Shown here: positions 1 through 24,715 of the stretch, piece by piece | Numbering within the stretch: the first letter of the stretch is position 1 | Layout of the letters: each line of letters opens with the position of its first letter | Assembly (NCBI GenBank): GCA_038251215.1 | Contig: JBBSBO010000001.1 | Coordinates: 1 to 24,715 of the forward strand | Reading direction: 5' to 3' | Length of the DNA: 24,715 bases | DNA from: Caldilineales bacterium | Lineage (GTDB): Bacteria; Chloroflexota; Anaerolineae; Caldilineales; Caldilineaceae | The notes under the pieces: model-generated | Told to the model about the DNA's origin: nothing | Databases searched by the model: none | The model's input: only the letters and a program-made list of their open reading frames with translations | Program-made: the position numbers and the translations under genes

Positions 1-339
1 GATACCGGCGGCCAGGGCGGCGCCATGACCAAGCAGATTGGCCTCATGATGACCTTCATGTTTGGCTTCTTCACGCTGCAAGTCCCCGCAGGCCTGTCGC
101 TCTACTGGGTGACCAGCAACCTGCTCCAGATGTTGCAGCAATGGGTGATCACCGATCCCCGCTTTGGCCTGACGCCCGCACCTGCCGTTGCCGCCGGCGG
201 CGGCTCCGTCAAGGTCAATGCCCTGCCCGCCGCCGAAACAAACGGCGGAACGTCCGTGCCCGCAATCGCCGGCCCCGCGTCGGCTCCCGCACCCGATCAG
301 ACGAAACCGCCCAAACGGCGCCGCGCGAAACGGAGATAA
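1..339 (+). CDS. yidC: Membrane protein insertase YidC/Oxa1, C-terminal fragment (5' truncated by the window edge)
   Basis: Frame is open from base 1. It carries the YidC last-TM motif FFTLQVPAGLSLYWVTSNLLQMLQQW, ends in a basic tail, and lies immediately upstream of jag (canonical yidC-jag order). Confidence 0.9.
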   Translation, partial: DTGGQGGAMTKQIGLMMTFMFGFFTLQVPAGLSLYWVTSNLLQMLQQWVITDPRFGLTPAPAVAAGGGSVKVNALPAAETNGGTSVPAIAGPASAPAPDQTKPPKRRRAKRR

Positions 340-342
340 ATT

Positions 343-1251
343 ATGGCCGCACTACCCCAGGAATTTACAGGCAAGACAGTAGACGAGGCAGTCGCCGAAG
401 GCTTGGCGAAGCTTGGCCTCAGCCGCAGCAAAGTGACGGTCGAAATCCTCAGCCGGGGCAGCCGCGGCATCTTCGGCATCGGCAGCGAACCGGCGCGTGT
501 CCGCCTTACAATGGCAGAATCTCCTTCATCCGCCGCCAAGCCACAAGCTTCCGCCACGGCGCGCCCTGCCCCCGCGCCTAGCCGCGAACCCGTCGCCCAG
601 CCGGACATCGCGCAGCCTGCCGCGGCGGACGATGAGGAAGCGGAAGAAGAATGGGAAGAGGAGTGGGAAGAAGAGGACGAAGGCGACGTGTTCGCGCCTG
701 AACCCGCCGCACGCGGCGCGGCCTCCGCTCCCCAAGCGACCCAGGCAGAGACGCAAGCCGCCCCGGTGTCGGACGAAGAGCTGGCGGACATGGCCGCGGG
801 CTTGCTCAGTGAGATGGTGCGCCTGATGGGTTTTCAGGCCACAGTCGCCGCTGCCTGGCAGGAGCCGGACGAACACGAGGGCGACCCCTATCTGCGCCTC
901 GACATCGAAGGCCAGGACCTCGGCTCGCTGATCGGGCGGCGCGGCGAAACGCTCGCCGCCATCCAATACCTGATCCGGCTGATGGTCAACCAGCGCGTGC
1001 GCCAATGGAAGAACATCGTCGTCGATGTGGAAAGCTACAAAGAGCGGCGCATCACCCAACTGACGCAGCTCGCCCAGCGCATGGCCGACCAGGTCGCCGA
1101 GTCCGGCCGCGCCGTGGCGCTGGAGCCGATGCCCGCCAACGAACGCCGCATCGTCCACCTGACCCTGCGCGACCACCCGCGCGTCTACACCCAAAGCTCG
1201 GGCGAAGAAGAGCGCCGCAAGGTCAACATTGTGCCCAGGGACGCCGACTAG
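343..1251 (+). CDS. jag: Jag/EloR (KhpB) RNA-binding protein, Jag_N-KH-R3H
   Basis: Jag_N: EFTGKTVDEAVAEGLAKLG...SRGIFGIG. KH: DLGSLIGRRGETLAAIQYL. R3H: LEPMPANERRIVHLTL. Confidence 0.93.
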   Translation: MAALPQEFTGKTVDEAVAEGLAKLGLSRSKVTVEILSRGSRGIFGIGSEPARVRLTMAESPSSAAKPQASATARPAPAPSREPVAQPDIAQPAAADDEEAEEEWEEEWEEEDEGDVFAPEPAARGAASAPQATQAETQAAPVSDEELADMAAGLLSEMVRLMGFQATVAAAWQEPDEHEGDPYLRLDIEGQDLGSLIGRRGETLAAIQYLIRLMVNQRVRQWKNIVVDVESYKERRITQLTQLAQRMADQVAESGRAVALEPMPANERRIVHLTLRDHPRVYTQSSGEEERRKVNIVPRDAD

Positions 1252-1304
1252 CCGCTCACGCGTAGAGTACACACACGCACACAAGAGCCTGGCATGATCC
1301 GCTT

Positions 1305-1333
1305 GCCCCGCCCGTCGGGCGGGGCTTTTCTTT
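1305..1333 (+). terminator. Intrinsic terminator after jag
   Basis: Stem GCCCCGCCC-gtc-GGGCGGGGC (9 bp) followed by TTTTCTTT. Confidence 0.8.
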
Positions 1334-1398
1334 CATCCGCCGCGCCCCGCCGGCCCAGGGGGCCGCACTGGCACTTGCATTGACCGAGGGTAGGAGAG

Positions 1399-2343
1399 AT
1401 GCTACAATCGAATCCACAGACAGGTCCGCAAGCAGATCCGCGAGCCGCTAGCCACACGGATACGGCGCGCGGGCCGGACATTCTGCTCATCGGCCATGTC
1501 ACCTGCGATCTGCTCAGCGCCGACCGCGACAGCGACTACCGCATCGGCGGCACTGTCAGCTTCGCTTCTGTCACCGCCACTCGCCTGGGGCGCCGCGCCA
1601 CCGTGATCACGCGCGCCGCCGCCGACACCGACCTGTCGGAGCTGCCGCCCGAAGTGGAGCTGCACGTCCTGCCGTCGCCCGCGACGACGACCTTTGCCAA
1701 TGTCTATGTCGAGCAGGGGCGCATCCAATACTGTTACGCGCAGGCGCTGCCCATCACAGCCGATGACATCGCCCCCGCCCTGCGCAACCCGCGGGCCGTA
1801 CTGGTCGGCCCGTTGGTCAACGAGATCGGCCCGGACGTGGTGCGCATCTTCGACGAGGACACCTTAGTTGTCGCCGTGCCGCAGGGCTGGATGCGCCGCT
1901 GGGATGAAACCGGCCGCGTCTTCAGCAAGCCGTGGGACTCGGCGCCGCAGATTCTACCCTATCTAGATGTATTGGTGCTGTCGCTGGAAGACATCAACTA
2001 CGATCTCAGCCGCCTGGCCCCCGCGCTGGCGCAGGCGCCTGTGGTAGTGCTGACCGAATATCACGAGGGCAGCACCCTCTTCCGTCGCCTGGAAAACGGC
2101 GCCACCGAAGAGGTGAAGATCGCGCCGCGGCCCGCCGCAGAATTTGACCCGACCGGCGCGGGCGATGTCTTTGCCACCGCCTTTATGATCCGCCTGCAAG
2201 AAACCGGTGACCCGGTGCAGGCCGCACGCTTCGCCAACGTCACCGCGTCGTTCAGCGTGGAACAAGCGGGCGTCGCCGGCATTCCGTCGCGTGAACAAGT
2301 ATTGACCTATATGGCGAGCCACCCTTTTGTCGCCGGCGACTAA
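1399..2343 (+). CDS. PfkB/ribokinase-family carbohydrate kinase, substrate unknown
   Basis: N-terminal GGTVSFASVTATRLGRRATVIT and C-terminal anion-hole motif DPTGAGDVFATAF. AGGAG lies just upstream of the ATG. Confidence 0.85.
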   Translation: MLQSNPQTGPQADPRAASHTDTARGPDILLIGHVTCDLLSADRDSDYRIGGTVSFASVTATRLGRRATVITRAAADTDLSELPPEVELHVLPSPATTTFANVYVEQGRIQYCYAQALPITADDIAPALRNPRAVLVGPLVNEIGPDVVRIFDEDTLVVAVPQGWMRRWDETGRVFSKPWDSAPQILPYLDVLVLSLEDINYDLSRLAPALAQAPVVVLTEYHEGSTLFRRLENGATEEVKIAPRPAAEFDPTGAGDVFATAFMIRLQETGDPVQAARFANVTASFSVEQAGVAGIPSREQVLTYMASHPFVAGD

Positions 2344-2397
2344 GCGCCGCCGGTCACGTCCGGGCGCCGCTCGCCCAGCAGGGATAAGCGCAAAGCC

Positions 2398-3195
2398 ATG
2401 ACCGCCAAGATCTATGTGTTTGCCAACCAGAAGGGCGGCGTCGCCAAGACCACGACCACGGTCAACCTGGGCGCCTATCTCACCGCGGCCGGACGGCGCA
2501 CCCTGGTGGTGGACATGGACCCGCAGGGCAACGCCACCACCAGCCTGGGCGTTGACCCGCGCTCACTCTCCCTCAGCCTCTACAATGTCCTCATCGACCA
2601 GATGCCCATCCAACAGGCCATCACGCTGACCGAGCGCGTGGGGCTGGACCTCGTGCCTTCCACCACGGACTTGGCCGGGGCGGAGGTGGAGATGGCGCGC
2701 ATGATGGCGCGCGAGCGGCTGCTGGATCGCGCCCTGCGCCCGCTGCTGGGCCTGTATGACTACATCCTCATCGACGAACCGCCCAGCCTGGGCCTGCTCA
2801 CCATCAACGGGCTGACGGCCTCCACCCACGGCGTCGTTATCCCTGTGCAGTGCGAATACCTGGCGCTCGAGGGCCTCAGCCTGCTATTGCAGACGATCCA
2901 ACAGGTGCGCGACGTGCTCAATGACCGCCTCGCCATCGCCGGCGTTGTACTCACCATGTTTGACAGCCGCACGAACTTGGCGCAGCAGGTGGTGCAGGAA
3001 GTGCGCCAGTACTTTCCCGGCGTCGTCTTCAAAACGATCATCCCGCGCAACATTCGCCTGAGCGAGGCGCCCAGCCACGGCCAAACCATTCTCAGCTACG
3101 CGCCCGCCAGCGCCGGCGCGCTCGCCTATCAGGCGCTAGCCGACGAGTTCATGCAGCGCGCCGAGCAGTCGGCGCCCAAACTGGTCAAGGCGTAG
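2398..3195 (+). CDS. parA: ParA/Soj chromosome-partitioning ATPase
   Basis: Deviant Walker A NQKGGVAKTTT, VDMDPQGNATTSLG, YDYILIDEPPSLG, VQCEYLALEG, IPRNIRLSEAPSHG. Confidence 0.95.
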   Translation: MTAKIYVFANQKGGVAKTTTTVNLGAYLTAAGRRTLVVDMDPQGNATTSLGVDPRSLSLSLYNVLIDQMPIQQAITLTERVGLDLVPSTTDLAGAEVEMARMMARERLLDRALRPLLGLYDYILIDEPPSLGLLTINGLTASTHGVVIPVQCEYLALEGLSLLLQTIQQVRDVLNDRLAIAGVVLTMFDSRTNLAQQVVQEVRQYFPGVVFKTIIPRNIRLSEAPSHGQTILSYAPASAGALAYQALADEFMQRAEQSAPKLVKA

Positions 3196-3286
3196 GTCAA
3201 CCACAACGGGCCGCACACACTAGGCCGCACACCACTTGTTGCGCTTATTTTGGGCTTATTGGCCGGCAGCCGAGGGGAGCATCCAC

Positions 3287-4255
3287 ATGGCAGACGAAAT
3301 CACCAGCAGCGGACACGGTAAGCGCTTTGGGTTGGGGCGCGGGCTGGGCGCGCTGATCATGAACACCGAGACGGCCTACCCGCCCAGCGAGGAAGTGACG
3401 GCGCAGGCCGCGGCGGGCGGCCTACGCCTGCTCCCCGTCGACGCCATCCAGCCAAACCCGCAGCAGCCGCGCACCCACTTTGACCCCGTCGCCCTGCAAG
3501 AGCTGGCGGATTCGATCCGCGCTCACGGCATTCTCCAGCCCCTGATCGTCACCGATAGCGCCGCCAATAGCGATGACGCGCCAGGCCGCTACTGGCTGAT
3601 CACGGGCGAGCGCCGCTGGCGCGCGGCCCAACTGGCGCAGCTGACCGAAGTGCCCGCCATCGTGCGCGAGGCCTCGCCGCAGCAACTGCTGGAGTGGGCC
3701 TTGGTCGAAAACGTCCAGCGCGCCGACCTCAACCCCCTGGAAGAAGCCGTCGCCTACCAGATGCTGACGGATACCTTCTTGCTCACGCAGGACGAAATCG
3801 GCCGCCGCGTGGGGCGCAGCCGCTCCGCCGTCGCCAACACCGTACGCCTCTTGCAGCTGCCCGTCGACCTGCAACATGCGGTGACCGATGGGCGCATCAG
3901 CGCCGGGCATGCCCGCGCCCTGCTCGCCCTGCCCGACGCCGAGGCCATGCGCGCCGCTCTGGCGCGCATCCTGGAACACGGCCTCAGCGTGCGCCAGACG
4001 GAAGAGATGGTCAAGCGCCTGCTCGCCACGCCCCAAGCCGCGGCCGAGCCGCAGCCCGAACTGCAAGCCGAAGCGGATGCCGAGGCCCATCTTCACTTCC
4101 TGGAGAGCCGTTTCCGCGCAGCCCTAGGCACGCGCGTCAGCCTCAACCGCAGCGCCAACGGGTCGGGTCGCCTGATCGTCCATTTCTACAGCGACGACGA
4201 CCTCGACAACCTCTACCGGCTGATCGCCGCCGACGCCGATGACGAGCCGGCTTGA
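3287..4255 (+). CDS. parB: ParB/Spo0J partitioning protein
   Basis: GLGRGLGALI (ParA-stimulating peptide), PNPQQPRTHF, ITGERRWRAA (CTP-binding GxRRxRA), ENVQRADLNPLEEA, HTH GRSRSAVANTVRLL. Start placed at ATG 3287 after GAGGGGAG rather than the TTG at 3236. Confidence 0.95.
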   Translation: MADEITSSGHGKRFGLGRGLGALIMNTETAYPPSEEVTAQAAAGGLRLLPVDAIQPNPQQPRTHFDPVALQELADSIRAHGILQPLIVTDSAANSDDAPGRYWLITGERRWRAAQLAQLTEVPAIVREASPQQLLEWALVENVQRADLNPLEEAVAYQMLTDTFLLTQDEIGRRVGRSRSAVANTVRLLQLPVDLQHAVTDGRISAGHARALLALPDAEAMRAALARILEHGLSVRQTEEMVKRLLATPQAAAEPQPELQAEADAEAHLHFLESRFRAALGTRVSLNRSANGSGRLIVHFYSDDDLDNLYRLIAADADDEPA

Positions 4256-4283
4256 GCCGCCGATCTCCCCGCTCGACCCTGCC

Positions 4284-5405
4284 ATGACTGATGCCGCGCT
4301 GCCTGCAATCGGCCCGCGCCACCGCGCCCTCGTCGGCGAAGAGACGCTGGGCTGGGCCATTGTCGGGGCCGGCGCCCAAGCCGCCCAGCACATCCTCCCC
4401 GCCATTCGCAACCAGGTCGACCTTCCCGCGCCCGATCTGCGTTATCCGCTGAGCAACGCCCGCATCGTCGGCGTCTTCAGCCGCAACGAGAACCGCGGCC
4501 GGAGCTTTGCCGAGGCCAATCACATCCCGCATAGCTTTGCCAACCTCGCCGACCTGCTGGCGCGATCCGATGTGCATTGTGTCTACGTCGGCGGGCACCC
4601 GCGCCACCACGCCCAGTCCACGCTGGCGGCGCTTGCCGCGGGCAAGCACGTGCTGGTCGAAACGCCGATGGCGCTGAATGTGGAAGATGCGCTAGCCATG
4701 GCGCACACCGCCGTCGGCCGCGGTCTGCTGCTCGCCGTCAACTACCATCGCCGGGCCGATGCCGCCCTGCAAGCCATGCAGCAACTGCTGGCGGAGGGCG
4801 AAATCGGCGACCTGCTGGGCGGGCGCATCGCCAATACGCCGTTGCTGCCGCCCGCGCTGCACACCTGGCGGCTGCGCGCCCCCGGCGGCGGCGTGATCTT
4901 CGACCACAGCGTCCACGACATCGACGTGCTGCGCTTCCTCCTGCGCGACGAGGTGCAGAGCGTGCAGGCAGCCAACACGCAGCATCTGCTCAGCGACGCC
5001 GTCGAAGAAGACGTCGTCGCCCACCTCACCCTACGCCGCAGCGGGCTGCTCGTGCAGTTGCACGACTCGTTCATCATCCCGCACGACGCCGGGGAGATTC
5101 GCCTGTTCGGCAGCACGGGAACGCTGGCGGCGCGCCACGCCTTTGTCGACGACACGCCCACCGAGTTATTCCTCGTGCGCCACGGAAGCGCCACGTCGAT
5201 CCCGGTGACGCCCATGCCCGCCTATGGCGCAGCCATCGCGCGCTTCCACGCCGCGGTGCGCGGCGATGCCCGGCCCCTCGCCGGCAGCGCCGACGGCATC
5301 TACAACCTGGCTGTCGCCCTCGCCTTGCACGAATCCATCCGGCGCACCCATCGCGTCCAGGTCGAGCTGCCCCTGCGCCCGCGCGACGACCTTTCCATCA
5401 GCTGA
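4284..5405 (+). CDS. Gfo/Idh/MocA-family oxidoreductase resembling 1,5-anhydro-D-fructose reductase; EKP motif reads ETP
   Basis: Rossmann WAIVGAGAQA, AAGKHVLVETPMA, WRLRAPGGGVIFDHSVHDIDVLRF. Start uncertain: ATG 4239 overlaps parB, so ATG 4284 was chosen. Confidence 0.8.
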   Translation: MTDAALPAIGPRHRALVGEETLGWAIVGAGAQAAQHILPAIRNQVDLPAPDLRYPLSNARIVGVFSRNENRGRSFAEANHIPHSFANLADLLARSDVHCVYVGGHPRHHAQSTLAALAAGKHVLVETPMALNVEDALAMAHTAVGRGLLLAVNYHRRADAALQAMQQLLAEGEIGDLLGGRIANTPLLPPALHTWRLRAPGGGVIFDHSVHDIDVLRFLLRDEVQSVQAANTQHLLSDAVEEDVVAHLTLRRSGLLVQLHDSFIIPHDAGEIRLFGSTGTLAARHAFVDDTPTELFLVRHGSATSIPVTPMPAYGAAIARFHAAVRGDARPLAGSADGIYNLAVALALHESIRRTHRVQVELPLRPRDDLSIS

Positions 5406-5478
5406 CGCTCCCCCTCGCCCCGCGGCATGCCCTATCTGTCGTCGCCATCCGCTGATTAACGTCTGCTGATTGCATTTA

Positions 5479-5507
5479 TGGAAATTTCCACCCATCTATG
5501 TTAAGAT
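5479..5507 (+). promoter_or_regulatory. Putative sigma70 promoter of the CarH-like gene
   Basis: TGGAAA (5479-5484), 17 bp spacer, TAAGAT (5502-5507) with extended -10 TG at 5499-5500. The -35 overlaps the palindrome TGGAAATTTCCA. Confidence 0.4.
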
Positions 5508-5538
5508 AGATCGTATAAACAATCTCTAGATCAATCTG

Positions 5539-6696
5539 GTGCAGACTGTCGACATAGCCGCCGAAATTGCGCTCATGACAGATTCAATGCCCGATTTGTT
5601 GTCCGGCTTATTGTCTGGCGAGGAAACTTTGAATACGAACATCCGACTTGGCGACTATGCTACCGCGCCGCTCTACAATATCAAGGCCGTTGTTCAGGCA
5701 ACCGACCTCAGCCCCAGCACGCTGCGTGCCTGGGAACGGCGCTATCACATGTGCCGGCCCCAGCGTTCCGACAGCGGTTATCGCCTCTACTCCGAGCGCG
5801 ACGTTGCCATCATTCGCTGGCTCAAAGCGCAGGTGGATGCGGGCATGTCGATCAGCCAGGCCGTGGCATGGATGGACTCCCTGGTCGTCGAGGTCGGCGG
5901 ACAGGACAACGCCATCTTACCCGGTGCCATGCGCAGCGCAGCGCAAAGCGAACACGTCAGCGTCCCGCCCGCCCCGCCGCAGCCGCGCGTGCGCCACTTC
6001 GCCGCCCTGCAAGAGGATCTGCTCGCCGCCCTGCTGGCCTTTGACGAACACGCAGCCGAACAAGTGATGGCCGAAGCCTTCTCCATGTACACGGTCGAAC
6101 AGATCGGCGAGCGGCTGATCCAACCGGTCATGGTCGAGATCGGCACGCGCTGGCACGACGGCGCGGTGAGCGTGGCGACCGAACACTTTGCCAGCAACTA
6201 CCTGCTGCAACGGTTGGCCGCGCTGCTGCGCACGCTGCCCAATGCAGCGGACGGCCCCACGTTGTGGGTGGGCTGCGCCCCCGGCGAACAACACGAAATC
6301 GGCGCGCTCCTGCTCAGCATCTACCTGCGCCGCGCCGGCTATTCTGTCCACTACCTGGGGCAAGGTCTCGACATCCCCGACACCGTACGCGAGGCCAAGT
6401 TGCAGCAGCCGGCACTCGTCCTCCTCAGCGCGTCGACGCAAGAGACGGCGCACGAGTTGAGCGCACTAACTTCCGCCCTGGCGGAGATTTCGCCGAGGCG
6501 CCCTCAAATCGGCTACGGCGGTCAGGCCTTCAAACGTTACCCGGAACTGCGCAACCAGATGACCGGCATCTACATGGGCAATTCGGCCGAAGAGGCGTTG
6601 GAGAGAATCCGCGAGTTGCTCTCCGGCAACGCGTTCGGCAAACATGCCGGCAACCATCACAACGGCAGTGCGCCCCACTCCGCCAACCCTGCCTAG
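5539..6696 (+). CDS. carH: MerR-family regulator with cobalamin-binding domain (CarH/LitR type)
   Basis: MerR HTH YNIKAVVQATDLSPSTLRAWERRY; W-x9-EH (WHDGAVSVATEH); E-x-H-x2-G-x41-S-x-S-x27-GG (EQHEIG...SAS...GG). Start uncertain (GTG 5539, ATG 5575 or ATG 5587). Confidence 0.85.
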   Translation: MQTVDIAAEIALMTDSMPDLLSGLLSGEETLNTNIRLGDYATAPLYNIKAVVQATDLSPSTLRAWERRYHMCRPQRSDSGYRLYSERDVAIIRWLKAQVDAGMSISQAVAWMDSLVVEVGGQDNAILPGAMRSAAQSEHVSVPPAPPQPRVRHFAALQEDLLAALLAFDEHAAEQVMAEAFSMYTVEQIGERLIQPVMVEIGTRWHDGAVSVATEHFASNYLLQRLAALLRTLPNAADGPTLWVGCAPGEQHEIGALLLSIYLRRAGYSVHYLGQGLDIPDTVREAKLQQPALVLLSASTQETAHELSALTSALAEISPRRPQIGYGGQAFKRYPELRNQMTGIYMGNSAEEALERIRELLSGNAFGKHAGNHHNGSAPHSANPA

Positions 6697-6737
6697 CCGA
6701 GCCATCTAGCCGCGAACCCGCTACCCGAGAATCTGCC

Positions 6738-7499
6738 ATGCACGCGCCGCTTTCCGCGCAGACCGGCTTCGCCGCCGAACTACATTCCGTCCACGAGCGC
6801 CTCGAGTCCGCTGCGGCTGAGCTTGGCTCTCCGCTCAGCGAATTGGTGCGTGCGCGTCTGCGCGCCGTGGCGCCCCCCCTGTCCGGCGCGCTGGTGCTGG
6901 CGGCGGCCTATGATGCGCAAGCCTCCGGCTCCGGCCTCGAGCATCGCATTGCCCTGGCTGCCGCTCTGGAAATGTTGAACGTGGCGCTGAGCGTACACCA
7001 GCTGCTCGTCTCGTCGGCCGCGGCCGCGCTGGACAAATCCTTTATCGGCAGCGCCATCCTCGCCGGCGACTACTGCTTTGGCCGTGCCGCGCGCCTCGCC
7101 GCCCAAACCGACAACCCGACCATTGTCATCCTCTTCTCGCAGGCCCTGCAAGACTTCAGCGAAGGCCATCTGCGCAGTTACTTCAACGCGGCGCCCGCCA
7201 CGCGCGACGGCATACCTGACGCCGTCCCCGAAGTCCCTCCCTTCGACGGACTCGCTATTCTGCTGCACTTCGGCGCGGCCGCAGCCCTGGAATTGTCGGA
7301 CCTCGCGCCGGACGCGCGCCAAACGGTGCGCGAACTGGCGGCGCGTCTTGCGGAGGCGCGCACGGCCGACGCGCCCCGCCGCGCTCCCGTGCCGTCGACT
7401 TGGCTCGACGACGATCTGCTCGCCTGTCTGCCCGCGGCCTATCAAGCGCGCTGGCGCGCGTTCGAGGCATGGCTGGCGGCCTCCGCGCCGGCGAGCTAA
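6738..7499 (+). CDS. Polyprenyl (trans-IPPS) synthase-like protein lacking Asp-rich catalytic motifs
   Basis: AAALEMLNVALSVHQLLV matches the ELIHxASLVHDD helix; SAILAGDYCFGRA matches AILxGD; FSQALQDFSEG follows. No DDxxD motif and no RRG loop. 253 aa from ATG 6738. Confidence 0.65.
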   Translation: MHAPLSAQTGFAAELHSVHERLESAAAELGSPLSELVRARLRAVAPPLSGALVLAAAYDAQASGSGLEHRIALAAALEMLNVALSVHQLLVSSAAAALDKSFIGSAILAGDYCFGRAARLAAQTDNPTIVILFSQALQDFSEGHLRSYFNAAPATRDGIPDAVPEVPPFDGLAILLHFGAAAALELSDLAPDARQTVRELAARLAEARTADAPRRAPVPSTWLDDDLLACLPAAYQARWRAFEAWLAASAPAS

Positions 7500-7772
7500 T
7501 CCCTTCCACGTTCTCAGTTTCTAGACTGCCTCGTCGCACGGGCGGCCCCGCCCTCGCGTGCCGCGCCTGCCTTTTCCCATGTTGCCCCACTCGTTTTGCC
7601 CAGCCCGTTTTGCCCAATATATATCCCCGCGTAAATACAATTCATACACTAGGCATATACCAATCTATGATTCGCACGCTAAAATAAGTCATATCGCTGC
7701 AAGGCAGCCTACAATTTGCCCAAGAGCAATGTTTGACACAGATCTTTTAAGGTGATGCTAATCAATTGGGGC

Positions 7773-7801
7773 TAGACAAAGCAGTCGAAGTGTGGTTTAA
7801 T
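7773..7801 (+). promoter_or_regulatory. Putative sigma70 promoter upstream of the Crp/Fnr gene
   Basis: TAGACA (7773-7778), 17 bp spacer, TTTAAT (7796-7801) with extended -10 TG at 7793-7794, in an AT-rich island. Confidence 0.6.
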
Positions 7802-8022
7802 CTGTGCATAATGTTTGAACAGGAAATTTCAACACCCTGTCCAAGCAAGCTTAGCGCAACAACTGTGCGCATCCGCTAAACCGATCAAAAACATGCGGCA
7901 ATCAACGTAGGATTGACGACCAGCAGTTGCGGCAGAGCGCACACATGCGCCGGCAGCCTAATGAATATGGGCTGATTGGAAGCTCGGTACGACACAGCTT
8001 CTTCAGAAAGGATCCATTGACC

Positions 8023-8754
8023 ATGGCACTTCACGCTCGCGAGTTTCAATCGGCTTCTCCCTCACCTTTCCTTTCACAAAACAACCGCAGCGGCGCCATT
8101 GGCCTGAACGGCGTGGCGCAGGCGCTGACCGCTCTGCGCGCGGACGATCCCGCCTTCAACAAGGTGATCAGCGTTAAGAACAGCGAGAAAGGCGCCATTA
8201 TCGCCACTACCGAAGACCTCGCCAGCAAAATGTACTTGCTGATGAGCGGCAAGGTCAACATGGTTTGCACCAACAACGAGGGGCGACGCTTGGTCATTGC
8301 CACTCTCGAACCCGGCGCCATCTTTGGCGAAGGCGCGCTGGATAATTCGGGCGACCCCAACGTCTTTGTCGAGGCCGCCGAAAAGGCCGCCCTGTGGGTC
8401 ATCCCCGCCGGCGAAGCGCGCAACATGACGATGCAATATCCCATCCTGGGCTGGGGGATGCTACAAACCTACGGCGAGCGCCTGTTGCAGGTGGAAAACA
8501 GCCTGGAGGACGTCGCGTACAAGAAGTTGCCCGAGCGCCTGGCGATGTTGCTGCTCGACCTGGGCAACAGCGAGAACGGCCTGATCAAGGGCGTCAGCCA
8601 CCAAGCGCTAGCTGACCACCTGGGCACCTATCGCGAGACCGTCAGCGCCATCCTGCGCGACTTCAAACGCCAGCAGCTAGTCGAACTCGGCTACCGGCGC
8701 ATCACCCTGCTGGACGTCGAATCGCTCAAGGACATTGCGGGCATCTGGGACTAA
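8023..8754 (+). CDS. Crp/Fnr-family transcriptional regulator
   Basis: cNMP-like barrel MYLLMSGKVNM...LEPGAIFGEGAL and C-terminal HTH VSHQALADHLGTYRETVSAIL. GAAAGGA upstream of ATG 8023. Confidence 0.9.
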   Translation: MALHAREFQSASPSPFLSQNNRSGAIGLNGVAQALTALRADDPAFNKVISVKNSEKGAIIATTEDLASKMYLLMSGKVNMVCTNNEGRRLVIATLEPGAIFGEGALDNSGDPNVFVEAAEKAALWVIPAGEARNMTMQYPILGWGMLQTYGERLLQVENSLEDVAYKKLPERLAMLLLDLGNSENGLIKGVSHQALADHLGTYRETVSAILRDFKRQQLVELGYRRITLLDVESLKDIAGIWD

Positions 8755-8782
8755 TCGCTCGCTCGGGCAGACAGGCAGCAAA

Positions 8783-8830
8783 AGATGGGAGTGGTGAGAT
8801 TGGGGCAGGTTCATCTCGCCGCTCCCGTCT
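8783..8830 (+). other. 18-bp RNA hairpin 3' of the Crp/Fnr gene
   Basis: AGATGGGAGTGGTGAGAT, 12-nt loop, ATCTCGCCGCTCCCGTCT. Fully paired on the + strand with 3 G-U pairs; no adjacent U-tract. Confidence 0.6.
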
Positions 8831-8958
8831 ATGCAAAAGGACTTTTCTCGCACTTTGCTTGGCCGTGGAACCACCACGCGAGCCGCTGCGTTGCACATAT
8901 TGCATACGACAACCTGCGCGCAGATCTGGCGGCTCAGCATTTCTAATTTGATTCCTAG

Positions 8959-8987
8959 TTGACGCCAACGCCAAGCGTTGCTATAAT
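8959..8987 (+). promoter_or_regulatory. Near-consensus sigma70 promoter upstream of rho
   Basis: TTGACG (8959-8964), 17 bp spacer, TATAAT (8982-8987) with extended -10 TG at 8979-8980. Confidence 0.8.
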
Positions 8988-9722
8988 GGGTTGAATCGTC
9001 AGAGACCTCAGTCCATGCCTGCTACCCACAGCGCGTCTGTATCGTTATGGTTATCCGCTCAATGCCGTGCGCTTTTCGGCCAACCCGCCGGACGGCGCAA
9101 ACCTACGCAGATGGGCCTGGACGATGATAGGGTCAAGGATTGGGCCAACTAATCAGGGTAGACAGCCTGCCGCGACACAGCCGTGGCCTGTCGAATGGGC
9201 GACGGAAGTATAGTTCGTCGAGTATGCCAACGTTTTTCCTGCCGATTGCCGGCGCCCCGCTTGTTCCATCAACTGCATGCCGTTTGGCAGCGATGACGCT
9301 TGCCGCTGTCAAACCTAACTAGTCAAATCTAACTAACCCGACCTTCCTGTGTCTTCCGCCGGTCTCGGCCAACGAACGCAGCGCAGGCGCCTCCAACAGC
9401 CCGCACCCGTTGACAACAATGCATCGACAACAAGACATTGCAGGCTCCACTTCACACACGTGAAATTGTCCAAACTTTGTTTGGACCTTGCGTGTATTCC
9501 ACGGCACATGGTCAGCGATTCGCCCTTTGTCTAGACTGAACAGAAGCGCAACCCATCTTTTAGCCATGTGACTTCAACATCTATCTTCAACCATCTAGCT
9601 TCATACCTAGCCATAATTGAAGACCTATTTTTATTGCATAGCGTTTGCTGTCCCAGCATTCAAGGTGTAAGCCCGCATTCATTTCCTCATATGGGAAGCG
9701 ATATCGCGAAGGAAGAAAAGAA

Positions 9723-10994
9723 ATGACAGACCAACAGTTCGGCACGATGACAATCTCACAGATGGATGCTCTGAACCTGGATGAGCTGCGCGAGATTGCC
9801 CGCTCTATGGGCATCACCGGCTACACGCGCCTGAAAAAATACGACCTGATGATGCGCCTGCTGCGCGCCAGCGCCGAAAACCAAGGCTATATCTTCGGCG
9901 GCGGCACGCTCGAAATCGTGCAAGACGGCATCGGCTTTCTGCGCAGCGAATATCTGCTCCCCGGCGATGAAGATGTCTATGTCAGCCAAAGCCAGATTCG
10001 CCGCTTCGGCTTGCGCACCGGCGACTTTGTCGTAGGACAAGTGCGCCCGCCGAAGGAAACCGAAAAGTACCACGGCCTGCTCAAGGTCGAAGCCGTCAAC
10101 AGCCTCGACCCCGAAGAAGCCAAGCGCCGGCCCATCTTTGAAAAGCTCACCCCCATTTTTCCCAACCAGCTGATCCAACTGGAAACGCGCGCCAACATCA
10201 TCTCCACGCGCATGATCGACCTGCTCGCCCCCATCGGGCGTGGCCAGCGCGGCCTCATCGTCAGCCCGCCCAAAGCCGGCAAAACGACCATCCTCAAGCG
10301 CATTGCCAACGGCATCACCGCCAACTACCAGGACATGCACCTGATGGTCGTGCTCATCGGCGAGCGCCCCGAAGAGGTGACGGACATGGACCGCTCGGTC
10401 GACGCCGAGGTGGTGAGCAGCACCTTCGACGAGCCGGTGCAGAACCACGTGCGCGTCGCCGAGATGGCGCTCGAGCGCGCCAAGCGCCTGGTCGAGAGCG
10501 AGAAGGATGTGGTCATCCTGCTCGACAGCATCACCCGCCTGTCGCGCGCCTACAACCTGACGGTCCCCCCTTCCGGGCGCACGCTCTCCGGCGGCATCGA
10601 CCCGGCGGCGCTCTACCCGCCCAAACGCTTCTTCGGCGCCGCGCGCAAGATCGAAGAAGGCGGCAGCCTCACCATCATCGCCACCACGCTGGTCGACACG
10701 GGCAGCCGCATGGACGACGTCATCTACGAGGAGTTCAAGGGCACGGGCAACATGGAGCTGCACCTCAACCGCAAGCTCTCGGAGCGCCGCATCTTCCCCG
10801 CCTTCGACATTGAGCGCAGCGGCACGCGCGCCGAAGAGAAGCTGCTGGACGCCGAAACCCTGGCGAAGGTCTACACCTTGCGCCGCATGATCGACGCCAT
10901 GGGCGGCGGCAGCGAAGCCCTGCTGCCCATCATCGAGCGCCTGAGCCGCACACGCGACAACCGCGAGTTCCTGGAGACGCTGACCAAGCGCTAG
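9723..10994 (+). CDS. rho: Transcription termination factor Rho
   Basis: Rho_[25 protein letters not shown]-binding GIGFLRS and [14 protein letters not shown], Walker [32 protein letters not shown]. Purine-rich RBS before ATG 9723. Confidence 0.97.
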
Positions 10995-11106
10995 GCAGCT
11001 GATGTTCATAGCCGCCATCACGGCGGAACTGTTGCACGGCCCGCACGCTTGCACCCGACTTCACGCAGCGGCCTTAAGTTCAAGCACATCAGCCTACGCC
11101 AAACCT

Positions 11107-11164
11107 ACGTCAAACCGACGATTTACCGCCAACTTTTGTCTCTCGTCGGTTTGACGTCCTCTTT
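11107..11164 (+). terminator. Possible terminator or stem-loop after rho
   Basis: Perfect 15-bp inverted repeat ACGTCAAACCGACGA (11107-11121) / TCGTCGGTTTGACGT (11143-11157) with a 21-nt loop, followed by CCTCTTTT. Confidence 0.45.
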
Positions 11165-11178
11165 TCAACCCCAGACGC

Positions 11179-11207
11179 TTTGCAGCCGCGAACCATAGTG
11201 GTATAAT
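11179..11207 (+). promoter_or_regulatory. Putative extended -10 promoter of the LysM/M23 gene
   Basis: TGgTATAAT at 11199-11207 with TTTGCA 17 bp upstream. Confidence 0.65.
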
Positions 11208-11281
11208 CTCCAACCAGTGGGGTGTACCGGTTGCACCTCGTAGCTTTTTCCCAGTGGTTGGCACGCACCGTAATTTATACG

Positions 11282-11311
11282 CTAGTTGATAGATTACTAG
11301 TTGATAGATTA
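11282..11311. repeat. Perfect 15-bp tandem duplication
   Basis: CTAGTTGATAGATTA x2. Confidence 0.9.
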
Positions 11312-11405
11312 TGTGCCCCTGCGTGCAGGTGAACGTCCTCCTAGCCAGTGATTGGCCGGACCTCGCCGCCCCAATAGGAAGCTGACTATATGGAGATCAG
11401 AATCT

Positions 11406-12749
11406 ATGTCATCCAACGGTGACTCGGCGTTCGGAGACGCGACGGCCTCAGGTTGGCTCTCCAGTCTTCGCCCCGGCAGAACGCAAACGTCTTCGCTGAC
11501 GCAAACGTCTTCTGTAGGAGGAGTAACGTCCGGTTCGTTCGAGACAACCAGCATTTCTGCCTCGTCCATCGACCGCCTGCCCTTCGGCGTGTCTCTTCCC
11601 CGCCCAGCCATAGCGCAAAGCGCCGTCCTGCCTCGCACGGCAGCGAGCGAGCGCCCGGCATGGTCTTTCCCGCTCTTCGATGCGGCGAGCGACCTGCTGC
11701 AAAACCAGGTACGGCGTCTACTCGCCGACCAGGTGACGCCCTTGCGCCTTGCCAGCCATCTCTCCGTCTTGGGGGTGGCCGCACTCATTCTCATCCTGAG
11801 CCAAATTGACATTCCCAACTGGAATTTTACGCTGCGCGTGCTGCCCAACCGCGCCATGCTGAGCGCCAATCATCTTAGCGGCGGCGCCTATGCCGCTACC
11901 GGCGGCCTGGGCAACAACCCGTCCGGCGTACTTATTTCCAACAATGAATCGTTGCAGCGCGCCGCCATCCCCTTCACCATCGTCGGCGAAGAACCCCAAC
12001 AGGAAATCCAATACTACACCGTGCGGCCCGGCGACACGATCCTGGCGATTGCCGAGAGATTCAGCCTGCAACCGGAAACGGTACAGTGGTCCAACGCCGG
12101 CCTGGAGGCCAACGCCGACCTGATCCGCCCGGGCGACCAGCTGCGCATTTTGCCGGTCAACGGCGCGCTGCATGTTGTCAACTCCGGCGACACGCTTTCT
12201 TCCCTGGCGAACAAGTACAAAGTCGCGATGGAAGACATCGTAGGCTATCTGCCCAACGGCCTCGAGGACGTCTCGGCCCCCCTCACGATCGGGCAAGAGA
12301 TGGTCATCCCCGGCGGCACCAAGCCCTTCGTGCAACAACAGGTCTTCGCCTACGCGGGCGTAGCGCCTTCCAGCGCCAAGCTGGGCTCCGGCTCGTTTGA
12401 GTGGCCCGCCAGCGGCTCCATCAGCCAACGCTTCTGGGGCGGCCATGCCGCCATCGACATTGGCGGGTGGACAGGCGCGGATGTCAAGGCTGCGGACTCC
12501 GGCTACGTGGCGCTGGCAGCCGGCGGGTGGAACGGCGGCTACGGCAATCATGTCATCGTCGACCACGGCAACGGCTTCGTCACGCTCTACGCTCACCTCA
12601 ACAGCATCTATGTGCAGGCGGGCGAAAGCGTCGCGCGCGGGCAAGCGGTGGGCAGCTTGGGCAATACCGGCAACAGCACCGGCCCTCATCTCCATTTCGA
12701 GATCCGCTATCAAGGCGTGCCGCGCAACCCGCTGAGCTATCTGCCCTAG
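11406..12749 (+). CDS. Membrane-anchored LysM-LysM-M23 peptidoglycan endopeptidase
   Basis: One TM segment (SHLSVLGVAALILILSQI); LysM repeats YYTVRPGDTILAIAERF and HVVNSGDTLSSLANKY; M23 motifs HAAID, TLYAHL, GNTGNSTGPHLHFEI. GGAG upstream of ATG 11406. Confidence 0.9.
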   Translation: MSSNGDSAFGDATASGWLSSLRPGRTQTSSLTQTSSVGGVTSGSFETTSISASSIDRLPFGVSLPRPAIAQSAVLPRTAASERPAWSFPLFDAASDLLQNQVRRLLADQVTPLRLASHLSVLGVAALILILSQIDIPNWNFTLRVLPNRAMLSANHLSGGAYAATGGLGNNPSGVLISNNESLQRAAIPFTIVGEEPQQEIQYYTVRPGDTILAIAERFSLQPETVQWSNAGLEANADLIRPGDQLRILPVNGALHVVNSGDTLSSLANKYKVAMEDIVGYLPNGLEDVSAPLTIGQEMVIPGGTKPFVQQQVFAYAGVAPSSAKLGSGSFEWPASGSISQRFWGGHAAIDIGGWTGADVKAADSGYVALAAGGWNGGYGNHVIVDHGNGFVTLYAHLNSIYVQAGESVARGQAVGSLGNTGNSTGPHLHFEIRYQGVPRNPLSYLP

Positions 12750-12780
12750 CGGCTGCCCCGCCTGCCATCCCAACCAAACA

Positions 12781-12812
12781 CAGCGCCCCGGCCATTTGTG
12801 ACCGGGGCGCTG
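12781..12812. terminator. Hairpin between the convergent LysM/M23 gene and fumC (probable terminator, possibly bidirectional)
   Basis: CAGCGCCCCGG, 10-nt loop, CCGGGGCGCTG. TGTTTGGTT follows on the minus strand. Confidence 0.7.
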
Positions 12813-12882
12813 CTATTGACTTTGCGTTGGCGATCTTCCTATCAGGGGATCGTGTAACCGGAGCGTAGCCGGAGCGCCGCCC

Positions 12883-14271
12883 CTACTGCTGAATGCCGCC
12901 CTCGGTCAACTGCCGCGGGTCCAGCAGCCGGTCCAGCTCCGCTGCGGAGAGGTCGGTCATCTCCAACGCCACTTCCTTGAGCGAGCGGCCCTCGGCATAG
13001 GCGCGCTTGGCGATCTTGGCGCCCAGCTCATAGCCGATCACCGGGTTGAGCGCCGTCACCAGAATGGGGTTGCGCCCCACCAAGCCGGCGATGCGCTCCT
13101 CGTTGACCGTAAAGTCCCGGATGGCTTTATCCGCCAACACCGTGGCGGCGTTCGCCAACAGGTCAATGCTCTGGATCAAGTTATACGCGATCACCGGCAA
13201 CATCACATTCAGTTGGAAGCTACCCGACTGTCCGCCGAGCGTGATCGTCACGTCGTTGCCGATCACCTGGGCGCACACCATCGTCACCGCCTCGGGAATC
13301 ACGGGGTTGATCTTGCCGGGCATGATGCTGCTCCCCGGCTGAAGCGCAGGCAGCACAATTTCGCCGAAGCCCGCAATCGGCCCGCTGTTCATCCAGCGCA
13401 GATCGTTGGCGATCTTCGTCAGGCTCACCGCCACCGTCTTCAGTTGCCCGCTCAGCTCCACGGCGGCGTCCTGCGTGCTCAGGCTCTCGAAGTAGTTCGA
13501 GCTGGGCACGAACGCGCCACCCGTCATCTGCGCCAGCTTGGCGGCAATGCGTGCGCCGAATTCGGGGTGGGCGTTGATGCCGGTGCCCACCGCGGTCGCG
13601 CCCTGCGCCAACTCCGCCAAGCGCGGCAAGGTCGCCTGCACACGCTCGATACCATGCCTCATCTGTGCGGCCCAGCCGCCCAGCTCTTGGCCCAAGCGCA
13701 CGGGCATGGCGTCCATCAAGTGCGTGCGCCCCGTCGTCACCACGCCGTCGACCTCCGCCGCCTTAGCTTCCAGCGTCGCCTGCAAATGGCGCAGCGCCGG
13801 CATCAGCCCCTCGGTCGTCTGCAAGGTAGCCGCCACATAGATGGCCGTCGGAATGACGTCGTTGCTGCTTTGGCCCATGTTCACATGGTCGTTCGGGTGG
13901 ACTGGGGCGCCCAGCCGCCGGCTCGCCAATGTGGCGATCACCTCATTGGCGTTCATGTTCGTGCTGGTGCCGGACCCCGTCTGGAAGATGTCCAGCGGAA
14001 ACTGGGCGTCATAGCGGCCCTCCGCCACAGCCAAGGCCGCCTCTTGGATGGCCGCGGTCATGTCGCCCTCCATCAGCCCCAAGTCCTGGTTGACCGCGGC
14101 AGCCGCCGCCTTGATTAGACCCAGGGCGCGGATCACGCTGCGCGGAAAGCGCAGATCGCTGATGGGGAAGTTCTCTACGGCGCGCTGAGTCTGCGCCCCA
14201 TACAGGGCATCCGCCGGCACGCGCACCTCGCCCAGGCTGTCATGTTCTATTCGATAGCTTTGTTGTGGCAT
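12883..14271 (-). CDS. fumC: Class II fumarate hydratase
   Basis: YRIEHDSLGEVRVP, YGAQTQRA, QTGSGTSTNMNANEV, TGRTHLMDA, signature GSSIMPGKINP. Start at ATG 14271 after GGAG. Confidence 0.93.
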   Translation of the reverse strand: MPQQSYRIEHDSLGEVRVPADALYGAQTQRAVENFPISDLRFPRSVIRALGLIKAAAAAVNQDLGLMEGDMTAAIQEAALAVAEGRYDAQFPLDIFQTGSGTSTNMNANEVIATLASRRLGAPVHPNDHVNMGQSSNDVIPTAIYVAATLQTTEGLMPALRHLQATLEAKAAEVDGVVTTGRTHLMDAMPVRLGQELGGWAAQMRHGIERVQATLPRLAELAQGATAVGTGINAHPEFGARIAAKLAQMTGGAFVPSSNYFESLSTQDAAVELSGQLKTVAVSLTKIANDLRWMNSGPIAGFGEIVLPALQPGSSIMPGKINPVIPEAVTMVCAQVIGNDVTITLGGQSGSFQLNVMLPVIAYNLIQSIDLLANAATVLADKAIRDFTVNEERIAGLVGRNPILVTALNPVIGYELGAKIAKRAYAEGRSLKEVALEMTDLSAAELDRLLDPRQLTEGGIQQ

Positions 14272-14485
14272 TTCAACCTTGCTCCTCCCGCACGCGTCCG
14301 TGCGGACAGATTGGCGGCTCAAAATGGCCGGCGACTAATGGTTTCATCCTAGACGACTATAAGTGGGCGTCATTGTAACATCGCCGCTTTGCGTTCGCAT
14401 ACTGCGTGATTGCACGCTGGGCGATACCAAGCGGGGCGATTGCACGCTGAACCGCAGTTCACAGAGCACTATCCCCGTATTTTCC

Positions 14486-14514
14486 TTGACACATCGCCCG
14501 CGGTGACCTACAAT
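14486..14514 (+). promoter_or_regulatory. sigma70 promoter of the two-component operon
   Basis: TTGACA (14486-14491), 17 bp spacer, TACAAT (14509-14514). Confidence 0.75.
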
Positions 14515-14649
14515 TCCCGTCACAGGCCGCATGTCCGCCGGCGACATGCGCCTCAACAGCGCGCGGCGCTCAACTCGCCGCAACCCGCCAAGATCCACGC
14601 AATTTCAGGGCCAATGCCCGCGCCAAGATCGGCGCCAAGAATCGAGACT

Positions 14650-15327
14650 ATGGCCGAATCCATTCTGGTAGTCGAAGACGACCGCAGAATTCGCGACCTG
14701 CTGCGCAGAGGCCTGTCCTTTGAGGGCTACGAGGTCACCACCGCCGAAGACGGCGAAACCGCCCTGCACAACATCCGCGACAACCTGCCCGACGCCATGA
14801 TCCTGGACCTCATGCTGCCGGGCATCGACGGGCTGGAAGTTTGTCGCCGCGTGCGCAGCGTCTCCAACTTGCCCATCCTCGTCCTCACCGCCAGGGATAC
14901 GGTGCCCGACCGCGTGACCGGGCTGGACGCCGGGGCCGACGACTACATGGTCAAGCCTTTTGCCTTCGACGAGCTGCTGGCGCGCATCCGCGCCCTCTTC
15001 CGCCGCCACCGCATGGAAGCGGCCCCGGACGTGCATCAGTTCGCCGACCTCTCGCTCAACCCGCGCACGCGCCAGGTCTTTCGCGGCGGGCAAGAAGTGC
15101 AACTCACGGCCAAGGAATTCGACCTGCTCGAGCTTTTCATGCGCCATCCCAACCAGGTGCTCACGCGCGAAATGATCTACGAACACATTTGGAACTATGA
15201 TTTTGGCGGCGAAAGCAACATCATCGAGGTTTACGTGCGCTATCTGCGCACCAAGCTGGAAGCCGGCGACGCGCCGCGCCTCATTCAGACCGTACGCGGC
15301 GTCGGCTATGCACTGCGCGAGACATAG
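14650..15327 (+). CDS. OmpR/PhoB-family response regulator
   Basis: Receiver [30 protein letters not shown]; winged helix LTAKEFDLL...[14 protein letters not shown]...IQTVRGVGY. Confidence 0.93.
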
Positions 15328-15390
15328 AGTTGCGCGCGATAGAGTCGCGAGACACAGAGTCCCGCCGCCCAGGGCGGCACGGCATAGCGT
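15316..15390. repeat. Degenerate 15-bp tandem repeat spanning the response-regulator stop codon
   Basis: CGCGAGACATAGAGT / TGCGCGCGATAGAGT / CGCGAGACACAGAGT, then two more decayed units. Confidence 0.7.
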
Positions 15391-15576
15391 CTGCGTGCCG
15401 CAGCAGCGCGGCTCATCCACTTCTCATAGGCGCTTCACCTGGCTCTCACCTGCCACGGCTAGGCTGGGGACATGGCATGGACTACGGTTCGTCATGTTGC
15501 TGGATCGCCGCCGCTGCTGCGCACTAGCCGGTATACGTTCGGTGAGAACGCACGTTTTCCGCGCGTCGCCTGGCCT

Positions 15577-17070
15577 ATGACAATTCGTCTGCGCTTAACC
15601 CTCTGGTACACCGCGCTGCTGGGCGCCACGCTGATCCTCTTCAGCTTCATCTTCTATGCGGCGCTGGCGGCTAACCTGTGGATGCAAACCGAACAGGATG
15701 CCTCAGTCCAGGCCGCCGAGGTAGCCAAGACCGTCACGCAGCAGCTGCAGCACGACATCTTTATCATCCGCAACAATCCCATGCGCATTCAGTTTCCGGA
15801 GCTAGAGTTCTTTTCCAGTTCCGTCGGCGTGCAGATTATTGACCTCAACGGCATGATCGCCAAGCGCAGCCAGAACCTCGGCTCTATGGTCGTGGACAAC
15901 TACACTGTGGCGCTCGAAGATATACGCAACGGCCGCAGCCATCGCTTGTATACTACCAACGAGATGGGCACGCCCTTGCTCGTTGTCAGCATGCCCTTGC
16001 CGGTCAACAATACGATCGTGGGCGCGGTGCAAGTCATCAAACCGGTGGTCGGCGTCGAGGATACGCTCAGCCAAGTCAGCCGCTACTTGATTTTGGGGAC
16101 GGCGCTCAGTCTGCTGCTCGCCGCCATCGTGGGCGCCTTCCTGGCACGCCGCGCCCTCTTCCCCATCGACGTCATCACCAACACAGCCGACGCCATCAGC
16201 CGCACCAAGGACCTCAGCCGCCGCCTTAACATCGCCGCCGACTCGAGCGAAGTGGGCCGGCTCGCCGCTACCTTCAATGAGATGCTCGACCGCATCCAAC
16301 AGCTTTTCAAGACGCAACAGCGTCTGATCGCCGATGTCAGCCACGAGCTGCGCACGCCGCTCACCACCGTGCAGGGAAATGTGGAGCTGCTGCGCCGCGC
16401 CGTCAACGCCTCGGCCAATGCCCAGGCCGCTGCCGATGTCGCTGCACCCGGCGCAGGCGCGCTACACGCCGACCTCTCGCCCGCCATGCTGCAAGAATCG
16501 CTCAACGAAGTGGAGATCGAAACTGCGCGCATGGGCGCTATGATCAGCGACCTGCTGCTCCTGGCCCAGGCCGACAGCGGCGCGCTGCAGCTTCAGATTG
16601 CCCCCGTCGAACTTGATACGCTCTTGCTCGATGTCTTCCGCCAAACACGGCGCATCGCCGAGCGCGCCAAAGGCCCCGGCGCGCTGGAACTTCGCCTGGG
16701 CAGCGAAGACCAAGCCCTTGTACTGGGCGACGCCGAGCGGCTGCGCCAACTACTGCTCAACCTGGCAGACAACGCGGTGAAATACACGCCGGTCGGCGGC
16801 ATCATCACCTTCAGCCTGGAGAACACGCCGGAGTGGGTCAAGGTCTCCGTCACCGACACGGGCATCGGCATCAGTGCCGAGAGCCAGAAGCACGTCTTCG
16901 ACCGCTTCTATCGCACAGACAAAGCCCGCAGCCGCGAGATGGGCGGCAGCGGCCTCGGATTGAGCATCGTACTCTCCATCGCGGAGGCCCACCACGGCAA
17001 AATCACCGTAGAGAGCGAACCGCAGCAGGGCAGCACCTTCACCCTATGGCTGCCCCCTCTGTCCGCCTAA
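15577..17070 (+). CDS. Membrane sensor histidine kinase (TM-sensor-TM-HAMP-HisKA-HATPase)
   Basis: [11 protein letters not shown] plus TM1, TM2, [22 protein letters not shown]-box [12 protein letters not shown]-box [24 protein letters not shown]. Confidence 0.93.
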
Positions 17071-17184
17071 GCCAACGGGCCTGCACGGCTGCCTCGCCCG
17101 GACGGCTCCCGAACGACGTAGCCGACGCAAGCCTGCCGGTCAGTTAGTCTATCGGCTCCTCGCCGCCCGCCTACTCCCTACTTC

Positions 17185-18540
17185 TTACTTCTCCACCGTG
17201 CCCATCAGTTGCACAATGGCCGGCTCTTGGCTCAGCGCCTGCTCCGCGTCGCCCATCAGGATCAACGCCGTGACGCGGTCGGGGGTGAGCAAGAGATAGA
17301 AGATCATCGGAATGCCGCTCATTTCGTCGAAGCTCGCCTCGCCGCCGAAGCGCACCAGCGCCGTGCCCTCTTCCACCGAGACCTGCGTCAGCGCCTCATC
17401 CTGCACAAACTCCTCGGAGGAGATATTCATCAGCTCCAGCAACGTCTGTACCAAGTCGGCTGCGGTCTCTGCGTCCACCTCTGCGCCTTGGCCCTGGAGG
17501 AGCGCGTCGAGGTCCAGCCCTTCCTCCTCCGGCGTGCCGGGCGCAATCCCCAAGATGCCCGCGAACTGGAGGTCGGCGTCGGCGATGATCACGGGCAGGT
17601 CCTCGTCACCGGTCGGTGCAATCTGCCAGGTCTCGGGCAGAACCAAGCTCAGGCCGCTGGCCTCATCCGTATACTCCAGCGGGCCGCCTTCCGCCGTGGT
17701 CAAGGTCAACAGCGTGGGGTCGAAGAACATGCTCTCGGCCATCAGGTCGACGGCGCCCTCGACTTCGGCCCACACGTCCGGCGCGGCGAAGGCATACAGG
17801 GCATATGTATCCGTGCCTGGCGACACCATATAGATCGCGCCTTCGCCCGCCCCGTCTTCGGCGCTAATGCTGAGCGCGATCTTTGCGATCGGCAACTCTT
17901 GCCCCGTCGTCAAAGCGGTAACCGCAATTAACTCAGCGCTGGGATCGATGGCCGCCACCAGCGCATCAGCCTGCGTTTGGAAGAGAACCATGCCGAGCAG
18001 GCCGGGGAATTCCTCCGCGCTCATCGGCTGTACAAAGCCGATAAATTCCGTATCCGGTATTTCCAGGTTGAAGATCGTGCCGAAGTCGCCCGGCTCGACG
18101 ACCCAGTCGCTCGGCGCCTGCACGATCACGCCCTCGTTGCTGTGCTGCACCAGCGCGGCGAACGTGGAATCCACGGCAGGCGGCGCTTCTTCTTCCGCCT
18201 CCGGCGTCGCCGTGGCGTCCACCTGCGGCGTCTCTTCTTCCGGCGTCGCCGTCGGCTCAACCTCGTCGGCGACCATGGGCGTGGGTTCCGGCGTCGGCGT
18301 CAGCGCCTCTACCACGCCGTCAGTTGAAGCTGTCGCCGAAGTCACTTCGCCCTTCAGCGGGCGCACGATGCGGGCCACTTCCGCCAAACCGGCCACGGCC
18401 GCGGCATTTCCGGGGTCTGCGCTCTGTGACTGCATGAGCGCGCTCCCGTCGAAACCGGCGGCGATCACGCTCGCCGGCGCGCTGATGCCCAGGATAAGTG
18501 CCGGCAAGAGCAAAAACCGAAGCCAAAATACCTGTCGCAT
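17185..18540 (-). CDS. Exported acidic hypothetical protein with two related domains
   Basis: Signal-peptide-like N-terminus, T/P/E/A-rich linker, two G-x-(S/I)-x3-P-x2-W segments. RBS GAGGGGAGG. Confidence 0.7.
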   Translation of the reverse strand: MRQVFWLRFLLLPALILGISAPASVIAAGFDGSALMQSQSADPGNAAAVAGLAEVARIVRPLKGEVTSATASTDGVVEALTPTPEPTPMVADEVEPTATPEEETPQVDATATPEAEEEAPPAVDSTFAALVQHSNEGVIVQAPSDWVVEPGDFGTIFNLEIPDTEFIGFVQPMSAEEFPGLLGMVLFQTQADALVAAIDPSAELIAVTALTTGQELPIAKIALSISAEDGAGEGAIYMVSPGTDTYALYAFAAPDVWAEVEGAVDLMAESMFFDPTLLTLTTAEGGPLEYTDEASGLSLVLPETWQIAPTGDEDLPVIIADADLQFAGILGIAPGTPEEEGLDLDALLQGQGAEVDAETAADLVQTLLELMNISSEEFVQDEALTQVSVEEGTALVRFGGEASFDEMSGIPMIFYLLLTPDRVTALILMGDAEQALSQEPAIVQLMGTVEK

Positions 18541-18665
18541 AGGGCCTCCCCTCGTTATTGTCCCTTGTTGTTATATGGGTTATATGGACATTACATGGAT
18601 TGGGCGAATAAAGGGTGATAGGTCGAAAATCGCACAGGTTGCACGAACGAACTATACAAACTACA

Positions 18666-20330
18666 TCAAACTGAGAAGAGATTGCCCTCCGCCTCGCGCA
18701 CGTCCTGGTTCACGGGTAGCGTCACAAAGATAGTCGTCCCGCCGCCCACCTCGCTGCGCGCCCAGATCTGGCCGCCGTGCGCCTCGACAATGGCCTTCGT
18801 CAAGAACAGACCCAGCCCGCTGCCCTCGGTGCTGCGCCGCAAGGTGCTATCCACGCGATAGAAGCGGTCGAAAATGCGCGCCAGCTCATGCCGCGGGATG
18901 CCGATGCCCTGGTCCGCCACATATAGCACCACGCGCGCGCTGTCCCCCGTCTCCACCCAGCCGCCGATGCGGATCAAGCCGCCGTCGGGCGAGTATTTGA
19001 TGGCGTTGCCGACGAGGTTGGTCAATACCTGGCGCAGCCGCTCCTCGTCGCCCCAGATCAAAGGCAGGCGGTGCGGAAAGTCCACCTCAATGCGGTGACG
19101 TTCCGTCTGCGTGCGATAGATCTCCGCCACGCGCCGCGCCACATCCTCGATCTCGACGTCGGCGTAGTCCAGGCGCAGCCCGCTTGCCTGGATGCGACTG
19201 ACATCCAGCAAATTGTTGATCAGCGCCTCCAGCCGGTCGGCCTCCTCCTCGATCACCTGCAAGCTGCCGCGCGCCGTCTCGGCGTCCCAGTCGGCGTCGG
19301 GCCGGGCGAGCGTCTGCGCATAGCCCTTGATCAGCGCCACAGGCGTCTTCAGTTCATGGCTGATGATCGACGTGAAGGTCGACTTCATCTCCTCTTCTTC
19401 GCGAAAGCGCGTGATGTCATGCACGTTGGCGATGATGTTGACCAGTTCGCCGCCGGCGTCGTCAAACAGCGGCGTATACGTGATCGACACGGTGATGCGC
19501 CCGCCGCCGGGCCGCACCAGGTCGCCCTCGCAGCGCGCGCCGCTCTCGGGCAAATACGCGGGCGACGCCTCGCGCTGGCACAGATCCTCGCCTTGCACGT
19601 TTTCCAGCTGCAAGACCTCGTGGCAAGGCCGGCCCAGCGTCTCGTCCTCCGAAAGGCCGACCATAGCCGCCAGCGCCTGGTTGATCACGACCACGCGGCG
19701 GTCCATGTTGAGGATCAAGATGCCGTCGGCGCTGTTCTCGATGATCGTCGCCAGCCTGCTGCGCTCCGTCTCCAGTTGATTGACCAAACGCGCGTTGCGC
19801 ACGGCGATCGCGGCCTGATCCACAAAGCCTTGCAGCAACTGCCAATCCATGCGCGTGAAGGCATACTCGCTGCGAAAGAGGTAGATAATGCCCAACAGGT
19901 CCGTTTGGAAGAAGAGCGGCAGCCGCACTACCTGGCCTAGCGTAATGCCCAGCGTCTCTTCCACCTGATGGACGCGGGCTTGCAAGTCCGACGAATGGGG
20001 TTCAAACAGATCGGCTTCACCGCCCTCGGCGTCCCAGACAGGCGGCAGCGCCTCCAGCAGCGGCTCGAAGGCGGACACATATTTGGGCGGAATATTGTAG
20101 ACCGCGCGCACTTGCAGCCCGCTCAGCACCACCTGCGGGCGGTCCAGCTCGGCGTGTTCATTCTCCAGCGCGATCAGCCCCGTGCGACAGCCGACCATCT
20201 CGGCCGCGCTGCCCAGGATCAGCTTGAGCAGGCTAGGCAACTCCAGGTGAGAGGTCATGGCGCGCGTGATGCGCAGCAAATATTCGCGCTGGCGCAACTG
20301 ATACGTCGCCATCAATGCGGGTACGTTCAT
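18666..20330 (-). CDS. Soluble GAF-PAS-HisKA-HATPase histidine kinase with no adjacent response regulator
   Basis: GAF ending DQAAIAVRNARL, PAS IIENSADGILIL, H-box ISHELKTPVALIKGY, NLVGNAIKYS, DQGIGI, EGSGLGLFL. No TM segment seen. Confidence 0.9.
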   Translation of the reverse strand: MNVPALMATYQLRQREYLLRITRAMTSHLELPSLLKLILGSAAEMVGCRTGLIALENEHAELDRPQVVLSGLQVRAVYNIPPKYVSAFEPLLEALPPVWDAEGGEADLFEPHSSDLQARVHQVEETLGITLGQVVRLPLFFQTDLLGIIYLFRSEYAFTRMDWQLLQGFVDQAAIAVRNARLVNQLETERSRLATIIENSADGILILNMDRRVVVINQALAAMVGLSEDETLGRPCHEVLQLENVQGEDLCQREASPAYLPESGARCEGDLVRPGGGRITVSITYTPLFDDAGGELVNIIANVHDITRFREEEEMKSTFTSIISHELKTPVALIKGYAQTLARPDADWDAETARGSLQVIEEEADRLEALINNLLDVSRIQASGLRLDYADVEIEDVARRVAEIYRTQTERHRIEVDFPHRLPLIWGDEERLRQVLTNLVGNAIKYSPDGGLIRIGGWVETGDSARVVLYVADQGIGIPRHELARIFDRFYRVDSTLRRSTEGSGLGLFLTKAIVEAHGGQIWARSEVGGGTTIFVTLPVNQDVREAEGNLFSV

Positions 20331-20337
20331 AGTGTGG

Positions 20338-20366
20338 ATTATAGCCCAGCACGAGGAGGATGCAAA
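20338..20366 (-). promoter_or_regulatory. Promoter of the GAF-PAS kinase, probably producing a leaderless mRNA
   Basis: On the minus strand: TTTGCA, 17 bp spacer, TATAAT, CCACACT, ATG. Confidence 0.65.
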
Positions 20367-20395
20367 CGAAATGGGCGCCCCAAGACGGCGCGCCC
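20364..20395 (-). terminator. Possible terminator after cdd
   Basis: Minus strand GGGCGC, 11-nt loop, GCGCCC, then ATTTCGTTT. Confidence 0.4.
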
Positions 20396-20426
20396 GCGTT
20401 CAATCAAAGACCGGGCGGCGTGAGCG

Positions 20427-20819
20427 CTAGGGCGTCAGGCTGGCGCCCGAAAACGAATCGGGCAGCAACTCCGCCACCGACGTGCGGCGAAACGCCCCGT
20501 GCTCGTCGGCGATGTACACCTGCATAGCCGGCCCCAGTTCCGCCATCACCTGGCGACAGATGCCGCAGGGCGATCCGCCGTCGCGCGTCGCCACGGCGAT
20601 CGCCACCGGCGCGCCCAGCCCCTGCGCCACCAGGCTGGTGAGCGCCACGCGCTCGGCGCAAATGGTCGCCGGGTAGGCCGCGTTTTCCACATTACAGCCC
20701 AGCGCCACTTGACCGTCCGCCGTCAGCGCCGCCGCGCCCACAGCATAGCCGCTGTAAGGCGCATAGGCGCGGCCGCGAGCTTGCAGCGCGTACTCCACCA
20801 ATTGTTCGGGCGTGATCAT
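20427..20819 (-). CDS. cdd: Cytidine deaminase (tetrameric, Cys-type)
   Basis: AYAPYSGYAVGAA, GCNVENAAY, ICAERVA, SPCGICRQ. Confidence 0.95.
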   Translation of the reverse strand: MITPEQLVEYALQARGRAYAPYSGYAVGAAALTADGQVALGCNVENAAYPATICAERVALTSLVAQGLGAPVAIAVATRDGGSPCGICRQVMAELGPAMQVYIADEHGAFRRTSVAELLPDSFSGASLTP

Positions 20820-20831
20820 GCTGGGTTATCC

Positions 20832-22205
20832 TCACTTAGACATTGAGTAATTGAAAGCCGACTGATCCTTGGCGGACAGACCGTCCCGCGCCGCATCGGT
20901 TGCGCCGCGCTTGGCAGGAGCAGGCTCCGCCTCGGTGCGCGCCGGCGTCTGTACCGGGGTCACAGGCTCGGCGCGCACCTCGTCGATGCGGCGGCCCTCC
21001 AGCGTGTGAACAATGAAGCGCCAGTCGGCTACCTCGACGGACTCGCCCGGCTCGGGCACATGGCCCAGTTCGCTGTAGATCAGCCCGCCAAGCGTGTCGG
21101 CGTCTTCATCCGGCACGTCCAGATTCAACAGCTTGGAAAGCGAGTAGAGGTCCAGGCGTGCGTTGAGCAGGTAAACATCCCCGCCCAATGCCTGCACAAA
21201 GATATCCTCTTCCTCGTCATATTCGTCCTGAATCTCGCCCACAATTTCTTCAATGATATCTTCGATCGTGACCAAGCCGGCGGTGCCGCCATACTCGTCC
21301 ACCACCATCGCCACATGCACGCGCCGCTTCTGCATCTCCTTGAGCAGCGCGTTGACCTTCTTGCTGGCAGGCACAAAGTAGGCGGGGCGCAGCAGCGTGC
21401 TGATGGGCATATCATCCCGGTTTTCGCGGAAGCAACTCAACAGGTCCTTGGCATACAAAAAGCCGACAATGTGGTCGATGTTGCCCTCGAACACGGGAAT
21501 ACGGCTGTGCCCGGCATCGATCGCCGTGTCCAGCGCCTGGCGCAAGCTGGTTTGAATGTCCATCGCCATGACGTCCATGCGGGGGACCATCACCTCGCGC
21601 GTCACCGTTTCGTCCATCTCCAAAATGCCGGCGATCATCTGCTTTTCGCTGTCGAGGATGGTCTCCTCTTCGTCGCCGACATTCATCAACAGGCGCAGCC
21701 CCTCTTCGGAGAGGAAGACGTTGTCGCCGTTCTCGACATCTTCTTCGTTCGCCGCAGACAGACCGATGCGGCGCAGCACTATGGAAAACGGCCACAGCAG
21801 GCGCGAGAACGTCTGCATCACCGGCGCGGCGTGCAGGGCAATTGGCAGCGGGCGACGCACGACCACGGCGCGCCCCAGCACCTGCACCACAGCAAAGCCG
21901 ATCCACGCTGCGGCTACAGCCCATGCCACCTGCGCCGTCGTCGCCGCGGCGGGCAACATGCGCACCAGCGCCGCCCCCGCGGCTACCAGCCCCGCCGTGG
22001 TCAGCAGCATCGAGGCCACAAACAACTGATCCGGCTCACGCAAAAGTCGCTCGGCGATGGCCGCGCGGCGATCTCCCTCTTCACTCCGCTTGCGAATCTC
22101 GCTGCGGCTCGCCATCGTCAAGGCCAGCTCCATCACTACCGCCAAGCCCACAGCCAGCAGCGCGAGCGCCAAGACGATCAAAGATAACGGGTCAGGTTCC
22201 ACCAT
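20832..22205 (-). CDS. CNNM/DUF21-CBS-CBS-CorC_HlyC protein (hemolysin/CorC-like Mg2+/Co2+ homeostasis family)
   Basis: N-terminal TM domain, VREVMVPRMDV, HSRIPVF, VVDEYGGTAGLVTIEDIIEEIVGEIQDEYD, C-terminal DTLGGLIYSELGHVP. Confidence 0.9.
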   Translation of the reverse strand: MVEPDPLSLIVLALALLAVGLAVVMELALTMASRSEIRKRSEEGDRRAAIAERLLREPDQLFVASMLLTTAGLVAAGAALVRMLPAAATTAQVAWAVAAAWIGFAVVQVLGRAVVVRRPLPIALHAAPVMQTFSRLLWPFSIVLRRIGLSAANEEDVENGDNVFLSEEGLRLLMNVGDEEETILDSEKQMIAGILEMDETVTREVMVPRMDVMAMDIQTSLRQALDTAIDAGHSRIPVFEGNIDHIVGFLYAKDLLSCFRENRDDMPISTLLRPAYFVPASKKVNALLKEMQKRRVHVAMVVDEYGGTAGLVTIEDIIEEIVGEIQDEYDEEEDIFVQALGGDVYLLNARLDLYSLSKLLNLDVPDEDADTLGGLIYSELGHVPEPGESVEVADWRFIVHTLEGRRIDEVRAEPVTPVQTPARTEAEPAPAKRGATDAARDGLSAKDQSAFNYSMSK

Positions 22206-22254
22206 TCACTCCTATACAATACACCGAACAAAACACGCTAACCGCGCGTGCGCT

Positions 22255-23628
22255 TCAACTTTCCTGGGGCCGGCTGCCCGAAGCAGGGCGCAGCCGTGCA
22301 GGCACGCCCACCGCGACCGCGTGCGGCGGCACATCGTGGGTCACTACCGCGCCGGCGCCGGTCTTGGCGCCCTCGCCTATCTCCACCGGCGCCACCAGCA
22401 TCGTATCGCTGCCGATAAAGGCGCCGTCGCCGATCACCGTCCGGTGCTTGTGCGCCCTATCATAATTGCACGTAATCGTGCCCGCGCCGATATTCACGTC
22501 GGCGCCCACCTGCGCGTCGCCCATGTAGCTGAAATGGCCCATCTTGGCGCCCGGCCCCAGATAGCTGTTCTTCACCTCGCCAAAATTGCCCATGTGTACG
22601 CCCTGCGCCAGATGCGCGCCCTTGCGCAGATGACCGAACGGGCCGATTTGGCAGTCATCTTCCATCACGGCATCTTCCATCACCGAGTTTTGCACCTGGC
22701 AGCGGCTGCCAATGCGACTGTTTACCACGCGGCTGTAGGGGCCGATGGTCGCATGGCCGCCGATGATCGTGTTCCCCTCCAGCATCACGCCGGGCAACAG
22801 CACCGTGTCCTGCCCGATCTGCACAACGGCATCCACGTAAGTCGTCGCGGGGTCAACGACCGTCACGCCGTTGAGCATATGTCCCTCTAGGATACGGCTG
22901 CGCAATACCTGCGCCGCCGCGGCCAAATGCACGCGCGTGTTGATGCCGTTGACTTCGTCCAGGGGCGCTGCCATCGTCGCCACGCGGCATCCCTGCGCCG
23001 CGGCGAGGCCCGCCAAGTCGGTCAAGTAATACTCGCCCTTAGCGCTGAGCGGGATCTGCGGTAGGTTTTGCCACAGCCACGCGGCATCGAAACAGTAGAC
23101 GCCGGGGTTCAGTTCGCGCAGCGCCCGCTGCTCCGGCGTACAAGCGGCTTCCTCCACGATGCCCGTCACCTCGCCGCGGGCGTCGCGCACCACGCGGCCA
23201 AAGCCCTGCGGATCGTCGCGCGTGACCGTCAACATCGCCAGCGCCGTTTGGGCGTCGGCCTGCCGTGCGCGGGCGAACAACTCGACGAGCGCGCGCACCG
23301 TCTCGGCGCGCAAGAGGGGCATGTCGCCATACGTCACAACCACGGCCTCGGCCTGCCCCTCTAGCACGGGCTGCGCCTGGAGCACGGCGTGACCGGTGCC
23401 CAGCAGTTCCTTTTGCTCCACGAACTGCGCGCAGCCGTCGAGCAGCGCCTCCACTTGCTCGCGCCCATGCCCCACCACGACGACCGGCGCTCGCCCGCTG
23501 ACGGCTTGCGCCATGTCCACGGCCCACAGCGCCATGGGCTTGCCCAGCAGCGGATGCAGCACCTTGGGCAAGTCTGACTTCATACGCGTGCCGAAGCCCG
23601 CCGCCAATATCACATTTGCCGTACGCAC
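22255..23628 (-). CDS. glmU: Bifunctional UDP-GlcNAc pyrophosphorylase / GlcN-1-P acetyltransferase
   Basis: ILAAGFGTRMKSDLPKVLH, QKELLGTGHAV, KGEYYLTD, hexapeptide repeats, HFSYMGDA, IGAGTITCNYD. GTG start with RBS GGGAG. Confidence 0.96.
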   Translation of the reverse strand: MRTANVILAAGFGTRMKSDLPKVLHPLLGKPMALWAVDMAQAVSGRAPVVVVGHGREQVEALLDGCAQFVEQKELLGTGHAVLQAQPVLEGQAEAVVVTYGDMPLLRAETVRALVELFARARQADAQTALAMLTVTRDDPQGFGRVVRDARGEVTGIVEEAACTPEQRALRELNPGVYCFDAAWLWQNLPQIPLSAKGEYYLTDLAGLAAAQGCRVATMAAPLDEVNGINTRVHLAAAAQVLRSRILEGHMLNGVTVVDPATTYVDAVVQIGQDTVLLPGVMLEGNTIIGGHATIGPYSRVVNSRIGSRCQVQNSVMEDAVMEDDCQIGPFGHLRKGAHLAQGVHMGNFGEVKNSYLGPGAKMGHFSYMGDAQVGADVNIGAGTITCNYDRAHKHRTVIGDGAFIGSDTMLVAPVEIGEGAKTGAGAVVTHDVPPHAVAVGVPARLRPASGSRPQES

Positions 23629-23652
23629 AACGCTTCTCCCCGCCGACTATGA

Positions 23653-23701
23653 AAACAAATAAAAAACCAGACGCGCACGCTTGCCAGCATACGGTCTGGT
23701 T
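23653..23701 (-). terminator. Intrinsic terminator about 25-35 nt upstream of the glmU start
   Basis: Minus strand AACCAGAC-c-GTATGCT-ggca-AGCGTGC-gc-GTCTGGTT, followed by TTTTATTTGTTTT. Confidence 0.75.
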
Positions 23702-23825
23702 GATAATTCCATCTTATTATTCGGTTAACTGTCCGGTCTGATATCCGGCGCCCGCACGAACTGGGCGGTTTATCTTCGTCCATTCACCAACCGCGGAAAA
23801 GAGTTGTCCGTCGTTCCGTCGTTCG

Positions 23826-23854
23826 ATTCTAACACGCCGCCGAGGAGGGCGCAA
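23826..23854 (-). promoter_or_regulatory. Putative sigma70 promoter for the glmU leader
   Basis: Minus strand TTGCGC, 17 bp spacer, TAGAAT with extended -10 TG. Confidence 0.65.
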
Positions 23855-23937
23855 CCTACTCGAGCACGAAAAACGGCGATATGGCCGACAATCTCTGAAG
23901 AAATCCTGGCAATAAAAAGAACGGCGGGGTGGGGTTG

Positions 23938-24055
23938 AGTTGGCGATGACCTACTCTCGCATGCAGTTGCCCGCATACTACCATCGGCGCTGGCGGGCTT
24001 AACTTCCGGGTTCGGGATGGAGCCGGGTGTACCCCCGCCGCTTCTATCACCAACA
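23938..24055 (-). rRNA. rrf: 5S rRNA
   Basis: Minus strand TGTTGGTGAT...GGTACACCCGGCTCCATCCCGAACCCGGAAGTTAAGC...CGCCGATGGTAGT...GAGAGTAGGTCATCGCCAAC; terminal helix pairs. Ends are approximate to a few nt. Confidence 0.97.
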
Positions 24056-24321
24056 CACCGCCTCGCCGTCTTTTTCAGGTTAGCTCGCCCGCACAGCGTA
24101 TCAGTCGGGCCGTTACAGCCTCGCCGATGCACCGGGGCGTCACCCTCGAGACGCTTGGGTGTGTCGCATTTATTGCTTTGTTAAGCAGCTCTGTTAATTC
24201 GAGCTGTTAAGCTGCGCGCCTGGCGTTGGCACGCCGGCGTTCGCACGCTAAAAACTGATTAGGATTAGGTTCTTCACAGTTGCTACAATCTGACTCGTTC
24301 CACTGATATAAGTCGTAGTGT

Positions 24322-24715
<394 letters not shown>

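What the first reader, a model, noticed from the sequence alone, without database searches (positions are those of the whole stretch)
5539..8754. Putative light/B12-isoprenoid regulatory module: CarH, dead prenyl synthase, cAMP-independent Crp
The three genes are co-directional; carH and the prenyl-synthase-like gene are only 41 bp apart. In Thermus thermophilus, light-induced carotenoid genes are controlled jointly by LitR/CarH and a neighbouring cAMP-independent Crp/Fnr activator (LdrP). The same regulator pair appears here, but with a pseudo-prenyltransferase instead of crtB/photolyase. The hypothesis is a variant circuit linking light to isoprenoid (carotenoid or quinone) chain synthesis. 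I cannot tell from sequence alone whether this is already described.
Basis: inference. Interest (0 to 1): 0.7.

Follow-up and report, generated by a model that had tools for sequence, protein, structure and literature searches.

The report
CarH, dead prenyl synthase, Crp block
In a Caldilineaceae (Chloroflexota) genome, a real vitamin-B12 light sensor (CarH) and a Crp-type regulator probably form a Thermus-like light cascade, while the catalytically dead prenyl-synthase gene between them is a core, clade-specific gene that probably pairs with the active long-chain prenyl synthase and is kept in genomes that have no light sensor.

Summary
All three genes are real and co-directional, but the "one light–isoprenoid module" reading is only partly supported.

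**carH1** (5629-6696) has every CarH signature.

**ippsL** (6738-7499) has a trans-prenyl-synthase fold and lacks both Asp-rich motifs.
- It occurs in 120 of 121 genomes of this GTDB family. No copy was found in 300 other Chloroflexota genomes.
- It persists in genomes that have no CarH at all.
- A complex model pairs it with the genome's active long-chain synthase through the standard dimer interface. This resembles the eukaryotic D-less subunit Dlp1/PDSS2 and Bacillus HepS.

**Distribution of carH1.** A CarH1-type gene was found in only 26 of 61 family genomes. It was directly upstream of ippsL in all 19 cases that could be checked.

**A second CarH.** The same genome carries a longer paralogue (CarH2) divergent from crtB. 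That is the classic carotenoid light switch.

**crp** (8023-8754) has its own strongly conserved promoter.
- Its link to LdrP is a weak reciprocal best hit.
- A TGCAAA-type element just after the -10 box is shared with the carH1 promoter and the carH2-crtB region. It is lost or decayed in two CarH-less genomes.
- This suggests, but does not show, CarH control of crp.

Verdict: a new variant of known kinds, of moderate interest.

The parts
5499..5507 (+). carH1 promoter, extended -10 box (TGTTAAGAT; family consensus TGTGCTAAGAT)
   Evidence: Conserved across about 29 orthologous upstream regions. Retained directly in front of ippsL in G037, where carH1 is deleted.
5508..5556 (+). Conserved element downstream of the carH1 -10 box; candidate CarH operator. 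In other genera it reads TTGCAAAAG...GCAATCTGTAGAC or GTACAA-N3-TTGTAC.
   Evidence: Alignment. TGCAAA is found in 29% of de-duplicated carH1 promoters against 5% in shuffles. It is degenerate in the window's own genus. Binding was not tested.
5629..6696 (+). carH1: AdoCbl-type CarH/LitR photoreceptor-repressor (355 aa from TTG 5629)
   Evidence: Pfam MerR_1, B12-binding_2 and B12-binding. TtCarH 5C8D at E 2e-33, with the Wx9EH and ExH motifs aligned. NCBIfam CarH model is the top hit at 159.7 bits, below its equivalog cut-off of 400.
6738..7499 (+). ippsL: motif-less, C-terminally shortened paralogue of long-chain trans-prenyl diphosphate synthase (253 aa)
   Evidence: Homologues are all from Chloroflexota/Caldilineaceae sources. 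The alignment shows neither Asp-rich motif. AF2 model pLDDT 92. Foldseek best matches are long-chain trans-IPPS at TM about 0.6. Profile against PDB sequences: octaprenyl/solanesyl synthases at E 3e-8. Found in 120 of 121 family genomes. Outside the family only true synthases were hit.
7630..7685 (+). Conserved upstream promoter-like block 'P2' (…GCTAAAAT as -10) between ippsL and crp
   Evidence: Conserved block CTAACA…TCTAATC…TGCTAAAAT across genera. Kept upstream of crp in G019, where crp has moved away from ippsL.
7747..7761 (+). Palindrome upstream of the crp P1 -35 box (TTAAGGTGATGCTAA; ATGAGA-N4-TCTCAT in most genera); candidate CRP/FNR-type site
   Evidence: Seen by eye in the promoter alignment, at a fixed distance of about 10-11 nt from the -35 box. 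Function is inferred only.
7773..7801 (+). crp promoter P1: TAGACA - 17 nt - TTTAAT, preceded by TGG (extended -10)
   Evidence: Conserved in most orthologous loci. The longest metatranscriptome contig of a relative lines up from about 7801/7822 onwards (a weak hint).
7802..7822 (+). Element directly after the P1 -10 box (CTGTGCATAATGTTTGAACAG; AATTGCAAAGGTTTTGCAC in most genera, i.e. TTGCA repeated at 11 bp); candidate CarH operator
   Evidence: TGCAAA is found in 80% of crp P1 regions against 5% in shuffles. The variants change in step with those at the carH1 promoter: the TGTAC type in L007, L008, L027, L037 and L045, the TTGCAAA type in the others. It is retained in CarH2-only genomes, absent in CarH-less G019 and decayed in G027.
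7818..7841 (+). Inverted repeat AACAGG…CCTGTC at the start of the crp leader (specific to the window's genus)
   Evidence: Perfect hairpins at the same place in L021 and L022. Not followed further.
8023..8754 (+). crp: CRP/FNR-family regulator (243 aa) with no Arg in the phosphate-binding cassette and recognition helix RETVSAILRD
   Evidence: Pfam. PDB sequence search: NtcA 1e-15, Thermus CRP 6e-15, SdrP 1e-13, TTHB099 5e-11. NCBIfam top hit is LdrP at 53.9 bits, cut-off 300. Orthologues are 64-85% identical.

Best explanation
The stretch holds two functional units that sit together in one subclade of the Caldilineaceae.

**Unit A: a light cascade of the Thermus LitR to LdrP kind.**
- CarH1 is an AdoCbl photoreceptor-repressor. 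It represses its own promoter in the dark.
- CarH1, or its paralogue CarH2, also binds a related TGCAAA/TGTACA-type repeat directly after the -10 box of the separately promoted crp gene. This step is inferred.
- Light would therefore raise the level of a ligand-independent CRP/FNR regulator.
- The carotenoid switch itself is the second paralogue, CarH2, which lies divergent to crtB on another contig.

**Unit B: ippsL, a core gene of the family.**
- It is a duplicate of the long-chain (HepT/solanesyl-type) trans-prenyl diphosphate synthase that lost both Asp-rich motifs and its C-terminal third.
- It kept the helix E/F dimer interface.
- It most likely forms a heteromer with the active long-chain synthase as a non-catalytic partner. 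The analogues are Dlp1/PDSS2 and HepS.
- Where carH1 is present, ippsL is transcribed with it and so would be boosted by light. Its function does not depend on CarH.

**Shown:** gene identities and motifs; distribution; operon spacing; conserved promoters and the shared hexamer.

**Inferred:** which protein binds the shared element; the light response; heteromer formation and its effect.
For: **CarH1 is a genuine CarH.**

**A second CarH sits beside carotenoid genes.** CarH2 is divergent to crtB, with an epimerase and an FAD oxidase downstream, in the window's own genome. The divergent pairing recurs in 20 of 30 family loci.

**Promoters are conserved, and one hexamer is shared.**
- Both the carH1 and the crp P1 promoters are conserved.
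- In an unbiased hexamer count, TGCAAA is the top hexamer shared by three promoter sets:
  - carH1 promoters: 29% against 5% in shuffles.
  - crp P1: 80% against 5%.
  - carH2-crtB intergenic regions: 68% against 17%.
- Operator variants at carH1 and crp change together between genera.
- P1 and its repeats are kept in genomes that have only CarH2. They are absent in CarH-less G019 and decayed in CarH-less G027.

**Crp and LdrP are reciprocal best hits, narrowly.**

**ippsL is a dead paralogue of the long-chain synthase.**
- Fold and sequence point to long-chain IPPS.
- Both Asp-rich motifs are absent.
- It is present in 120 of 121 family genomes.
- Outside the family only true synthases were hit.

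**The complex model supports pairing with the active synthase (G000:C289).**
- ipSAE 0.81, best of 3 controls 0.00.
- The runs agree in at least 92% of contacts. Partner pLDDT is at least 82.
- The pass mark was reached by 58 of 80 solved complexes and 2 of 110 mismatched pairs. These counts hold only roughly, because my own alignment was used.
- The predicted interface (residues 103-149) contains all ten invariant residues from G110 to R146.

**Links to HepS/HepT.**
- C289 scores almost equally as solanesyl synthase and as HepT component II.
- No HepS gene was found. The only faint PF07307 hits in relatives fall on ippsL itself.

**Co-transcription of carH1 and ippsL.**
- The gap between the genes runs from -4 to 60 bp.
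- One RNA-library contig of a relative bridges the junction (weak).
Against: - No binding or expression experiment exists for any step.
- The shared element does not fit the published CarH repeat nAnnTnnACAn (PMC8156234) cleanly. It also reads as a palindrome (TGCAAA-N3-TTTGCA), so Crp itself or a third factor could bind it.
- In the window's own genus the element is degenerate.
- The two CarH-less genomes that lack an intact P1 are also the ones where crp has moved, and there are only two of them.
- The LdrP relation rests on margins of 1-2 bits.
- The complex model may pass only because solved prenyl-synthase dimers look alike. It cannot tell a heterodimer from an ippsL homodimer.
- A housekeeping partner subunit placed behind a dark-repressed promoter is awkward, unless basal or read-through transcription is enough.
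Confidence: 0.5

Rival explanations
1. Inherited juxtaposition only. The three genes are functionally unrelated neighbours in a conserved origin-proximal block. CarH1 regulates itself and targets elsewhere. ippsL is a housekeeping partner, or another helical protein. Crp is a global regulator that does not respond to light. The shared TGCAAA element is a general promoter-proximal feature or the site of another factor.
For: - The whole block jag-pfkB-parA-parB-GFO-…-rho-M23-fumC is syntenic.
- ippsL follows parB directly in the largest genus.
- Crp orthologues of 64-71% identity persist in CarH-less genomes.
- Crp is far better conserved (64-85%) than CarH1 (48-73%) or ippsL (37-56%), as expected of a global regulator.
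- The element does not match the CarH repeat consensus cleanly.
Against: - TGCAAA is enriched 4- to 16-fold in exactly the three CarH-related promoter sets.
- Its variants change in step at the carH1 and crp promoters.
- P1 with the repeats is lost or decayed where CarH is absent.
- The CarH + CRP/FNR pairing has a worked-out precedent in Thermus, as seen in pTB1.
Confidence: 0.25
2. This is one dedicated circuit in which light (CarH1) and Crp jointly control isoprenoid chain synthesis. The dead prenyl synthase is the effector: it retunes prenyl-diphosphate flux or chain length towards carotenoids or quinones when light comes on.
For: - carH1 is always directly upstream of ippsL where both coordinates are known (19 of 19).
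- The spacing is operon-like.
- The carH1-type promoter is kept in front of ippsL after carH1 was deleted in G037.
- The model supports ippsL pairing with the active synthase (with the caveats given above).
Against: - ippsL is universal in the family, while a CarH1-type gene is in only 26 of 61 genomes.
- ippsL is retained in genomes with no CarH and without crp beside it.
- carH1 decayed in G018 while ippsL stayed intact.
- The canonical carotenoid switch is CarH2-crtB, elsewhere in the genome.
Confidence: 0.2
3. ippsL is a ligand sensor or anti-repressor. A prenyl-synthase-fold protein binds an isoprenoid and modulates CarH1 or Crp directly, in the way CarS acts on CarA/CarH in Myxococcus.
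For: It lies between two transcription factors. A precedent exists for isoprenoid-diphosphate-sensing regulators of carotenogenesis: CrtR, per the abstract of PMC5401885.
Against: - The Mg-binding Asp motifs and most diphosphate-binding basic residues are gone.
- The protein persists without CarH and without an adjacent Crp.
- The invariant residues between positions 110 and 146 map to the dimer interface of the complex model.
Confidence: 0.05

Closest known systems
Thermus thermophilus/brockianus LitR (CarH) - LdrP light-inducible cluster
   Same: An AdoCbl CarH-family repressor and a CRP/FNR regulator are encoded co-directionally. The Crp is the reciprocal best hit of LdrP. Both share an RE(T/S)VS recognition helix. 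A crtB gene divergent from a CarH gene exists in the same genome. An NDUFA9/epimerase-like gene follows the regulator(s) in both.
   Different: - In Thermus litR and ldrP overlap in one operon next to crtB-phr.
- Here there are two CarH paralogues.
- The crtB-linked paralogue has no Crp beside it.
- The Crp-linked paralogue is separated from crp by ippsL and about 520 bp that hold crp's own promoters.
- The Crp is 243 aa, with a 50-aa N-terminal extension, and only about 31% identical to LdrP.
- It is far below the LdrP equivalog cut-off.
Dlp1/PDSS2, the 'D-less' subunit of eukaryotic decaprenyl diphosphate synthase (PMC4049637)
   Same: A paralogue of a long-chain trans-prenyl diphosphate synthase that lacks the Asp-rich motifs. 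It is proposed to work as the partner of the catalytic subunit.
   Different: This one is bacterial, restricted to one Chloroflexota family, about 80 residues shorter, and an independent origin. The heteromer is only modelled. Whether it is required for activity is unknown.
Bacillus HepS/HepT (heptaprenyl diphosphate synthase components I and II) and Micrococcus HexA/HexB
   Same: A small non-catalytic helical subunit of about 250 aa is paired with a HepT-like catalytic subunit. The genome's active synthase scores 228.5 bits on the HepT model. Fifteen of 31 ippsL members give faint PF07307 hits.
   Different: No ippsL member reaches the PF07307 cut-off. ippsL is clearly closer to the catalytic subunits themselves. 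It is not encoded next to the catalytic gene.
Plant GPPS small subunits / GGPPS-related proteins
   Same: Catalytically inactive prenyl-synthase paralogues that heterodimerise with an active one and change its product or activity (from established knowledge).
   Different: Those are short-chain enzymes in plastids. There is no sequence relationship beyond the shared fold, and none was tested here.

Membership tests
CarH/LitR AdoCbl photoreceptor-repressors | N-terminal MerR-type winged-helix DNA-binding domain | tested here: met
   PF13411 at E 3e-15 and PF00376 at E 4e-9. Aligns to the TtCarH DNA-binding domain.
CarH/LitR AdoCbl photoreceptor-repressors | Four-helix-bundle cap with the Wx9EH motif over the upper ligand | tested here: met
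   GTRWHDGAVSVATEHFAS aligned to GEAWHRGEIGVAEEHLAS of 5C8D.
CarH/LitR AdoCbl photoreceptor-repressors | Rossmann B12-binding domain with ExH providing the lower axial His | tested here: met
   PGEQHEIGA aligned to PGERHEIGA. PF02310 at E 2e-11.
CarH/LitR AdoCbl photoreceptor-repressors | Operator made of tandem 11-bp direct repeats nAnnTnnACAn overlapping the promoter | tested here: inconclusive
   Conserved elements abut the -10 box and contain TGTAC/TTGCA cores, in places 11 bp apart. They fit the published consensus (PMC8156234) only partly.
CarH/LitR AdoCbl photoreceptor-repressors | AdoCbl-dependent tetramer that dissociates in light | not testable with these tools
   Needs protein biochemistry.
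trans-Isoprenyl diphosphate synthases (PF00348), catalytic | First Asp-rich motif DDx2-4D | tested here: not met
   Replaced by S/N-V/I-H-x-L-L in all 31 aligned members. The genome's true enzyme has LVHDDVID.
trans-Isoprenyl diphosphate synthases (PF00348), catalytic | Second Asp-rich motif DDxxD | tested here: not met
   The region is absent. The protein ends about 80 residues early, with a family-specific RWxAxxxW helix.
trans-Isoprenyl diphosphate synthases (PF00348), catalytic | All-helical prenyl-synthase fold | tested here: met
   AF2 pLDDT 92. Foldseek best matches are 3mzv, 9jqs, 3wjk and 3aqb at TM 0.53-0.66.
trans-Isoprenyl diphosphate synthases (PF00348), catalytic | Pfam gathering score | tested here: not met
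   17.3 bits against a cut-off of 27 for the window protein. Thirty of 31 members match at E up to 1, best 6e-8.
Non-catalytic partner subunits of heteromeric long-chain synthases (Dlp1/PDSS2, HepS type) | Lacks catalytic Asp motifs while a complete catalytic long-chain synthase is encoded in the same genome | tested here: met
   Nearly every family genome has both genes.
Non-catalytic partner subunits of heteromeric long-chain synthases (Dlp1/PDSS2, HepS type) | Physical heteromer with the catalytic subunit | tested here: inconclusive
   Complex model ipSAE 0.81 against a best control of 0.00, contacts agreeing in at least 92%, partner pLDDT at least 82. Solved look-alike dimers exist, so this shows likeness, not binding.
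Non-catalytic partner subunits of heteromeric long-chain synthases (Dlp1/PDSS2, HepS type) | Sequence membership in HepS (PF07307) | tested here: not met
   Best E 8.7e-4, about 19 bits against a cut-off of 30.
Non-catalytic partner subunits of heteromeric long-chain synthases (Dlp1/PDSS2, HepS type) | Required for, or modifies, synthase activity | not testable with these tools
   Needs an enzyme assay or genetics.
LdrP (light-induced CRP/FNR activator of Thermus) | Orthology to LdrP | tested here: inconclusive
   Reciprocal best hit, but by thin margins: 60.8 against 59.3 bits, and NF052518 at 53.9 bits against a cut-off of 300 with NtcA at 52.3. In the PDB search, TTHB099 ranks below NtcA, Thermus CRP and SdrP.
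LdrP (light-induced CRP/FNR activator of Thermus) | Encoded with a CarH/LitR gene | tested here: met
   In 26 of the 30 best ippsL loci, carH1 and crp flank ippsL. crp is not adjacent in genera g15, g9 and g10.
LdrP (light-induced CRP/FNR activator of Thermus) | Works without cAMP | tested here: inconclusive
   The Arg-Ser/Thr of the phosphate-binding cassette is absent in all orthologues aligned. Absence of another ligand cannot be shown.
LdrP (light-induced CRP/FNR activator of Thermus) | Light-induced through CarH/LitR, and activates crtB and neighbours | not testable with these tools
   Only cis-element hints are available.

The most novel reading that the evidence does not exclude
In the carH1-bearing Caldilineaceae, light acts through CarH1 to raise the level of a D-less prenyl-synthase subunit. 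That subunit heterodimerises with the menaquinone side-chain synthase and retunes its activity or chain length, or frees FPP/GGPP for carotenoids. This would be a light-gated regulatory subunit of isoprenoid chain elongation, running in parallel with a CarH to Crp transcriptional cascade.
Probability: 0.15. Interest if true: 0.7.

Novelty: new variant of a known kind. Interest (0 to 1): 0.45.

Why it matters
The work has three consequences if it holds.

1. It defines an unannotated or mis-annotated protein family. Sources call its members 'hypothetical' or 'octaprenyl-diphosphate synthase'. The family is a bacterial counterpart of the eukaryotic D-less prenyl-synthase subunit: it arose by duplication of the catalytic subunit and is fixed in one whole Chloroflexota family. 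If the heteromer is real, these genomes make their quinone side chain with a two-subunit enzyme of independent origin. Automatic annotation then over-counts active prenyl synthases.

2. It extends the CarH + CRP/FNR light cascade, known from Thermus, to the Chloroflexota. Here the architecture uses two CarH paralogues and offers concrete promoter elements to test.

3. It shows that the attractive 'three-gene module' is largely inherited synteny. That is a caution for neighbourhood-based inference.

Tried and rejected
- **Rfam scan of the whole window.** Only 5S and 23S rRNA at the far end were found. Nothing was found in the ippsL-crp or crp-rho spacers.
- **Simple terminator scan of 5350-9700.** No hit, so it stays unresolved whether transcription from carH1-ippsL ends before crp. 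The promoter scan misses crp P1 because of its rule that position 2 of the -10 box must be A.
- **Matching nAnnTnnACAn by eye to the conserved elements.** Only partial fits were found, so I did not claim CarH repeats.
- **A 'GGAAATTT' motif.** It occurs upstream of carH1, in the crp leader and in the carH2-crtB spacer of this genome. In the crp leader it is part of a genus-specific hairpin, and it is not conserved elsewhere. I dropped it.
- **Metatranscriptome contigs.**
  - The runs hold only relatives, 85-95% alike, and all come from one wastewater study.
  - The parts without cover (6880-7790) say nothing.
  - The contigs cannot show transcript ends or expression levels.
- **In-frame TGA inside many genus g15 ippsL matches.** On inspection it is simply the natural stop codon, read through by the profile. 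These are not pseudogenes.
- **Genus g2 (G001/G002).** The Crp-like gene after ippsL is only 23-26% identical by blastp (26-29% in the whole-genome search), and its upstream region is not comparable. I did not use it for the operator argument.
- **Tests not run.** A CarH1-ippsL interaction was not run, because the single complex job went to the ippsL-synthase pair. A genome-wide regulon scan with the TGCAAA repeat was not run: about 5-10 chance hits are expected per genome, and the relatives are not annotated.

Full report
**What is in the window**

The + strand carries these genes in order:

| Gene | Coordinates |
|---|---|
| jag | 343-1251 |
| pfkB-like kinase | 1399-2343 |
| parA | 2398-3195 |
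| parB | 3236-4255 |
| GFO/IDH/MocA oxidoreductase | 4239-5405 |
| CarH-like gene | see below |
| short prenyl-synthase-like gene (ippsL) | 6738-7499 |
| CRP/FNR gene | see below |
| rho | 9645-10994 |
| LysM/M23 peptidase | 11352-12749 |

The window is one whole 24.7-kb contig of an 899-contig, 85%-complete metagenome-assembled genome. Named homologues of ippsL come from Caldilineaceae and other Chloroflexota bins.

**Checking the observation**

*CarH.* The CarH-like protein has MerR_1, B12-binding_2 and B12-binding domains. It matches Thermus CarH structures at E about 1e-33. The Wx9EH cap motif and the ExH cobalt ligand align exactly. Orthologous loci share the Shine-Dalgarno sequence GAGGAAAC followed by the start codon. 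The start is therefore most likely TTG 5629, not GTG 5539.

It hits Pfam polyprenyl_synt only below threshold. An alignment of 31 homologues shows 'VHxLL' in place of the first DDxxD motif. There is no second motif at all, and the C-terminus is shortened and family-specific. The predicted structure is confident (pLDDT 92). Its best structural matches are long-chain trans-prenyl synthases. A profile search of PDB sequences gives octaprenyl, solanesyl and decaprenyl synthases at E 3e-8 to 2e-7. 'Dead prenyl synthase' is therefore correct.

*Crp.* The third gene is a CRP/FNR regulator, most likely starting at ATG 8023. Its phosphate-binding cassette has no Arg in any orthologue aligned. This fits the claim that it does not bind cAMP, but does not prove it.

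**Is the trio syntenic, and what does that mean?**

- Every homologue context I fetched holds ippsL in the same place in a long syntenic block: jag-pfkB-parA-parB-GFO-carH-ippsL-crp-rho-M23-fumC.
- Among the 30 best ippsL loci from whole genomes, 26 keep carH1 upstream and 28 keep crp downstream.
- The even sample of the family gives a different picture:
  - ippsL is in 120 of 121 genomes and all 25 genera.
  - A CarH1-type gene is in only 26 of 61 genomes.
  - It is directly upstream of ippsL in all 19 cases where both coordinates were listed.
- carH1 has been lost in several ways:
  - G018 keeps only a decayed fragment plus three tandem repeats of about 95 bp between GFO and ippsL.
  - G037 has no carH1 but keeps the carH1-type promoter directly before ippsL.
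  - G019 has GFO overlapping ippsL.
  - In the largest genus the order is parA-parB-ippsL, with no GFO, no carH1 and no crp beside it.
- Three genomes have no CarH at all yet keep ippsL:
  - G001 is complete and has no B12-binding_2 domain anywhere.
  - G019 and G027 have only a MerR-less corrinoid protein.
- Outside the family, 300 Chloroflexota genomes gave only true synthases: frames of 320-400 aa, matched only over the first 190-200 profile positions.

ippsL is therefore a clade-defining core gene. The trio is a feature of one subclade.

**The genome's other CarH**

Searching the window's own genome for SQS_PSY and B12-binding_2 found both on contig C260. There a second, longer CarH paralogue (about 486 aa, Wx9EH and ExH present) lies divergent from crtB. 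An epimerase/DUF1731 gene and an FAD/amine-oxidase gene follow it. The carH2-crtB divergent pair recurs in 20 of 30 family loci. CarH2 is present in genomes that lack carH1: G037, G114, G018 and G077.

Thermus LitR is slightly closer to CarH2 (107 bits) than to CarH1 (94 bits). The canonical light switch for carotenoids is thus CarH2-crtB. The window's copy is an extra paralogue.

**Crp and LdrP**

- By PDB sequence search the Crp is about equally distant from NtcA, Thermus CRP, SdrP and TTHB099.
- Among 72,556 plasmids, the top-ranked hit is the CRP/FNR gene that overlaps a MerR (LitR) gene next to crtB-phr on the Thermus brockianus megaplasmid. That is the LdrP locus.
- That LdrP's best hit in this genome is the window Crp: 60.8 bits, against 59.3, 53.1 and 43.1 for three paralogues.
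- NCBIfam ranks the LdrP model first at 53.9 bits. NtcA follows at 52.3, and the cut-off is 300.
- The recognition helices are alike: RETVSAILRD against RESVSKLLSD.

This is a weak reciprocal best hit. It is compatible with an LdrP-like role but falls well short of showing it.

**Promoters**

*carH1.* The promoter is conserved: an extended -10 box TGTGCTAAGAT, followed by TTGCAAAAG…GCAATCTGTAGAC, or by GTACAA-N3-TTGTAC in some genera.

*crp.* The gene has its own architecture, read from upstream to downstream:
- a conserved upstream promoter-like block (P2);
- a palindrome, ATGAGA-N4-TCTCAT in most genera and TTAAG-N5-CTTAA in the window's genus;
- a strong promoter P1 (TAGACA-17-TGGTTAAAT);
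- directly after the -10 box, AATTGCAAAGGTTTTGCAC, which is TTGCA repeated at 11 bp and also readable as TGCAAA-N3-TTTGCA.

The genera that have TGTACAGG at crp also have TGTAC at carH1.

*The shared hexamer.* I counted hexamers in de-duplicated sets, without choosing a motif in advance. TGCAAA/TTTGCA was the top hexamer common to three sets:

| Promoter set | With TGCAAA | In shuffles |
|---|---|---|
| carH1 promoters | 29% | 5% |
| crp P1 regions | 80% | 5% |
| carH2-crtB spacers | 68% | 17% |

In the carH2-crtB spacers the element sits 4 nt upstream of the carH2 -35 box. In one genus it lies beside three 11-bp direct repeats.

*Where CarH is missing.* P1 with its repeats survives in genomes that have only CarH2. 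In CarH-less G019, crp keeps the P2 block but has no P1. In CarH-less G027 only a decayed copy remains.

*Reading.* Taken together, this suggests that crp P1 belongs to a CarH regulon, as ldrP does in Thermus. The caveats:
- the element fits the published CarH repeat nAnnTnnACAn (PMC8156234) only partly;
- it can be read as a palindrome that Crp could bind;
- only two CarH-less genomes could be compared;
- nothing was measured.

**What ippsL probably does**

- The genome has two intact synthases:
  - a long-chain one on C289 (DDVID and DDILD present), which scores 230 bits as solanesyl synthase and 228.5 bits as HepT component II;
  - a short-chain one on C97.
- The ippsL profile hits C289 at E 7e-26. 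The segment [36 protein letters not shown] of C289 is plainly homologous to GDYCFGRAARLAAQTDNPTIVILFSQALQDFSEGHLR of ippsL.
- The ten invariant residues of the family between G110 and R146 lie in this helix E/F block.
- A complex model of ippsL with the C289 enzyme passed:
  - ipSAE 0.81, best of three controls 0.00;
  - contacts agree in at least 92% of cases, and partner pLDDT is at least 82;
  - the pass mark was reached by 58 of 80 solved complexes and 2 of 110 mismatched pairs, counts that hold only roughly because my own alignment was used;
  - the interface is ippsL 103-149 against the equivalent helices of the enzyme.
- Many prenyl-synthase dimers are solved, so this shows that the dimer interface is preserved. 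It does not show that this pair binds, and it cannot exclude an ippsL homodimer.
- No HepS gene was found in 26 relatives. The only faint PF07307 hits fall on ippsL itself, and 15 of 31 members give such sub-threshold hits.
- The closest functional analogues are Dlp1/PDSS2, the 'D-less' partner of decaprenyl diphosphate synthase (PMC4049637), and HepS/HexA.

I therefore read ippsL as a non-catalytic partner of the long-chain synthase, at moderate confidence.

**Expression hints**

Metatranscriptome contigs from one wastewater study, from relatives 85-95% alike, cover three parts of the stretch:
- crp, from about 7801/7822 onwards, next to the predicted P1 start;
- the 5' part of carH1, from about 5530;
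- in one case, the carH1-ippsL junction (6595-6781).

These are contigs from a single study and may include DNA, so they are weak hints only.

**Verdict**

ippsL, however, is not a stand-in for crtB and is not tied to light. It is a core, clade-specific dead paralogue that happens to lie, in one subclade, in the carH1 operon. This is a new variant of known kinds, of moderate interest. The most novel reading still open is a light-gated regulatory subunit of chain elongation, at about 15%.

Noticed in passing
G000 contig C260 (locus L017 2198-3655 minus strand; crtB 3994-4887 plus strand): A second, longer CarH paralogue (about 486 aa, with a C-terminal extension of about 170 aa of unknown function) lies divergent from crtB. 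An epimerase/DUF1731 gene and an FAD oxidase gene follow it. The extension is conserved in the family (matches reach about residue 455 of the query).
   Followed up: partly
window 7630-7685: A conserved promoter-like block (CTAACA…TCTAATC…TGCTAAAAT) lies about 110-300 nt upstream of crp P1, followed by a short hairpin in several genera. It could be a second crp promoter or the start of a small RNA. Rfam finds nothing there.
   Followed up: partly
window 8959-8987 and 8988-9644: A near-consensus promoter (TTGACG-17-TATAAT with TG) lies about 660 nt upstream of rho, with no long ORF between. It suggests a long rho leader.
   Followed up: no
L065 (G018) about 5900-6200: Where carH1 should be, only a short CarH-like fragment remains, followed by three tandem copies of a unit of about 95 bp (AAAGTGGGCTCTGTTTGAAAACAG…). 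This looks like gene decay with a repeat insertion.
   Followed up: no
L068-L073, carH2-crtB spacers: Three tandem 11-bp direct repeats (TCCAGAnnnnn) lie between the back-to-back -35 boxes of carH2 and crtB in one genus. The number and period match CarH operators, but the sequence does not match the published consensus.
   Followed up: partly
window 7818-7841: An inverted repeat AACAGG…CCTGTC lies at the start of the crp leader. Sister genomes (L021, L022) have perfect 12-bp-arm hairpins at the same place. It is specific to the window's genus.
   Followed up: no
window 8023-8170: The family's Crp proteins carry a variable, low-complexity N-terminal extension of about 50 residues, followed by a conserved helix (QxLTALRxEDPAFxKVI). 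LdrP and other CRP/FNR proteins lack both.
   Followed up: no
window 23938-24054 and 24321-24715 (minus strand): A 5S rRNA gene and the 3' end of a 23S rRNA gene lie at the contig end (Rfam).
   Followed up: no
window 4239-4255: The GFO/IDH/MocA gene overlaps the end of parB. In G019 its end overlaps ippsL. In genomes without carH1, parB-GFO-ippsL may therefore be one transcription unit.
   Followed up: no

Follow-up and report, generated by a model that had tools for sequence, protein, structure and literature searches.

The window analyzed here is a stretch of 24,715 nt from a Caldilineales bacterium (Chloroflexota, Caldilineaceae). Its forward strand encodes at positions 9723..10994 the transcription termination factor Rho (423 aa), which is canonical and retains the N-terminal RNA-binding domain (Pfam matches: Rho_N, 1.8e-10; Rho_RNA_bind, 2.4e-31; the ATPase domain, ATP-synt_ab). 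Its identity to the full-length Caldilineaceae orthologues listed is 81-96%, with a single outlier at 73%. The genome also encodes a second Rho paralogue of 371 aa (contig C29:1943-3058), 45% identical to the window Rho over residues 80-420; it has no Rho_N domain, matches Rho_RNA_bind only below the threshold, and its gene starts 10 nt after an M20 peptidase gene, with no long leader. Similar paralogues (42-49% identity) are present in most Caldilineaceae genomes searched.

The upstream neighbor of rho is a gene for a Crp/Fnr-family regulator on the same strand (7927-8754, identified by domain search), and the gap of 968 nt between the two genes ranks third by length among the 1359 crudely called intergenic gaps of the whole assembly. 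For comparison, 40 Caldilineaceae genomes were searched and rho loci from 32 of them analyzed (30 and two same-genus loci added); the genomes of one family are related, and hence are not independent samples. In at least 23 of the 32 loci rho is preceded by a Crp/Fnr gene in the same orientation, and thus the long gap is a stable trait of the family; this arrangement is absent in other Chloroflexota. Upstream of the -35 box of the promoter described below, the sequence has no evident palindrome of the Crp type. Downstream of the Crp/Fnr gene, an alignment from the Rfam search contains a hairpin with an imperfect stem of 18 bp (8783..8830, forward strand), where the preceding transcription unit probably ends; it bounds the rho feature on the upstream side. 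According to the alignment, three same-genus relatives have a GC-rich hairpin at the same place, and in two of these a T-rich run comes after it. In the window the hairpin has no U-tract, so that transcription of the Crp gene may here continue into the rho promoter region.

A consensus scan identified upstream of rho a near-consensus sigma-70 promoter with an extended -10 element (TTGACG-17-TGcTATAAT, 8959..8987, forward strand), scoring 11/12. It is composed of TTGACG at 8959-8964, a 17-nt spacer ending with TGC, and TATAAT at 8982-8987, exactly where the first-pass annotation had placed a near-perfect promoter, and it is the sole sigma-70-like site within positions 8500-10000 on either strand. 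The pattern TTGACN-14-TGN-TATAAT is found at only two sites in the whole 3.8 Mb assembly, the promoter upstream of rho being one of them. The other site lies on the minus strand of contig C462 near position 2780, ~86 nt upstream of a 149-aa ORF. Judged by its sequence, the promoter upstream of rho is one of the strongest-looking in this Caldilineaceae genome. The predicted transcription start is at ~8994. At other strong promoter-like sites of the genome the next ORF is mostly found within a few hundred nucleotides, usually less than 250 nt away.

The first-pass annotation had suggested aligning the rho upstream regions, and their comparison has shown that the promoter is retained across the family and that the leader sequence diverges, its composition being kept. 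In particular, a single strong promoter of the type TTGACG-17-TGnTATAAT (or a close variant with a score of at least 10/12 in a simple scan) is located 359-1138 nt upstream of the rho start in 30 of the 32 Caldilineaceae loci, and one of the two remaining loci is a truncated contig. The -35, TGn and -10 elements are nearly invariant across the family loci, and invariant in the full alignment of the genus, where the early transcript is almost as constant. Only two blocks of the gap survive in Blastn comparison with three same-genus genomes, 8939-9073 (the promoter and the first ~80 nt) and 9648-9717, and the alignment identifies the promoter with the first ~45 nt of the predicted transcript as the best-conserved part of the gap within the genus. 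These ~45 nt are also recognizable in four further loci from three other genera; beyond them, no sequence conservation of the leader between genera was found. In general, leaders of different genera cannot be aligned past the promoter, and tblastx of the window leader against the family leaders matched the promoter only.

Of 68 rho loci from other Chloroflexota, 34 have an upstream promoter-like site with a score of 10/12 or more, at distances of 80-797 nt (median 257 nt), which suggests a longish rho leader for about half of these loci. The predicted rho leaders of Caldilineaceae are thus the long extreme among the Chloroflexota compared.

In the window, the predicted untranslated leader comprises ~729 nt (8994..9722, forward strand), with no conserved ORF, Rfam family or terminator. 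The first-pass annotation gave the rho start as 9723 and saw no convincing ORF between the promoter and rho, and our comparison agrees with it. None of the 10 ORFs of the gap, taken from both strands, has a Pfam match at E-values up to 0.1, no peptide conservation was seen in the tblastx comparison of the window leader with the family leaders, and the window leader, as expected of an untranslated one, contains no SD-preceded ORF. In total, 18 of 30 family leaders (the window and 17 others) have no SD-preceded ORF of at least five codons. The 45-codon uORF at 9015..9152 (forward strand), previously listed as having no RBS, is present and indeed not preceded by an SD sequence; it has no Pfam match and is not conserved, and we judge it not to be a gene. 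Its ATG at +22 is kept in four genus sequences, as would be expected if a translated leader peptide, encoded by this uORF or another one, governed attenuation in the manner of mgtL or toiL. However, in the closest relative (L002) the frame is only 15 codons long, and in other genera the ATG is absent and there is no such ORF; most family leaders have no SD-preceded ORF, and no conserved ORF with an RBS was found in them. We consider regulation by a leader peptide highly improbable.

Searches for RNA genes in the region were negative. The comparison with Rfam proposed in the first-pass annotation was run for positions 8500-10000 at E-values up to 10, yielding four weak matches, all far below the gathering scores and none with an E-value below 1 (the best one being 1.1); three of the four are eukaryotic miRNA or lncRNA families, and none lies inside the leader (8994-9722). 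No tRNA or tmRNA genes were found in the region. The 6S RNA gene was also considered as a candidate for the gap and ruled out, since it is located elsewhere in the genome (contig C24:4058-4245, minus strand; RF00013, 50.5 bits, over the cut-off). Likewise, the gap is not a repeat or mobile element, as an nhmmer search found each of its three genus-conserved blocks only once in the genome.

The predicted folding of the leader is no more stable than that of shuffled sequence. The z-scores of folding energy relative to dinucleotide shuffles are -0.50 for the whole leader, +0.12 for 8994-9320 and -0.74 for 9321-9740; hence the hairpins named in the first-pass annotation, which do exist in the sequence, occur at the chance level, carry no statistical weight and are not evidence of structure. 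RNAalifold found no conserved pairs in nine sequences from five genera. In the four genus sequences it predicts some stems with six both-side changes; the support for these local stems is weak, given that three of the sequences are almost identical. A riboswitch or another structured cis-regulatory RNA was rejected, given no Rfam match in the leader and no cross-genus base pairs. One perfect 8-bp hairpin, GTCCAAAC-TTT-GTTTGGAC (9468..9486, forward strand), was read directly from the sequence and is present in the MFE folds; it has no U-tract, and its stem is kept, with changes, in three genus relatives (L002, L003, L009) according to the alignment. Its role may be in pausing or processing. The last part of the leader is the genus-conserved block 9648..9722 (forward strand; 85-87% identity to three same-genus genomes) immediately before the start codon, with the SD sequence GAAGGAAG at 9708-9715, which is unpaired in the MFE structures.

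These data bear on the alternative that the strong promoter drives an independent small or medium non-coding RNA ending well before rho, with rho itself transcribed from a weaker promoter near 9600-9650. A weak promoter-like sequence, TTGAAG-16-TAGCGT, can indeed be read near 9617-9644, the block 9648-9722 could then be a short true 5' UTR, and the conservation of the first ~80 nt after the strong promoter within the genus would be that of the RNA. Yet an RNA of this kind should have a 3' end of its own and conserved sequence or structure, and neither was found: no intrinsic terminator is predicted in the gap of the window or in the same-genus leaders, the scan of 30 family leaders for a hairpin followed by a T-run revealed none at a consistent position, no Rfam family matches, 6S RNA is encoded elsewhere, folding is at the shuffle level with no cross-genus structure, and sequence conservation between genera does not extend past ~45 nt. 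Moreover, each family locus has just one strong promoter. The weak proximal candidates in the window (near 9409 and 9617) are unlikely promoters of rho, as they are not conserved even within the genus, whose alignment contains no conserved proximal rho promoter. The independent sRNA, which the first-pass annotation had offered as its second reading, finds no support here, and we regard it as quite unlikely.

The 5' quarter of the leader is compositionally balanced, and the remaining ~520 nt are C-rich and G-poor, forming an uninterrupted C>G bubble, a rut-like candidate region for Rho loading (9191..9711, forward strand). Bubbles were defined as by Nadiras et al. (PMC6144790), the descriptors computed being the bubble and YC ones. 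The bubble 9191-9711 comprises 444 window positions with an area of 4039, both values exceeding the 99th percentile of 95,218 bubbles of the genome. The 78-nt windows with a C/G ratio of at least 2, to which 1.3% of random genome windows belong, span approximately 9294-9473 and 9516-9659, and chains of the (YC)N9-13 x6 type are present in the leader. The leader thus has the rut-like composition in full, combining little structure and YC dimers at intervals with a C>G bubble that exceeds the ~80 nt called for. In the first-pass annotation, 21 C versus 6 G were counted by hand in positions 9551-9620, which is exact, and the tandem repeats noted there are real. Two of them were confirmed by TRF: a 14-nt repeat GTCAAACCTAACTA in two copies within the C-rich region (9308..9335, forward strand) and a 14-nt repeat CTTCAACCATCTAG in 2.4 copies in the most G-poor stretch (9572..9603, forward strand). 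The third one, a ~14-nt repeat GACAACAATGCAT / GACAACAAGACAT (9412..9438, forward strand), was found by the repeat search. The alignment shows that the repeat 9412-9438 is deleted in three genus relatives, and the repeat 9572-9603 is not conserved in genus relatives. A second large sense C>G bubble is located within the early-middle part of the rho coding region (10021-10398; 301 positions, area 3759, above the 99th percentile).

The composition is also kept across the family. The GC skew is negative, that is, C exceeds G in the sense strand, in all 30 family leaders studied (mean -0.11), compared to the mean of -0.008 (sd 0.11) in 132 other long upstream regions of the window genome; the skew of the window leader taken by itself (-0.13) is unexceptional, being reached by 17% of these regions. 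The adjacent rho coding region has no such C>G skew in most genera. The fraction of 78-nt windows with C at least twice as frequent as G is 10.4% in the family leaders, and the opposite bias is seen in 0.5%. Each of the 30 leaders has a sense C>G bubble of more than 100 positions (median 228), and no antisense bubble in them has 175 positions or more. In 20 of 30 leaders the sense bubble exceeds the 95th percentile of the window genome, a level reached by no antisense bubble. By these comparisons, the family leaders drift in sequence yet keep their C>G composition and length class. On templates from E. coli and Salmonella, Rho-dependent termination in vitro was elicited by every C>G bubble exceeding 78 bp, although C>G bubbles are common and insufficient as predictors of termination (PMC6144790).

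In E. coli, Salmonella, B. subtilis and Caulobacter, Rho is known to control its own gene by attenuation in the rho leader (PMC11599450; PMC12350095). Given this known attenuation and the C>G bubble, we read the gap as the rho promoter followed by an autoregulatory leader; with moderate confidence, 8959-8987 is the promoter of rho, and the ~729-nt untranslated leader acts as an attenuator on which Rho loads to control its own synthesis. We infer that transcription starts near 8994 and runs on into rho, with Rho terminating part of it in the leader. The transcript would start near 8994, with its first ~729 nt being the untranslated leader, whose segment 9191-9711, free of ribosomes and not notably structured, would be the substrate for loading of the Rho hexamer. 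When Rho is plentiful, most transcripts would be terminated before rho or just inside it, and a shortage of Rho would let RNA polymerase proceed into the gene. With a very strong promoter in front of a long attenuator, the negative feedback would be tight and sensitive. The first-pass annotation preferred the same reading, in which a long leader has C-rich stretches resembling rut sites and Rho probably regulates itself; the long leader is supported by the comparison, namely by the family-conserved promoter, no conserved proximal promoter, a leader with no ORFs, terminators or significant structure, and C>G skew in 30 of 30 leaders, and attenuation in it would fit the composition.

One more feature of the leader may be regulatory. 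Comparison of the family leaders revealed a CCUCAG-like direct repeat at the very beginning of the transcript (9005..9031, forward strand), consisting of ACCTCAG at 9005-9011 and ACCCACAG at 9024-9031. Two copies of the motif ~19-23 nt apart are found in at least five genera. Of the 30 family leaders, 22 have the core CCTC within +4..+40, a 5.5-fold enrichment over the remainder of the leaders; the core is found at only 8 of the 64 other strong promoter-like sites in the genome and in 5 of 34 rho leaders from outside the family. Hence the CCUCAG-like motif, at about +10 to +40, is specific to the Caldilineaceae rho leaders. RNAalifold found no conserved base pairing around it (nine sequences, five genera). 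Pairing of the 5' CCUC with the SD sequence of rho is unsupported, as the latter is AAGGAAG, and the only contact in the MFE structure is a 4-bp one (GUCA/UGAC). The pattern CCTCA-N14-22-CCNCAG was considered as a regulon motif and rejected, as its 67 sites genome-wide are not above the rough chance estimate (~120). The motif may be a site of protein binding, processing or antitermination.

The motif is one argument for another explanation, in which the leader is real and co-transcribed with rho, but is controlled mainly by a factor other than Rho. A protein or small RNA acting at the CCUCAG-like motif or at the block 9648-9722 could influence mRNA stability, translation or antitermination. 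Consistent with that, sequence conservation in the leader is confined to its first ~45 nt and its final ~75 nt, the CCTC enrichment at the 5' end is restricted to the rho leaders of the family, and a factor binding as a dimer would fit two copies spaced by ~20 nt. At the same time, such control leaves unexplained the C>G bubble kept in 30 of 30 leaders despite the sequence drift; the motif is not enriched genome-wide, and no structure sequestering the SD sequence is predicted. Control by such a factor could also coexist with attenuation by Rho instead of replacing it. We consider it rather unlikely as the main mechanism.

More speculatively, both could be combined, the CCUCAG-like repeat being a dedicated control site placed before the Rho-loading tract, so that the rho level depends on a gated switch, with antitermination and termination as its two states, and not on simple titration. 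The repeat would then be an RNA element similar to nut or boxA, or a DNA operator, which decides whether RNA polymerase becomes resistant to Rho before entering a Rho-loading tract of 0.4-1.1 kb. The N-terminally truncated Rho paralogue of the family may be a part of such a switch. We mention this possibility as a doubtful one.

To our knowledge, B. subtilis and a few Proteobacteria are the only bacteria for which autoregulation of Rho through its leader has been demonstrated, and we know of no experimental work on termination in Chloroflexota. Our results suggest that the comparative signature of Rho autoregulation extends to a Chloroflexota family and, less clearly, to other Chloroflexota (half of the loci). 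This signature includes a near-consensus promoter far upstream of the gene, a leader that drifts in sequence but remains in the same length class, and an untranslated, uninterrupted C>G bias. A leader length of 0.36-1.1 kb, combined with one of the strongest promoters of the genome, suggests a high-gain design of the feedback. The Caldilineaceae rho leader may also serve as a clean natural template for studying what a non-model Rho recognizes, and, for annotation, neither a gene nor an sRNA is to be expected in the gap between the Crp/Fnr gene and rho.

The rho leaders of enterobacteria are ~250 nt long, and the window leader is roughly three times that length. In Salmonella, the sRNA SraL counteracts attenuation in the rho leader. 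The organization of the locus in E. coli and Salmonella resembles that predicted for the window, where a sigma-70 promoter is separated from rho by nothing but an untranslated C-rich leader. The regulatory logic there is negative feedback by Rho-dependent premature termination (PMC11599450), and the same logic would be expected in the window. The likeness is one of sequence features. The leaders have no sequence similarity and come from different phyla, and the window has the family-specific CCUCAG-like motif at the 5' end. As in the attenuators studied by Nadiras et al. 2018 (PMC6144790), the bubble of the window is far longer than 78 nt and is accompanied by (YC)N9-13 chains, and, as in their model, the leader has few G-rich motifs and weak structure. 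This model was trained on Rho from E. coli and Salmonella, and its transfer to the Rho of Chloroflexota is an assumption.

In B. subtilis, rho is co-transcribed with an upstream non-coding element (segment S1436) and attenuated at Rho-dependent terminators in the leader (PMC11599450), and candidate Rut sites have been described both in the 5' UTR and in the early coding region (PMC12350095). The bubble in the coding region of the window rho, described above, recalls the latter. The B. subtilis rho transcript of ~1.9 kb includes rpmE, and thus its leader is much shorter than that of the window, where rpmE does not follow rho. The B. subtilis rho leader is reportedly the subject of Ingham et al. 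1999. Compared with B. subtilis, the Caldilineaceae promoter stands out by its near-consensus extended -10 element, conserved over the whole family. Overall, the control logic proposed here is an already known one, appearing in Chloroflexota in an unusually long form, with the leader length, the family-wide near-consensus promoter and the family-specific 5' motif as its notable features.

Follow-up and report, generated by a model that had tools for sequence, protein, structure and literature searches.

A conserved leader ORF that crosses an intrinsic terminator upstream of glmU in the Caldilineaceae: a candidate ribosome-mediated attenuator

Introduction

N-terminal clusters of Asp, Glu and Pro (D/E/P) cause translation to be aborted, more so at low Mg2+, and the leader peptide MgtL (MEPDPT) exploits this property. 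[quoted passage not shown] The MgtL ORF does not run through a terminator; control relies on Rho-dependent termination and on alternative stem-loops, and an importer is switched on when Mg2+ is low. High Mg2+ has been connected with efflux genes that encode CorC domains: a proposal for E. coli ybeX (corC) is that its own fragile N-terminal D/E/P sequence raises its expression at high Mg2+, and in Salmonella high Mg2+ induces both corC and mgpA, the latter with an overlapping leader peptide, YoaL.

The E. coli leader ORF pyrL, upstream of pyrBI, runs through an intrinsic terminator, and a ribosome close behind RNA polymerase (RNAP) suppresses termination; the signal is UTP-dependent polymerase pausing, and the sequence of the peptide is irrelevant. 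When a polyproline stall is placed before the pyrL terminator in a synthetic reporter (PPPPPP-pyrL), stalled ribosomes lead to more termination (Elgamal, Artsimovitch and Ibba 2016, PMC5021804).

Here we analyse the leader between a 5S rRNA gene and glmU in the metagenome-assembled genome of a Caldilineales bacterium of the phylum Chloroflexota (assembly GCA_038251215.1, contig JBBSBO010000001.1); "the window" is the whole stretch of 24,715 nt that was analysed. This leader shares with MgtL a D/E/P-rich start, and with pyrL an ORF that runs through an intrinsic terminator, and it is a natural element with the same layout as the PPPPPP-pyrL reporter. It differs from MgtL in that an intrinsic terminator lies inside an ORF of 30-70 codons, the stop of that ORF overlaps the next start, and the operon includes an exporter-type gene. 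Unlike pyrL, it has a conserved peptide N-terminus. It also differs from ybeX, where the motif lies inside the gene, and no terminator-spanning upstream ORF, and no glmU, has been described for either ybeX or YoaL.

Results

The leader lies on the minus strand, and inspection of the sequence located all of the elements that had been named in a preliminary description of the window. In order of transcription, the region consists of the following features.

23938-24054, minus strand: 5S rRNA gene, the end of the rRNA operon directly upstream (Rfam RF00001, 93 bits).
23826-23854, minus strand: leader promoter, with -35 TTGCGC (23854-23849), a 17-nt spacer and an extended -10 TG-T-TAGAAT (23834-23826).
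23610-23783, minus strand: leader ORF (uORF) of 57 codons, beginning MDEDKPPS, identified from the ORF list, family conservation and frame statistics.
23760-23780, minus strand: uORF codons 2-8 (D-E-D-K-P-P-S), the conserved D/E/P-rich motif, delimited by codon-position entropy.
23733-23767, minus strand: two small hairpins after the Pro codons, CGCCC/GGGCG (23767-23749) and CCGG/CCGG (23748-23733), located by folding.
23652-23701, minus strand: intrinsic terminator within the uORF, with a 16-bp interrupted stem (23701-23665) and a T-tract (23664-23652).
23626-23641, minus strand: glmU ribosome-binding site GGGGAG (23641-23636) and GTG start (23628), inside the last uORF codons.

The sequences flanking the 5S (approximately 24085-24055 and 23937-23905) pair as a processing stem of -27 kcal/mol in a duplex fold, and a 5S was found upstream of glmU in 20 of the 20 Caldilineaceae loci scanned. 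The proposed switch lies where read-through from an rRNA operon would reach it. The leader promoter recurs in relatives from genera g1 and g4, with -35 TTGC and -10 TGnTA(G/C)AAT at the same place; a simple consensus promoter scan did not call it, because the -35 has only 3/6 matches. The predicted transcription start site is near 23819, giving a leader of ~165 nt and a predicted terminated product of ~165 nt. Public RNA runs represented only small shares of the window, all as contigs, and the RNA contigs covered the 5S together with part of glmU. A 152-nt contig from an RNA library spans 23694-23845, although contigs cannot show transcript ends and DNA carry-over is possible.

The terminator hairpin has a folding energy of about -24 to -25 kcal/mol, and a homologous hairpin with covarying positions was found in 14 genera of Caldilineaceae (e.g. 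CCAGAC/GTCTGG vs CCAGGC/GCCTGG); an intrinsic terminator lies between the uORF start and glmU in 35 loci from 14 genera. The sequence leaves no room for another promoter 3' of the hairpin, supporting the earlier suggestion that glmU expression needs read-through. In genera g22 and g17, and in most of g9, the uORF is kept and the terminator is weak or absent, from which we conclude that the terminator is not essential to the conserved core of the element.

The 57-codon ORF through the terminator had likewise been noted before, and comparison across the family shows that its start is conserved. The first seven codons encode M-D-D/E-D/E-x-P-P. Of 69 family loci, 58 keep this pattern, representing 18 of 22 genera, and in every case it lies between the 5S and glmU. 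We aligned 47 distinct leaders, 21 and 26 in the 7-codon and 6-codon classes, respectively, and calculated entropy for each codon position. In the 7-codon class, positions 1-2 of codons 2-4 and 6-7 have 0 bits of entropy, with the single exception of position 2 of codon 3 (0.45 bits); in the 6-codon class, positions 1-2 of the conserved D/E/P codons are invariant except in codon 2 (0.24/0.62 bits). Third positions of the conserved codons have 1.1-2.0 bits of entropy, and nucleotides upstream of the uORF are unconserved. The peptide beyond the first seven codons is also unconserved, and crosses the hairpin in different frames among loci.

The reading frame itself is maintained up to the terminator. 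The uORF frame is open to the start of the hairpin in 35 of 35 loci, as compared with 11/35 and 5/35 for two control frames. In 41 of 58 loci, no more than 25 nt separate the uORF stop from the glmU start (4 and 5 for the controls), and an exact 4-nt xTGA stop/start overlap with glmU occurs in 20 of 58 loci, from 10 genera (0 and 1 for the controls); in the window, the stop TGA (23612-23610) is 19 nt past the first base of the glmU GTG. Genera without terminators retain the overlap between the uORF stop and the glmU start.

At least four of the six residues after the Met are D, E or P in 52 of 53 unique uORFs, as compared with 0.7% of 3656 long genomic ORFs, a difference that is partly circular because the uORFs were found by the motif itself. 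The window's own MDEDKPP has five of six post-Met residues D/E/P, the kind of D/E/P-enriched six-residue stretch that Chadani et al. searched for. Family variants such as MEPDNPPS and MDDPDPD, and the N-terminus of the window's CorC protein, MVEPDP (VEPEP, VDVDP and VDVEP in other members of the family), resemble MgtL, seven residues being too short for a homology test. Most leaders have at least two consecutive Pro codons in a stall-prone context, i.e. a polyproline motif of the EF-P type. Taken together, these evolutionary patterns make it likely that the uORF is a translated regulatory leader ORF that acts via the terminator or via coupling, and we presume that its translation actually occurs.

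Could the hairpin instead be a plain rRNA operon terminator, or the leader a standalone sRNA or riboswitch, with the ORF incidental? A homologous hairpin directly follows the 5S in g13, g21 and g5, genera that lack the leader ORF, in keeping with the idea of a back-up rRNA terminator; that idea leaves the conserved ORF unexplained. The predicted ~165-nt terminated product would suit an sRNA. Nonetheless, variation confined to third positions, together with maintenance of the frame, cannot come from a chance ORF; RNA structure outside the terminator is unconserved; and a conserved promoter lies between the 5S and the leader. At the gathering score, Rfam 15 matched only 5S and 23S in the window, and relaxing the threshold to E = 10 for 23500-24000 otherwise gave only a chance bZIP match inside glmU. 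The same search of 20 related leaders returned rRNAs and no leader match. As had been anticipated, there was no match to the glmS ribozyme, M-box, T-box or PyrR motifs, and there are no tRNA or tmRNA genes in the window. Because conservation sits in the amino acids of the ORF start and not in RNA structure, because Rfam has no match, and because the fold of the leader as a whole is of unexceptional stability (z = -1.6), the riboswitch and sRNA readings raised earlier are unlikely, and an incidental ORF is the least probable of the explanations that we weighed.

Of the RNA structures between the motif and the terminator, a hairpin with the Pro codons in its 5' arm recurs in g1, g4 and g18, and is not universal (mean z = -1.1). 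Three features of the preliminary description exist in the window without being conserved: relatives carry different hairpins where the window has CGCCC/GGGCG, and both the GCGGTT/AACCGC pairing and the second copy of CAGACCG are confined to the closest relatives. The small hairpins may have a role in pausing or in ribosome entry. A ribosome that stalls or aborts on the D/E/P codons would melt the Pro-codon hairpin, and might thereby make an antiterminator, such that poor translation would turn the operon on, the direction seen in trp and MgtL. A search for a trp-type antiterminator found no conserved complement to the terminator 5' arm among family leaders, which sets this locus apart from trp-type attenuators with their alternative pairing to that arm, and the second CAGACCG copy is unconserved and of the same sense as the arm. 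Moreover, a frame through the terminator and an overlap with glmU make sense only if completed translation is productive, and genera that lack the terminator keep the overlap. We consider this opposite logic improbable.

The A-rich linker that joins the small hairpins to the terminator varies between relatives, and its composition bears on attenuation by UTP. In a pyrBI-type mechanism, a polymerase that pauses at low UTP would give the ribosome time to close the gap and cover the terminator. Such a mechanism would fit an operon whose genes use or make pyrimidine nucleotides, GlmU using UTP and Cdd acting in pyrimidine salvage, and the ORF crosses the terminator as in pyrL. That much of the earlier comparison with pyrBI stands; its UTP-sensing part does not, as no U-rich pause tract is conserved before the terminator, unlike in pyrL, and the conserved MDDxPP peptide would be left unexplained. 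We regard UTP attenuation here as highly improbable.

Downstream of the leader, the apparent operon comprises three genes.

22255-23628, minus strand: glmU, bifunctional UDP-GlcNAc diphosphorylase/GlcN-1-P acetyltransferase (NCBIfam TIGR01173, 511 bits, above cutoff; Pfam).
20832-22205, minus strand: corC, CNNM/CorB-type cation exporter (Pfam: DUF21 transmembrane domain, CBS pair, CorC_HlyC).
20427-20819, minus strand: cdd, cytidine deaminase (Pfam), the last gene.

The putative cation transport gene is thus second, after glmU. In NCBIfam, the CNNM protein has GldE, CorC and PaeA matches, all below cutoff. A corC ortholog lies directly downstream of glmU in nearly all genera of the family, and synteny of glmU, cdd and a GAF/PAS kinase gene persists even where corC is gone. 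Genera g13 and g5 have neither uORF nor corC, although these flank glmU on opposite sides, and g21 has corC and lacks the uORF. At the genus level, co-occurrence of the uORF and corC gives a Fisher p of ~0.01-0.03, with genera that are not independent of one another.

By regular expression or composition criteria, which other leader types could escape, the same uORF was absent upstream of glmU in ~65 loci of other Anaerolineae, Thermoflexales, Ktedonobacterales and Dehalococcoidia. Nor did it occur in the ~450 nt before corC orthologs, in a set of 40 genomes from other families of the class. The window's own genome has no other motif-bearing leader, with three further motif matches all inside longer ORFs. 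Pattern matches at loci L026-L028 were rejected as chance occurrences inside other genes.

Discussion

Given that a frame with a conserved start crosses a strong terminator and ends at the start of glmU-corC, the ribosome itself is probably the sensor. We propose, with somewhat better than even confidence, that the leader is a leader-peptide (ribosome-mediated) attenuator with translational coupling, in which read-through is set at the terminator. Transcription would begin at the conserved promoter, with a possible further contribution from polymerases that read through the rRNA operon, and the transcripts would carry a short ORF whose post-Met residues are almost all Asp, Glu or Pro. This motif is proposed to be hard to translate: at the early D/E/P cluster and Pro-Pro, ribosomes would pause or drop off. 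Those that pass the motif would trail RNAP and cover the 5' arm of the terminator ~80 nt further on, such that no hairpin could form, and would end on top of the glmU start, supplying or opening it and turning glmU-corC-cdd on. Early elongation failure would leave naked RNA to fold the terminator, and the operon would be off. Coupling may not be obligatory, since glmU has a good Shine-Dalgarno sequence of its own (GGGGAG) and none is recognisable for the uORF.

What might the ribosome report? Mg2+, one of the signals listed in the preliminary description, is the one we favour, alone or as general ribosome stability, and we give it slightly less than an even chance. High Mg2+ would allow leader translation to be completed, and a CNNM/CorC-type exporter to be expressed. 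We infer the direction of the switch from its architecture: with an intrinsic terminator inside the ORF, a stop/start overlap and an exporter-type gene, the operon should be on when Mg2+ is high. The logic of MgtL would then be inverted for an exporter, with the ribosome gauging cytoplasmic Mg2+ or general stability across the family, and robust translation alone masking the terminator to turn on both a cation exporter and a cell-wall precursor enzyme; we view this inversion as a possibility somewhat short of even. Against a Mg2+ model, the first regulated gene is glmU and not the transporter, the substrate assignment of the CNNM protein is below cutoff, and g21 keeps corC without the uORF.

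The main rival keeps the same architecture and places the sensor in Pro-Pro, such that read-through would be set by the supply of EF-P or Pro-tRNA rather than by Mg2+. As with mgtP/mgtCBR, or with coupling maintained by EF-P, this would tie glmU-corC to translation capacity or growth rate, and a link to growth rate would agree with a location just behind an rRNA operon. The two prolines are the most conserved residues of the peptide, with codon positions 1-2 invariant in both alignment classes; the residue that follows them is N, D, E, P, G, S or R; and loss of EF-P raises termination at an intrinsic terminator behind a polyproline stall. Yet this rival would not explain why the acidic residues that precede the prolines are just as conserved, or why the uORF co-occurs with corC, and variants without Pro-Pro exist (MEPDNPA, MEPDNLP, MDDPDPD and MEDIPLD). 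We therefore consider a purely Pro-Pro sensor unlikely. We note that an invariant Pro-Pro is equally compatible with EF-P dependence and with ribosome destabilisation.

What had been a vague structured leader becomes a concrete, testable regulatory device in the Caldilineaceae, a poorly studied family of Chloroflexota. For annotation, the family has a conserved small ORF that gene callers missed, and leaders of this kind should not be called riboswitches. A stall site before a terminator within one ORF, so far demonstrated with a synthetic reporter, would here be used by a natural operon. If the Mg2+ reading is true, the leader would be a natural case of ribosome destabilisation by a nascent peptide, with a polarity opposite to that of MgtL and an intrinsic terminator in place of Rho, and it would support the proposal, built until now on E. 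coli ybeX, that high Mg2+ induces efflux genes by this route.

Arrangement of the region before glmU

The window is an entire contig of a Caldilineaceae MAG (Chloroflexota, Anaerolineae; 899 contigs, 85% complete). Its glmU gene lies downstream of an rRNA operon, with the following features:

to 24321, minus strand: end of 23S rRNA (Rfam)
24054-23938, minus strand: 5S rRNA (Rfam)
23854-23826, minus strand: promoter-like site, TTGCGC-17-TGtTAGAAT (sequence)
between the promoter-like site and the terminator hairpin, minus strand: leader
23783-23610, minus strand: leader ORF, 57 codons
23701-23665, minus strand: hairpin (sequence, fold)
23664-23652, minus strand: T-tract after the hairpin (sequence)
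23641-23636, minus strand: glmU Shine-Dalgarno (sequence)
23628, minus strand: glmU GTG start (sequence)
22255-23628, minus strand: glmU (profile matches)
20832-22205, minus strand: CNNM/CorC-type transporter gene, corC (profile matches)
20427-20819, minus strand: cdd (profile matches)

All coordinates in the preliminary description, which had proposed a promoter, a leader, a hairpin with T-tract and an ORF running through it, were confirmed on the sequence. The leader ORF (uORF) begins 36 nt past the predicted TSS, crosses the hairpin (predicted stability -24 to -25 kcal/mol) and ends 19 nt beyond the glmU start. A GAF-PAS-HisKA-HATPase sensor kinase is encoded downstream of cdd (18666-20330, minus strand), and the order glmU-[corC]-cdd-kinase is retained in distant genera of the family (glmU loci L170 and L171).

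The start of the leader peptide is conserved across the family

Rfam detected only rRNAs in the window, with nothing further between 23500 and 24000 even at E <= 10; ARAGORN gave no match, and the whole leader is not unusually stable when folded (z = -1.6). Each of the six other genomes of the genus also carries the leader DNA, in every case flanked by 5S and glmU. Conservation within the genus is highest at the ORF start, ATGGACGAAGAYAAACCGCC, and a pattern search recovered this block from a second genus, where the nucleotide changes preserve the amino acids (MDEDNPPN/S). Of 151 family genomes, 136 yielded a glmU locus, and we examined the sequence upstream of glmU in about 60 of these; an ORF starting M-D-D/E-(D/E)-x-P-P, or a close variant (MADEPP, MEDNPP, MEPDNPPS, M(D/E)ADSPPD or MDDPDPD), is present at 58 of 69 loci and in 18 of 22 genera, 90-380 nt upstream of glmU. 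Motif searches of other orders and families of the class found no such uORF ahead of either glmU or corC, and the window's own genome has no further copy.

We aligned 21 and 26 distinct leaders, corresponding to a 7-codon and a 6-codon class. In both alignments, the conserved codons vary almost entirely at their third positions (1.1-2.0 bits); positions 1 and 2 are invariant in the 7-codon class apart from 0.45 bits at codon 3 position 2, and codon 2 of the 6-codon class has 0.24 bits at position 1 and 0.62 bits at position 2. This periodicity indicates selection on the translated product rather than on RNA structure. The 15 nt before the uORF ATG are unconserved in the aligned leaders and contain no Shine-Dalgarno. 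Asp, Glu or Pro occupies at least four of residues 2-7 in 52 of 53 distinct leaders, as compared to 0.7% of 3656 long ORFs in the window's genome, a comparison that is partly circular because acidic residues and proline were in the search pattern.

The reading frame is kept open up to the terminator

Past codon 8 the peptides of different genera are unrelated, and the uORF crosses the hairpin in differing frames, even among members of the window's genus. Nonetheless, the frame is open to the start of the hairpin at all 35 loci where a terminator could be detected (14 genera), as compared to 11 and 5 of the 35 for the two other frames. The uORF stop is no more than 25 nt from the glmU start at 41 of 58 loci, versus 4 and 5 in control frames; at 20 of 58 loci, in 10 genera, stop and start overlap by exactly 4 nt (ATGA, GTGA or TTGA), versus 0 and 1. 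These figures are unbiased, since neither ORF length nor stop position was used in picking uORFs. They argue that ribosomes are meant to cross the terminator and finish on the glmU start; past codon 8, it would seem that only the open frame matters.

The terminator is homologous family-wide (ACCAG(A/G)C ... GCG(T/C)CTGGT plus a T-run): its outer stem shows compensatory changes, and its inner stem covaries freely. Three genera without the leader ORF (g13, g21 and g5) have the same hairpin directly after 5S, and the hairpin probably also stops rRNA-operon read-through. Conversely, the uORF and overlap persist in g22, g17 and most of g9 with only weak hairpins. The conserved core is thus the uORF and its coupling to glmU, to which the strong terminator in the window's genus adds a transcriptional layer.

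The rRNA operon is a constant neighbor: 5S was found by Rfam upstream of glmU at 20 of 20 family loci scanned, and the adjacency is family-wide. In many family draft genomes glmU is 200-800 nt from a contig end, because the adjoining rRNA operon breaks assemblies. The 5S flanks (about 24085-24055 and 23937-23905, minus strand) are mutually complementary, with an A-run before and a T-run after (duplex -27 kcal/mol); they form a pre-5S processing stem, so the T-run just past 5S is not a free-standing terminator tail. The 23S-5S spacer (24055-24320, minus strand) is unusually long, about 266 nt, with GC-rich palindromes and an A-rich stretch. Public RNA data proved uninformative. In a metatranscriptome library (run X15), one contig of 152 nt matches 23694-23845 with 2 mismatches; it covers the leader, starting 26 nt before the predicted TSS and reaching the terminator 5' arm. 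If this contig represents RNA (DNA carry-over is possible), some transcripts enter from upstream by rRNA read-through.

The leader ORF is associated with corC

In almost every genus of the family, the best corC ortholog is directly 3' of glmU. Genera g13 (L170, genome G115) and g5 (L171, genome G010) have glmU-cdd-GAF/PAS histidine kinase without corC, and only 5S, the hairpin and glmU, without the leader ORF. The uORF lies before glmU and corC after it, so a single deletion could not account for both losses. Every genus with the uORF also has corC, and in a single genus, g21, corC is present but the uORF is not (genus-level Fisher p about 0.01-0.03, although genera are not independent). CorC as encoded in the window starts MVEPDP (22188-22205, minus strand), with an EPDP motif as in MgtL, and family orthologs start VEPEP, VDVDP, VDVEP or VEPDS, just ahead of the first membrane helix. 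By analogy with the proposal for Escherichia coli ybeX, this start may be a second translational checkpoint.

A putative ribosome-mediated attenuator

From these sequence comparisons, we interpret the leader ORF as a real, conserved and translated element, predicted to act as a ribosome-mediated attenuator and coupling device. In the ON state, leader translation would be completed; the ribosome would mask the terminator 5' arm, as in pyrL, and would end at the glmU start, allowing translational coupling. In the OFF state, elongation would fail at the Asp/Glu/Pro-rich start. This start is exactly the feature that defines intrinsic ribosome destabilisation (IRD) sequences: runs of negatively charged residues, interspersed with prolines, that abort translation mostly when just after the start codon, and more strongly at low Mg2+; MgtL (MEPDPT) senses Mg2+ for mgtA in this way, and E. 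coli ybeX (corC) has an IRD-type start, with induction at high Mg2+ proposed (bioRxiv 10.1101/2021.02.02.429294; PMC11282234; PMC12856214). Experimental precedent for the terminator part comes from a single ORF with a polyproline stall ahead of the pyrL terminator, in which ribosome stalling increased termination (PMC5021804).

We infer both the direction of the switch and the Mg2+ signal. The invariant Pro-Pro pair is equally consistent with sensing of EF-P or proline, and the first gene after the leader is glmU rather than corC. In Salmonella, high Mg2+ induces both corC and mgpA, and a leader peptide overlaps mgpA (PMC12421838). We propose that the leader is most likely a sensor of Mg2+ or ribosome stability for the glmU-corC-cdd operon, with a polarity inverse to that of MgtL/mgtA. 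The exporter would then be produced only when ribosomes are stable, i.e. at high Mg2+, which would be physiologically sensible.
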